From contig JALMLS010000449.1 of assembly GCA_038496445.1 (NCBI GenBank), positions 1-52,897 on the forward strand: a stretch of 52,897 bases of DNA, given 5' to 3'. Positions 1 through 52,897 of this stretch are shown here, piece by piece. The notes beneath the pieces are model-generated. The model was given only the letters and a program-made list of their open reading frames with translations, had not been told where the DNA came from and made no database searches. Numbering within the stretch: the first letter of the stretch is position 1; the number at the start of each line of letters is the position of its first letter. A program made the translations under genes and the position numbers. Origin of the DNA: Trichosphaerium sp. ATCC 40318 (Eukaryota > Protista > Tubulinea).

Positions 1-534
1 AATAGTGTAGGTATAGGTGTAATATCTATGCTTTATGCTGTAGTCTTCTCCACCATTTAAGTCAAGCCTCTGGAGTGTTGATAGCTGACATATTTCTCTT
101 AAACCCTCATTGGTAACACCCATACACAAGGAGAGGTGTTTAAGGTTAGTAAACACTCTTAATTTGGTTAAAGATTCGGTTGTTAGCCAAGTGAATTTAG
201 CGGCCATTTTCGCTGCTTCTTCCATTGTTATAGGTTTGTTTGTTCTTGACTCGTGTGAACTAAACTCTTTGTAGTATCCAGGTGCATTTTTTAATTGCAG
301 GGTGGTTACCTTTGTCACAAAATTGAACTTTTCAGTGAAATAGTTTAGATTATTGATGCTATGTGTTGTGACAGTTGATTTAATACCAGTTGACCATAAA
401 AATGTGTTCCACAAAGAAGACGTTGATGCAAGTCTGTCCTTTGCACTTTGGTCTAGATAAGCGCTAATACAGTACCACGGGTCAATACCTAGTGAGTACC
501 AATCTGTTTTGGCGTCTGAAATGATATCCGAGCT
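1..534 (-). CDS. F-box/leucine-rich-repeat protein (partial: runs off the window start; upstream exon not resolved)
   Basis: Manual translation of the minus strand is open from about 534 to 1: WYSLGIDPWYCISAYLDQSAKDRLASTSSLWN (F-box-like) then LTTESLTKLRVFTNLKHLSLCMGVTNEGLREICQLSTLQRLDL (LRR). A GT..AG intron lies upstream (about 535-595). Absent from the ORF track because it has no stop in the window. Confidence 0.7.
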
Positions 535-780
535 TCGTAATTAGTATTAGCAATAAAATAGTGACGGAAACATCACAGAGCGTAAATATAAGTACCTTGT
601 AGACATACAGTCTTTACCTGACTGTAGCATAACTATTTGATGCTATGGTATCTTGGTTTTGGTTCTCGTACTCTATGCAACACGCATGTGGGAACTACAC
701 TGCGGTTAAGGCATTGTTAACAAACTTACATAAGGCACTGGAAACTGGCTCCTTTTATTGAATTACTCAATAAATCGTGT

Positions 781-3754
781 ATGAGCTTTGGTAACTATGT
801 GCCACCAAAGTGCACGTTTCTAGGTGCTCCACCTCCTGAAAACGCGACGTTTGGGTTTCTTGGAAGCTTTGTACCGCCAAATAATACACAGACCCTCAAC
901 ACCAACCAGTACGCTTTAATTTGTATTAACAAGCGCTTTTAATGATAAACTAAACAACACAGAATAACAACGCCTCTAAATGTACCTCAACACATTCAAC
1001 GTGCGTCTGCGGCACCCAAAACGAGTCAAACATCGCTTGTAAACTCTTTTCATAAACCACAGGTCGGGTTTGGGCTGTACGTTAACGCCATTACGCTGAC
1101 TGCGCTTCTTGACTATACAATAGCTCTGCCAACCCATCACAATATTCACAACAACCTCCTTCACAACTACAAATTGATGCACAGCAACAAAAGCCTTCAG
1201 TACAACCCGTTAGCACTGTACATACGCATACGGCTCAATTTGAGCCACAACATCCGCCACAGTTCGGATTCAACCTATCTTCTTTGCCTCCGGCATCACA
1301 ACAGATGGGATTTAATCCATTTTCTTTTTGTCCGACTCTTGAAGATCAGGAACCAACAGAGTCGATAAACATGGAGCTAATAAATGTAAATAATATAAGG
1401 GTTACAGGCTGCGAGTCTAAGAAGAGCTTGGAAGCACTAAAAGGGTTAAATGCTGTAAAAGGTACCGTGCTATTTAAGTTGCATTGAAGGACTTAATTTA
1501 TGAAAAAGCTAAGGATGGTTGGGATGTTGATGTTAGTTTATATGATACCCTTAAATCTAGTCTTGAGGATCTACCTAATGTTGTTAGTTGCCTTCCGAGA
1601 GATATAGTAAACCTATTTCTAAAGAATGAGGTTTCCTCACTCACTGATACAATCAGTTACGTCCATAGAGTTGCTTGTTTACTTTTTTTATGTTTCTCAC
1701 AATCTGTATGATTAGATGAAGATGATGTTTCAAAGAAAGTACCAGAGGTTCTTTGGAAAGCATTGTATAACTATCAAAAAGAGGGTGTATAGTAAGACAA
1801 CCACTTGTAACTAAGGTTTTGTTAATTTAATGTTGGACTTAGTTTTGGTGTTCGTCATAGAGGCAGACTTCTATTGGCAGATGAAATGGTTCTCCACTTT
1901 TTTTTCGAGTTTTAATACTTATTATTTATAGGGTTTAGGCAAGACGTTACAGGCTATAGCTATAGCAACATATTATATTGAAGAATGGCCTCTTTTAGTT
2001 GTAGCTCCCTCTCAAATGATTGGGACTTGGCTTGAGGTGAGCAAAGTCCTTTGATAGTCTCTTGTTTTGACTTAACAACTAGGAATTTGCTACTTGGGTT
2101 CCAAATGTTACAGCCAAGAAATTATCTAAAAATAGCCCTACATGTGATGTTAATGTCTTGTCCTTTGATATGGCAGTCAAGTTACAAGATAAGATATCTG
2201 GTATTGGATTCAATGCTATAATCATCGACGAGTGTCATATGTTGAAGAATCATAGCACAAAGCGAGCCAAAGGCATTCTTCCTTTTGTACAAGTACACAT
2301 GCCAAGCTCTGAAGTACAATAGCTTATTTTTTATGACTTAGAGTAGCAAGGTTTCGATTTTACTATCTGGAACGGCTACACCTTCTAGACCAATTGAGGT
2401 TTTCTCACAGATATCTGTAAGTACAAGACAAGTCTTTTTTCTTTTCTTTTTTTTTTCTCTTTCGGAACTTAGTAGCTACTATCTAATGTTTCGATTCTAA
2501 TTGTCATTAAGGCGTTACAACCTCATATATTTCCAACAGTATCACGGTTTGGTGCTAGGTATTGTGGGGGTGTAGAGGTACGTTTCTTATTTCTTTCTTA
2601 CAATATATGTATTTTTAATGTTTTAAATGTAGGCTGGATGGGGTGGTGCTTATAAAGGTGCATCGAACTTGAATGAGCTTCATCTTTTATTATCAAGTAC
2701 TGTGATGCTTAGGCGATGTAAAAGCGATATTGTAAATGAACTACCGCCTAAAATTCGATTTAAAATCGACATGCAATTATACAATGTACAAAACAACCCA
2801 AAAACAACTTTTCTTTTATTTATTTCTATTGGCTCTCACTCTTTCCATGAACTGTTTACTTATATTTATGTACTTAGGATGTACCTGATGTGCAAGGTCT
2901 TAGTAAAGATGAAGCAGAAGCTTTTCAATATGCAACGCTATTTGAAGGACCGTCAAAAGAAAAGCTTATGCAGTTGTATAATGATAGCGCTCGCATCAAG
3001 AGACCTCTTGTTTTGGACTACATAAGAAATCTTTTATCTAAGAGGAATGACAAGATTCTTGTATTTGCATACCACAAAACGATGATAGAATCACTTTGCG
3101 AATTATGCGAAGTACGTTCTTCTTCTGATTTTTTTTTTGATGCTTAACTTTACTAGTCTTGCGTGAAATACATACGTATTGATGGTAGTACACCTTCAAG
3201 TGCACGTCATAGTCTTGTGAAACAATTTCAGAATGATCCTGGTACACGTGTTGCTGTACTTTCATTGGTAGCAGCTAGTACTGGTATTACATTAACACGG
3301 GCAAGTATCGTTGTTATGGCAGAACTTTACTGGTATGTCTACCCTCTTTGTTGATCCTTCTGTTTATCTATATTGCCATTTAATATCTTTTGATTGTGAT
3401 TGTTTTACTTTTTGCATTACCAAGTCACGTGGCTTCAATCGACTCCACTTTTATATTTTTTTTCTTTTCTTTTTCTTATTTTTTTTGTTTAGGAATCCTG
3501 GTACTTTATGTCAAGCTGAAGATCGTGCACATAGGATAGGACAAGAGAATAATGTAGAAGTACATTATCTTACAACAAAAGGGACTATTGATGATCATAT
3601 ATGGCCCATGATTACTGAAAAATTAAGTGTTACTGGAAAAATTCTTGATGGACAAGAAGCCGTTTTAACTATTGATACAGATAGTACGGCACATAAAAGA
3701 AAACAAACATATCTCGACTCATTAAAAAGTAGTAAGAGAATTAAACTAAAATAA
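781..3754 (+). CDS. SMARCAL1: SNF2-family annealing helicase, SMARCAL1/ZRANB3-like, multi-exon
   Basis: Spliced exons give [27 protein letters not shown] (motif I), [15 protein letters not shown] (motif II), [56 protein letters not shown]. The ATG at 781 opens a Pro/Gln-rich N-terminus; this start is inferred. Confidence 0.88.
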
Positions 3755-4611
3755 ACCACAACCTCACAAAGGAGCTATTTCATAAAGAAACAAAACGTAA
3801 GAAAAGTAACCAGAGCTGATTTCGAAATATTGTTACTGTTTTCACATTTCTTCAATCATTAGCAAGCACGTGCCTTTCTCCTCTTACCTACACATAGTTA
3901 TATATAAGGATATTTTACTGGTATAGCACGCATAGGCTCGTGACCAACACAACAAGTGCCATAAAAAGACATGATAGTGGTTTCAGGAATCAGCCTCAAC
4001 TCTACTACATATTCTGTTCAACAGGCTCTGTGATATGATCGCTGGGCTAGACTAAACGAAACAACAACCCCCAGAAAAACACAGCTAAATAATAGACGTA
4101 GTATTGTCACGTGATTACTCTGCATAACTAATATGTTGCTATATAGTATTATCTAGGACCTTACGGAGCTCGTGAGTCTTTGATCATTAACTGAATATCT
4201 GATACTTCCAGCGTTTAATAAGCTAATAAGACTAAGAAGTTATTATCACACAAGCTGTGAGAACACCAACGTGTTTGCTAGAGATTTGTGTAATAAAACG
4301 TTTTCTCACGTGACAAAGTACATTCCGGCTCACAAAACTATTTTACAAAAAAGTTGCCAGCTGTGTTGTCTGTTTGGTATGATGCTCCTGGATAGGAATC
4401 AGTAGCAAGAACACAACCCTAAGCAATTACAAGATAACGATGGAACAAACGATGGATATAGCTTCACTACAGATAGCGCTAGCAGCTCAAATATACGATA
4501 TTAAACGTTCATAGTTGTTGATGTCATAATTTGGTAGTTTGGTAGTTTTTATTAGTTCCGTCATGGAGTAAAAGGAAGTTCATCATATAAATAACGACGC
4601 CAACACACAAC

Positions 4612-5145
4612 ATGTCTTATATTGACGTTTTCTTCGCAAACAAAGCAACCCAAGGACCTGGATATCACAGCATAGCCTTCAAGATTAAAAGAACAACGAC
4701 CATCCCAATAGGAAAGGCTCTCGACGAACTTATTACAAAGACAACTTCTCCTGGTTTCCACTTTCCTCAACCAAGTAACAGAGTCGTTGTGACATGTAAC
4801 AGATATCTAAGAGAAAATGACCTCCCAAGTGATATCCCTAAATTTTGCAGCTACATCATTGTATTCCCTAGAGGATATAATAAGGAATTGGTCACAAATG
4901 CTTTACTTCATCTCACAAAGAGTTCATCATCTGGAAGAAGAGTCGATAGAAAAAAGTGGTTGACAAGAATGAAATCATCACAACTATTGAGAACAAGAAT
5001 ATCAAAAAGAATCACAAATAATACTCAAAATACTCAACCTCGCGCATCTCTCACCAAGAAAACACGTATCGCTAAACTGAAAAAGGGTGCTCTTGCCACA
5101 CAAAAAAAAGCAAAGAGTTTCCTTATGTCGAGAGTGGGTGTTTAA
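4612..5145 (+). CDS. hypothetical protein, 177 aa, very basic C-terminal half
   Basis: Single-exon ATG..TAA ORF with TATA-like ATATAAAT just upstream and AATAAA-like signal downstream. No family recognised. Confidence 0.55.
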   Translation: MSYIDVFFANKATQGPGYHSIAFKIKRTTTIPIGKALDELITKTTSPGFHFPQPSNRVVVTCNRYLRENDLPSDIPKFCSYIIVFPRGYNKELVTNALLHLTKSSSSGRRVDRKKWLTRMKSSQLLRTRISKRITNNTQNTQPRASLTKKTRIAKLKKGALATQKKAKSFLMSRVGV

Positions 5146-5549
5146 AGAATTGACATGTATTGTACATAAGAAAAAAAAAGTTCCAAACTGTTTGTAAATA
5201 AAAATAACCTTGTATAACACAAGTCTTTGTTTGTTTGTTTCCAGTACTGTTAAATACTTTCGCTCCTTTGATAATTCTTTTTATAAACGAAATAAAACAT
5301 GAGGTCATTCTGTAGTGGAAAAACAGACGGAATAGAATTTATGAATTAGGCGAATCAATCACGAAAACACGTGATTTTTTAATGATTGAAATACACTTCT
5401 AACGTACTAAAGCTCATCACCCGAAACTGGCTTGGTTTTTATACAAGCTTTCATCGTGTTTCACATAAAGTAATCCGGTTTGGCGAAGAGAGCGTTAGGC
5501 TAAAAGCAACAAAAAAAACAGATAAATAACCAAACACAACGAGAATAAC

Positions 5550-6315
5550 ATGTCAGCTATAGAAGTCAAAGTAGTTGTAGTCGGAGACGGAGCAGTAGGC
5601 AAAACGTAAGATCCAAAGCGCAATGAACTCTTTTTTTCTTACCTCTTTTCGTAGGGCTTTGCTACTTACATACGCTAAAGGAAAGTTTCCTGAAGGATAC
5701 ACGCCAACAGTTTTGCAAGTGCTTCACTTTTACTCGTTCCTTTTGAACACGTGTTACGAAGAGATTACTTATGTTTACTTTAGTGATAACTATGCGTGTA
5801 CTTTAAACACATCAACAGGACAGGAAATCACTTTGACGCTATGGGATACAGCAGGGTACGCGAAATCTCCGAAAACTATGCAAAAAAATAGTTTATGTTG
5901 TTTTCGAACTATCAATGATTTATGATCTAAGACATGTTCTAGGCAAGAAGAATACGATAGAATAAGACCACTCTCATATGCAAACGCTGGTGTTTTCCTC
6001 GTTTGTTATTCATGTGCCAATGAGAATTCTTTATCAAATGTTAAAGCAAAGTGGATTCCAGAAATTTCACATTATGCTCCCGGTGTTCCTTTTATCTTAG
6101 TAGGAACAAAGTCAGACCTGAAACAGACAATGCCTGACGGTGGTGTATCTACAGAGCAAGCTCAAGCATTGGCTAAAGATCAGGGTGCAGTACAACACAT
6201 GGAATGTTCAGCAAAAACTGACGAAAAAAGTATTAAAGATATTTTTGATCATTCTATTCAAAGCGTTTTACATCCTTCCAAGAAAAAGAAACATAAAAAG
6301 TGCAGTATCTTGTAA
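5550..6315 (+). CDS. Rho/Rac-family small GTPase, 4 exons
   Basis: Spliced: KVVVVGDGAVGKT (G1), YTPTVFDNY (switch I), LWDTAGQEEYDRIRPLSY (G3), LVGTKSDL (G4), ECSAK (G5), polybasic KKKKHKK and CAAX CSIL. Confidence 0.95.
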
Positions 6316-6699
6316 ACAGATATTCAATAATAAAACCTGTATTGTATATATCCATGTGTTAAAAAGTACTCAGAGGATTAACCGTTAAACCCAAAGAAAC
6401 TGTTGCTTTTCAAGAGACGTAGAAGTACAAAATGTGAAAACGTAATTTGAATTCGCATTCAATAGCTGTAACGCACGTGCGTGACGTTCACGAAAAACAA
6501 TATTTTTTCTGGTGTCCACTTTCTTTAAACTCTTCCCGTACTCATAACCGCACCTACGCTAATAGAACGTTTTATATACCGGCGTCAACATAACGCATTT
6601 CGTTTACGTAGAAAAAAGTAATACAAACTGCAACAAAGTACTGAAAGTGTGGTTTATGTGTTGCTTGTACGTATTTATCACGTGACTACAGGTTAAATC

Positions 6700-7543
6700 T
6701 AACACCTTACGAAAGAGCATTGCATGACCCAGTTCCTGCGTCCTTTACGAGCGACACCAGTAACCCAAGTATTTTCTGGGCAAGATTGAACGATAGAATT
6801 CTTGTTCATCACTGGTACTTCTACACAAAAAAATACATGTCAGGTACAAACAAATGAAGAAAATATAAACAAGTTATGAATATCTCGCATATCCAACATT
6901 TTAAGGTTGTGCACGTACTGAAGAGACTGTAGAACATATCTACTCTGCATTCTTTAGATACACCTTGGCAGGCAAATTTAAAAGTTCTACCAGCGCTGGA
7001 GACGCGTGTAGCGTTCACACCTAAATGTAAACATCAGAAATTTAACTCCGTAAAAAAATAACCAAAGAGTCTTCTGGATCTTCGTTCGTACCGACCATAA
7101 CGCCATGCTCGCAGCTGAAATCGAAAGCAGTAGTATAGTGTACATCACTCCATTCACGTGGCTCGTTATTGTAAACGTTTTGGGCTGGTTTTGAAGATAC
7201 AAGGTGAAACAAGCTGTCCTTGATGAAGTTAGAGGTTTTTCTTGTCATAAAGGCATAGCCATTGTCTCAAACGTACTTTTGCCAATAGACTCATGCTTAA
7301 TCCTCTGATACCATGTTCTTTTGGCACGATACGGCTCCACTCAGTACCAGCAGGTGTAACTTCGAGTTTATTGTCAACAGTACGCCTATTATCACGTGTT
7401 ATAAGTATAGGTTTCCAGATAGACTCTTTGGTGACAAAACAACGCACCCAACGTTTGTAATGGCAAAAGCTACAGCAATCAAAGCGCATAAAAGAAGAGT
7501 TACTCTCATGGTGGTGAAGGGATGGTTTCTTTTGTTTTAACAA
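6700..7543 (-). CDS. putative multi-exon Cys/Trp-containing protein; exon structure unresolved
   Basis: Successive short minus-strand open segments separated by GT..AG-like gaps, ending ..QSCPENTWVTGVARKGRRNWVMQCSFVRC. No family recognised. Confidence 0.35.
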
Positions 7544-8025
7544 TAATCACAGGTCCGTGATTTGGATTCACATTCTCGTTATAGCGGCAAAAGAGGCGAA
7601 GATATGAATGTGGTATAGTGCACGTCGTAGCTATAAAAAAACAAGGGCAGTGCTTACAATGAAATTGGCTTTGAACTTAAGGATCTTTTTTTTGTGTTTT
7701 CTAATAAGCGTGGCAATAGTCGCGCTGGGCGTAGTAGTATGATAGCGAGTGATGTAAAGTTTTGTTAAACGAGAACAACATTTTGTACACGTGTTTCAGC
7801 GTAACCCTCTATATTGGCGAAGTAAGTCGGTATTACGTTCGCCTACCCAAGCGAGTACTCACTTTATTGTATTTTTTTCTGCTATTGTACAGGACTTAAC
7901 CGAGAAACAATTACTGTAATAACAACTTCAAAGTCATTCTACACAGGACTATGAAGCAAAACAAGCTTGCCATAATCACTCAAGTTTTCTTTATAACACA
8001 CAAACGGAAAAGCTCTGCTGACTTG

Positions 8026-8295
8026 TTAGCTGGCGTGTGGACAGCAAGACGAGATTGGCCTGAAAGGTACCAGGTCTAAGACTTGTGCCGATGTGCTAAT
8101 ACCCCTACAGGTCTCAAGGAAAGGAGATGGGGAGCGTAGCAGTGGTTGGCGGGTCTCAGGATTGACATTTATTCGGGAAGTACACGGAGTTGCAACAGCA
8201 AAGGAGAGAAGGGGTAAGTGAACAGTCCAGCCCAGTCTAGTCCTTGAGATTTTCCCTGGCGTAAACGCCTGCAGCGGTTTCCTCAAACGACAACT
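8026..8295 (+). ncRNA. candidate structured RNA (GC-rich island with stems)
   Basis: GC-rich relative to its flanks. GGTCTCAAGGA (8110) pairs with TCCTTGAGATT (8241); hairpins GGCCTG..CAGGTC and GGCGTAAACGCC; G-U pairs favour the + strand. Confidence 0.25.
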
Positions 8296-8865
8296 TAAAA
8301 GAAATTTACATAATTCAACAAGGAAATGTTGTGTAAGCCATTGCAAATAGAATTTTGTGCTTGTTTTTGTTGGGTTTCAAATTTTTACCAGTTCTAAAAA
8401 AACAGATTTAACTGGTACGTCAGACTCTTAGAAGCTACATGATATTCATAACATCTGGCGCATAAAGAAACTTACACACAGTTGTAGCCTTCATTCCCAA
8501 TAGCTCACGATGTTGATATAGACGCTTGTAGCAAGAGGCAAAAATAATCTTCATAAAAAAATTGATTGTGGTACAAAAAGTTAACAGAACAAGTTAAACA
8601 AGCTTTGTAGAAGAGTGGTTAGCAGCTATTAGTGTTAAATAGCTGACTCATATGGGTTTGGGAGGCAGAGCCTAGCGGCGACTGCGCTTCATAACCAGTT
8701 GTCTCCCTTTGTCAGTTCAATATCACTTTAACATTTCTTCTTGACTTTTTGTTCCACATTTTAGTATACACCGACTCATAACACTATCATTAGAATCAAT
8801 GTAGATAGATTCATTGCCTCGAAGTCATTTTTATTTAAAAGCCGAATTTCAATAGTAATGCCATA

Positions 8866-9915
8866 TTAGGGTCTTGTTATCGTATGAGCACCAGTCAATT
8901 CCTTTACAATTTCATCTGTCATAGCTCCATCTGTCATAGCTAGTTTTGTTAAGCCGATAGTGTGCACACCTACAAGCGCTTTTAATGCTGCAACTGTTAT
9001 GCTTATATATTTCAAATTGATTTTATGTACACCTGCCAACGCCTTGATACCCTCATCTGTAATTGTATTACAAAAATGCAAGTTGATGGTGTGAACTCCT
9101 GCCAGTGCCTTCACACCCTCATCTGTAATTGAGCAATAAGCCAAGTTGATGGTGTGAACTCCTGCCAGCGCCTTGATACCCTCATCTGTTACGCTTGTGT
9201 GTTCCAAATCAATTTTATGTACACCTGCCAACGCCTTGATACCCTCATCTGTTATACCCTCATCTGTTTTTAAGCCACAATAACCCAAGTTGATGGTGTG
9301 AACTCCTGCCAACGCCTTTATACCCTCATCTGTTATTGAGCCGCAATAACGCAACTTGATGGTGTGAACTCCTGCCAGCGCCTTCAAACCCTCATCTGTA
9401 ACACCTGTATATGTCAAATCAATATCATGTACACCCGCCAACGCCTTGATACCCTCATCTGTAATTGTGGTACAATAAAACAAGTTGATGGTGTGAACTC
9501 CTGCCAGCGCCTTCAAACCCTCATCTGTAACACCTGTATGTGTCAAATCAATATCATGTACACCCGCCAACGCCTTGATACCCTTAGCTGTAATTTTGTA
9601 GCACTTTTTCAATTTGATTGATTGTACTCCCCTCAATAGCTTGATAGTATAGTCTGTTACATGTTCACGATCACGAAAGTGAATAGTTGTATTCTGGAGC
9701 AATGCACTACCAGAAAGGATTTTCACATCATTTTCTGTAATGTTGATACAACCATACCCAACGTATTTTTGGACAACATCGTACAAAAAGTGGCATGTAT
9801 GGGCTGTATTGAGTGCGTGAATCCCTTGTTTGAGTATATGAACTATTATTTCAATTGGCAGCGCTATTAGGTAGGATACCGGCTGAAGTGTATTTTCAAT
9901 GTCTTTTTTTTCCAT
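8866..9915 (-). CDS. intronless F-box + cysteine-containing LRR protein
   Basis: LIALPIEIIVHIL..TAHTCHFLYDV (F-box) followed by about 10 near-identical repeats ITDEGIKALAGVHTINL. The first ATG after the shared upstream element is 9915 (MEKKD); the ORF track extends to 10119. Confidence 0.85.
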   Translation of the reverse strand: MEKKDIENTLQPVSYLIALPIEIIVHILKQGIHALNTAHTCHFLYDVVQKYVGYGCINITENDVKILSGSALLQNTTIHFRDREHVTDYTIKLLRGVQSIKLKKCYKITAKGIKALAGVHDIDLTHTGVTDEGLKALAGVHTINLFYCTTITDEGIKALAGVHDIDLTYTGVTDEGLKALAGVHTIKLRYCGSITDEGIKALAGVHTINLGYCGLKTDEGITDEGIKALAGVHKIDLEHTSVTDEGIKALAGVHTINLAYCSITDEGVKALAGVHTINLHFCNTITDEGIKALAGVHKINLKYISITVAALKALVGVHTIGLTKLAMTDGAMTDEIVKELTGAHTITRP

Positions 9916-10062
9916 TCGGGTTACACTAGACAAATGAGTTTGTGGAATGAATAAGCTGGGGGTTTTTGTGTTGTACTTAACATGTAATACGTTGCTACTA
10001 TTCAACGTTAGTGCTAATCTGTTTTGTTTAGAGTTTTTGTCAGTTAAACAACACCTTCGCCA

Positions 10063-10123
10063 AGCTGTGGGTTTTATATTTGCAAAGAATGTTGTTAGCG
10101 AACACGTGTTAATATTCAATGAC
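10063..10123 (-). promoter_or_regulatory. 61-bp upstream element (CACGTG + TATA-like) shared with 15828-15888
   Basis: Reverse complement matches 15828-15888 at 58/61 positions; ends 148 nt upstream of ATG 9915. Confidence 0.6.
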
Positions 10124-10489
10124 TTCAGCGTTAGATAAGAAATTTCTTTTGATTTACTTGAAACAATGCTGTTTTTTTGAAGTATGTTGATCTATGACGG
10201 TAGTGTATGTATCTACCCAATTATCCGCCTGAAAAGATTCAAAAAATTGTTTCAATAAACTTCGGACTTCGTTTCCGGAAAAATCATTCTTATAATAACC
10301 AATTCATGTGAAGACTGGGCCGTCTTTGTTTCTTGAAGTTTTTGCTTGAAAGATGGTATCCACATGCTTAATGCTAATTGGCGGACCCGAATTGAAAACG
10401 CACTTACCAGGTTCCGCTGAATGTTAAATATTTGAAGGTTTTCTGAATCACGTGTGGTTTAAGAGGCGTCAATAAACCTGAAACCAACC

Positions 10490-11152
10490 ATGTTCGCAAC
10501 CCAAGCTCTCTTTTGTCTAGTAATTGGACTTGTCACAATACTCCATGTTCAAGGTCAAGCGATACAACCAAAACGATCTTTGGCAATTCTTGTTGGTCTA
10601 TCAGCACCTACAACAGCTGCAAACTGGCAAACACTCATGGAAAGTATAGCAGAAAATGTCAAAAGAGAGGTTGAGTATGGCACGCTCATATCATTTAACT
10701 TGTACGGTAGTATGATAAACAGAGAAGGAAGTTTTATAAACGAGGAATACAACAAACATACCAAAGACTCTATTCTCAGTCATATCAAGAACGCACTATA
10801 TGGCGGTGCTAGCTCTTGTATTGATACCTCCAGAGCACTTGAGCATGCTGTACAGACCACTCCTCAAGGACGAGCTCCTGTTTTATTCCTTGTAACAGAT
10901 GGGAGACCATGTAGCATACATGAAACTCCGCCAATCTGCTCTATTGCATCAGAGATTCATGCTCGAGGTATTAAACCTATTGTTATACTTGGAGATGGAC
11001 AAAGTGATTGGAGTAATGGAGATGGATGTGATAATGAACTTAGTCTATTTAGATGTTTGACTTTACACTCTTCAAACATTCGTTGTGAGACGGAATATAA
11101 AATTAAAAACAAATCAGGTACCAGCCAGTGGTGGTATGGTATGCATATATAG
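10490..11152 (+). CDS. secreted von Willebrand factor A-like domain protein
   Basis: Hydrophobic signal peptide (LFCLVIGLVTILHVQG); vWA-like pattern SLAILVG.., GG..TSRALEHA, VLFLVTDGRP, GIKPIVILG. The DxSxS MIDAS motif is degenerate. Confidence 0.7.
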   Translation: MFATQALFCLVIGLVTILHVQGQAIQPKRSLAILVGLSAPTTAANWQTLMESIAENVKREVEYGTLISFNLYGSMINREGSFINEEYNKHTKDSILSHIKNALYGGASSCIDTSRALEHAVQTTPQGRAPVLFLVTDGRPCSIHETPPICSIASEIHARGIKPIVILGDGQSDWSNGDGCDNELSLFRCLTLHSSNIRCETEYKIKNKSGTSQWWYGMHI

Positions 11153-11374
11153 ATGAATAGTCTGATAATTTGTGATGTATATACAAAGGCTCAAGATCTA
11201 CAATTTCAACGCTTGAAAAACACTTCTAAATTCATTGCTTTGTTCACTAAATAAACATACTTGTATGATCTTCAGAACCTTAATTTGTTCGAGTTTACCT
11301 TTCAAGTGTGACATTGAAGAGGCGTGTTGGACAAATCTTCAATAAAAATCGGGCAAAATAAGACAAAGCAACAA

Positions 11375-13308
11375 GAGAACTTTTTGCTAAGTAGTTGAAA
11401 ACTAAAAAAAAATTCGTTGTGGTTCACAAATGTTCGCTAGCAACTTCATATTACAAGTAGACACAGTGCTTTTAAACGTACTACAAATGTACTAGTAACC
11501 AAAAACTATCACATGGCTGCAAATTCGTAAAAAACTGAAAAATGTGCTTTTTTTGATAATTTTCATTCGAATGGTAAACAGTTTCTGAAAGCTGAAGTCA
11601 CTTTTCAATGGTGTCTTACTATACACACAGTATCATACATTGTGTCACGAAACTCCTGGGTTCAACTACAGATTTCAACGTAAAATATGGCAGACCACAG
11701 GACATGCACTATTTTTTTTACTTTCGCTCCAGATATTTTCGGATTTTGACGGATATCGCCGACTTTACACGTTTTTTTCCGGATACTCTGTTCACTATTG
11801 TCATGTGACCAAGGTCCTACAGGTGGGTACCTAATGTGACGTACAATACAAATTGCTTATGCATTCAGTGACATACAAACAGCTTTGAGAAACTTGCACT
11901 CTTCCATGAAACAGTACCTTGAAGATGGTACGAATTGAGGTGCTCAACACAACTTCTTTATTGTTATGGCATGAACATTAGCTCATCTTAGTTTGGGTAC
12001 ACTCCCTTTCAGAAACAGAGGGGCATTATGTACTGTTCACAGCCTGTACATGCTCCATCTAAAAAAGGTATCCTTCTGCAATTGTAAATTGCTTTGTTTT
12101 CAGAATCATTGAAACAACACAATCAGCACAGACTGCCACAAAGAGAATATACACAGATCCCAGAGGTGTAATAATCCCCTCAACAAGATTAATTCAAACG
12201 ACAAACCATTGGAGGAATGCAACGAATCTGTAAGTACAAAGCAATTGCCAATTGCTATTGTCAAATTTTTTTATCTGTTTTGTAATTTCAGTATGCAATT
12301 TTCACGGCATGGACATGTTTACTTTTTACATATTAATTCCTATGATTGCTTTTGGCGTACAATTAGCAATTGTTCCTTAAACTGACTCATTGCAAGTGTC
12401 ACTTGACACTTGGTGTCAACAATTGTCAATTGCATAAACAGGGAGATAAGCACACTTCCTCCTGTTCCTACGAGCCATAAAACAAGTGTGCTCAAAGAAT
12501 GTGGAAACAAATGAGCATTAAAAACATTGTACAGCTCCTTCAATCTACACCACCAAAGGTACATGCTTCAATTTTCAAGTACCAAGTTTCTCTAAGGTAA
12601 GGCAATTTCCAGTTGCCCAACCTCATTGACATCAATGCCATTAGGTACAGCTTTGACACTAAGCAAGGTGAGTGCACCATATTGCCAGCAGCTTTCACCA
12701 AACAAGGAAAAAACACCAATTGCCCTTAGTATAATTCATCTCGTTATCCGGAAAAACAAGGAAAATTCCGACACACAACCGTCAAAAGCCGAAAATATCG
12801 GAGCAAAAATAAAAAAAATAGTGCATGTCCACAACCGCCTGTTTCTAAGGCAACGGAAATACATTTCCCTATATCTAGAAAGGGTGGTACCAAAGTTTCA
12901 AAACAGGCCTTGCTGGTCTACCCAATCTTTACACGAAACAAAATAAAAACGTTTTTGGTAAGATACAAATACGCACCAAACTTTAGGACATGCGATTCTA
13001 TGCGTAGAAAAGAACAACAAGAAGAACTTACCTCGTTTATTCCAATTAGTCGTATCCACAGCACTCAAATATGTATATTAAATCCACTACAACCTATTTA
13101 GTACTATAGTGACCTGCAAGAGTAAACAAGTGGTAGTGGTTCACGAAAAGTACGTTTTACAGTTTTTTAACGCAAAAATGTGTCAACAAAGTTCTTGAAT
13201 TAATTTCGCAGCTAAAAGCAATTATTGTACACTCTAAGTTTGCTCAATGTGTTCTAAACGTATTATACATGCAGGCTATACTTATCAACTACTTAGCAAA
13301 AAGTTCTC
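11375..13308. mobile_element. non-autonomous Mutator-like element with long imperfect TIRs
   Basis: GAGAACTTTTTGCTAAGTAGTTGA at 11375 and its exact reverse complement ending at 13308; weaker similarity continues inward. Flanks AAGCAACAA / AAGTAACTA match at 7/9, consistent with a decayed 9-bp TSD. Confidence 0.6.
11700..12830. mobile_element. nested TIR element (GGACATGCAC termini)
   Basis: About 85-bp imperfect inverted repeats GGACATGCACTATTTTTTT..GATATTTTCGG..TTTGACGG at both ends; ACA on both flanks (possible 3-bp TSD). Confidence 0.65.
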
Positions 13309-13768
13309 AAGTAACTAAGTGGTACCTGTGAATTCTCTATTTAACTTAGCTACCATGTAAAAACTACATCAGTCTTTAGTACTAAGAAAATTTATTGCAT
13401 TTCTGTTTGTTACATTCTTTTCATACTCATATCGGTGTGGTGAATGATGCATTACAAATGAGTAGATGTAACTGAACTTCTTGTTGATTGTGAATCTTGA
13501 GACAGTAGCTGTGGTAAGCGTTCCTTTGTACTATTGTCAACAAACACAAAGGAAAGCGAATAGGAAGTAGGAGTGGTTCTGTTAACCAGCCTCAACCCGA
13601 TGGAGTGCGTTGCTTTTATCATAACAATGAACCATTATCTTCGTATGCCTTTCAAGTTCACTGACTTTTCGTTGAAGAGACTTCTAGTCTTCCAAAGGTT
13701 TTGTTGACCTTTGTGTAGCTTCATAAACAAGAAATGTTGCAACTGAGCGAGCGTGTCTTTTGTCTTCA

Positions 13769-15602
13769 CTATATTGACGATGGCGACATGCAAGCCATGC
13801 CTACAGATCCCTGTGGTGTACTGTCATGTTCGAGCGAGTATTTCTGATTGTCAATTAAATCTTTGAGGGAAGAAATACTTCCCGACCACCAATACGGTAT
13901 AGATATTAGTTGTATACCTAAAAGATAGTTAGATATTTTTAACAACTTCTCACAAAGGTGTGGACTTACCAGCATCTTGGCATATTGTTTTCTTCTCAAT
14001 ATCGCTCGCTTTCCATGATAAAGTAGGAGGGGAGAAAGGTAAGACATCATTGTAATGTTGCTCTCCTGTTGGAAAGCTTTGAGAAAAAAGACAAAAAACA
14101 AAGAAAGCGGTTACAACTCTAGACCTAAGATGTCACATCTTGACATTCTAATATCTGATAGTGATGGTTTTTAGGGCCTCCTCAGTGTGTAACACATGGA
14201 AAAAGAAAAAATACAACGAAAACTGTGGCGTGAATGTCATTCCTGCTCTTTCTAGTACCTTGATATTCGAACGCAATATTCAGTGAAGATATAAATACGT
14301 CAAGTCGTATCTCTCCTCCAGTAGTATCTCTGTATCCTATGACATGTTCTTCTTTCATATGTGTGCCCGGAAAGACCTGTAAAAGACACTGCAGAAGCCG
14401 TCTGTTAAGTAAATTCTGTTAGCATAAAAATGCCAGGTTGATTTGAAACAACAAAGCGTACTGTTGTTTTGCCTTTTTCAAGTAAAATGAAAAATGCGGC
14501 CAATGCCATAGTATATTAGGATACATCTTTGAGAGAACATATGGAAAATAACGAAGCAAACTCTTGCCTCCAAGACTGATTATTTGACATTGTGAAATAC
14601 GATACCTAGAAAGTTTATTAAAAAAGACAAGAAGATCATGTCACGTGATGTAAGATTAATATCGACATACAATATTATTCAATTAATGAATTACTATTAT
14701 ATCTACAAAAATGTACCCGTACCATTCTTCTGGTTTAGTCAGGTTAAGTAGGTTCTGTGCATTCACAAAAAAATCTAGAACGTTTTTTTTATCTTTCCAA
14801 AATCCAGAACGCTTTTGTGTTGTGTATCTAACGACTCTGTTAACAAAAAGTATCTATTTTACTTCATTACTCACTTGCATAACCTGTCAACATCCCAAGC
14901 ATATTTTGGGTAAACGGATTGTAAAGCCTTTGATAAAGAGTTGTTGTACCTGTCACGGACATTAGGGGTTTTTTCCTTGTTTTTTCTTAAAAGTTTGACA
15001 CTTTCTCATTGCACATAAAACGTACTTGCTACTTATCATACCACCACCACCACATCTGTGTATTGTATCAATGTTTACATTGTACCAATCATCCATTATT
15101 GTGATAGATAGACGAGCACCAATCTAAGAACGTCTTTTTTTAGCTCCTTGACTTAAAGTACGTTTTACCTCCTCCAATAATTGTTTTTGGTTGTTTGCAT
15201 CGTCCCAGTACCCTTTAGATGTACGCCTACGCGCGTGGGTGAGTATTGCATTGAGTTTTGTATGAGCCGTTTAGCGTATTACCAAAAACTTGATTCATTC
15301 CATTTATGGTTGTAGTATATAGCTTTTAACGCATTGTATAGTGACCAGTTATAGCTAGAGCGCTGTTAGGACACTTTTACCAAAAAACAACTCAACTGTG
15401 TTGAAATAACAGATAAAGCACCAAGGTTGCTGCACATCCTTCTAGTGACGTTGTACCAACCATCTAAATCTTTAATACCGAGTTCTTTGCCAATAGCATC
15501 AAATGTCACCCTTTGGTTATGCGGGTTGTCCCAATACCCTTTTGGTCTGCCTCTTGGCTTTATTTTTAAGCGTGGCCGTTTTAAAACGCGGTACATCCTC
15601 AT
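13769..15602 (-). CDS. Trp-rich helical repeat protein with C-terminal RAP-like PD-(D/E)xK nuclease domain, multi-exon
   Basis: N-terminal repeats RPKGYWDNPHNQRVTFDAIGKELGIKDLDGWYNVT and SKGYWDDANNQKQLL..ITNMDDWYNV. Spliced C-terminus EIRLDVFISSLNIAFEYQG|EQHY..DIEKKTICQDAG|IQLISIPYWW. The 3' end is uncertain. Confidence 0.75.
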
Positions 15603-15827
15603 TGGTCGCGTAATTTTACTCGTAGCAACGGCTTGTTGGCGTTATTAAACTTGTGACTGAAAGTCAAAAAAAGCCGGAAGCAAGTTTGCTCAACGAAATA
15701 ATCTGTATGATGTGTCGTGTACACTAACAAGATAGACGGAACAAACACGCTCTAAAATGTCCTCTATCGTGAAGGCACTAGCGATGCTAGTTTGTGTCGC
15801 TTTCTTCTTTGCGCACGTGCGAATAAG

Positions 15828-15888
15828 GTCATTGAATATTAACACGTGTTCGCTAACAGTATTCTTTGCAAATACAAAACCCACAGCT
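15828..15888 (+). promoter_or_regulatory. 61-bp upstream element, second copy
   Basis: 58/61 identical to the reverse complement of 10063-10123; ends 142 nt upstream of ATG 16030. Confidence 0.6.
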
Positions 15889-16029
15889 GAGCATGGGCTA
15901 AGGTAACTCGACTTTTATTAAGTCATTTGAACGTTAAACATCGCACCAAAAAAAAGTCTACAAAACTTAGAAACGTCCGAAGCGCTACATACGTACAATA
16001 TCACATACGATAAACCCTGGACGAAAAAC

Positions 16030-17758
16030 ATGAGTACTATTGGAGTGCCGGTTAACCGAATTAAAAACCTACCAGATGACATGCTAGCGCTAGTGTTATT
16101 CATTTTCAGCGATCCAGTAATCGTTCCAATATTAATGAAGCGAACTTGCCGTCTATTCCGTGATTTTGTTCAACGTCTCCCTGACGCATTCTACATCTCT
16201 CTATGTAAGCGTCTATCGCTTCATTACATGTTTCCTCTCTACAAAAAACAAACAATACGCGATTTCTGGTTTGACTACATCCCAGTATACTTGAAGTACA
16301 CAAAATATCATCCAGAGAACTTTGCAATAGACTGCGAAGCCTTTAAAAAGGTTGTAACTAAAATCGGCGATAGAATGAAAACTGACGTCGTTTGGCCCAC
16401 AGAAACCTTACTATTACTCCAGACAACTGCTGAAGCATACTTAACAAAGAGATTTTCTTGGTTTTCCGAAACAGCAGAACGTGTCAAAGATCACGTGGAT
16501 GTCAACAAGTTGACACTTCAAAAGACAAAAATGATACGTGAAGATGTACCTTATGGCCCTCACCGTATATTTAACTGGTTGAGCGATGAGAGATTTGCTA
16601 GTGTGTTTGGCGTTGAGTATAATGAAGAGATTGCAAAAGAAGATGAGGATTACGTCTGTAGCGACCAAGAGGAGCTCGAAAACGAACCTTTTGTTGTAGC
16701 TCCTTATGGTGATTTTTATGACGAAGTAGAAGATGGTAAATGGAGACTTAATATGGATAAGTTGGATAATATTACAGGACTTGTTCACCATAAACCAAGG
16801 CTTCTATCAAACAAAAGAATTAAAGCACTAGAAAAGCTTCACGGGAAGAGTTTTTACAATAACACAGATGCGTTAGGTATGACACCAATGCATGTTGTAG
16901 CAGAGCAAGCAGAACTAAGACGATATTGATCCATACCATGTTAGGGCGTATAGTCTACTTGAGTCACAGCATAATAACAATCAACAGGATATGCTTGGTA
17001 AAACAATACCTATGTATATGGGTGAGAAACTAATAGACGCAACTACATGGCATGGTGAAGAGCTTCAGGATGTATATGATATTAATATAAGAGATAATAG
17101 AGGATGGTCTTTTTTACATCATAATCCTGTCTCTAAGGAAATAGCTACTGGTCTACATCTATTTGATATTCATCTATTCTGGATGTGGTTTGTTGGAGGA
17201 AAGTATGATTTACTACTTGATGAGGATGTTATTCCTTGTTGGGGAAAACTCGATATTTTTAAACAAGATGTTGATGGACGTACTATCGCTTTCAAGCTCT
17301 CTGAAGTTGATAAAGAGTTTCATACAAGTGGGTACGGTGATTTCACACAACTCATTTGTATGCATGAATGTTTTGTACCTAATCATCAAGATATCCTTGG
17401 TGATACTGCACTTATTGTTGCTTGTAAGGTTTATAATCCTCACATGATTTTTACGCTTATTTTCTATGGTGCTGATCCTTTGATAAAGAATAATCAAGGA
17501 ATGACAGCTCTTGATTATATTAAAGATTGGCAACAATGTGATCCTTCTCAGATAGAAGATGCTATGTGTGATGGTGATGAAGAGATTGATAATGAGATTA
17601 TTGCGGCACTGAAGACATGTATTGTTCCAAAATCTGCTGTTATAAGAATGGCAGCAAGCGATTGTCTTGCTCTTTGTGGAGAACCTTGGAGACATGAAGC
17701 TATGAAATACATGGAAGTTGATATACTGAAAGAAAAGTTTCAGAAAATTGATTCTTGA
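16030..17758 (+). CDS. F-box + histone H3-like fold + ankyrin-repeat protein, intronless, split by a 1-nt frameshift near 16917
   Basis: IKNLPDDMLALVLF..MKRTCRLFR (F-box); H3-like segment 16294-16548; ankyrin-like DALGMTPMHVVAE and DILGDTALIVAC..GADPLIKNNQGMTALDY. The second ORF's frame is open back to 16919, so deleting one A from GAACTAAGAC fuses the two ORFs. Confidence 0.75.
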
Positions 17759-18405
17759 GGACAGTTGTATATATGACACAGAACACAGTAGCTGTCTGGT
17801 CACCAGCATAAAAATAAAAATATTACACCAAGTACTATTCAAGAGTCTCATATTTACTTATTGCCACAGTGAAGACGCCAAAGGGCCACACATCTTATTT
17901 TTTCTGAGAGTGTAGTTGCTTGCCATCTCTGGCTTTTGTATTCTCTTTCAAAGTGAACAAAAGTTCTATTGGTACAATACAGAATAGTGCTTTTCCGACT
18001 TAGCTACTATTTAACAGTAGTCTCGTGTTCCTATTGTTTTACAATAGTACGCTACTCGTTGTGTATACACTTTGACCGGATGTGTTCATGAACTTCATTG
18101 TCAACAATAATGATGCCAATGTATACTCATGCGTGACGGAAGGGTAACTTTAGTAGGTCCTTCATGTAGAGCAATTTACACATATGCGACAAAGGTGCTT
18201 GCAATCGTAAATACGAAAAGCGTGACTAAAGGTAGCAGTTTTGCCTACTTGGAGAAAACCATGTATGTACGAAGTTTGTACGAATTTTGCCATTCATGTT
18301 TATTAATAAACAAAGCCCTTAAAACCTGTAACAGTTTTAGACCCTTTGTGCAAAGAACTGTGTTAAAGCAAAGAACAATTAGTGTACCACAAGTAGTTGC
18401 AAAAA

Positions 18406-18675
18406 AGATATGTCAGGGTTCGTAAAGCGGTCCTACGACGGCCTACCGGGCAACCCTTCGACAGAATATCAATCTTGCCGGAACACTGTTACCAGTAGTC
18501 GTGAGACAAATGGTGGGTAGCTAAACCGGTGTACAGGAGACGAGCTGAGCCGCCGTTAGTCGTTATAACATTTAGTCCGTTAGGCCCGTACTCCCCGGCA
18601 CGTGAGAACTTTGTTGGGGCCAGATTTTACCGGGGTCTAAACCGTACGCTCAGCTAAGCCAATCTCCTTGATATT
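18406..18675 (+). ncRNA. candidate structured ncRNA, about 270 nt, family not recognised
   Basis: Stems TGTCAGGGTT/AACCCTTCGACA, AGGAGA..AGCTGAGC/GCTCAGCT..TCTCCT, CCCCGGCA/TGTTGGGG and AGATTTT/GGGGTCT, plus a GTC-GTGA-GAC GNRA tetraloop. G-U pairs consistently favour the + strand; no ORF. Confidence 0.5.
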
Positions 18676-19331
18676 TGTTCTCAACGATTATCCTTATAAA
18701 CACGTACAATCATCCAAAAAATAAATTATGGGATACAGTTCAATGAAATGTCTATTTCAATTACTCAAATATGGATAATGCGCTTTTCAAACACGCATAA
18801 GCCCTTGCGGTAGCTACTTACTTAGATAAAACGGTATCAACGATGTTTTGGTTCGAAAAATGTGCAAGCGAAGTGATTAATTCTTTCTGCTTGTGTACTC
18901 AACTATAGGTGCTAATGGCCTTAGCTCGTTCGTTTGTACAGCAAAAAGGGAATATGAGAGGATATTCTTTGAACTGAATCGCTTTGAAAGTAGAAAACAA
19001 CGATACGAACTTGTGAGGCGAACTGGTTTTTTTTTCCTTTTTCACTAAAAGATGTCGTTTCATTTGTACGTGGTCGTTGAGGCTTTTTACGGAATCACCT
19101 GCCATGCCTTACAACGAACGAAATAGTATTCGCAATTGGTTTAGAAGTGCAATCAGTACCTTATCAGTGCGGTATAAACATATGCCAGGCTGTTGCAACA
19201 AGTTTTTAGCAAAAACCGATGAAAACTCCTCATGAAACTATCCAATGGCCCAACGGCCTTAATCGCATATAATATGCACCGTTCAGTTCTACGACGAAAG
19301 GGTTTTATATTTTATCAACAGGTAACTCAAG

Positions 19332-20002
19332 TTAGCCAAATGTGAGAAGCTTAATCGCCTTTAACGGTCGTCCTGTACCAGTAAATACCTACAGTAAGGG
19401 CTCTTTTATGAGAAAGGTTGTGATGCTGTAAGCTTAGTTTGATATCACGTATTGTAAGTACTTGCTTTTTTGCGATGTAAACAGACACCGCAAGCGTATA
19501 CGCCATCAACCGAACTAGTTTTATTGTATATTCGCGTTTGTGCTTTGACACGTACTGCCAACAAAATTAAAACTACCACGCGGATCAACAAGGCCAAAGA
19601 CCTTTTAGGAACAAATAAAACTAAAAATAAACCAGGAGTCAGGGTTTTTAAAAGCAATAGTGAACAATAGTGGCTTTTAGAGCTGTAGATGTTATAGCAT
19701 ATATAACGATACGAAGTAGTGTTGTTTCGTCATAGGAGTCTTGCCTAATGTGGGTTCTTGTCCAAGAAAACCTGAAAATGAAAAGAAATAGTCGCTGATG
19801 ATGTAATAATATTCTTTAGCGGTTTTATACGCGTAGTGATAAAGTTGGTCGTTTTTAGAAGGTGCAATTGGGAAGTTCTAACCCAGAAAGTCGAGATGTT
19901 ATGTAATTATTTCTTTTTACTTTTCAACGTTCTGTACAGCGTTTTTTTCACTAGTGTATGACGCTATGAGTATTTGTAGTTTTACTAGAACAATGTTGAC
20001 AT
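19332..20002 (-). CDS. small (~100 aa) 7-exon protein with one hydrophobic segment
   Basis: Six GT..AG introns splice into one continuous frame: MSTLFYEKNAVQNVEKTSQLHLLKTTNFITTRFLGQEPTLGKTPMTKQHYFVFGLVDPRGSFNFVGIRLMAYTLAVSVYIAKKQVFTGTGRPLKAIKLLTFG*. Divergent from the kinase gene. Confidence 0.65.
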
Positions 20003-20161
20003 TCGCTTTTTCTGGGCGTTATATTCATACCTTTAAAACACAAAAATACGCAACGTTCGTTCAACCAAACTACGTTACTTGTTTAACTAAGGGAGAATTG
20101 GCTGCACATAGATTTTTTGTATAATACCTTGTGCTGGAGTGTTCCTCTGCTTATATAAAAG

Positions 20162-22169
20162 ATGACCACGCCTAAACCAGCTATGAGAGTCCCAGAAGAG
20201 GAGGAAGACATTTTTACTGACCGCGATCTGATAAACGACAGATACGAAGTGGTGAAGCGTTTGGGCAAAGGAGGCTATGGTAATACTTTTAGCTACATGT
20301 AGCGTTTTTATTAGGCCTTTTCTTGCCTGTACAGCGATCTTTTTAATTGGTTGTAATTGTTTGTGAAGGTGAAATTTACCAAGCACGAGATGTTACAAAT
20401 GGCCAACTTGTTGCGGTCAAAGTGGAACGCGTAACCAAACCCGGCAATTTGTTGGAGGAAGAAAAAATTCTGCGATCCCTGAACGGTAAGTACCCCTTTA
20501 TATATTAATGGGGAGCGCAAATTCGTAAACAACAAAAACTAAAACTAAAACGCGTTCGTTTGTATTTTTTTTTCGTTTTGCATTTGGACTTTGGGCTCAT
20601 GTGTTGGTTTAGAACGCGGAGCACACTACGTTCCTCGATTGATCAGTTCAGGCCGCCACAACGACATGGTGAACTTTATCGTCATGGAGCTTCTTGGCGA
20701 AAATTTATCCGTATTACGGTTCGTTTGAGCGTATATGGATGCCCTCAGTGTGACTTGTTGTTTAGGAGACGACAACCAACACATAAATTCTCCAAACTCA
20801 CCACAATGGCTCTTGGTTTGCAAATGCTGCGTGCAATAAAAGAAGTACACGATTTGGGTTATATTCACAGAGATATTAAGCCCGTACGATGATTCAAAGG
20901 CGATTTTTTGGTTTTTTTTTGTTTTTTCGGTTTTCCCCACCTGCTTTTTAACTATTTGTCCTCAATCACTCATATTCTCTACAGGGCAATTTTGTTATGG
21001 GTTCTGCTGCAACTGATACAGAGCGTACTGTAATGTTAATCGATTTTGGTCTTTCAAGACGTCATTTCCGCCCAGAGGGTGGTGTACGACCTGTACGTTT
21101 GTTTTTTTATTATATTTTTAGAAGTATGATGATGCAAAACTTTATTTTTGGGCGTTTTTGGCGTTCAGAAAGTAAAAGCTTACTTTGATGTTTAGAAGCG
21201 AAAGTGTGCCCGTTGGGTGGGCAGTCGCCGTTATATGTCGATAAATACTCACCAACGTAAAGACCAAGGGCGTCGCGATGACTTATGGTCTCTTCTTTAC
21301 GTTTTTATCGAATTTTACACCGCAACTCTTCCTTGGGCGCATTTACGTGGTATTCAGAACCTGGTACGTTGTAGTTTGATTTTTTTCTTCTGGATAGTAG
21401 GCCTTCTAGAAGGTTTTGTTTTTTTTGTTCGAAAAATAGTGTTGACGCCATTAAAGGATAATGTCCGGGATATGAAAATTCAGTATAATAATGAAAAACT
21501 TGTAAAGAACTGTCCTGAAGAGTTCTTAAAGTTTATGAATCACATTAAAGAGCTCCGGTATGAAGACCGTCCTGACTATGATTATTTGATGAATCTTCTT
21601 TCGAAACTGTTCGATGATGATGGTGGTACGTTGTTTGTAGCTGTGCAATCAGTTTTTATTGTACTGGATTTATGTTGGTTCTCTTTATACTCATGCTTTG
21701 TTGTTTAGGTGACGAATCATTTAAATTTGACTGGGAACAACCAGAGCCTAGAAAGGACGAGGATAGCATGGATTATGATCCTGGTAGACGGTACGCTGAT
21801 AGGTTTTTTTTTATTTTAATTTAATTTGCGTATTTCACTGTGCTAAATACTTTTCTAGACCTGAGGTACGCACTGGAGGGAAGGACTCTGGTAGTATTGA
21901 AGAAAAGGATAAGCGTAGAACGCTTCATCCTTCAGGCAATGAACGTGTACTCACAAACAAATTGGTAAGGGATTTTTTTTATGGCATTTGAGAAACTTTT
22001 ATTTTAACACGTGTACCACCTGACACGTGTAATTTTTGAACAAAAAAGAAACCTCGCGTATACTCTTTTCATGTTCTTATGATTTATTCTTTAGCCCGAA
22101 GACAGCGATCCTAGAAATCGTAAAAAGAAGAAGAGGAAAGGCTGGAAGAAAAAATGTACCATAATGTAA
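20162..22169 (+). CDS. CK1-group (tau-tubulin kinase-like) Ser/Thr kinase with C-terminal CAAX, multi-exon
   Basis: LGKGGYGEIY, VAVKVE, VMELLGENLS, GYIHRDIKPGNF, LIDFGLSR, GSRRYMSINTH (SIN replacing APE, typical of the CK1 group), QGRRDDLWSLLY. Ends KKKKRKGWKKKCTIM*. Confidence 0.9.
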
Positions 22170-22553
22170 ATTTTATCCGCGACTTGTATTTATTACGCAC
22201 TATTATGACAATATAAACAAATACAAGAGACGTTACATCTAATAATACAAGGGTTGTTGGGTTTTTTATTCCCAAAGGAAAAAGAGGAATGGCGTAAAGT
22301 GGGCTAGAAAGACTGTTCCTTTTTCGCTCTTATGAGTGTATCTTGTCCATCTCGTGATGATTGCCGTTAAATCACTGAAACGCTGTCACTAGCCTCAAAC
22401 GATTACATTCTCAGGTCACGTTCTGTTGTCGCTACACGGTGGGTACCTCGCGTATTGGTTTGCAATTAGGAGAGTAACTTAGCTGTTTGAACTATAACTA
22501 GCTTATACAGTTAGATAGCAACTAAGTTGTAAACCAAGGCTCCGTTGATATAA

Positions 22554-23102
22554 ATGCAGAGTAGTGTAGCTGATCCTGATGCTAAACGGGTGTTAATGTA
22601 CGCTTTTTGAAGTACAAACGTTCAAAAACGTATAACAATACCTGATTTGATTTTGCGCGCTCTTGGAACGCCTAATAAACCATTTTGATAGTGATTTGTA
22701 CGATTTTGTGTTAATTTCGTTTCTAGCAACGCACCACACGTTGAAACGCTCACATCGTTTCGCGATCTCCCAAGAGAGATCATTGGCGTCATTTTAACCT
22801 ATTTAAAGCACTCAAGGTTCGAAGCAGCACAAACATGTCAATTATGGGCCAAAATCATACATAATAGCGTAGGGTACATACGTGTACGTACCAAAACAGA
22901 TGAAGACGTTTTAAGAATTTCAATGTTTGACGGAATCCTCCGAAACACAAAGATCTTTTGTCATCCTAATATAACAGATGATGCCGTTAAATCAATAAGA
23001 AAAGCATGCAATATAACATTTGAAGATTGCTTAGAAATAACAGATGATAGCATTGGATTACTTGAAAACATAAAAACGATTCATTTATGGAACTGTCCAC
23101 AG
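22554..23102 (+). pseudogene. F-box/LRR gene truncated by LINE insertion (paralog of 8866-9915)
   Basis: MQSSVADPDAKRVL|I..FRDLPREIIGVILTYL..AAQTCQLW (F-box), then LRRs ITDDAVKSI and CLEITDDSIGLLENIKTIHLWNCPQ, which run directly into the LINE tail. Confidence 0.75.
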
Positions 23103-23280
23103 TTCAGTTCAGTTCAGTTTATTCTGGTACAGTCAGAGCTGTTCAACAAAGTCCTTTTACAGTAGGATCTCACATAAAGTCAGTGCGCATGCTTTGCATG
23201 CGCACCGCCGCTCAGGGACGGTGTCTGGGCGGGTTTGTTTCTGACCAGGGACGCAGGCTAGTCTGCGAGTTTCAAGCCTG

Positions 23281-26200
23281 CTATGTAATAGGTGGGTTAT
23301 GATCGTCGTCGCGTTCTGGTTCGATTCGTATCGACCTCCACGCGCTTTCCATTAGTTTGCATCTTTTCCTGTATAGTTTCTGATATCGCTGTGTCATTCT
23401 GCGCTGTATGTTCTTGAGTTTGTTGTCCGTGTATTTGATGTCGTAGCCAGCCATGAGGCATTTCACTACGATCGCCTTAGGGATGAAGCAGTCGCCATTG
23501 ATCCATTCTGTATCTGTTTCTTTCATTTTGACTTTTGGGAAGCTTCTGCGAAACTTTTTAGTGGTTTTATGCTTGATTTCTGTTCTGTGTTCTTGGGTGC
23601 AGCTACACTCGTTAAGAATGTGGTTAGTGTCCTCTTTTTCAGCAGTGCATAGTAGGCAGTTGGGGTGTTTGTATTTTGCATTGTACGCTTCTGTGTTATG
23701 TTCTCCTGTGTTCTTGTTCATCTCATATCTACCGCACAGTCGTCTATTGCGCGCCTTCAACATAAAGCGTATGCTTTTGTCGTTCTTTATGGGTTCTTCT
23801 TGTAGTGCTGTGGATATGACCATGTCCTGGTCTTTGTAGTGAGGGAAGTCTTGGTTAAATGCCTTCGTTTCGTTATCTCTGTATCTGTTTTGAATGGTGT
23901 TTCTAATGGATCCTTCTAGTAGGTTGTCGTTAAAGTCATATAGGGAACATTCTAGTGTGGTGCGTCTCTTGGGTTTGGATTCCGGTGGGAGCTCTAGCGC
24001 TTCTTTGGCTAGTCTATCTGCTTCGTCATTACCGTCTATGATCCAGGCAATGTCTTCTCCGAAGGTGTTGTGTAGCGTATTGAGTTCTTGGTATATTTCC
24101 GCGTTTTTGTTGGGGGTTGTTGCTAGCTTTTGTAGTTTTCATTTACGTGGCTGGGGACTTTGAAGAAGGTGACAAGTCCTCCCTGTTTGTTTTTGAGGGA
24201 GATGGCTCTATTCATCTCTTCTATGAGGGCTTTGTTTGGCGCTTTAGCTTTTTGTAGGTGCGTTTTGCCTCTCCACCTAGTGGCACAGTGTATTACGTAT
24301 TTGGAGTCTGTGAAGATGTCTATGTCGTCTTCTCTGTTGGCGTTTTTGATGGCATATGTGGCTGCTTCTAACTCTGCGATGTCGACCGTGTCGCCTGTGA
24401 TTGTTTTGGAGTAATAGTTTCTGTCGTCATCAGGGCCGTAGTATACACCCATACCCGCACCGGGTTGACCGTCTCTCTTGGAGCCGTCTGTCCACACCGC
24501 AAGTTTTTGCTTGTCGGTGCAATTGTAATTGCAAAATTGGAATATTTCGTAGGTGGGATTCATGTTTCGGAGGAGGTACTGTTTCAGATTTGTGGAGTTG
24601 TTTTGGCTGACGATGTTTTTCAGCTTTTGGTAGTTCTGTACTGTTATTGAGGCCAAAGGGCCTGTGAGTTGGTTAAACTCTTTGATGTGTTTTGTAGTGG
24701 CCACATCGGCCCATTTTGAGTCTAGAGGTATGTTTAATTTGGTAAATTTATGGTAGTCGGCGTGGTTTAGAGTATCAACTATTTGATCAGGTACTGTTTC
24801 ATGGTTGACCGGGTTGATTTTAATTTCGTTTAGGAGCTTGACATATGTAGTAATGCGTTCATCGTCTATGTCGTGCACTGCTATTGGAGGTAGTTGTCTG
24901 AGCGTTTCTCCGAGATTGCGTCTGCCTATGCGATCAAGGTATTTGTTATCTTTGAGTCTTTGCCTAGTAGTTTGGCGTGCTATTGAGCCTATGCGCGTGT
25001 TGATGCCCATGCAGTGCATGTTGGCTATGAAGCCGACATTTGAGAGGAGCGAGGGTTGTGTTGCTCCAAAGCCCCCTTCCTTTGGATCTATCCATAGTTG
25101 GCTGTATTTAGTGTATGATGACATGGGAACTGACCAGAAGAGGTTTTTGGCGAGTGCCTTCTTTAACTTGAAGATTTTGCTGTTGGGTATGTGATAGAAG
25201 TTAGCGTGGTATTGTAGTGCTGGGTTAATCACCGTGTTGATGATTTTGCGACGTGCCGTTAACGGGATTTGTCTATGTTGTATTAATGCTAGTCTGTACA
25301 GGTATGCGTTTGAGGCGGCGTTGAGATCTACCGACCAATCTAATTCTGTATTTACGTGTATTCCTAGGTATTTGTAGGACTTGTGTAATCCTATATTTTC
25401 GATTTTAAGGATATTTCCGTTGACTTCAATGTCTATATCACCCGCCTGTGCTAGCGATGACATATATTTGGTTTTTTTGACGTTGATGGATAGTCCATTG
25501 TGTTGGCAGAATTCTTGGAAGGTTTTTACCATATCCTCCATCTCTTCCTTGTTGTTTGAGAGGAATACTAGATCATCGCAATAGGCGAGGATTGGGATTT
25601 TGAGCAGCGCGTTTTTGGCGAATGTGTATCCTTGATAGGTGTTCTGTATGTGTTTAATAATAGGGTTAAGTACTGTGATGAATAGTAAAGGGGAGAGGAT
25701 GTCTCCTTGGCGGACTCCGTTTTTGATTTGGAATTGATCGGAGAGACCGCACGGTGTGAGCAGTTGCGCCGTGCCGTGTTTATATGTGCCTTCTATTGCT
25801 TGAATCATTTTCTTGGGTACTTTGTAGTATGTGAGGGTGTCTTTTATTGACCAGTGTTCTATTGAGTCGAATGCTTTTTTGAGATCAAAGAAGGTGAGGT
25901 GTACATTTTGGTTGTCGTTTTGTTTGTTGTCTTCCATGATGTTAATGAGTGTGTTGACGTGTTCTAGGGTGGATCTTTCTTTACGGAAGCCGTTTTGGAG
26001 ATTGGAAAGGAGGTTGTTGTCTTCCATGAAGACTACTAATCGATTGTAGAGTATTCTTGTGTATATTTTGTGCTGAACGCATAGGAGCGCTATAGGTCGG
26101 TAGTTGTTGGGTGCTGTTTCGTCTGATCCATTTTTGTGTATTAGGCATATGATGGATCTGTTCCAGGAGGAGGGGATGATTCCTGTGGCGTATGCTCGTT

Positions 26201-29200
26201 TGCACACAAGAAAAAGGATGTCGTGGTAACGTTCTGGTAATTTCTTAAGTACTTCCGCCGGTATGCAGTCTTCACCTGCTCTTTTCCATTCTTTGGTGTC
26301 GTGTAGGGCTTGTTCATATTCGCTTCTGGTGATGTCGTGTGTTTTCATTGGTTGTGTGATTGTTGTGTCGTCTTTGAGCCATTTTGGTGTCGGGCCCTTG
26401 GGTTTTGGGCTATTTTTCAGGGCTGAAACTCAGCTAGGCATTACCTTAAAAAATGATGCATATTCCTAACATTTGGCATCAGATGGCAAAATCAAGGCAT
26501 TTGCATTTGGCATTGCCCAATAAAGTAAGGCATTTTTACAAAAAGGCAATGCCTTCATCAAAAAGGCATTAAAACCAGGCATTTTTGGGCATCTTTTGGC
26601 ATTGCATAAAATCAGGTAATGCCTTGTATTGCATTTTTTGGCATTGCATAAAATCAAGTAATGCCCTGTATTGCAAGTACTTTATGCCTTTATTATGCTT
26701 TATTTTTTTAAGCATTATATGCCTTGTATTCCAATTCATATATAAGGCATTGCTTATACTATATCATAGGAACTGATCACATTAAGGAAGTGGTTTAAGC
26801 TAAGTAACAGTCAAACAACTTTTACACTTTTTTTTTCACATCACCTATTGACGTTTTATATAGATAGGCACCTAGAGCTTTTAGTAATTCATGAAATTAG
26901 ACGAAACCACCGCCAAACGAACCGCAGCACCCTATTTCACCTACAACAGTACTAGGAGTGAACTCCGCGATATTTCCAGGACCGCGGAATTCTAACACTA
27001 CAAGGTAAGTTTTTTTTTTTTTTTTTCTACACCATCTCATATTTTCTTTAAGGTTTTTTCAAATGTGGACTTAGGAGTTTTGTGTATTGTATGTGTACTG
27101 TATTATAAAATAAATAGTTGTGTTATTACCTGAAAATGCCCTGGTTTATTAGGCACTGTAGACTATGATAATGCTTTCTTTTTGCCTTCAAAATAAGGCA
27201 TTGATGCATGAGTTATGCCCTAATTTGAAGGGCATAATTCCTAAAAATATGCAGGCAAAACCATTGCAATCTTGTGTACCAGATGCAAGCATTTTTCATC
27301 AAATATGAGGCATTTTTGGAGCAAAAAATAAGGCATTGCCCTGTATTTGCCTTTTTGAATGAGGCAAAAACTAGGCATTTTTGTAAAAAATAAGGCATTA
27401 TTTGATGAAAATGCCTAGGCATTGTCCAAAAATGCCTTGTTGAGTTTCAGCCCTGTTTTGCAGAATCTTTTTCCAGGTTTTGACCAGCAGTTTAAGCTTG
27501 TCTTCTGTGTCGGTGATGAGTTCTTCTGTGTTTGGGTCTACAAGCGCTGCCATATGGGCACGGTTACGTCTGGAGAGGAGGTTGTCGAAGAATTTTTTTG
27601 GTTCATTTTTGTAGTTTTCTATGAGTCTATCGATGTTTTGATGTATGATCCTGCTTTTGACTTTCTCAGCGCGGCGTCTTTGTTGTTTGGCGATGTTGTT
27701 GATCGTGTTTTTTATGAGGATGCGTGCTGTATATTCCACTTTGCCGCGGTATATGTCTAGTATGTTGTGAGTCAATGCCGTCAGCATATTTGGTAACACG
27801 TAGCGATTTCAGCATGACATCTTTCCATTTTGTCCAGTTATGCGTAGATATGTGTTTCCGTTTGTTGATCTTGTTGGCGATCTTCCTAGTTCTTCTTTTT
27901 GCGTTGGCGATTTTGTTAAGTTTCTTATCGAGGAGCTTGCTATTTTTCCTAGCTTTACGGGTGCCCAGGGTCTTGACGCACGAGTCGTAGATGTCTTGGT
28001 TGATTTTTTTCGATATTTCATCAGGCGATGCCTGTTTGTTTTGCAGGAATTTTTTAAGCTCTTCGGCAGTGTCGTCATTAATTTTAAAGTTTTGTAGGGG
28101 TATCAGCACGTGTTTTGCGCTTTTTGATGTACGAATTGTGGGTTTGGCAGTTCGTGGTATGTAAGTCGTTCTGTTGTTTGCACTGAGGTCTGTTTTGTAC
28201 GTGAGTTTGATTGGTACGTGATCGCTGTCAGTAAATGGATTTTGTATGATTTTAGTGTGTAGAATATTGGCTATGAGTGATCTTTTAACCAGGAAGAGGT
28301 TGATATGTGCTTTGGATCGATACATGTTGGTTTTGCTTTGATTGTCATTGCCGTATCGAGTGTATTCCTTCTTATTAGGGAACTTGGCGCGGTATGCGCA
28401 TGTGAGGTTGTGGGCGCTCATGAGTTCTTTGAGCTTTGCGTTTTGTTTTGGCGGTTTTATGTGTACAGTGTCTTTGAGGAGCCACCTGTCTTTGTTAATG
28501 TCTAGCGTGGCGTTGAAGTCTCCACCCATGATGATCTCGTGTTTTTTGTTTTTGTATTTCTTTTTACGTTTCTCGATAATTTTGTTTAATCTCTGAAAAA
28601 AGACTTTACCTTCGCTGAGTGAGCATGGCGCGTACACATTGACAATAAAAATGATGGTTCCTTTATTGGGTTCCATTTCTGTGATGATAAATTTTCTAGA
28701 CGTATCTTTGTATGTATTAACTACAAGCGGCAACAGGGATTTGTGAATAAGCGTAATCGTTCCTTCTGAGGGCCTTGGGTCGAAGTTTGGGTTTTGTTGT
28801 CGTTTTGTATAGAAATTTCAATTTGTTCCATCGTTTTGCCTCTAGATGGCCAATTTTTGTAGCGTCTTTCGTGCGCTTTGTTGCGTCGTTGCTCTAGAGA
28901 GAGAAGGTTGTTAAAGTTTAGGAAGTTGTCTGTGAGTTCTGCGTAGGTGCTCCATTTGTAGTCGGCATTGCGTATGTGTGGTTCTTGGACCAGGACGATG
29001 CCTGCTTTCGCCTTTTTCGCCTGTCTGTAGATGTTGTAGGAGTTATCGCCCCAATTTCCGTTTGCATTGAAAGAAAGGAGCGTAATAGATTCGTTACTGG
29101 TTGGGTATGTATTATCGAGTGCGTACGTGTTGTTTGGGTGGTTTTTCTGATAAGTGTTGAGGTTCCAATTGCACGGTGTCGCTTTCGCTATCCTCGCAAA

Positions 29201-29278
29201 GTTGTTACCTTGTAGTGAGCCATGATTATTGCCTAAAAATCTGACATCGCTGGTTAAAGAAACTTTAGAGAGACTCAT
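23281..29278 (-). pseudogene. LINE ORF2 (APE endonuclease, reverse transcriptase, RNase H, CCHC), frameshifted and interrupted by a MITE
   Basis: APE: SFNANG, VQEPH, GGDFN, SDH. RT: NYRPIAL, QNGFR, FFDLKKAFDS, GVRQGDILSP, YCDD, YKYLG. RNase H: WTDGS, AELEA, FTDS, KVPSH, GNDEADRLAK. Zinc finger CLLC..EDTNHILNEC. Frameshifts near 28770, 27770 and 24130. Confidence 0.92.
26418..27455. mobile_element. non-autonomous DNA element, family D (CAGGGCTGAAACT TIRs, AGGCA subterminal repeats, 2-bp TSD TT)
   Basis: Perfect terminal inverted repeats. Removing the element plus 2 bp restores LINE ORF2 in frame (..KILQ|KNSPKPKGPTPKWL..QPMKTH). Confidence 0.9.
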
Positions 29279-29308
29279 GATATAAAATATTGGATGGTAA
29301 GGTTTTTA

Positions 29309-30816
29309 TTATACTGTAGGTGAGTTTTTTCCAGCAATTGGTACAAGAGGGGAAGAGTTAGAGGGCTGCGTAGAGCTTTTGTCGTTCGGTACGACTCTAC
29401 GACGTTTACGGTGAGTTTTGTTTTGGACGTTTTGGGAGGAGTCGTTTTGCGTAGCGTCTTTTTGCGCTCCTTGCGCGTCACACATGTTGGTATCGCCATC
29501 TTGGTCGTTTGGTGCCATAATTTCACTGTGTAGCTTAAGGAGGTCGACTTCGACTCGTAATTTGGTGAATTCCTGTTCCATACTGTGGATACTGTATTTG
29601 TGTGAGAAGAAGGAGGAGGGAAGAGTAGGGTAAGGATTGCATACCAGCCAGTTAAGGCTTCGAGATATTGCTGTTGGGTAAGTATTTGCAACGATTGTTC
29701 GTCGAATTTGTTTTTGTATTGCATCATGAACTCTGTGTTGCATTGTTCGCGAGGAGTTTTAGAAGGGAGGTTTGTACGATAGTTCCAGTCTTTGTCGTAG
29801 ACGTGAGGTTTGTTGATGGCGAGTACGCCTGAGTACGAGTGGCGGTTTGCGACACCGTGAGCCAGTTCCTCAATCATGGCTTGTTTGGAGGGGAAGGTGA
29901 TGAATGCGTAACCTGTGCATTTTTCGTTGAAGATTGAGCGTCCGATAAGTATGCTTTCCATAGGGATTTGGCAGTTTGCGGCCTCGAAGACCATTTTACG
30001 CATTCTGCGTACCGATATATTGCCTTTAGGCAGGCTTTTGACAGCCAGAGTGTGTGGGTATATGACTTTGACGGGTGGTGTGAGTACCACAGGGTGTTCG
30101 GTGTTGCCTATAAGGCCAGCTTCGTAAAGGGCAATGTTTCGTTCTATATCTGAATAGAAAACGAAGCCACCATAGGCTCCGAGCCATCCTGTTGCCAATG
30201 CTATGGCTTTTGGATCGATGTGTTTGATCTTTTCTCGCTGTTGAGTGGAGAGGAAGGCGGCAGTAAATGTGCACGTATCTGCGTGGTTGAGCTGTTGCTG
30301 TTTTTGCCAGGCGTTGTTGTAGGAGTTGTTGTTGGAGTATCTTGCGTTTCTCCCTTTGTTGTTGTAGTTGTTGTTTTGTGGTGCCGTGCGCATTATGGTG
30401 TGTAGTTGTAGTTTGCATGCTGCTGCGTTTTTGTGTTCAGTGTAGTAAGCTTCTCCACTGTTGGACCATACGGCCTTAGCTGCTAGAACAGCGTTGTCTT
30501 CGGAGTTGAGGTTGACGTACACGAAGGGGATGAAGTCTGTTCCCCCATCGCAGTGATGGTCTGTGTTGGTAGGAGCGAGGATTTCTTCTATAAAGAGTTG
30601 TACTTGGCGTGCTGAGTAATCTTCACGTTGGAGGACGGCGATGATGGGGTATTTGTCGTCTACTAGAACCGGTTTGTCTGTATACATGGAGCATTTGTCC
30701 ACTGGGAAGTGTAGCGTAATGGCTGGTTGCGTCGAAGCGAGATTCAAGATGTTCTTTACGGGGGTGGTGCCGGTAGAGGAGAAGGAAGGAAGAGAAGGAA
30801 GAGATGAGGTCCACAT
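29309..30816 (-). CDS. LINE ORF1: RRM-containing nucleic-acid-binding protein with coiled coil; probable 53-nt intron at 29592-29644
   Basis: RRM-like TLAVKSLP..TGYAFITFPS. The first ~120 aa of the track ORF (to 31188) mostly derive from the adjacent MITE and the 5' UTR; likely start ATG 30816. Confidence 0.75.
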
Positions 30817-30927
30817 GTTGAGAATTTGTATAAGTAGGCCAATGTAGGCAAAAGGAGGATTTATTGGAGAATGTGGATTTATATAACGATACGGTTTTCT
30901 TGCGACCGGTCGATTGTTTATTTTGTG

Positions 30928-32896
30928 CAGGTCTAAAATTTTCGAGCTGTTTTTATGGTAGATACCATGGATTTGTGGTATAATTATACCATTGATTACA
31001 ATTTTATACCACAAATTCCAGTATAATATACCATAAATCACAGGATTTATACCATAAAACAGCCAAATTATACCATAAATATGCAGTAGAAAGTGCGAAT
31101 TTATACCATATTTTTGCACCTGAAAAAATGCAATATATGGTATAATTCTACCATAAAACATGGTATAAAACACAGTATAATACCACAAAGTCTGGTATAT
31201 TATACCTTAAAACTTGGTAGATTATACCACAAAACCAGGTGTATTATACTGTGTAAAAACTGTTCTAATAATAAACCACATTTATTAATACATTTTTTTG
31301 TTTACATCCGTGACCTTTGGTTTTGTCCATATCCTCTTTTGTGGTAGTTGACACATCAAATAACCTTCAAAAAAAATATTGTACTTGCTGTAAGTGCATC
31401 GAATGGACATAGCATGAAAACTAAAAGAAAAATTAGTGAAGGCTTGATGCACAAAATAAATAGTCGTACAAAAATTGCTGTTTTGTTGTGGTGGTGGCAC
31501 TGAGAGAAACAAATGACCTGTGCGGTGGAGCTAAACCAAGACTAAAACAAAGAAATGAAAATAACTGCCAACTTCATCGGAAACAAGTTCTAGCGGAATT
31601 GTACCTGTTAGCTAACACATCTTGGTTTTTTTTTATCATCTATCTAGCTTGGTTAAAACCTATGGCAAGCGGCTTCAAAACAACTACTTTTAGCGTACCT
31701 TGTGTTGTGCGGGCGATAAACTGGACAAGACTTAGTTTTGTGCTCTGACTTAGCCAATTGGTTTACAATATCACTCGTAAGGTCAACGCATGGGTGTGAA
31801 GCCTAAATGCTATCTGTTCTGGCAAATGCGCGCGTTTAGTAGGGAAAAATTCAAAAAAATCCAAAAAATCCAAAAAAAACCAAAAAACTCAAAAAATGGG
31901 TAGGCTCTGAAACAACTTGGCCTTATAGCACTATTCACGCGTTTTAACATGCATTGGAGCGTATATCAAAAATGGCAAAAAAAAATAAATAATTTTGCTC
32001 CTGATTTGGTAAATGAGGCTGTATGGCGTTGATTGAGTGTAAAAATGCCTATGGAGGGGAGAAAAAAATGAGAGCTGGGGAAAAAAACCTCCAATTGGAG
32101 GTTTTTTGCGAATGGGCATTTTTCGAGCACTAAACGCGTTTTTGGTGTGTCTACCACTGTAACGTTCTAACATGGGGTACGTGGAGTGGTTTCTTCCTCA
32201 AATACCATCAATCGGAGAAAATTGTCCAATTTATCCCTAAAACGCCTGTAATTGGGGCGCGTTACCAGATTTCTCTTTTAAAACTGTTTTTCACACATTT
32301 ATATGCCAATTATGTTCAATAACGGCTACTGTCAAAGCATTGTGTGGTATGGCGTTTGCGTAGGTCCAAAGGCTATTAAATCAAGTGTAGACTAAGTGAG
32401 CTTTGACTAACTTATACTTATACGGTATAATACCACGGTATAATACCACATTTTATGGTATAATTATATGGTATAATGCATGGTATACTATACTTTAAAA
32501 TACAGTATAATACCATGGTATAATACTGTGTTTTATGGTATAATTATATGGTATAATGCATGGTATAATATACTTTAAAATGCAGTATAATACCATGGTA
32601 TAGTACCATGTTTTATGGTATAATTATATGGTATAATGCATGGTATAATGTACTGTAAAATGTGGTATAATACCATGGTATAGTACCATGTTTTATGGTA
32701 TAATTATATTCTATAAATTGAAATATGGTATAAACATGGTATAATGGCTGTTATACCATTTGTCCAAAAAACATGGTATTATACCATATTTTATGGTATA
32801 ATTATATGGTATAATTATGGATTATACTGAGCTTGTACCATAAAAGGTGATTATACCATAAAATACGGTATAATACCGTGATAATTTTCAGACCTG
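30928..32896. mobile_element. non-autonomous DNA element, family A copy 1 (CAGGTCT TIRs, GGTATA/TATACC subterminal arrays)
   Basis: Near-identical inverted copy of 46423-48394. Flanks TG / AA do not match. Confidence 0.9.
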
Positions 32897-32932
32897 AACC
32901 CAAAAACCACAAATAAACGTCAACGAAAGCTT

Positions 32933-35392
32933 ATGTCTTCTACTGGTACTCTTCTTGCGGATTTTGACCGTTTCTCAGCTATTTCCATCTTACAAAATCT
33001 TTTGCCATTTGGCCAAAACCAGCTGAGAACGGTGGAGGCCCTTGGGGCAGCTTTTCTATGCGGTATCGACTCTCAATTTTACGCTGTTTGGCTGAAAACT
33101 GATGAGGATACACGCAAAGCTTATATCGATTTTCTTCTACATTCATTAGAAAAAGAGGTGGCGGTTCCGCCATTGTTTTATAATCGAAATCACAAACTTC
33201 GTCCTTTGCTTTCTCCTGTACTTCAAGCTATTAACGCACCTTCCCTAGAACCACACCCGCCTGTCGCTCCCACTGAAGCCCCTCCTGCAACTACGCCCTC
33301 TACTGACCCCAAAGTGCTTGCTATCTTGGTTTCTCTACAGGCCAGTATGGATAAAATCCACTCTGAGGTATCTGCAAATTCAGCGGCAATCACGAGAGTC
33401 GCTAATCTCCCAAAGGTGATTACGAATCTCGCTGGTCCTAAGAGTCCGCTGTCTTCTGCTAACACACCTATGTCTGGTAGAGTTCTCTGCCAAGCTACGA
33501 ACGCTGTTGATGTTACTCTTCCAAGTACGTCTTTATCACCTCCTTCCTCCTTTGTCGATTCTGATGTGGGCATAGCGGATCCGCTTAATCGGACCGTTTC
33601 GGCTGGTAGTATGGGACTTGCTGAGAGTGTTTCGAAGGCGCAGCTAGACTAGGTTGAAGCGTCTATTGATAAGCGTTTTCTGAACGTTTTGAAAAGGCAA
33701 TCACCTTCTACTGTTACTTCTTTAACTGATCACAGGCACCGTGCTGGCTCTGCTCAATTGGTTGATGACGAACCACCTGCTAAGCGTCAGAAGACCACTA
33801 AGTACGGCTTTGCACCTGTTATTTTTCCAGGCGAGATGAAGTTTATTAATACTCTTCTTCTCTCACCTTCGGATTGTCGCGCTTTACGTTCAGATATGAC
33901 GTATAGCCCAGCCGAGTTTGCGATGTTAAACATGCGTATGCTGTTAAAGTATCTTGACTTGGTTAAATCCGATCAACTTACTCTTGAAGCGTTCGTTGAT
34001 TACATCACTTATTTGGAGCAAGTCTTCTCACTTAGTTCTTCAGGCCTGAGGTGGACGGGAGTGAGAGGGATAAGATCGATGGATATGCAGTGGAGGTCGC
34101 GAAACTTGTCGATAGGCTCTCGGTGGTGCGATATACCTCTCTTTTTGATTGCTTTGAACTCTGTTCCTGTGAATAATGCTAATCCTAGTACGAATCGCGG
34201 AAAGGGAACCTCTGCAAGCAACTCGGAAAAGAGATCGAATCAGGTCTAAAAAAATATACCAGTTATTTTGGTATATACCACTTTTATACCACTTTTTTAT
34301 ACCAGTTTTTCATGGTATATACCAAAAAAAGCGGTATATTTTGACCGAAATATACCAAAAAAAGTGGTATATTGACCAAATATACCAACAATATACCAAA
34401 AAAAACAGGTATAAAAGCAGAAAATATACCACTTTTTTTCACCAGAAAAAAAAAAATATACCACTTTTTTATACCACTTTTTTTAGGTATATACCACTTA
34501 TATACCACTTTTTTATACCAGTTTTTCATGGTATATACCACTCTTATATACCACTTTATGCCTACTTATGGTACACCTGCAATTCCAGAAAATACACTTT
34601 ATTTAATACACAGTTTGTGAGTTACAAGTTTTGGACAATGTCCACTACAGTTACATTACTATGGGCGTTTGGAAAATTCGTCCATCTCCATGAGCTTTCT
34701 GTACCTACTGTAAAAACATGCTGCGCACCTAATGAAAGTGGTCCCACCTGAATCCATCAATTACTAAGGCCTACGGAGGTCGGTTAATGTATATCAAACG
34801 AAAATAAAATAAAACTTTGTCTGGTACCCACGAACGTCTGTATAATACCTGCAATATAGTTTCCTTAATGTTGGTACTGTAATCAGGTCCTGCGGTTCGA
34901 ATGAGCTTGGTTTGGTTAGATTCTATGATATACTAAGGTCCCTACGCACCGTTCAATGTATGACATCTATGATCGTTCAACAAGAAAACCCATTACCAAA
35001 AAGCTCCTTAATGACCTTCTTGAAGCATACCATAAAAGTGGTATATACCAATAAAAAGGTGGTATATACCACATACCATAAAAAAGTGGTATATACCACT
35101 TTATATACCATTTTTAGAAGGTCTCATTATGTGAATGAAAAGTGGTATATACCACTTCTATATACCACTTTTTTATTCACTTAATTTCTAAAAAAAGTGG
35201 TATTTCAAAATGGTATATACCAGTTCATATACCATTTTGTTGAAAAAAGTGGTATATACCATAAAAAAACTGGTATATACCACTTTAATTTTTAGACCTG
35301 ATGGCTCGTCAAATACGTCAGACACATCTCTAGCTACCTTGAACTCAAAGGGTATTCGAAGATCGAAGAAGGCAGACCAGGCTCAAAAGTGA
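32933..35392 (+). pseudogene. DIRS gag-like ORF1, premature TAG at 33650 and interrupted by a MITE
   Basis: ORFs 32933 and 33689 are in the same frame. YITYLEQV..MDMQWRS..RW resembles the DIRS gag helical motif. The frame continues after removing 34241-35300 plus 2 bp. Confidence 0.7.
34241..35300. mobile_element. non-autonomous DNA element, family C (CAGGTCTAAAA TIRs, GGTATATACC arrays, 2-bp TSD AT)
   Basis: AT on both flanks; removal restores the gag frame (..KRSN|GSSNTS..). Confidence 0.9.
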
Positions 35393-35446
35393 TGCTTCGC
35401 TGGAGACAAGAGCTTAATAACCCTTGATCTCCCTGAAGGCATTTCA

Positions 35447-37462
35447 ATGGCGCCGCTTTTATCGCGTGTCTCCACTTGGAATAAATTTCTTTCTGACCAT
35501 CCTGATTGTTCGTTGATTCTTCGTTGGTTGTGCCATGGTGTGAGTGTCGTTTCTGAAGTTACTACGTTTGATAATGTTGTTTGTGACAATTACAAATCGT
35601 GTAATGATTTCGAGTCTTTGCTTGATGATGATGTTGAGCATGAGTTAGCAAAAGGGAGGATTTGTGCGGTCTCGTCGGTTCCGGTTAGGATCAATGCGTT
35701 AGGCGTTCTGAAGAAGCCAAACGGTAAGGCACGACGTTTGATTGATTTGAGCTCTCCCAAAGGTGCCTCTGTTAACGATTTCAATGAACCTCCTCATTTC
35801 ACAATGATGGCGCTTAGAGATACCATTAGGTTCATGTTCCTCTTGGGTATGGCTTGCTGGATGGCTCTTGTTGATATCAGCGAAGCCTACAGAGCTGTTC
35901 CAATGGCACGTGACTCTTGGCAATTTCTAGCGTTCAAATGGGCGTTTGGTATATTGATACACGCTTGCCATTTGGCCTTAACATTGCACCGTTTGTCTTT
36001 TGCAAGATATCTGAAGCAATTAAGGACATCTTTGCTCGTGACATGTGGGTCTACATCGCGGTTTATGTTGATGACTTCATTGTGCTTGCGAAATCGAGAG
36101 AGAAGTGTCGTGAAATCCGAGACAAACTCATTAATCTTCTCAGGTCTCTAGGGTTCACCATAAAGCCTGAGAAAGTTACTGAACCTTCAACTACCATTCA
36201 GTTCTTAGGCATCGAGCTCGACTCAGTGAAGCGAGAGGCTCGACTGTCGGAGGTTCACCTCAAAGAGCTGAAAGGTTCGTTGAAGCTCTTCCTTACACGC
36301 ACTAGAGCTCGCAAACGCGAAATCCAAGTGTTAGCTGGTAAGCTCAATTGGGCTTCCAGCGTAGTGTTCGGAGGACGCACGTACTTACGCCGTATACTCA
36401 ATAGAATGAATTCGGTGAAGAGGAATACCCATTGGGTACACCTGAACAACGAATTTCGTTCGGATATTGAGTGGTGGTTGAACTTCATTTCTGAATTCAA
36501 CAGTTGTGCTGTTTTAGTGGATCCGTTACCGGAAAACCACGAATTTTTCGCTGCAGACACTTCTGACTATATAGGGGATAGGGTGCAGCATACACTTCTG
36601 ACTATATAGGGGATAGGGTGCAGCAGATGCTTCAGACTATATAGGGGATAGGGTGCAGCATACACTTCTGACTATATAGGGGATAGGGTGCAGCAGATGC
36701 TTCAGACTATATAGGGGATAGGGTGCAGCATACACTTCTGACTATATAGGGGATAGGGTGCAGCATACACTTCTGACTATATAGGGGATACAGTGCAATA
36801 AATGCTTCAAACTATATTTATTCTTATTTTATTCCATTGTTCATCAGTATATAGGGGAATAAGCGACACATGTTTACATTAATATCATTCAATGAACATT
36901 ATGCAGCAACCATTAATATCATTCTCATAATAGTTTTCCAAGGTTGTAAACATTCAAAGAAACAAGCATTTAAGTAACTTTTTCATGGACTTTTTTGATT
37001 ATTTTATACTTTTTTATCTATATAGGGGATTAGGTAACATTATTATTATTATACTGGGGATTTGACGTCTACTATGCTGGTCATTGGATCTATGGTGAAT
37101 TTGATCAGTTACAGCGTAGCATGTCTATCGCGTGGCGCGAGATATATGCTTTACATGTTGGTATTAAAAATTTTTCTCACCTGTTTAGTGGCAAATCCAT
37201 GATGAATGCACACACTGATAACACAAACGCCAAGGCGGCTGTCAATCACCTAACCTCTAAAGTAGTTGGCGCGATGCCTCTGGTTTGTGATATTCATTTG
37301 TGGCAAGCTTCTCATAATTTCAGAATCATGTTTAAATATATTCGCAGTGCGGATAATATTATAACTGATCTGTTATCACGAAACGACCTTTCAGGTGCTC
37401 GTCAGTATTGCACCGCTAATGGAATTCCTTTTGATAAGAATCCATGGATAGAGACCGTTTAG
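35447..37462 (+). pseudogene. DIRS reverse transcriptase / RNase H
   Basis: KKPNGKARRLIDLS, VDISEAYR, LPFGL..AP, YVDD, FLGIELDS; RNase H ADTSD|WGF, IAWREIYA, HTDN, ITDLLSR. Frameshift near 35940; insertion at 36568-37054. Confidence 0.9.
36568..36812 (+). repeat. 7 x 35-bp tandem repeat at the start of a 487-bp insertion (36568-37054)
   Basis: Unit TATATAGGGGATAGGGTGCAGCA-(TACACTTCTGAC or GATGCTTCAGAC) in the order A,B,A,B,A,A,degenerate. The insertion ends in (ATT)n. Confidence 0.9.
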
Positions 37463-38436
37463 CCAATTGGCAAAACACCCTCCTTGAGGCGTCTCTTGAG
37501 GTTGGTACTTGGCGCTCTTATCGGTCAGGTTGGCGTGCGTTTTTGAAAGCCTGCATTCTCTTGGGTTCTGCTCCGTTACCAATCAACCAACAATTGTTGT
37601 GCGATTGTGCTACAATTATGTCAATTATTTTTAATCTAGCGCCACAAACCATAAACCGTTAATTTTCTTCTGTACGGTTCTATGTTCAGCTATATGGGTT
37701 CCCCAGACCTAATATGGCGTCTATGTTTCGCTTGCAGCTCTTGCTACAAGGGATAGCGAAATCAAAAGGCGTGGGTGTTAATAGGAAGTTTTCAATTACA
37801 CCTACTCACTTACTTCGTTTTAGGCAACTTCTCAACCTAGATGATGCGAAAGCGTTCATCTTCTACACAGCTTCTCTGGTTGCTTTTGATTGTTTTCTTC
37901 GATCAGGGCAATTGGTGCCTAAAAGTGCCAATGCCTTCGTTGAGGGTTACAACATCAGCTGTCAGAGTTTGAAGGAAACAGTAGATGGGTACTTGTTAAC
38001 TTTCACAAAAACTAAAACCATTGTTGATCGTTCAAGAATCTTGACACTACAGATGGTAGAGTCAGATTCTGGTATCTCACCTGTACCCTTCGTACGACTT
38101 CTTTTGTCTCATGTTTCACCCGCGTCTGGTTCTATTTTTGCTTGCACAATTAATGGAAAGACGTGGACTTTAACATATAAAATGTTTGTAGCAGAGACAA
38201 AGAAATTGATGAGTCGCTTGGGTTACGACTCCTCAAAGTTTGCTGGCCACTCATACAGAAGAGGTGGCGCTACGTGGGCGTTTCGTATGGGCGGTACACT
38301 ACCGGTTATCAAGTCTCTTGGTGACTGGAAGTTGGACGCAGTCCTACTTTACATAGAGATTGACGAGTTGCAAAAACGTAGGATTAAGAAACGACTAGCT
38401 CTTAATACTACGATTGCTTTGGGCGAGGACACGTAG
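37444..38436 (+). pseudogene. DIRS tyrosine recombinase, premature TAA at 37660
   Basis: FLRSGQL (R), KTKT (K), GHSYRRGGAT (HxxR), LGDWK..VLLYI (W, Y); the two track ORFs share a frame. Confidence 0.92.
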
Positions 38437-39159
38437 TTTGACTGTTGCCAGACTATCTTAGTCGGTTGGGGGTCTTACGCCTGGCTGGAACTTTTGCTTG
38501 TACAAAATTCTGCCAAACACGTGTCCATCGTTTACTTGTTCTGTCTAGTCCCTCGCGTCACTGTCTCAGTAGAGTTAGTCACTAAACTGTCGTAGGTTTT
38601 CCCTTTAAAAAAATTGGGTTTTTGCGAAAAAAATCCTGTATTGCGTTACATATAGTACAACACAAGCTCCCCATGGAGCCTGGGACATGCCCCTTTGTAA
38701 TTAATGTTACGTGAACTCATTCACTAAGAAGTCTTCCTCCGTATCTCTCATTCTTTCTTTCACTCTTCTCAATTTAATCGAATGGTTTATGCTTCTGTTA
38801 TGTTGGTATTTCTTATATAATTCGATTTGGTGTATCATGTGTGCCATTTCTATTGTTTTCTTCCTTAGGTTTTTGTTAGTTGATTTGTCTTCATCTAGTT
38901 CTTTTGTATATTCTGTTGTAAGGTGGAAATCAATCAATTAGTCAACAAGAATCACACTGATGTTCAACCAATCTTCACAGAACACACACTTAATGTACAC
39001 GGTCCTTAAGACCATAATAAAATAGTATACAACAGCTACACAACAACTCTTGACTACCTTACCCTCTTACATTTGGCAACACGCAGCAGTCTTTGAATTT
39101 TGAAACACACGAAGAAAATCTTTCAAGTACGATAAACAGGAATTCTATATCAATCAACG

Positions 39160-40460
39160 ATGACAACAAACAATGACGACGGGGAGAAGACTTTACGAGA
39201 TAACAGTGAGGATTACGGTTTAGATAATGCCAGATTACCTCCGCATCTTGATAGAAGTCTTGAGCAACTAATTAAATCTGGTAGTGACAGTGTTAAACTT
39301 ACCCAAACACCTGGCAACATGGATGAGAGCGAGGAAGACAGTGACGATGGCTCTTTGCAAGATGGATATGAGGAGGAAGAGTGCTCACACCATGGAAATA
39401 CGTCTGAACCGAAAGAACCGAAGGAACGAGACGAATACAGGGGCCTCACCTTTGCAGAAATTGAAAACGCTGAAGAAATGGAGAGATTGATTTTGCGTTT
39501 GGAAATTCAATGCAAAGTGGCGAAAAAGAAGATAAAACGCATCAACAGAAGATTAGCGGTGGAGAAGAAGAAGAGGAAAGCACCGATAGCAACTTCAACA
39601 CCAGCGAAGAAAAGAAGAGTTTCAATCAACAAATCGAAAACTCCATCAGTACCAATCCCAACATAGCAGCTGGTGGACCCCCTTCAGACAATGGCGACTC
39701 AGATGACAACTCTGACGGCAATAGAGGTGATGAGAACAGTTCCCAAATTCCGAAGAAGAATCAATCAAATGATTCTAAACAACCAGTGGAATCTGACTCT
39801 GAGGGTGAAGGATTGGAGTATGAGAGGATAAGCAACTGCCTCAACGACGCCATATGACCACTATCAAGGATGGTTATTGCACAAAGAAGGAATGACAAGT
39901 GATTTATGATTTCTTACCGCATGGAGTGAAAGGATCTGATGGAAAGTGCATTGGAAATGATTGGTATAACTGCCACAGAAGTTTATCGAGGATTGGTGGC
40001 ATTACCAATTCATTTCCGACGTTTGGTGATGGCGAGATAACGTCTATTGCACTCAACAGCTATCTCAAAGGCGTGCAACAGATGGCTAACGGCTTCAACT
40101 TGGGGAAGAGAGAATATATCTTCGCATTGCGTATTTTGGCAAAAGAAAAGGTGAATGAGATGTTGAGCAAGGAGAAGTACACATTTGACCTGGTGGCGGC
40201 TGTATTGCTCTGATTCGTGCTTACAGCCCTGAATTACAACGAAAACAAGCGCGGATGAAGCTTGAGGAGCTCAAACAGAAGAGTTCACAAAGTATTGAGG
40301 AGTATAGAGCCTTGGTACAAAAATATGCTACCCTTGCGCAATTCGAAAAAGGATGGAAGAAGAGTTCTACAGAGGATTGCTGTACACTCTCAAGCTCAAG
40401 GTGGAGTCTAAGAGAACTTTTTGCTAAGCAGTTGATACCTCTCAATAGAACGATTTATGC
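39160..40460 (+). pseudogene. decayed retrotransposon gag-like ORF
   Basis: Acidic/low-complexity N-terminus, then FPTFGDG.. and ARMKLEELKQKSSQSIEEY (retrotransposon gag-like motif), broken by several stops. Confidence 0.45.
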
Positions 40461-41074
40461 GTGTAAAACATGCACAGAAAGTTTCTGTGGTTAAAGTGTA
40501 CCTCAAATGCGTAAAAAAATTAAATACTATTTTTGACGAGTTTTTTTCTGGTTTTGGAAAGTTTTGCATATTACTGGTCAACAACAGATGCAATGCAATC
40601 CAAGTGAAAGGATTTGGTTTATTTGCGTGTGCTGCAATAAAAAAAAGCATAGGGAGTCAGGAGAAAACAGATTAAACAAAATAGAAGGTGAATACTTCAT
40701 TGGATACTCGCCATGCGTTTTAGCACGCGTAGAAAACGCTATGGGCAGCTTTGCTTGCAATACATGCCAAAAAAAAAATGCAAATGAGCTAAAGGTATGG
40801 TAGACCGAAACTGCCTGCTTTTTTGAAGCTGCGTATACAAAGCTGTGGCTTAATTACACATGTGTACAACTTTTCAAAGCAGGCCTTGGCGGTGGTGCCT
40901 CTGGTTTCAAGTTTTTCGCCAATCAACTAAAAAAAAGTGCCAAAATGTCATTCTTATTTAGCATTTAGCATAACCCAGGTAGACCTGTAGTACAATTTGA
41001 AGCATTGCAGACACATCAGCAACGCAAAAGGTATTGACACTTTTTACATAAAAATCCAAACAACTAATTTTTTC

Positions 41075-43145
41075 GTAGAAAATTGGATGCTTTACACAAA
41101 GAAATAATAACTTATGTTGACCATCTACTTGCTCAAAGAGATCCAAAGTTGGTTAATGCATATAGAAAAAGGTATTCAAATCCATCTCAATCACCAACAA
41201 AGGCACTGAGGAATAAAATTGTTGTCGACAGAGTAATACAACTGTATTTGAGTCTTTCAAAGAACTCACCAGTTCGTAAAAGTGCATTGCTCTCCTTCTT
41301 TGATGGCATTGATGATAGTACGTAATTGTGACTACCTTTTGGTGCTGATTATATCAGAGAATACAGCTAAGATGATCAGCCAAACAACTCAAGCAGTAAA
41401 CAAAGCCAGACAAAATATTAGAAGCTGTCCACCTCTTGATTACTTTCTACAAGACCTTGGGTTCAGAAGGGACAAACTAGGAAATAAGGGGAATACAATT
41501 TTGGAATGGCTTGAGATAAATTGTGTTGTTCCATCGGGTAAGTACATGTTGAAATAGTCCACCAATTTTGGCTAAAATAAAAATGTGTTTATTAACAAAA
41601 CCATTTAGGTAGTACAAATCGGCGTTTTAGAGGCACAAAAAAAGCAATGTTTCTAACATATTGTGCATGGGCAAAAGAACAAGGTTTTGACACAGTGAGC
41701 AGGCCAGTGTTTGAGCGTTTTGTAGATGCCGAACAAATTCAAGTCAGAGAGGGTGATAAATTTGAATCTAAGGAAGCTATTAAGCTTCAAGAAAAGGTAA
41801 CAGAGTTGAATGAAAAGGTGACCAGTGGCATACCTGAGGAAAGTCTACAAAAGCTACGAAAAGAAATAGCCAACCTAAAAACAATAGATGAGTTTGCACG
41901 TGCTAGGATATATGAGTATGTAAAGGATCACCTTGATCTTGAAGCAAAACCTGATAGAGGTGTTATCACGCTAGATTTTACAGCTTCTCAAACTAACATG
42001 GAAACTAACTACATTATCCTTGTCTTGGTTTTAGCAATGAAGAACAAAATAGAATTGCCAGAAACATTGAAGAAGTATATGGTGTCACCTACAAAACCAC
42101 CATCAACATCAAATATAACTCTCGACAAACCTCAAAAAAAGAAAAGAAAAAGACGCACTAAGAAAGAGATGGAAAGAGATCAAGCAAAAAACCCTAAGAA
42201 ACAACGAATGTCACACACACAAAAGCTTAAACAAGATGCTAAACCAACTCCACAATTGAAAAGTATTCCATCTATTAACCGCTCAACATACAAACCTTGT
42301 GTTACATACTTACACTTCACTGTTAAAAAAGAACAAAAGAATAAAAAGGTAAAACAAACTGCTGACTATGTACAGTGGGTTCTAGAGCTTTTATACCAAC
42401 ATAAGTTCTTTGACCTGTTCAAAGAAATTATTTTATGGCACGTACCTTTTTTGTTGTTTCATTTTCTCTTTATTCAGCAACTAACCCTTTACAGGTCAGA
42501 TGGATGTGGCAAACATTTTAAAACATACCCTATACATGCTGTTGTTGCCAATATTCAACAGCGCTTAAAAACACATGATCCAGGAGCCAATATTATATGG
42601 CGGTTTTTGGCACCACTTCGTGCTCACAACAGAGCTGATGGTTCCACAGCAAGCTCTAAAAAGCTACAAAATAAGTACATACAAAATTTCTTTGTACTGA
42701 GTGAACTGTCGCACCTTGCATATGCTTGTCATACTCTCAAAAATACGTACATGTTAGAAGCCATGGTGAATGATTTTTCTGTTCTCGAACCAGCTGAACC
42801 TATTGGTGATACATTTATGCGAAATGCATTTCAATTTAGCTACGGCATACCAGAAAATGGTTTTGATGACTGTGAACACACGTGCATTAGCAAAAAACAA
42901 ATGCAAGTACTAATTTTCTGTTAAATATAGTTGTGATCCTAAAGGCCCAAACAGAACATGTAACCACAATTGTGGGGGTTGTAGACGTGATCCTATCCGA
43001 TTTTTGCCTGTGACGGTAGCCATGCGTTATGGTTCTGAGTTGGTGCTTGAAGACAAGAGGATACAACTCAGCTATAATGGTCCCAAACCAACAAAAAAAG
43101 ATGGATGGAATACTAACAGTGGTAAAATGAAAACGAGATTTTAGA
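41075..43145 (+). mobile_element. intron-containing Sola-like DDD transposase gene
   Basis: Spliced motifs VITLDF, IILW|SDGCGKHFK and WRFLAPLRAHNRADG match the WSDG..FK / W.FF...HGK..DG pattern of Sola-type transposases. Start and end uncertain. Confidence 0.65.
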
Positions 43146-43316
43146 TATAAATCCCACTAAGTTCCTTTGTTTTAGGGATTTTTAAGGTAATTTGTGAAGA
43201 ATTCTTATTTTTATTTTTTTTTATGGCAGGATTTTTGATAGAATTACCATAATATTCCCTTAAATACGGAATTTTCAGAATTATTGTACAAAATCCACCA
43301 AATAATGTACTAATTT

Positions 43317-43388
43317 AGTTAGGGTTAGGGTTAGGGCTAGGGTTGAGGTTTATGAAAGTACAAATTAAGTTAGGGTTAGGGTTTAGTT
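43317..43388 (+). repeat. interstitial TTAGGG-type repeats
   Basis: GTTAGGGTTAGGGTTAGGGCTAGGGTTGAGG..GTTAGGGTTAGGGTTTAG. Confidence 0.85.
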
Positions 43389-44213
43389 TTATATTTGCAA
43401 AAAACCATCAACACCTTAGGTACATAGGTTTTTCTAGCAAACAATATCCACATGCTATTATTAAAGGTGAAAAAACCAATGGTACAGGTTAAAGTGCGTT
43501 AATCCAAAAAGTAACGGAGAACGCGTTTTAGGTGGTTTGGAAAATCACTTAAACATAAATATCTCTTACTTATCTGTTTTAGGATGATTAAAGCATTGCA
43601 ACAGCCTTATTACACCATTAAAGAATGTATTTAAAGCATTAACTCCAAGTACGTTGTTTTTAAAGCTTATTTCCACTTAATTTATCAAAAAACCCTACGC
43701 GTTCTTAATTTAGCGTTTACAAACGCATTAATTATTGTTCAGGCTCTCAAAACCAAATGCGATCAAATTACTTCTTTCGTTTATGAAGACACGATGTATT
43801 TAACTTGTACGTATTATTTAGGATGTTTGTATTTTGTAATGATCAATAAATAAAATGACTTTGCATTAAATCTGAACCAAAGTATCGAATAATATTTTGT
43901 GTAATTTATAAAGTATTTTTTATTGAAATCTACAAAAAATACATTAAGAAATGCTATAAAGAATACATAGAGAATTCTATATAAAATACATACGCAATTC
44001 CAAAAGTAATACTCTAAGAATTCTATGAGTAATACTTACGGAATTTCATATAAATTCAATGGGAATTAAGGAAGAGTTTTTCCGTCTACTTTTCCCATAG
44101 GAAAACAGGGTGGATTACTTAAAAATTCCCATTTCTATTTTACTACTGATGTACCTAAAAGACTAGCTGTTGTATGTGTTTAATAGTAAAACATTTTGTT
44201 TTAATGTTGAATA

Positions 44214-44651
44214 GGAGAGGAAAAAACAAAAAAAGGCAGAAAAAAAGGCAAAACAACAAAAAAAAGATGCTAAAAAAAAAGCAAAAGAAGCTAAAACAAA
44301 AACAATAAATGTACAAAGGTACTGTCAATTGATTAATGAATGTAAAAGTACTACAACTTATCACTTATTAGTCCAATTGCTAAACGTGTAAAACAAAGAC
44401 ACAAAGTAAAACCTAGAGGTATTAAAAATGGTTATCGAGTAAGCATTTATTGGGAAGGAAATGGTTGGTATGAAGGCACAGTCTTACGTTATGACAATAA
44501 AACTGATGAATATCATATTGAGTATGATGATGAGAAAGAACTTGAACCTATTATAGAAACATATATTGCGGATATATGGAAAGTGCGAGGATATCCCAAA
44601 GATCATACTCTTTATAGTCCTAATCAGAAAATAAAAATCAAAAAGGTGTAA
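44214..44651 (+). CDS. terminal exons encoding a Lys-rich linker and a Tudor-like domain
   Basis: Not in the ORF track. ERKKQKKAEKKAK.. then, after an intron, GYRVSIYWEGNGWYEGTVLRYDNKTDEYHIEYDDEKELE..; stop at 44651. Confidence 0.75.
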
Positions 44652-46422
44652 TAAAAATCCAATTTATTTTTTGGTTTTTTTGGATTTGTAAAAACTTGTG
44701 TAAAATTTGAAAAAATTCAGAAAATTCGTAAAGTAGGCCTACTAAAAAAATTGGAAAATTCGAAGAAAACTATGGTCTCCTCAGCACATCAATGGAAGAA
44801 GTGGTACCGGTAACACAATTGCTGTTGTTGCTGAACCACATACATGCAACTAAGACAAACTATAATGCACATTGGAAGCTAGAAACTAAAAAAAGAAGGT
44901 TCAAACTCTTCGTTGTGGAAATGGAATCAAAAAGCAAACGAGTGTATTAGGAGGTCCTTGCTTTAGCAACCCAAGATTCGTGGGAAAAGAAGCTCTTCCT
45001 TATTTTAAAATTCCAGCTGAACTTGCCGAGAATTATGTGCAAAGAAGTCTTATTTTGCAATAGCTGCACCAACTGTAGTTGTAAGCTCACATGGACCATT
45101 TATTGCAATTCACAAGAAGAAGCCACCATTAAAATAACTGGAATACATGATTTAGCCTCTTTCCAGGCGAGAGAATCTATTTCTGAAGACTATTTTTTAT
45201 ACTTGGTGTGTTTTGGTTTTATTTGTTTATTTTCCGTGTAAATTTAGTAGGCACATAAAAAGTTGATTGAGGAAGATGAATATGGTACTCTGTAAGTTCC
45301 CCAAAAACAACAAACTAAACAAATTAACTCAACAAGGTCTGAAAATATCATTCAAGAGCTGCGCAATTTTCTACAAGACCCTGTTAACAAACCATACATT
45401 GTGTATTTAGATGAATTTCGGCCCTCTGAAGACAAAAGCAACTTTGCAGTAGTTTTAGCTACAGCAGAGTCATTAAAACTGCTAGTCAAGTATGGCCAAG
45501 GCGTGATTGGCATTGACAGTGTGTACAAATTTAATGCGTACTCATTTCCAATCTGAGGTGTGGTTTGTGAAGAACCTAAAACAGGAAAAGGCATTTTGTG
45601 TGCTTTATGCATTGCATCTAGCAGTAAAGCAGGTAATATTGCAGCATTTTTGAAAGTGTTGAAAGATAAAATGGAACAACTGCCAAATGGTATGTAAAAC
45701 ACGTCTAATAATTAAATAATTTATTGTACAGGCATAAAAGAATGGAAACCAGTAGTTATGATTGATAAAGATAAGACAGAGAAAAAAGCCATTTTGATGC
45801 TGGGTTTGGCGTTTATATTGTGTCAGTTCCATTACCATAGAATGTGGGGCAAAAAAATTGTAAGTTTGTTCAAATACAGCCATGGCTCTAAAAAATAGTA
45901 CATATTGTTTACTTTGCTTTCAAGCTGATATTAGCACAGTGATGAGGTGATGGAACAGCTTTTGATTCTTGAACGAGCTACTTCTGTTAAAAACTTGAAT
46001 ATTTTAGAACGTGACTTTAAAAAATGGTGCCAAAAATGTACAAAATCATGGACTACAAATGCATCAAAAAAAACTATTGAACCAGCCAATGAATTGTTTT
46101 TGTACTTCAAAAAAAATTGGTATGTGCACTTTGAAATAACATCCTAATTTCTCACAGGCTTGATAAAAAATGGTGTGCAGCATGGGCTGATTTTGGTCGA
46201 AAGAGCCGTGTTGGTTTATATAACACCAACAATAAAATGAAGACACAGTGGAAGCAATTTATGACTGTTTATGGTACGTAACAACAAAATAATAGCTAGC
46301 TAACTATTCATGAAAAGGATATTCTCAACATCGTTATGGTCTCTCTCATTGTACAAAAATTATGCCAGCAATTCTGAATAATCATTGCATTATTCAGCGA
46401 GAGATTGCATTAACTGGAAGCA

Positions 46423-48394
46423 CAGGTCTGAAAATTATCACGGTATTATACCGTATTTTATGGTATAATCACCTTTTATGGTACAAGCTCAGTATAATCC
46501 ATAATTATACCATATAATTATACCATAAAATATGGTATAATACCATGTTTTTTGGACAAATGGTATAACAGCCATTATACCATGTTTATACCATATTTCA
46601 ATTTATAGAATATAATTATACCATAAAACATGGTACTATACCATGGTATTATACCACATTTTACAGTACATTATACCATGCATTATACCATATAATTATA
46701 CCATAAAACATGGTACTATACCATGGTATTATACTGCATTTTAAAGTATATTATACCATGCATTATACCATATAATTATACCATAAAACACAGTATTATA
46801 CCATGGTATTATACTGTATTTTAAAGTATAGTATACCATGCATTATACCATATAATTATACCATAAAATGTGGTATTATACCGTGGTATTATACCGTATA
46901 AGTATAAGTTAGTCAAAGCTCACTTAGTCTACACTTGATTTAATAGCCTTTGGACCTACGCAAACGCCATACCACACAATGCTTTGACAGTAGCCGTTAT
47001 TGAACATAATTGGCATATAAATGTGTGAAAAACAGTTTTAAAAGAGAAATCTGGTAACGCGCCCCAATTACAGGCGTTTTAGGGATAAATTGGACAATTT
47101 TCTCCGATTGATGGTATTTGAGGAAGAAACCACTCCACGTACCCCATGTTAGAACGTTACAGTGGTAGACACACCAAAAACGCGTTTAGTGCTCGAAAAA
47201 TGCCCATTCGCAAAAAAACCTCCAATTGGAGGTTTTTTTCCCCAGCTCTCATTTTTTTCTCCCCTCCATAGGCATTTTTACACTCAATCAACGCCATACA
47301 GCCTCATTTACCAAATCAGGAGCAAAATTATTTATTTTTTTTTGCCATTTTTGATATACGCTCCAATGCATGTTAAAACGCGTGAATAGTGCTATAAGGC
47401 CAAGTTGTTTCAGAGCCTACCCATTTTTTGAGTTTTTTGGTTTTTTTTGGATTTTTTTGGATTTTTTTGAATTTTTCCCTACTAAACGCGCGCATTTGCC
47501 AGAACAGATAGCATTTAGGCTTCACACCCATGCGTTGACCTTACGAGTGATATTGTAAACCAATTGGCTAAGTCAGAGCACAAAACTAAGTTTTGTCCAG
47601 TTTATCGCCCGCACAACACAAGGTACGCTAAAAGTAGTTGTTTTGAAGCCGCTTGTCATAGGTTTTAACCAAGCTAGATAGATGATAAAAAAAAACCCAA
47701 GATGTGTTAGCTAACAGGTACGATTCCGCTAGAACTTGTTTCCGATGAAGTTGGCAGTTATTTTCATTTCTTTGTTTTAGTCTTGGTTTGGCTCCACCGC
47801 ACAGGTCATTTGTTTCTCTCAGTGCCACCACCACAACAAAACAGCAATTTTTGTACGACTATTTATTTTGTGCATCAAGCCTTCACTAATTTTTCTTTTA
47901 GTTTTCATGCTATGTCCATTCGATGCACTTACAGCAAGTACAATATTTTTTTTGAAGGTTATTTGATGTGTCAACTACCACAAAAGAGGATATGGACAAA
48001 ACCAAAGGTCACGGATGTAAACAAAAAAATGTATTAATAAATGTGGTTTATTATTAGAACAGTTTTTACACAGTATAATACACCTGGTTTTGTGGTATAA
48101 TCTACCAAGTTTTAAGGTATAATATACCAGACTTTGTGGTATTATACTGTGTTTTATACCATGTTTTATGGTAGAATTATACCATATATTGCATTTTTTC
48201 AGGTGCAAAAATATGGTATAAATTCGCACTTTCTACTGCATATTTATGGTATAATTTGGCTGTTTTATGGTATAAATCCTGTGATTTATGGTATATTATA
48301 CTGGAATTTGTGGTATAAAATTGTAATCAATGGTATAATTATACCACAAATCCATGGTATCTACCATAAAAACAGCTCGAAAATTTTAGACCTG
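46423..48394. mobile_element. non-autonomous DNA element, family A copy 2 (2-bp TSD CA)
   Basis: CAGGTCT..AGACCTG termini; CA on both flanks; inverted near-identical copy of 30928-32896. Confidence 0.92.
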
Positions 48395-48666
48395 CAAACA
48401 CCTTCGAAAATCAAAAGCTAGGCTTGACAGAACTGCACAAGAGAAAAAAGCATGTGAACTTGTTGAAAATGTAAGTATTTTATTTGATTTTGTGTTTTTT
48501 AACAGGTTTTACAGCATCATGTGGCTCTTGTTGATGATTCCTATGAAGATCATAAGGTGTACACTGTTAAATCACAAACCTACAAACGTGTTAAATATCC
48601 TGTAGACTTGAAAATGGGCAGGTGTGGTTGTGGAGGCTTTAAAGCTTCTGGTAAAGAGTGTAAACA

Positions 48667-49596
48667 CAGGGCTGAGACTAAATAAGGTTTTTTTTACAAA
48701 AGTCATTTTTTTGCCACCAAATACAGCCTTATTTTTCATTAAATTGCCTTGTTTTTGCCAAAAAAAATGAGCAAATATGAGGCATTGCCTTGTAATTTTG
48801 GGCTTTGGAGCCTCATATTTGGGCCAAATAGCAAGCAACTGGTTCACTAATTAGCCTTAAAATAGCCTGCATTGTTGGTCCAATAATGCCTCATTTTTAG
48901 TGCAACAATGAGGCATTTTTGCCCTCAATTTTTGGGCATAACTCAGGCACCATATACTCATAAAACAAAGCTTTATATAGGCATACACAATAGTGATTCA
49001 TTTATTAAAGTACAGTACACAAAACACAAAAAACTTCAATGTCCTCCATGTGAAAAAAATCCTTTAGCTAGAAAAAAAAATTAACAAATTATTGGTATAA
49101 TTTTCGCGGACTGGAAAAATGGTTTAAAGTACCTGTACTCCTCTTGTAGGTGCATTTGGGTGCTGCGGTTCGAATGGCGGCGGTTTCGTTAGAATCCATA
49201 AAATACTAAGCGCATGGTGACACTATCTATATAAAACGTCAGTAGTAAATGAAAAAAATGTTTAGGAAGTGTTGGTGTGGTGGAAACTTACCTTAAACCA
49301 ATGTATCCTTAATGTACAATGTGTACACAACCAATGCCTAATTAGTGCCTGTAAATTTAAGGCTGGCAATGCATAAAAAAACTAGGGCAGGCATTGCCTA
49401 AAAAAAACAAAGCATTGCAACAATTAAGGCAATGCCCAACAAAGCCTTATTTCAATGCTTGATTTTTGCCTTTTCTGCCATTGCCTTTGCAAGATCAGGC
49501 ATTGCCATTTTTTAATGCCTGATTTTTGCCATCAATGCCTGATTTTAAAAAAATGCCTTCATATTTAAGGCAAAGCCTTGTTTAGTTTCAGCCCTG
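48667..49596. mobile_element. non-autonomous DNA element, family B copy 1 (CAGGGCTGA TIRs, 2-bp TSD CA)
   Basis: TIRs, AGGCA/TGCCT subterminal repeats; inserted in the SWIM His codon. Confidence 0.92.
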
Positions 49597-49926
49597 CACA
49601 TTATTGCTGTTTCACTTTTTGAGCAAGATTATTCTGCTGAAACAGTTGTACAAAAGCAAGCCATTCACGCTTTACATGGTAAGTAACATCAACAGTATAT
49701 TTAATAATTATTGCAGAGCATGAAGAGAACATTCCTGAGTTAGACAAGGTAACAGCTCGTAAAAATGACACTCAAAAACGAAAACGTAACAATAAGAGAA
49801 AAAGAAAGTCAAAAAAAGAGGAAGAACCTGCCTCTCCATCACCCTCACAAAAGTGCTCAAAGTCATCCAATTCAATCTATTCAAGCAAATCTATGTCTCA
49901 ATTCTATGTTGAAGACAAAGTGTCAG

Positions 49927-50855
49927 CAGGGTTGAAACTAAATAAGGCTTTTTTTGCAAAAGCCATTTTTTTGCCACCAAATACAGCCTTATTTTTCATT
50001 AAATTGCCTTGTTTTTGCCAAAAAAAATAAGCAAATATGAGGCATTGCCTTGTAATTTTGGGCTTTGGAGCCTCATATTTGGGCCAAATAGCAAGCAACT
50101 GGTTCACTAATTAGCCTTAAAATAGCCTGCATTGTTGGTTCAATAATGCCTCATTTTTTGTGCAACAACAAGGCATTTTTGCCCTCAATTTTTGGGCATA
50201 ACCCAGGCACCATATACTCATAAAACAAGGCTTTATATAGGCATACAATAGTGATTCATTTATTAAAGTACAGTACACAAAACACAAAAAACTTCAATGT
50301 CCTCCATGTGAAAAAAAACCTGTAGCTAGAAAAAAAAATTAACAAATTATTGGTATAATTTTCGCGGACTGGAAAAATGGTTTAAAGTACCTATACTCCT
50401 GTTGTAGGTGCATTTGGGTGCTGCGGTTCGAATGGCAGTGGTTTCGTTAGAATCCATAAAATACTAAGAGCGTGGTGACGGCGTCTATATAAAACGTCAG
50501 TAGTAAATGAAAAAAAATGTTTAGGAAGTGTTGGTGTGGTGGAGACTTACCTTAAACCAATGTATCCTTAATGTACAATGTGTACACAACCAATGCCTAA
50601 TTGGTGCCTATAAATTTAAGGCTGGCAATGCATAAAAAAACTAGGGCAGGCATTGCCTAAAAAAAACAAGGCATTGCAACAATTAAGGCATTGCCCAACA
50701 AAGCCTTATTTCAATGCCTGATTTTTGCCTTTTCTGCCATTGCCTTTGCAAAATCAGGCATTGCCATTTTTGCATGCCTGATTTTTGCCATCAATGCCTG
50801 ATTTTAAAAAAATGCCTTCATATTTAAGGCAAAGCCTTGTTTAGTTTCAGCCCTG
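49927..50855. mobile_element. family B copy 2
   Basis: Direct, slightly diverged copy of 48667-49596; flanks AG / GG (one mismatch). Confidence 0.9.
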
Positions 50856-51176
50856 GGTGAACTATCTGAAGTGCCAATTGTGCTACAAGTACAACAAAGT
50901 AAAAAACAATTGTTTTCATAATCTGTTCTCTGACTACTCTTAGCGAAGACATGCTCTACTTCAAAATTGTACAAAGTGATTGTTGCTGGACATGCTAAAA
51001 TAACACCACGAAAAAGGACTCAAACACGTTGCTATGGACAAAAGTAAGAACAAGTACAAAAGTGTAAATAAAAACCTAATTAAATGTCACACTGTCACAA
51101 TAATGACACATGTGGGTCTTCTATATATGTAAATCACAGCTATTGCAAGTGGCAATCAAAAAAAAAAGTAGCAGAG

Positions 51177-51450
51177 CAGGGAAATATCCACCAGTTGGGA
51201 TAATTCCCCAGAAAGTGAGGATATTTCCCACTTTGCAACCAACAATGCAGGCTATTTTAAGGCTAATTAGTGAACCAATTGCTTGCTATTTGGCCCAAAT
51301 ATGAGGCTCCAAAGCCCAAAATTACAAGGCAAAGCCTCATATTTGCTCATTTTTTTTGGCAAAAACAAGGCAATTTGGTGAAAAATAAGGCTGTATTTGG
51401 TGGTAAAAAAATGACTTTTGTAAAAAAAGCCTTATTTAGTTTCAGCCCTG
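51177..51450. mobile_element. truncated family B end fused to a short CAGGGAAATATCC..GGATATTTCCC hairpin
   Basis: About 51237-51450 matches the family B terminus in inverted orientation. Confidence 0.7.
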
Positions 51451-51815
51451 TTGTTAATCGAGTTGCTTCTTCGTTGTTGTGATTCATGTGAGAATAGAAT
51501 AAAGTCGGTTTGGTCAACTCTGTTCAAATGTGTGAAATAATCTATTCATTCAATAAATGCAGACTCACTTTTTTTCTGAATTTTTCAAAAAAAAAAATTC
51601 GAAAAATTAGAATTCAATACAAAAACCAAATGCCCACCAATGGATCACTATATGTGAGCAAAGGTCAGGTTCTAGTTCCAAGCACAGCAAGGACTCGACT
51701 GTAAGTGAACCAGGCGCTTTCTAGTTAAGTGGACTGCCCTAGCTATGCATCTTTCTGCATCTTTCTACACTTTCGAATTTTTGTTTTCAGAAAATTTAAA
51801 AAAAACTATGGTCCC

Positions 51816-51968
51816 AATAAATGTGGTTTTATTATTAGAACAGTTTTTACATGGTATAATACACCTGGTTTTGTGGTATAATCTATCAAGTTTTAAGGTA
51901 TAATATACCAGGCTTTATGATATTATACTGTGTATTATACCATGTTTTATGGTAGAATTATACCATCA
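51816..51968. mobile_element. diverged family A subterminal fragment
   Basis: Matches about 48036-48185; interrupted by family B copy 3. Confidence 0.75.
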
Positions 51969-52897
51969 CAGGGCTGAAACTAAACAAGGCTTTGCCTTAA
52001 ATATGAAGGCATTTTTTTAAAATCAGGCATTGATGGCAAAAATCAGGCATTAAAAAATGGCAATGCCTGATCTTGCAAAGGCAATGGCAGAAAAGGCAAA
52101 AATCAAGCATTGAAATAAGGCTTTGTTGGGCATTGCCTTAATTGTTGCAATGCTTTGTTTTTTTTAGGCAATGCCTGCCCTAGTTTTTTTATGCATTGCC
52201 AGCCTTAAATTTACAGGCACTAATTAGGCATTGGTTGTGTACACATTGTACATTAAGGATACATTGGTTTAAGGTAAGTTTCCACCACACCAACACTTCC
52301 TAAACATTTTTTTCATTTACTACTGACGTTTTATATAGATAGTGTCACCATGCGCTTAGTATTTTATGGATTCTAACGAAACCGCCGCCATTCGAACCGC
52401 AGCACCCAAATGCACCTACAAGAGGAGTACAGGTACTTTAAACCATTTTTCCAGTCCGCGAAAATTATACCAATAATTTGTTAATTTTTTTTTCTAGCTA
52501 AAGGATTTTTTTCACAAGGAGGACATTGAAGTTTTTTGTGTTTTGTGTACTGTACTTTAATAAATGAATCACTATTGTGTATGCCTATATAAAGCTTTGT
52601 TTTATGAGTATATGGTGCCTGAGTTATGCCCAAAATTGAGGGCAAAAATGCCTCATTGTTGCACTAAAAATGAGGCATTATTGGACCAACAATGCAGGCT
52701 ATTTTAAGGCTAATTAGTGAACCAGTTGCTTGCTATTTGACCCAAATATGAGGCTCCAAAGCCCAAAATCACAAGGCAATGCCTCATATTTGCTCATTTT
52801 TTTTGGCAAAAACAAGGCAATTTGATGAAAAATAAGGCTGTATTTGGTGGCAAAAAAATGACTTTTGTAAAAAAAGCCTTATTTAGTCTCAGCCCTG
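51969..52897. mobile_element. family B copy 3 (inverted, almost identical to copy 1)
   Basis: CAGGGCTGAAACT..AGTCTCAGCCCTG; the window ends exactly on the TIR. Confidence 0.92.

Follow-up and report, generated by a model that had tools for sequence, protein, structure and literature searches.

The gene lies at positions 16030-17758 on the forward strand of a 52,897-nucleotide stretch of DNA from Trichosphaerium sp. ATCC 40318 (contig JALMLS010000449.1), which we refer to as the window. The original prediction had described it as a fusion of an F-box, a histone H3-like fold and ankyrin repeats, ending in a possible H4-like tail. The order of the modules is as described, and the quoted peptides do exist, within a few residues of where they had been placed (the H3-like residues correspond to ORF1 aa 92-172). 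The fusion is not carried by a single reading frame, however, as the ORF listing of the window gives two ORFs in different frames across this interval. The first, ORF1 (16030-16929, 299 aa, frame 1), ends with the TGA at 16927-16929 and contains the F-box-like motif and the H3-like stretch along with an acidic tract; of the first ankyrin repeat, it has only the start. The second, ORF2 (16991-17758, frame 2), is 255 aa long from its first ATG. Besides degenerate ankyrin repeats, it encodes a short acidic run and a helical tail. Counted from where its frame opens at 16919, directly after a TAA at 16916-16918, it is 279 aa long. The downstream part is thus in the +1 frame relative to ORF1, and the whole span of 1729 nt equals 3n+1. 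ORF1 and the downstream frame were used as separate queries in the homology searches.

The window is eukaryotic. It also carries a non-LTR retrotransposon on the reverse strand (24123-31188; reverse transcriptase, RNase H and endonuclease), a gene for an LRR_6 protein and a spliced protein kinase gene. No meaningful repeats of the mobile-element type flank the gene, and tblastn found no second copy of it within the window. The search for relatives came back empty, both in protein collections and in IMG/VR. An exhaustive phmmer search with ORF1 against 1.84 billion representative proteins of any length returned no relatives at E ≤ 0.001. A word-index search with ORF1 and the 279-aa downstream frame, which covers proteins of 0.55-1.75 times the query length, was blank, as was a look-up of the exact product, and IMG/VR held no relative of the gene. 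In the literature, we found no paper on an F-box protein that combines ankyrin repeats with part of a histone fold.

The F-box-like motif is located at 16069-16176 (ORF1 aa 14-49, LPDDML...TCRLFRDFVQR). The F-box pattern, with an LPxE/D start, spaced hydrophobic residues and C/S-K/R-x-W/F about 25 residues further on, is visible by eye. The profile support is weak: PF00646 (F-box) is the sole Pfam match of aa 9-57, with E = 0.075 and 13.4 bits versus a cut-off of 20.5, and it covers profile positions 25-39 only. The F-box of the original prediction is thus retained as a by-eye motif that stays below the curated threshold. With the 84-aa N-terminal piece as a query, there was no Pfam match to an F-box and no F-box chain among the PDB matches. 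The neighbouring LRR_6 gene has a similar F-box-like N-terminus (BLASTP, E = 0.066), and the corresponding piece of that gene matches the F-box-like family at E = 0.079. The language-model neighbours of ORF1 in the ESM Atlas include F-box plus ankyrin clusters with scores of 0.82-0.87, which are below 0.9 and are taken as leads only. An F-box at the N-terminus of ORF1 is plausible.

The H3-like stretch is found at 16339-16458. Here, an ungapped alignment with 33% identity pairs ORF1 aa 104-143 with H3 66-105, a part of H3 that spans helix 1 and loop 1 and extends through the N-terminal half of helix 2. The residues in common are F67, V71, I74, K79-T80-D81, L92-Q93, E97-A98-Y99-L100 and F104. 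An H3-only profile was built by retrieving 42 H3-like loci from IMG/VR with an H3 fragment as the query and aligning 30 distinct H3 folds. This HMM matched ORF1 with 20.7 bits and a p-value of 1.9e-8 per sequence (23.8 bits with the segment alone), which corresponds to an E-value of about 2-6e-4 when scaled to a proteome of 10,000-30,000 proteins. The maximum among 5,000 shuffles of ORF1 was 8.6 bits, 12 bits below ORF1 itself, and the reported pieces of the six-frame translation of the window (at least 40 aa) scored at most 3.6 bits. When compared with the H3 alignment by hhalign, ORF1 gave a probability of 86.7% (P = 4.4e-6) and the segment 92.8% (P = 3.9e-7). The match consists of 39 ungapped columns, ORF1 105-143 versus H3 67-105, again with 33% identity.

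Pairwise alignment gave a similar picture. The Smith-Waterman score of the segment against H3 65-131 was 74, or 65 when residue 116 was masked, as the PDB H3 chain that was used is a point mutant at this position. In 20,000 shuffles of the segment, the mean score was 22.5 (sd 4.2) and the maximum 49, and the next-best score in the window, across six-frame pieces totalling 54,000 aa, was 35. For the first half of the H3 fold alone, the local-alignment score was 62, which 0 of 20,000 shuffles reached. Broken down by H3 element, the score was +12 for helix 1, +14 for loop 1, +32 for the N-terminal half of helix 2, -5 for the C-terminal half of helix 2 and +22 for loop 2 plus helix 3 (the mutant residue included).

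General-purpose searches were less clear. Pfam Histone (PF00125) was the top match of ORF1, with 14.0 bits and E = 0.063, and of aa 85-175 alone it made 17.2 bits and E = 0.0062; both are under the gathering cut-off of 26.4. The profile test that had been proposed along with the original prediction therefore had a divided outcome, since the H3-only HMM and hhalign match half of the fold but Pfam Histone, at 14-17 bits, stays under its cut-off. When the segment was searched against the PDB with phmmer, H3 chains came first (E = 0.033, 17.6 bits) and a haemoglobin beta chain next (E = 0.06, 16.8 bits), while the N- and C-terminal segments reached about 15 bits with unrelated chains. Because haemoglobin scores nearly as well as H3, these single-sequence PDB scores are close to noise. 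The language-model neighbours listed for aa 85-175 were all PF00125 clusters, which scored around 0.8 and shared 182 of 256 features; it should be noted that such neighbours are not independent of sequence similarity.

The continuation at 16459-16539 (ORF1 aa 144-170) keeps the register of H3 through loop 2 and helix 3 after the C-terminal half of helix 2, and its similarity is not significant. On its own, the second half of the H3 fold gave p = 0.055. Forced in register with shifts of at most 2, it reached p = 0.013 versus one H3; in register versus the H3 profile, its score was -0.5 (p = 0.063), and 6 of the 238 other unshuffled windows of ORF1 scored as well. The 30-sequence H3 alignment contains 13 invariant columns (P66, F67, L70, V71, E73, R83, E94, A95, E97, F104, H113, R116 and D123). 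Only F67, V71, E97 and F104 are identical in ORF1 (4/13), and the other nine are replaced, including R83, H113, R116 and D123. The core positions L103, L109 and I112 of H3 pair with R, E and E, and the pair R116/D123 with H/T. We take R83 to be the DNA-binding arginine of loop 1, R116/D123 the clamp between loop 2 and helix 3, and H113 the histidine of the four-helix bundle. These roles, together with the limits of the H3 helices and loops, are reportedly those described by Luger et al. in 1997. As the residues characteristic of a nucleosomal H3 are mostly replaced, the H3-like segment is not a nucleosomal histone. The H3 fold of the original prediction is thus upheld for its first half, H3 66-105 (20.7 bits with the H3-only HMM, 87-93% with hhalign), but not for its second half, the similarity of which is not significant. 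By these sequence statistics, the resemblance to H3 is beyond chance for ORF1 aa 104-143 only. The remainder of the fold may either have diverged past recognition or never have been there.

Single-sequence AlphaFold2 models of ORF1 (pLDDT 33.5) and of aa 72-180 (pLDDT 45.5) were unusable. In these low-confidence models, helices are placed at 102-115 and from 124 onward, with a break in helix 2 at aa 141-145. With an offset of 38 residues, these positions equal the limits of helix 1 and loop 1 of H3 and the point at which its helix 2 starts. A Foldseek search had been suggested as a check on the fold. Run on the aa 72-180 model, it listed H3 chains exclusively, but at E ≥ 1.1, with a TM of 0.27 and an rmsd of about 10 Å. 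We count these matches as an echo of the sequence in the model and give them no weight as fold evidence.

The H3-like region is followed by an acidic tract, as had been described, at 16624-16737 (ORF1 aa 199-236), with 16 D/E and 1 K/R in 40 residues (ORF1 aa 197-236). The first ankyrin repeat starts at 16858-16917 (NNTDALGMTPMHVVAEQAEL) and is cut by the frame break; alignments with DARPins reach ORF1 residue 296. The best-supported repeats are at 17228-17545 (aa 104-209 of the 279-aa frame). In the PDB, the downstream frame matched Tankyrase-1 with E = 1.9e-6 and Bd3460, HACE1 and designed ankyrin proteins with E ≤ 1e-4, and more than twenty ankyrin chains in total were found at E ≤ 1e-3. 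The Pfam families Ank_5 (E = 5e-5), Ank_2 (1e-4) and Ank (1.6e-3) were each slightly under their cut-off. In addition to the repeats of the downstream frame, one begins in ORF1, at aa 263-296. Sequence comparison thus confirmed the presence of ankyrin repeats, and with it this part of the proposed fusion. The C-terminal tail (17588-17716), which lies in ORF2, weakly recalls one HEAT-type repeat, and its best PDB matches were synthetic HEAT/alphaRep proteins (E = 0.22-0.84). The peptide said to resemble H4 belongs to this tail, and the proposal found no backing: in a search of 17540-17755 with E ≤ 10 as the limit, Pfam gave no histone family and the PDB no H4 chain.

The change of frame can be confined to the eight bases 16919-16926, between the TAA that closes frame 2 (16916-16918) and the TGA that closes frame 1 (16927-16929). 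It interrupts an ankyrin repeat: designed ankyrin proteins align to ORF1 up to residue 296, over ...GMTPMHVVAEQAEL, and the ankyrin consensus G-TP-H--A continues up to the break. A short intron between ORF1 and ORF2 is a highly improbable alternative, and so are two independent genes. Frame-keeping GT...AG pairs of 91 and 94 nt do exist (16897 or 16894 to 16987), and introns of roughly that size occur in the genome, as in the neighbouring kinase gene 3 kb downstream. However, all four introns of that gene start with GTACG and end with (T/C)AG, whereas the candidate donors here are GTAGCA and GTTGTA, and splicing would cost the repeat its consensus-matching part, which extends to residue 296. 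There is no GTACG-type donor at 16919-16926, and the sole GTACG of the gene is within ORF2. An intron joining the two ORFs was rejected on the donor sequence and the ankyrin consensus. Two genes are implausible, as eukaryotic genes would be separated by a gap of only 61 nt and the first would end in the middle of a repeat. Because the break lies within an ankyrin repeat and no intron of the local type fits, we read 16030-17758 as a single gene interrupted by a frameshift within 16919-16926. This zone contains no homopolymer, so a real mutation is somewhat likelier than a long-read error. The locus probably represents a pseudogene or null allele of recent origin, an assembly error being less likely. 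The Logan contigs that cover the gene are short and comprise only 17198-17397 and 17539-17759; none spans 16919-16926 and none is recorded as RNA. As assembled, the gene would give a truncated protein without the ankyrin domain.

Similar weighing applies to the H3 likeness, which might be due to chance or convergence, the region being an ordinary amphipathic helical linker from the F-box to the repeat domain. We regard this as rather unlikely, although it has some points in its favor. The resemblance was first picked by eye in a genome-wide scan that considered many known families, all tests with curated thresholds fail, and the noise in phmmer comes to within 1-2 bits of the H3 match, as seen with haemoglobin. 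The H3-only profile argues the other way, both by its p-value, even when scaled to a proteome, and by its distance of 12 bits from the best of 5,000 shuffles. So do the HH-suite probability of 87-93% and the predicted limits of helix and loop, which equal those of H3. We hold it quite probable that ORF1 aa 104-143 descend from H3. The original prediction went a step further: the stretch would form a whole histone fold and pair with H4 or an H4-like partner, or else with histone chaperones or viral histones, and the protein would be a histone-decoy adaptor of an SCF ligase. The local alignment is indeed collinear over H3 67-131, with one gap of a single residue, and reaches the IR close to the C-terminus of H3; no Pro or Gly occurs from aa 123 to 174, an acidic tract comes after the segment, and in register the second half is mildly above shuffles (p = 0.013). 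Against the H3 profile, however, 6% of shuffles equal that half; three core positions of H3 (L103, L109 and I112) align with R, E and E, the R116/D123 pair is lost, the models break helix 2, the putative H4-like tail has no histone signal, and the gene is frameshifted in the copy analysed. We consider the decoy adaptor quite unlikely, as we do a stretch that works as a complete, H4-pairing histone fold.

The gene shares features with several known systems. The predicted helix 1 and loop 1 of ORF1 are as long as those of histone H3 and CENP-A (PF00125). Unlike H3, ORF1 has no significant match past residue 105 and no basic tail, remains below the Pfam cut-off and has its H3-like stretch embedded in a protein of some 576 residues. 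F-box plus ankyrin receptors, such as Legionella AnkB and the F-box/ANK clusters of fungi and protists among the ESM Atlas neighbours, likewise have ankyrin repeats after an N-terminal F-box-like motif of the LPxx type. In contrast to these, the F-box of ORF1 is below curated thresholds, no sequence relative was found at all, and about 200 residues, comprising the H3-like stretch and the acidic tract, separate the motif from the repeats. Ankyrin repeats and an F-box-like motif are likewise combined in the ANK/PRANC proteins of poxviruses and giant viruses, and one Nucleocytoviricota cluster is among the language-model neighbours (score 0.82). Genes of the ANK/F-box-like type are common in amoeba-associated viruses. 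The ANK/PRANC proteins differ in having the opposite order, with a C-terminal PRANC, and in lacking a histone-like segment, and no match to ORF1 was found in IMG/VR. In F-box proteins such as Fbw7, Cdc4 and beta-TrCP, a helical stretch right after the F-box positions the substrate-binding repeat domain; we know of no report of histone similarity in these linkers.

We favor, with a probability of roughly 0.6, the interpretation that the gene encodes a lineage-specific, probable SCF-type substrate receptor, that some 40 residues of its helical region are most likely derived from H3, and that the copy analysed is frameshifted. The intact protein would start with an N-terminal F-box-like motif, continue with a helical region, an acidic tract and four to five ankyrin repeats of degenerate sequence, and close with a short helical tail. 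The F-box-like motif would bind Skp1, and the ankyrin repeats would hold the substrate. The H3-like piece of about 40 residues would represent one helix-strand-helix half of the histone fold, taken from H3. Placed between F-box and ankyrin repeats, it may serve as a structural or spacer element or as an interaction module; we read it as such a module and not as a working histone because the nucleosomal residues of H3 are mostly replaced. A bolder version, which we see as a long shot, is that amoeba SCF receptors have expanded with a captured H3 half-fold that, together with the acidic tract and the ankyrin repeats, docks onto H4, a chaperone of H3-H4 or a histone of giant viruses. They would then act as histone-decoy ubiquitin ligases controlling the supply of host or viral chromatin proteins.

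The locus itself is more modest than this, as the copy is frameshifted and neither the full histone fold nor the H4-like tail is supported. To our knowledge, histone folds are nearly always found in small proteins that bind DNA or a partner. An H3 piece within a ubiquitin-ligase adaptor is not known to have been described, and no paper on one was found. If the stretch is indeed derived from H3, it would represent a natural reuse of half a histone fold as a module, and would be relevant to the idea that the histone fold arose from a helix-strand-helix unit. It may also point to an amoeba-specific tie of ubiquitination to chromatin or to the histones of giant viruses.

H3-like genes were also found on IMG/VR contigs labelled as giant-virus, at three loci that we call L033, L034 and L036. 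A single 911-kb contig carries two of these copies, L033 and L036. The L034 gene has an insertion of 19 residues in loop 1, and that of L036 has one of 23 residues in helix 2, which may be an unspliced intron.

The C-terminal tail of the frameshifted F-box-like/H3-like/ankyrin gene (16030-17758, forward strand), called H4-like in the original prediction, bears a weak likeness to a single HEAT/PBS-type repeat (17588-17716, forward strand, IIAALKTCIVPKSAVIRMAASDCLALCGEPWRHEAM; E = 0.22). Public contigs matched this gene only at 17198-17397 and 17539-17759 (runs X1 and X2, from one sample). These contigs are 150-230 nt long, stop exactly at 17759, where adapter letters follow, and carry three substitutions relative to the window: T>C at 17308, C>A at 17685 and G>C at 17717. 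Given these differences, their source is either a different strain or allele or a reduced-representation library.

Upstream, a reverse-strand ORF of 417 aa (8866-10119) matches LRR_6 repeats strongly (E = 2e-33). The N-terminal part of this ORF (LPIEIIVHIL...TCHFLYDVVQK) gave an F-box-like match (E = 0.079) and resembles the N-terminus of the frameshifted gene; the ORF probably encodes an FBXL-type F-box/LRR protein.

A non-LTR (LINE-type) retrotransposon occupies 24123-31188 on the reverse strand, with a reverse transcriptase and RNase H (24123-26348; E = 2e-40 and 2e-14), an endonuclease (27666-28733; E = 1.5e-6) and an upstream ORF of 637 aa without a Pfam match. The stretch from 24 to 30 kb shows a strongly positive GC skew. 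A short element, which surfaced through spurious near-identical tblastn hits, is present twice in opposite orientations (31416-31574, reverse strand; 47748-47906, forward strand).

Finally, a spliced protein kinase gene lies at 20560-21760 on the forward strand, with Pkinase matches on two exons (E = 4.7e-4 and 0.01) and an HRDIKP catalytic loop. All four of its introns, each of approximately 60-120 nt, start with GTACG and end with (T/C)AG, which provides a handy splice-site signature for the Trichosphaerium sp. ATCC 40318 genome.

Follow-up and report, generated by a model that had tools for sequence, protein, structure and literature searches.

A conserved promoter-like cassette at the centre of CAGG-ended non-autonomous transposons in Trichosphaerium

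Why should transposons that carry no transposase reading frame share, at their centre, a short stretch of DNA that is better conserved between families than the sequence around it and bears the signals of a Pol II gene? This question is raised by a contig of 52,897 nucleotides from Trichosphaerium sp. ATCC 40318, the whole of which was analysed here and is referred to as the window. A sequence-only reading of this contig had noticed a core shared by three families of miniature elements and had proposed that it is maintained as a Pol II non-coding RNA cassette across transposase specificities. The Trichosphaerium genome comprises 70.87 Mbp with 37.69% GC, and the paper that describes it makes no mention of transposons (PMC10521059).

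The conserved core and its carriers

The conserved stretch is real. The motif CGAACCGCAG is present at 26918 (+), 34890 (-), 49163 (-), 50421 (-) and 52393 (+), exactly where it had been reported; these five matches in the window compare with 0.85 expected, and none of 100 shuffles reaches five. In the 70-Mb genome, a 31-place core pattern finds 173 matches against 0 for its reversed control, and core patterns returned chance matches only from metagenomes (120 loci) and viral contigs. On its sense strand, the core is CpG-rich and G-poor. Sampled core loci were all MITE-sized (30/30), and sampled core-bearing loci were all element copies, with no host gene among them (60/60).

The core carriers are non-autonomous elements of about 0.7-1.06 kb with CAGG termini and mostly 2-bp target duplications. 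Among 41 copies, the flanks match over 2 bp in 29, against 6.2 expected, the duplicated dinucleotides being TT, TA, AT, TG, CA, AA, AC and CT; some of these copies have clear 3-4-bp duplications (TAC, GCA, TTA, CATG). The terminal inverted repeats (TIRs) are CAGGGCTGAAAC...GTTTCAGCCCTG in families D and B and CAGGTCTAAAAA...TTTTTAGACCTG in family C, and termini are of the form CAG...CTG in all five families. Internal ORFs remain below 70 codons, so that the elements contain no long ORF and no transposase ORF. With their TIRs, target duplications and many near-identical copies (about 50 B elements genome-wide and at least 40 D matches at 96-100% identity), the carriers are non-autonomous TIR (class II) transposons, or MITEs. 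Because copies of B, C and D are about 98-99% identical, these families have been recently mobile. The window contains the following elements of this group.

26418..27455, + strand: family D element, 1038 bp; termini CAGGGCTGAAAC / GTTTCAGCCCTG; TTTT at both flanks
34241..35300, - strand: family C element, 1060 bp; termini CAGGTCTAAAAA; 2-bp duplication AT
46423..48394, + strand: family G element, 1972 bp; termini CAGGTCTGAAAA; GGTATTATACC-type arms; 2-bp duplication CA
48667..49596, - strand: family B copy 1, 930 bp; core at 49159-49189
49927..50855, - strand: family B copy 2, 929 bp; core at 50417-50447
51238..51450, + strand: 5'-truncated B fragment; 3' arm only, without core
51969..52897, + strand: family B copy 3, 929 bp; core at 52376-52406; its right end is the end of the window

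The D element sits in a LINE, between the endonuclease and RT reading frames, and the C element sits in a DIRS-like retroelement. A fourth core-bearing family, E, has copies that are all 765 bp or shorter. What had been described as three families amounts to two specificity groups, B+D+E versus C: the former have CAGGGCT termini and arms built of a GGCAT motif in common, while C has CAGGTCT termini and arms of GGTATATACC palindromes. In particular, D and B are not independent of each other, since they align over 695 bp at 66% and have the same terminus, CAGGGCTGAAAC, and the same GGCAT arm motif. Family G, the fifth CAGG family in the window, has C-like ends, GGTATA-type arms as C does and at least 40 copies. 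The core was not detected in G, which thus serves as a negative control against the idea that all CAGG elements need it. An apparent cassette remnant spotted in G by eye failed a shuffle test (z 0-3, short T-rich matches).

The promoter-like cassette and its history

In the D element, the core is embedded in a series of gene-like signals, as follows.

26849..26864, + strand: CRE-like TGACG and TATA-like box
26881..26886, + strand: TTAGTA initiator-like site, present in all families and extended to CTTAGTA in consensuses
26891..26995, + strand: micro-ORF of 34 codons
26901..26931, + strand: core, ACGAAACC-N6-A-NN-CGAACCGCAG-N-ACC
27005..27052, + strand: GT..AG interval of 48 nt, AAG/GTAAGT ... 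TTTAAG/G
27109..27114, + strand: AATAAA, a poly(A)-signal-like hexamer with equivalents at the same place in B, C and E

The sequence TGACGTTTTATATAGA, which holds the CRE-like site and the TATA-like box, is found at 26849-26864 in D and recurs in each of the three B copies. The distance from the start of the TATA to the A of TTAGTA is 26 nt, and it is identical in B, D, E and C1 (one of the two cassettes of family C, see below). We infer that TTAGTA is the transcription start, which would place the core at about +20 to +50 of the transcript, behind the TATA-like box. By its size and signals, the GT..AG interval of D is a plausible intron, and the donor and acceptor sites resemble those of the genome's real introns. 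The AATAAA, together with a related 3' segment, occurs in all four core families. Pol II mRNA-type signals, i.e., TATA-like box, initiator, splice and poly(A) sites, are therefore present at the level of sequence. The mini transcription unit recognised earlier is upheld as far as these promoter-like, splice and poly(A) signals go, but its intron is not a constant feature: the B donor lies about 36 nt upstream of the D donor, and the proposed introns of the two families occupy non-homologous positions. The promoter is not of the snRNA type, whose boxes, as defined from the upstream regions of eight U6 and eight U2 genes of this genome (GCAATG(C/A)CATTT at about -80, ACCACAAT at about -60 and an A/T box at -30), are missing from it.

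The cassette is also a CpG-rich island within CpG-free arms. Its observed/expected CpG ratio is 1.05-1.45, versus a window average of 0.78; the arms of B, D and E, like the left arm of C, have a ratio of 0.00, and the rest of C has 0.44. In B and C, the CpG sites of inserted copies decay at 4-6 times the rate of other sites, yet CpG sites persist in the family consensuses.

Identity between families peaks in the core window. Between consensuses, core identity amounts to 0.85 for B-D, B-E and E-C and to 0.78 for B-C, against 0.35-0.65 for the rest of the interior. A gapless block extends from about -66 to +94, and conservation rises above background from about -45 to +50; the first 80 nt or so are indeed better kept between families than the remainder, as the comparison proposed at the outset anticipated. 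Within families, the core diverges at least as fast as the arms do. Its divergence from the consensus is 0.0136 in D (arms 0.0115 and 0.0094), 0.0326 in B (arms 0.0117 and 0.0193) and 0.0075 in C (arms 0.0070 and 0.0113). Inserted copies are thus without selection, and the suggestion that individual elements maintain the core meets, within families, the neutral decay that had itself been named as evidence against it.

Family C holds two tandem cassettes, C1 and C2.

34849..34937, - strand: C1 cassette; CTTAGTA, leader without ATG, core at 34886-34916, then donor CAG/GTATTA
34659..34795, - strand: C2 cassette, diverged; TATA-like box, CCTTAGTA, ATG at 34757

C2 lies about 170 bp downstream of C1 and has 54% nucleotide identity to B, without gaps. 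Over the 30-nt core, C1 is closest to E, at 0.90 identity, the corresponding value for B-D being 0.93. The termini of E are 0.69-0.72 identical to those of B and D, and the termini of C match none of the others (about 0.53). Because C1 is closest to E while the ends of C are unrelated to those of E, the cassette appears to have been transferred into C as a module. Conservation of the core across transposase specificities, as claimed earlier, comes down to this single family, and the sharing of the core is accounted for by transfer between elements together with common descent. Collinearity among B, D and E continues for about 100 nt beyond the core, and the three may derive from one already-deleted ancestor. 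If so, the extra conservation of the core must act in non-autonomous lineages, which would favour a function in cis and count against the explanation preferred below.

Search for an autonomous parent

No autonomous partner with the same ends was found among B terminus pairs, E copies and the hAT, Harbinger and Tc1-like loci examined. The B terminus pattern yields 101 matches, equivalent to about 50 elements, all of them near 929 bp, nested or truncated. One oversized or unpaired case (C297) is explained by a nested C element, and the other odd cases are truncations beside a decayed hAT and rDNA (C572), a host MLH-like gene (C247) or a repeat (C75).

Placement in a known superfamily was pursued through termini, target duplications and transposase domains. 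The terminus CAGGGCTGAAAC fits the YARNG pattern of hAT elements and is close to that of Ac, CAGGGATGAAA, and the arms carry short subterminal motifs as in hAT; however, target duplications here are of 2 bp and those of hAT of 8 bp. A hAT assignment was rejected, as none of the 41 copies matches at 5-8 bp and no 8-bp duplication is seen. The hAT dimerisation domain (PF05699) is found at 22 genome loci, only one of which is near any of the listed core or B-terminus matches, and it lies outside that truncated B copy; the three hAT families examined end in TAATGATG.., TAGTGGTTG.. or TAACGTTC.. and have no core. Subterminal repeat arrays, present in these elements, also occur in CACTA, and Mirage elements duplicate 2 bp of target (Repbase classification). 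The short target duplications, 2-4 bp here, likewise recall the CMC group, in which those of Chapaev are of 3-4 bp (PMC4079192). CMC termini, however, are invariably 5'-CAC...GTG-3' (PMC4079192), unlike the CAG...CTG termini of these elements. PF02992 (Transposase_21) had 0 genome matches, as did its control, the model being built largely on plant CACTA, such that it may miss non-plant members.

Tc1/mariner was set aside because target duplications are not restricted to TA. DDE_3 has seven genome matches, and the element examined has 207-bp TIRs, without CAGG ends or core. PIF/Harbinger, including ISL2EU, was rejected as well, the four DDE_Tnp_4 loci examined having different TIRs (TGGAATTGACTCAG..) and neither a core nor CAGG[GT]CT ends. 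Genes for His-Cys box nucleases occur at 21 loci, three of them within 1.2-3.2 kb of a core; a link to the elements was discarded, since the one locus examined is not within the B element and the three are not consistently oriented. The elements are thus an unclassified group with CAGG ends, 2-bp duplications and at least five families, whose transposase was not found in the loci examined.

Origin of the cassette

Could the cassette encode a peptide, or be a selected RNA? The three short frames over the core exist as described, and a coding first exon, either a transposase N-terminus (M-D-S-x-x-T-T-x-I-R-x-A-A) or a functional micropeptide, would agree with the gapless block and with the ATG present in B, D and C2. 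Between B and C2, 9/18 residues are identical in the ORF frame versus 5-6/17 in the other two frames (P ~0.003 for random mismatch placement), and the identities include an arginine encoded by CGA in one and AGG in the other. Yet the B/C2 mismatches, 7, 9 and 9 by codon position, are not enriched at the third position, and the frame itself is not conserved, as E has an in-frame TAG and both E and C1 lack the ATG. Nonsynonymous to synonymous changes number 19:6 within D, where 3.6:1 is expected for random change, and 20:1 within B, so that the proposed check for selection on the micro-ORF gave ratios that are neutral or worse, with no purifying selection. A profile search of 1.84 billion proteins with the micro-ORF alignment returned two matches only, both low-complexity repeats, and none of eight element ORFs had an exact counterpart among 15 billion proteins. 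A coding role is accordingly very improbable in our judgement, and the view that the constraint acts on nucleotides rather than on a peptide holds in so far as a conserved peptide does not account for the conservation. A selected Pol II non-coding RNA (small-RNA precursor, decoy or transposition cofactor), which was the explanation first put forward, would fit promoter-, splice- and poly(A)-like signals kept around the core as nucleotides. It nevertheless strikes us as distinctly unlikely: RNAalifold on the core families gives an energy of 0 with 0 pairs and no covariation, the antisense fold reaches only -3.6 kcal/mol, and the sense strand, with z-scores of +0.55 to +1.27, folds more poorly than shuffles. 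Moreover, Rfam has nothing at gathering score (best E = 1.1), the intron positions of D and B are not conserved, copies decay neutrally, and the promoter is unlike the snRNA promoters of this genome. Scarcely credible, finally, is a captured host-gene fragment (Pack-type) or a Pol III/TFIIIC B-box-like site on the reverse complement (GGTTCGAAT). The interior differs from the arms in being unique and CpG-rich, and the reverse complement of the most conserved 9-mer matches 9/11 positions of the tRNA B-box consensus of the literature; but a tRNA search of the cassette found neither a tRNA nor a tRNA-like fold, the stems on either side of the loop-like 7-mer lack complementarity, D deviates within the box, and runs of at least four T occur early in the B and E leaders, which speaks against Pol III. 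As for capture, none of the 60 sampled core loci is a host gene.

The cassette might otherwise be required in cis, at the DNA level, by non-autonomous master copies, as an active CpG-island-like Pol II promoter that keeps the centre of the element open or unmethylated for a transposase acting in trans, such that the families keeping or acquiring the cassette would be those that amplify. Such a role is consistent with the between-family identity peak at the core even though inserted copies are unselected, with the recent mobility of B, C and D even though no autonomous parent was found, with the CpG excess amid zero-CpG arms and the survival of fast-decaying CpG sites in consensuses, and with the gain of a second cassette by C. 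However, G reached its at least 40 copies with C-like termini and arms and no detectable core, the fixed spacing could equally come from an autonomous ancestor, and we know of no DNA transposon that needs an internal promoter in cis; we consider this role unlikely. Similarly doubtful is an exchangeable selected module, composed of a compact CpG-island-like Pol II promoter and leader, that master copies would need in cis, for instance for an unmethylated, accessible state or for a short mobilisation RNA, and that would be recombined between families; if true, this would account for the cassette outliving the arms and for there being no parent gene with it.

The explanation we favour, with moderate confidence, is that the cassette comprises the Pol II promoter, leader and 3' end of an ancestral transposon gene, which have been retained and may still be in use, in other words a residual promoter or first exon. 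The interval would then be the central mini-gene of a non-autonomous cut-and-paste transposon of about 1 kb, belonging to a group with CAGG termini, 2-bp (sometimes 3-4-bp) duplications and arms of short repeated binding motifs. The core would correspond to the first 50 nt or so of the transcribed leader, directly behind a Pol II core promoter whose parts are a CRE-like site, a CTTAGTA initiator and, at -26, a TATA-like box. Further downstream would come an intron-like interval and a final segment, both of them short, and then the AATAAA. The promoter/leader and the AATAAA end would be the two ends of the ancestral gene, the middle of which would have been lost. B, D and E, which agree in their termini and in the GGCAT arm motif, would form one lineage that received the core by descent, while C would have taken up an E-like cassette, by recombination or template switching, beside its own older C2. 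The fixed length and the conservation from about -45 to +50 would reflect a spacing-dependent promoter and leader in the copies that seed new families, with neutral decay of copies after insertion. The cassette is most likely the kept front end of the lineage's own gene, and we disfavour its being a new RNA gene. The promoter-like unit, the conservation between families and its non-peptide nature thus survive from the sequence-only reading, whereas the RNA, the cross-specificity and the maintenance of individual copies are not supported.

If the retained-gene-end explanation is true, the cassette belongs to ordinary transposon biology, in a genome without any earlier description of its repeats; it would define an unclassified CAGG-ended, 2-bp-duplicating group of at least five families and supply an amoeba that lacks genetic tools with a compact candidate for a Pol II core promoter. 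If a need in cis is true, these elements, which encode nothing, would exemplify something rare among cut-and-paste transposons, namely selection for an internal promoter, and they would make a connection between CpG content, methylation and transposon competence accessible to testing.

Several known systems offer points of comparison. SINEs, which carry Pol III A and B boxes and retrotranspose via RNA, need their promoter for copying. They resemble the present elements as mobile non-coding repeats whose best-kept part is the promoter, with conservation at the level of lineages and decay of copies; the elements described here are, however, of the TIR type with a TATA/initiator-type promoter, and we know of no step in the movement of TIR elements that needs transcription. 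KP-type P elements have undergone deletion but retain the promoter and first exons, and they produce a repressor. The likeness lies in a deleted element with its own promoter and 5' exon that may still be transcribed, but a repressor protein is unlikely here, because the frame spans only 22-36 codons, is not conserved and is not under purifying selection. Also comparable are internally deleted derivatives of DNA transposons, namely maize Ds (from Ac) and dSpm (from En/Spm) and rice mPing (from Ping), in which TIRs and subterminal motif arrays are kept, the transposase is lost, mobilisation occurs in trans, and the interior still holds parts of the promoter/leader and of the 3' end of the gene. 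The Trichosphaerium elements differ from them in that no parent was found, in that the gene ends outconserve the rest of the interior between families, and in that one family has two cassettes of different origin.

Core-bearing families and their termini

The window is a transposon-rich eukaryotic region of 38% GC, in which a LINE, a DIRS-like element and an integrase-like ORF are present, and belongs to an assembly of 642 contigs and 70.3 Mb. The published draft genome of Trichosphaerium (70.87 Mbp, 37.69% GC) came without transposon analysis (PMC10521059). Several families of small non-autonomous transposons carry a conserved 31-nt pattern, the core. Five matches to CGAACCGCAG occur in the window against 0.85 expected, and the 31-place pattern has 173 matches genome-wide against none for the reversed control. 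The sequence-only reading had located these five sites correctly, together with TGACGTTTTATATAGA, which recurs in 3/3 full B copies, and the GT..AG interval and AATAAA of family D.

26418-27455, family D element, core-bearing
26849-26864, TGACGTTTTATATAGA of D
27005-27052, GT..AG interval of D
27109, AATAAA of D
34241-35300, minus strand, family C element, core-bearing
48667-49596, 49927-50855 and 51969-52897, three full copies of family B

Family B has one further 3′ fragment in the window. Outside it, the genome contains a fourth family with the core: E, 724 bp long and with the terminus CAGGGCTAAAAC. All core-bearing elements have CAGG at one end and CCTG at the other. Of the 41 copies with both ends, 29 have identical two-base flanks (6.2 expected) and none shows a flanking match of 5-8 bp; some copies show unambiguous 3-4-bp duplications. 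This combination matches no superfamily cleanly: the termini are hAT-like but the 8-bp duplication of hAT is absent, and the duplication length is that of CMC or Tc1/mariner, yet neither the CAC...GTG termini invariable in CMC (PMC4079192) nor the TA target of Tc1/mariner is found.

D and B have a common terminus and align at 66% over 695 bp. GGCAT/ATGCC motif arrays build the arms of B, D and E, while GGTATATACC palindromes build those of C; there are therefore two binding-motif groups, B/D/E and C, rather than the three suggested by the earlier count of three families.

The three full B copies and the B fragment lie within 4.3 kb (48667-52897), inserted in and around GGTATTATACC-type repeat arrays, which points to hopping over short distances or to a favoured landing zone; similar pile-ups occur on many small contigs (C460, C468, C481, C485). 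On C460, core matches at 592, 2209, 9411 and 11028 belong to D and B-like copies mirror-imaged about ~5810, the cause being a large inverted duplication or else an artefact of assembly. On C572 (8800-13495), a B copy truncated at position 835 precedes the decayed remnant of a hAT transposase gene with introns, beyond which, at the contig end, comes large-subunit rRNA-like sequence.

Conservation of the core between and within families

The expectation that the core is more conserved than the remaining interior holds between families but not within them. In sliding windows across pairwise consensus alignments, identity peaks at the core (0.85 for B-D, B-E and E-C, 0.78 for B-C) against 0.35-0.65 for the remaining interior, and the region from about -66 to +94, counted from the inferred transcript start, is an indel-free block between indel-rich flanks. 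Within families, the core shows no such advantage, even though the samples were picked via the core and are thus biased toward core conservation, opposite to the result.

Within-family divergence (share of copies differing from the family consensus, averaged per site)
Family D: core 0.0136, left arm 0.0115, right arm 0.0094
Family B: core 0.0326, left arm 0.0117, right arm 0.0193
Family C: core 0.0075, left arm 0.0070, right arm 0.0113

Inserted copies therefore decay neutrally, and the core is kept solely through the copies that found new families, whatever the force.

CpG composition sets the cassette (a TATA-like box, a CTTAGTA initiator-like site and a leader with the core) apart. Its observed/expected ratio is 1.05-1.45 against a window average of 0.78, and the consensus arms of B, D and E and the left arm of C have zero CpG across stretches of 241-428 bp (28-38% GC; in the window, for example, 26418-26786 and 27170-27455). 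The B, D and E arms show a 2-3-fold excess of GpC, and CpG is confined to the central cassette. Once B and C copies have inserted, their CpG sites diverge 4-6 times more than the remaining sites. Insertion is thus followed by CpG loss, yet every family consensus has CpGs, as an active, protected promoter would.

Nature and origin of the cassette

In B, D, E and C1 (the first of two cassettes in family C), the TATA-like box starts 26 nt upstream of the A in a conserved CTTAGTA, with identical spacing, and the core would occupy about +20 to +50 of the inferred transcript. The U6 and U2 promoters of this genome (16 genes read) are unlike that of the cassette. All four core-bearing families also have AATAAA and a related 3′ segment. 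The cassette region thus resembles an mRNA-type gene reduced to its two ends, a core promoter with leader and a 3′ untranslated part, and lacking its middle. The short frame over the core is not preserved: E has an in-frame TAG, E and C1 lack an ATG, and non-synonymous to synonymous changes within families stand at 19:6 (D) and 20:1 (B), where random change predicts about 3.5:1. Its profile retrieved nothing real from 1.84 billion proteins.

The U6 upstream element GGCAATGCCATTTC (about -82 to -70) holds a 9-mer, GGCAATGCC/GGCATTGCC, that also recurs in the B and D arms, 4-5 times in each orientation (e.g., 49380-49560); chance or a shared DNA-binding fold may account for it.

Family C has two tandem cassettes. 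The core is in C1; C2, about 170 bp downstream, comes with a separate TATA-like box, CCTTAGTA and an ATG; it aligns to B gap-free at 54% identity. Between B and C2, 9/18 residues are identical in the ORF frame against 5-6/17 in the other frames, and a shared Arg uses different codons, CGA and AGG; third codon positions, however, show no excess of mismatches. The frame similarity is at most a weak hint of past coding. Over 30 nt of the core, E and C are 0.90 identical and B and D 0.93, while by its termini E falls in with B and D and C stands alone; cassette and termini thus group the families differently. The simplest account is that C gained an E-like cassette beside its older own one, by a route such as gap-repair template switching. 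The proposed conservation across transposase specificities accordingly reduces largely to transfer plus descent.

Rival readings and the search for an autonomous parent

In the best reading, to which we give about even credence, the cassette is what remains of the ancestral transposon gene: its promoter, which may still be active, its leader and its 3′ end. B, D and E would share it by descent, and C would have received it by transfer. A parent would combine a long ORF with either these ends or this cassette; none was found among the hAT, Harbinger and Tc1-like loci examined, the His-Cys nuclease genes, all E copies and all exact B terminus pairs (exceptions resolved), nor via CACTA-type transposase, at any of 30 sampled core loci or in metagenome and viral scans. 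The missing parent, like conservation at the level of lineages, favours the main rival, in which master copies require the promoter cassette itself in cis; the CpG pattern is compatible with this role and with inheritance from an expressed parent alike. We consider it unlikely. Against it stands family G, a fifth, CAGG-ended, non-autonomous family of 1.97 kb, which thrives with no detectable core.

46423-48394, plus strand, family G element with C-like termini (CAGGTCT) and GGTATTATACC arms
30928-32896, minus strand, second copy of family G

G has at least 40 copies, in which its unique 1.2-kb interior is full-length, and comprises two subfamilies (about 95-100% and 87-91% identity). A perfect 28-nt palindrome lies inside it at 47212-47239.

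Less probable still is the original proposal of a selected Pol II non-coding RNA cassette, for which neither structure nor covariation, and neither intron conservation nor constraint within copies, gives support. On the sense strand G is scarce and folding is weaker than in shuffles (z +0.55 to +1.27), RNAalifold returned no consensus pairs, and an Rfam search with E up to 10 gave no match. The donor- and acceptor-like sites are similar to real introns of a neighbouring gene; the donor of B, however, lies about 36 nt upstream of that of D, and the "intron" is accordingly not conserved.

Three of the 21 His-Cys box nuclease loci in the genome lie within 1.2-3.2 kb of a core-bearing element. On contig C374 (19800-24300), an intron-containing, I-PpoI-like gene of this type (1582-2650 of that stretch) starts 46 bp beyond a B copy's 3′ end and runs in the direction of that copy.

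D divides a LINE (24123-28733, minus strand) into an endonuclease frame (27666-28733) and an RT/RNase H frame (24123-26348), and C interrupts a DIRS-like element, whose RT lies at 35917-36609 and whose match to a tyrosine recombinase, at 37714-38436, is weak. A 425-codon ORF at 41647-42924 (plus strand), with integrase-like motifs, a faint Tf2-type SH3 match and no Pfam family over threshold, may encode the integrase of another mobile element.
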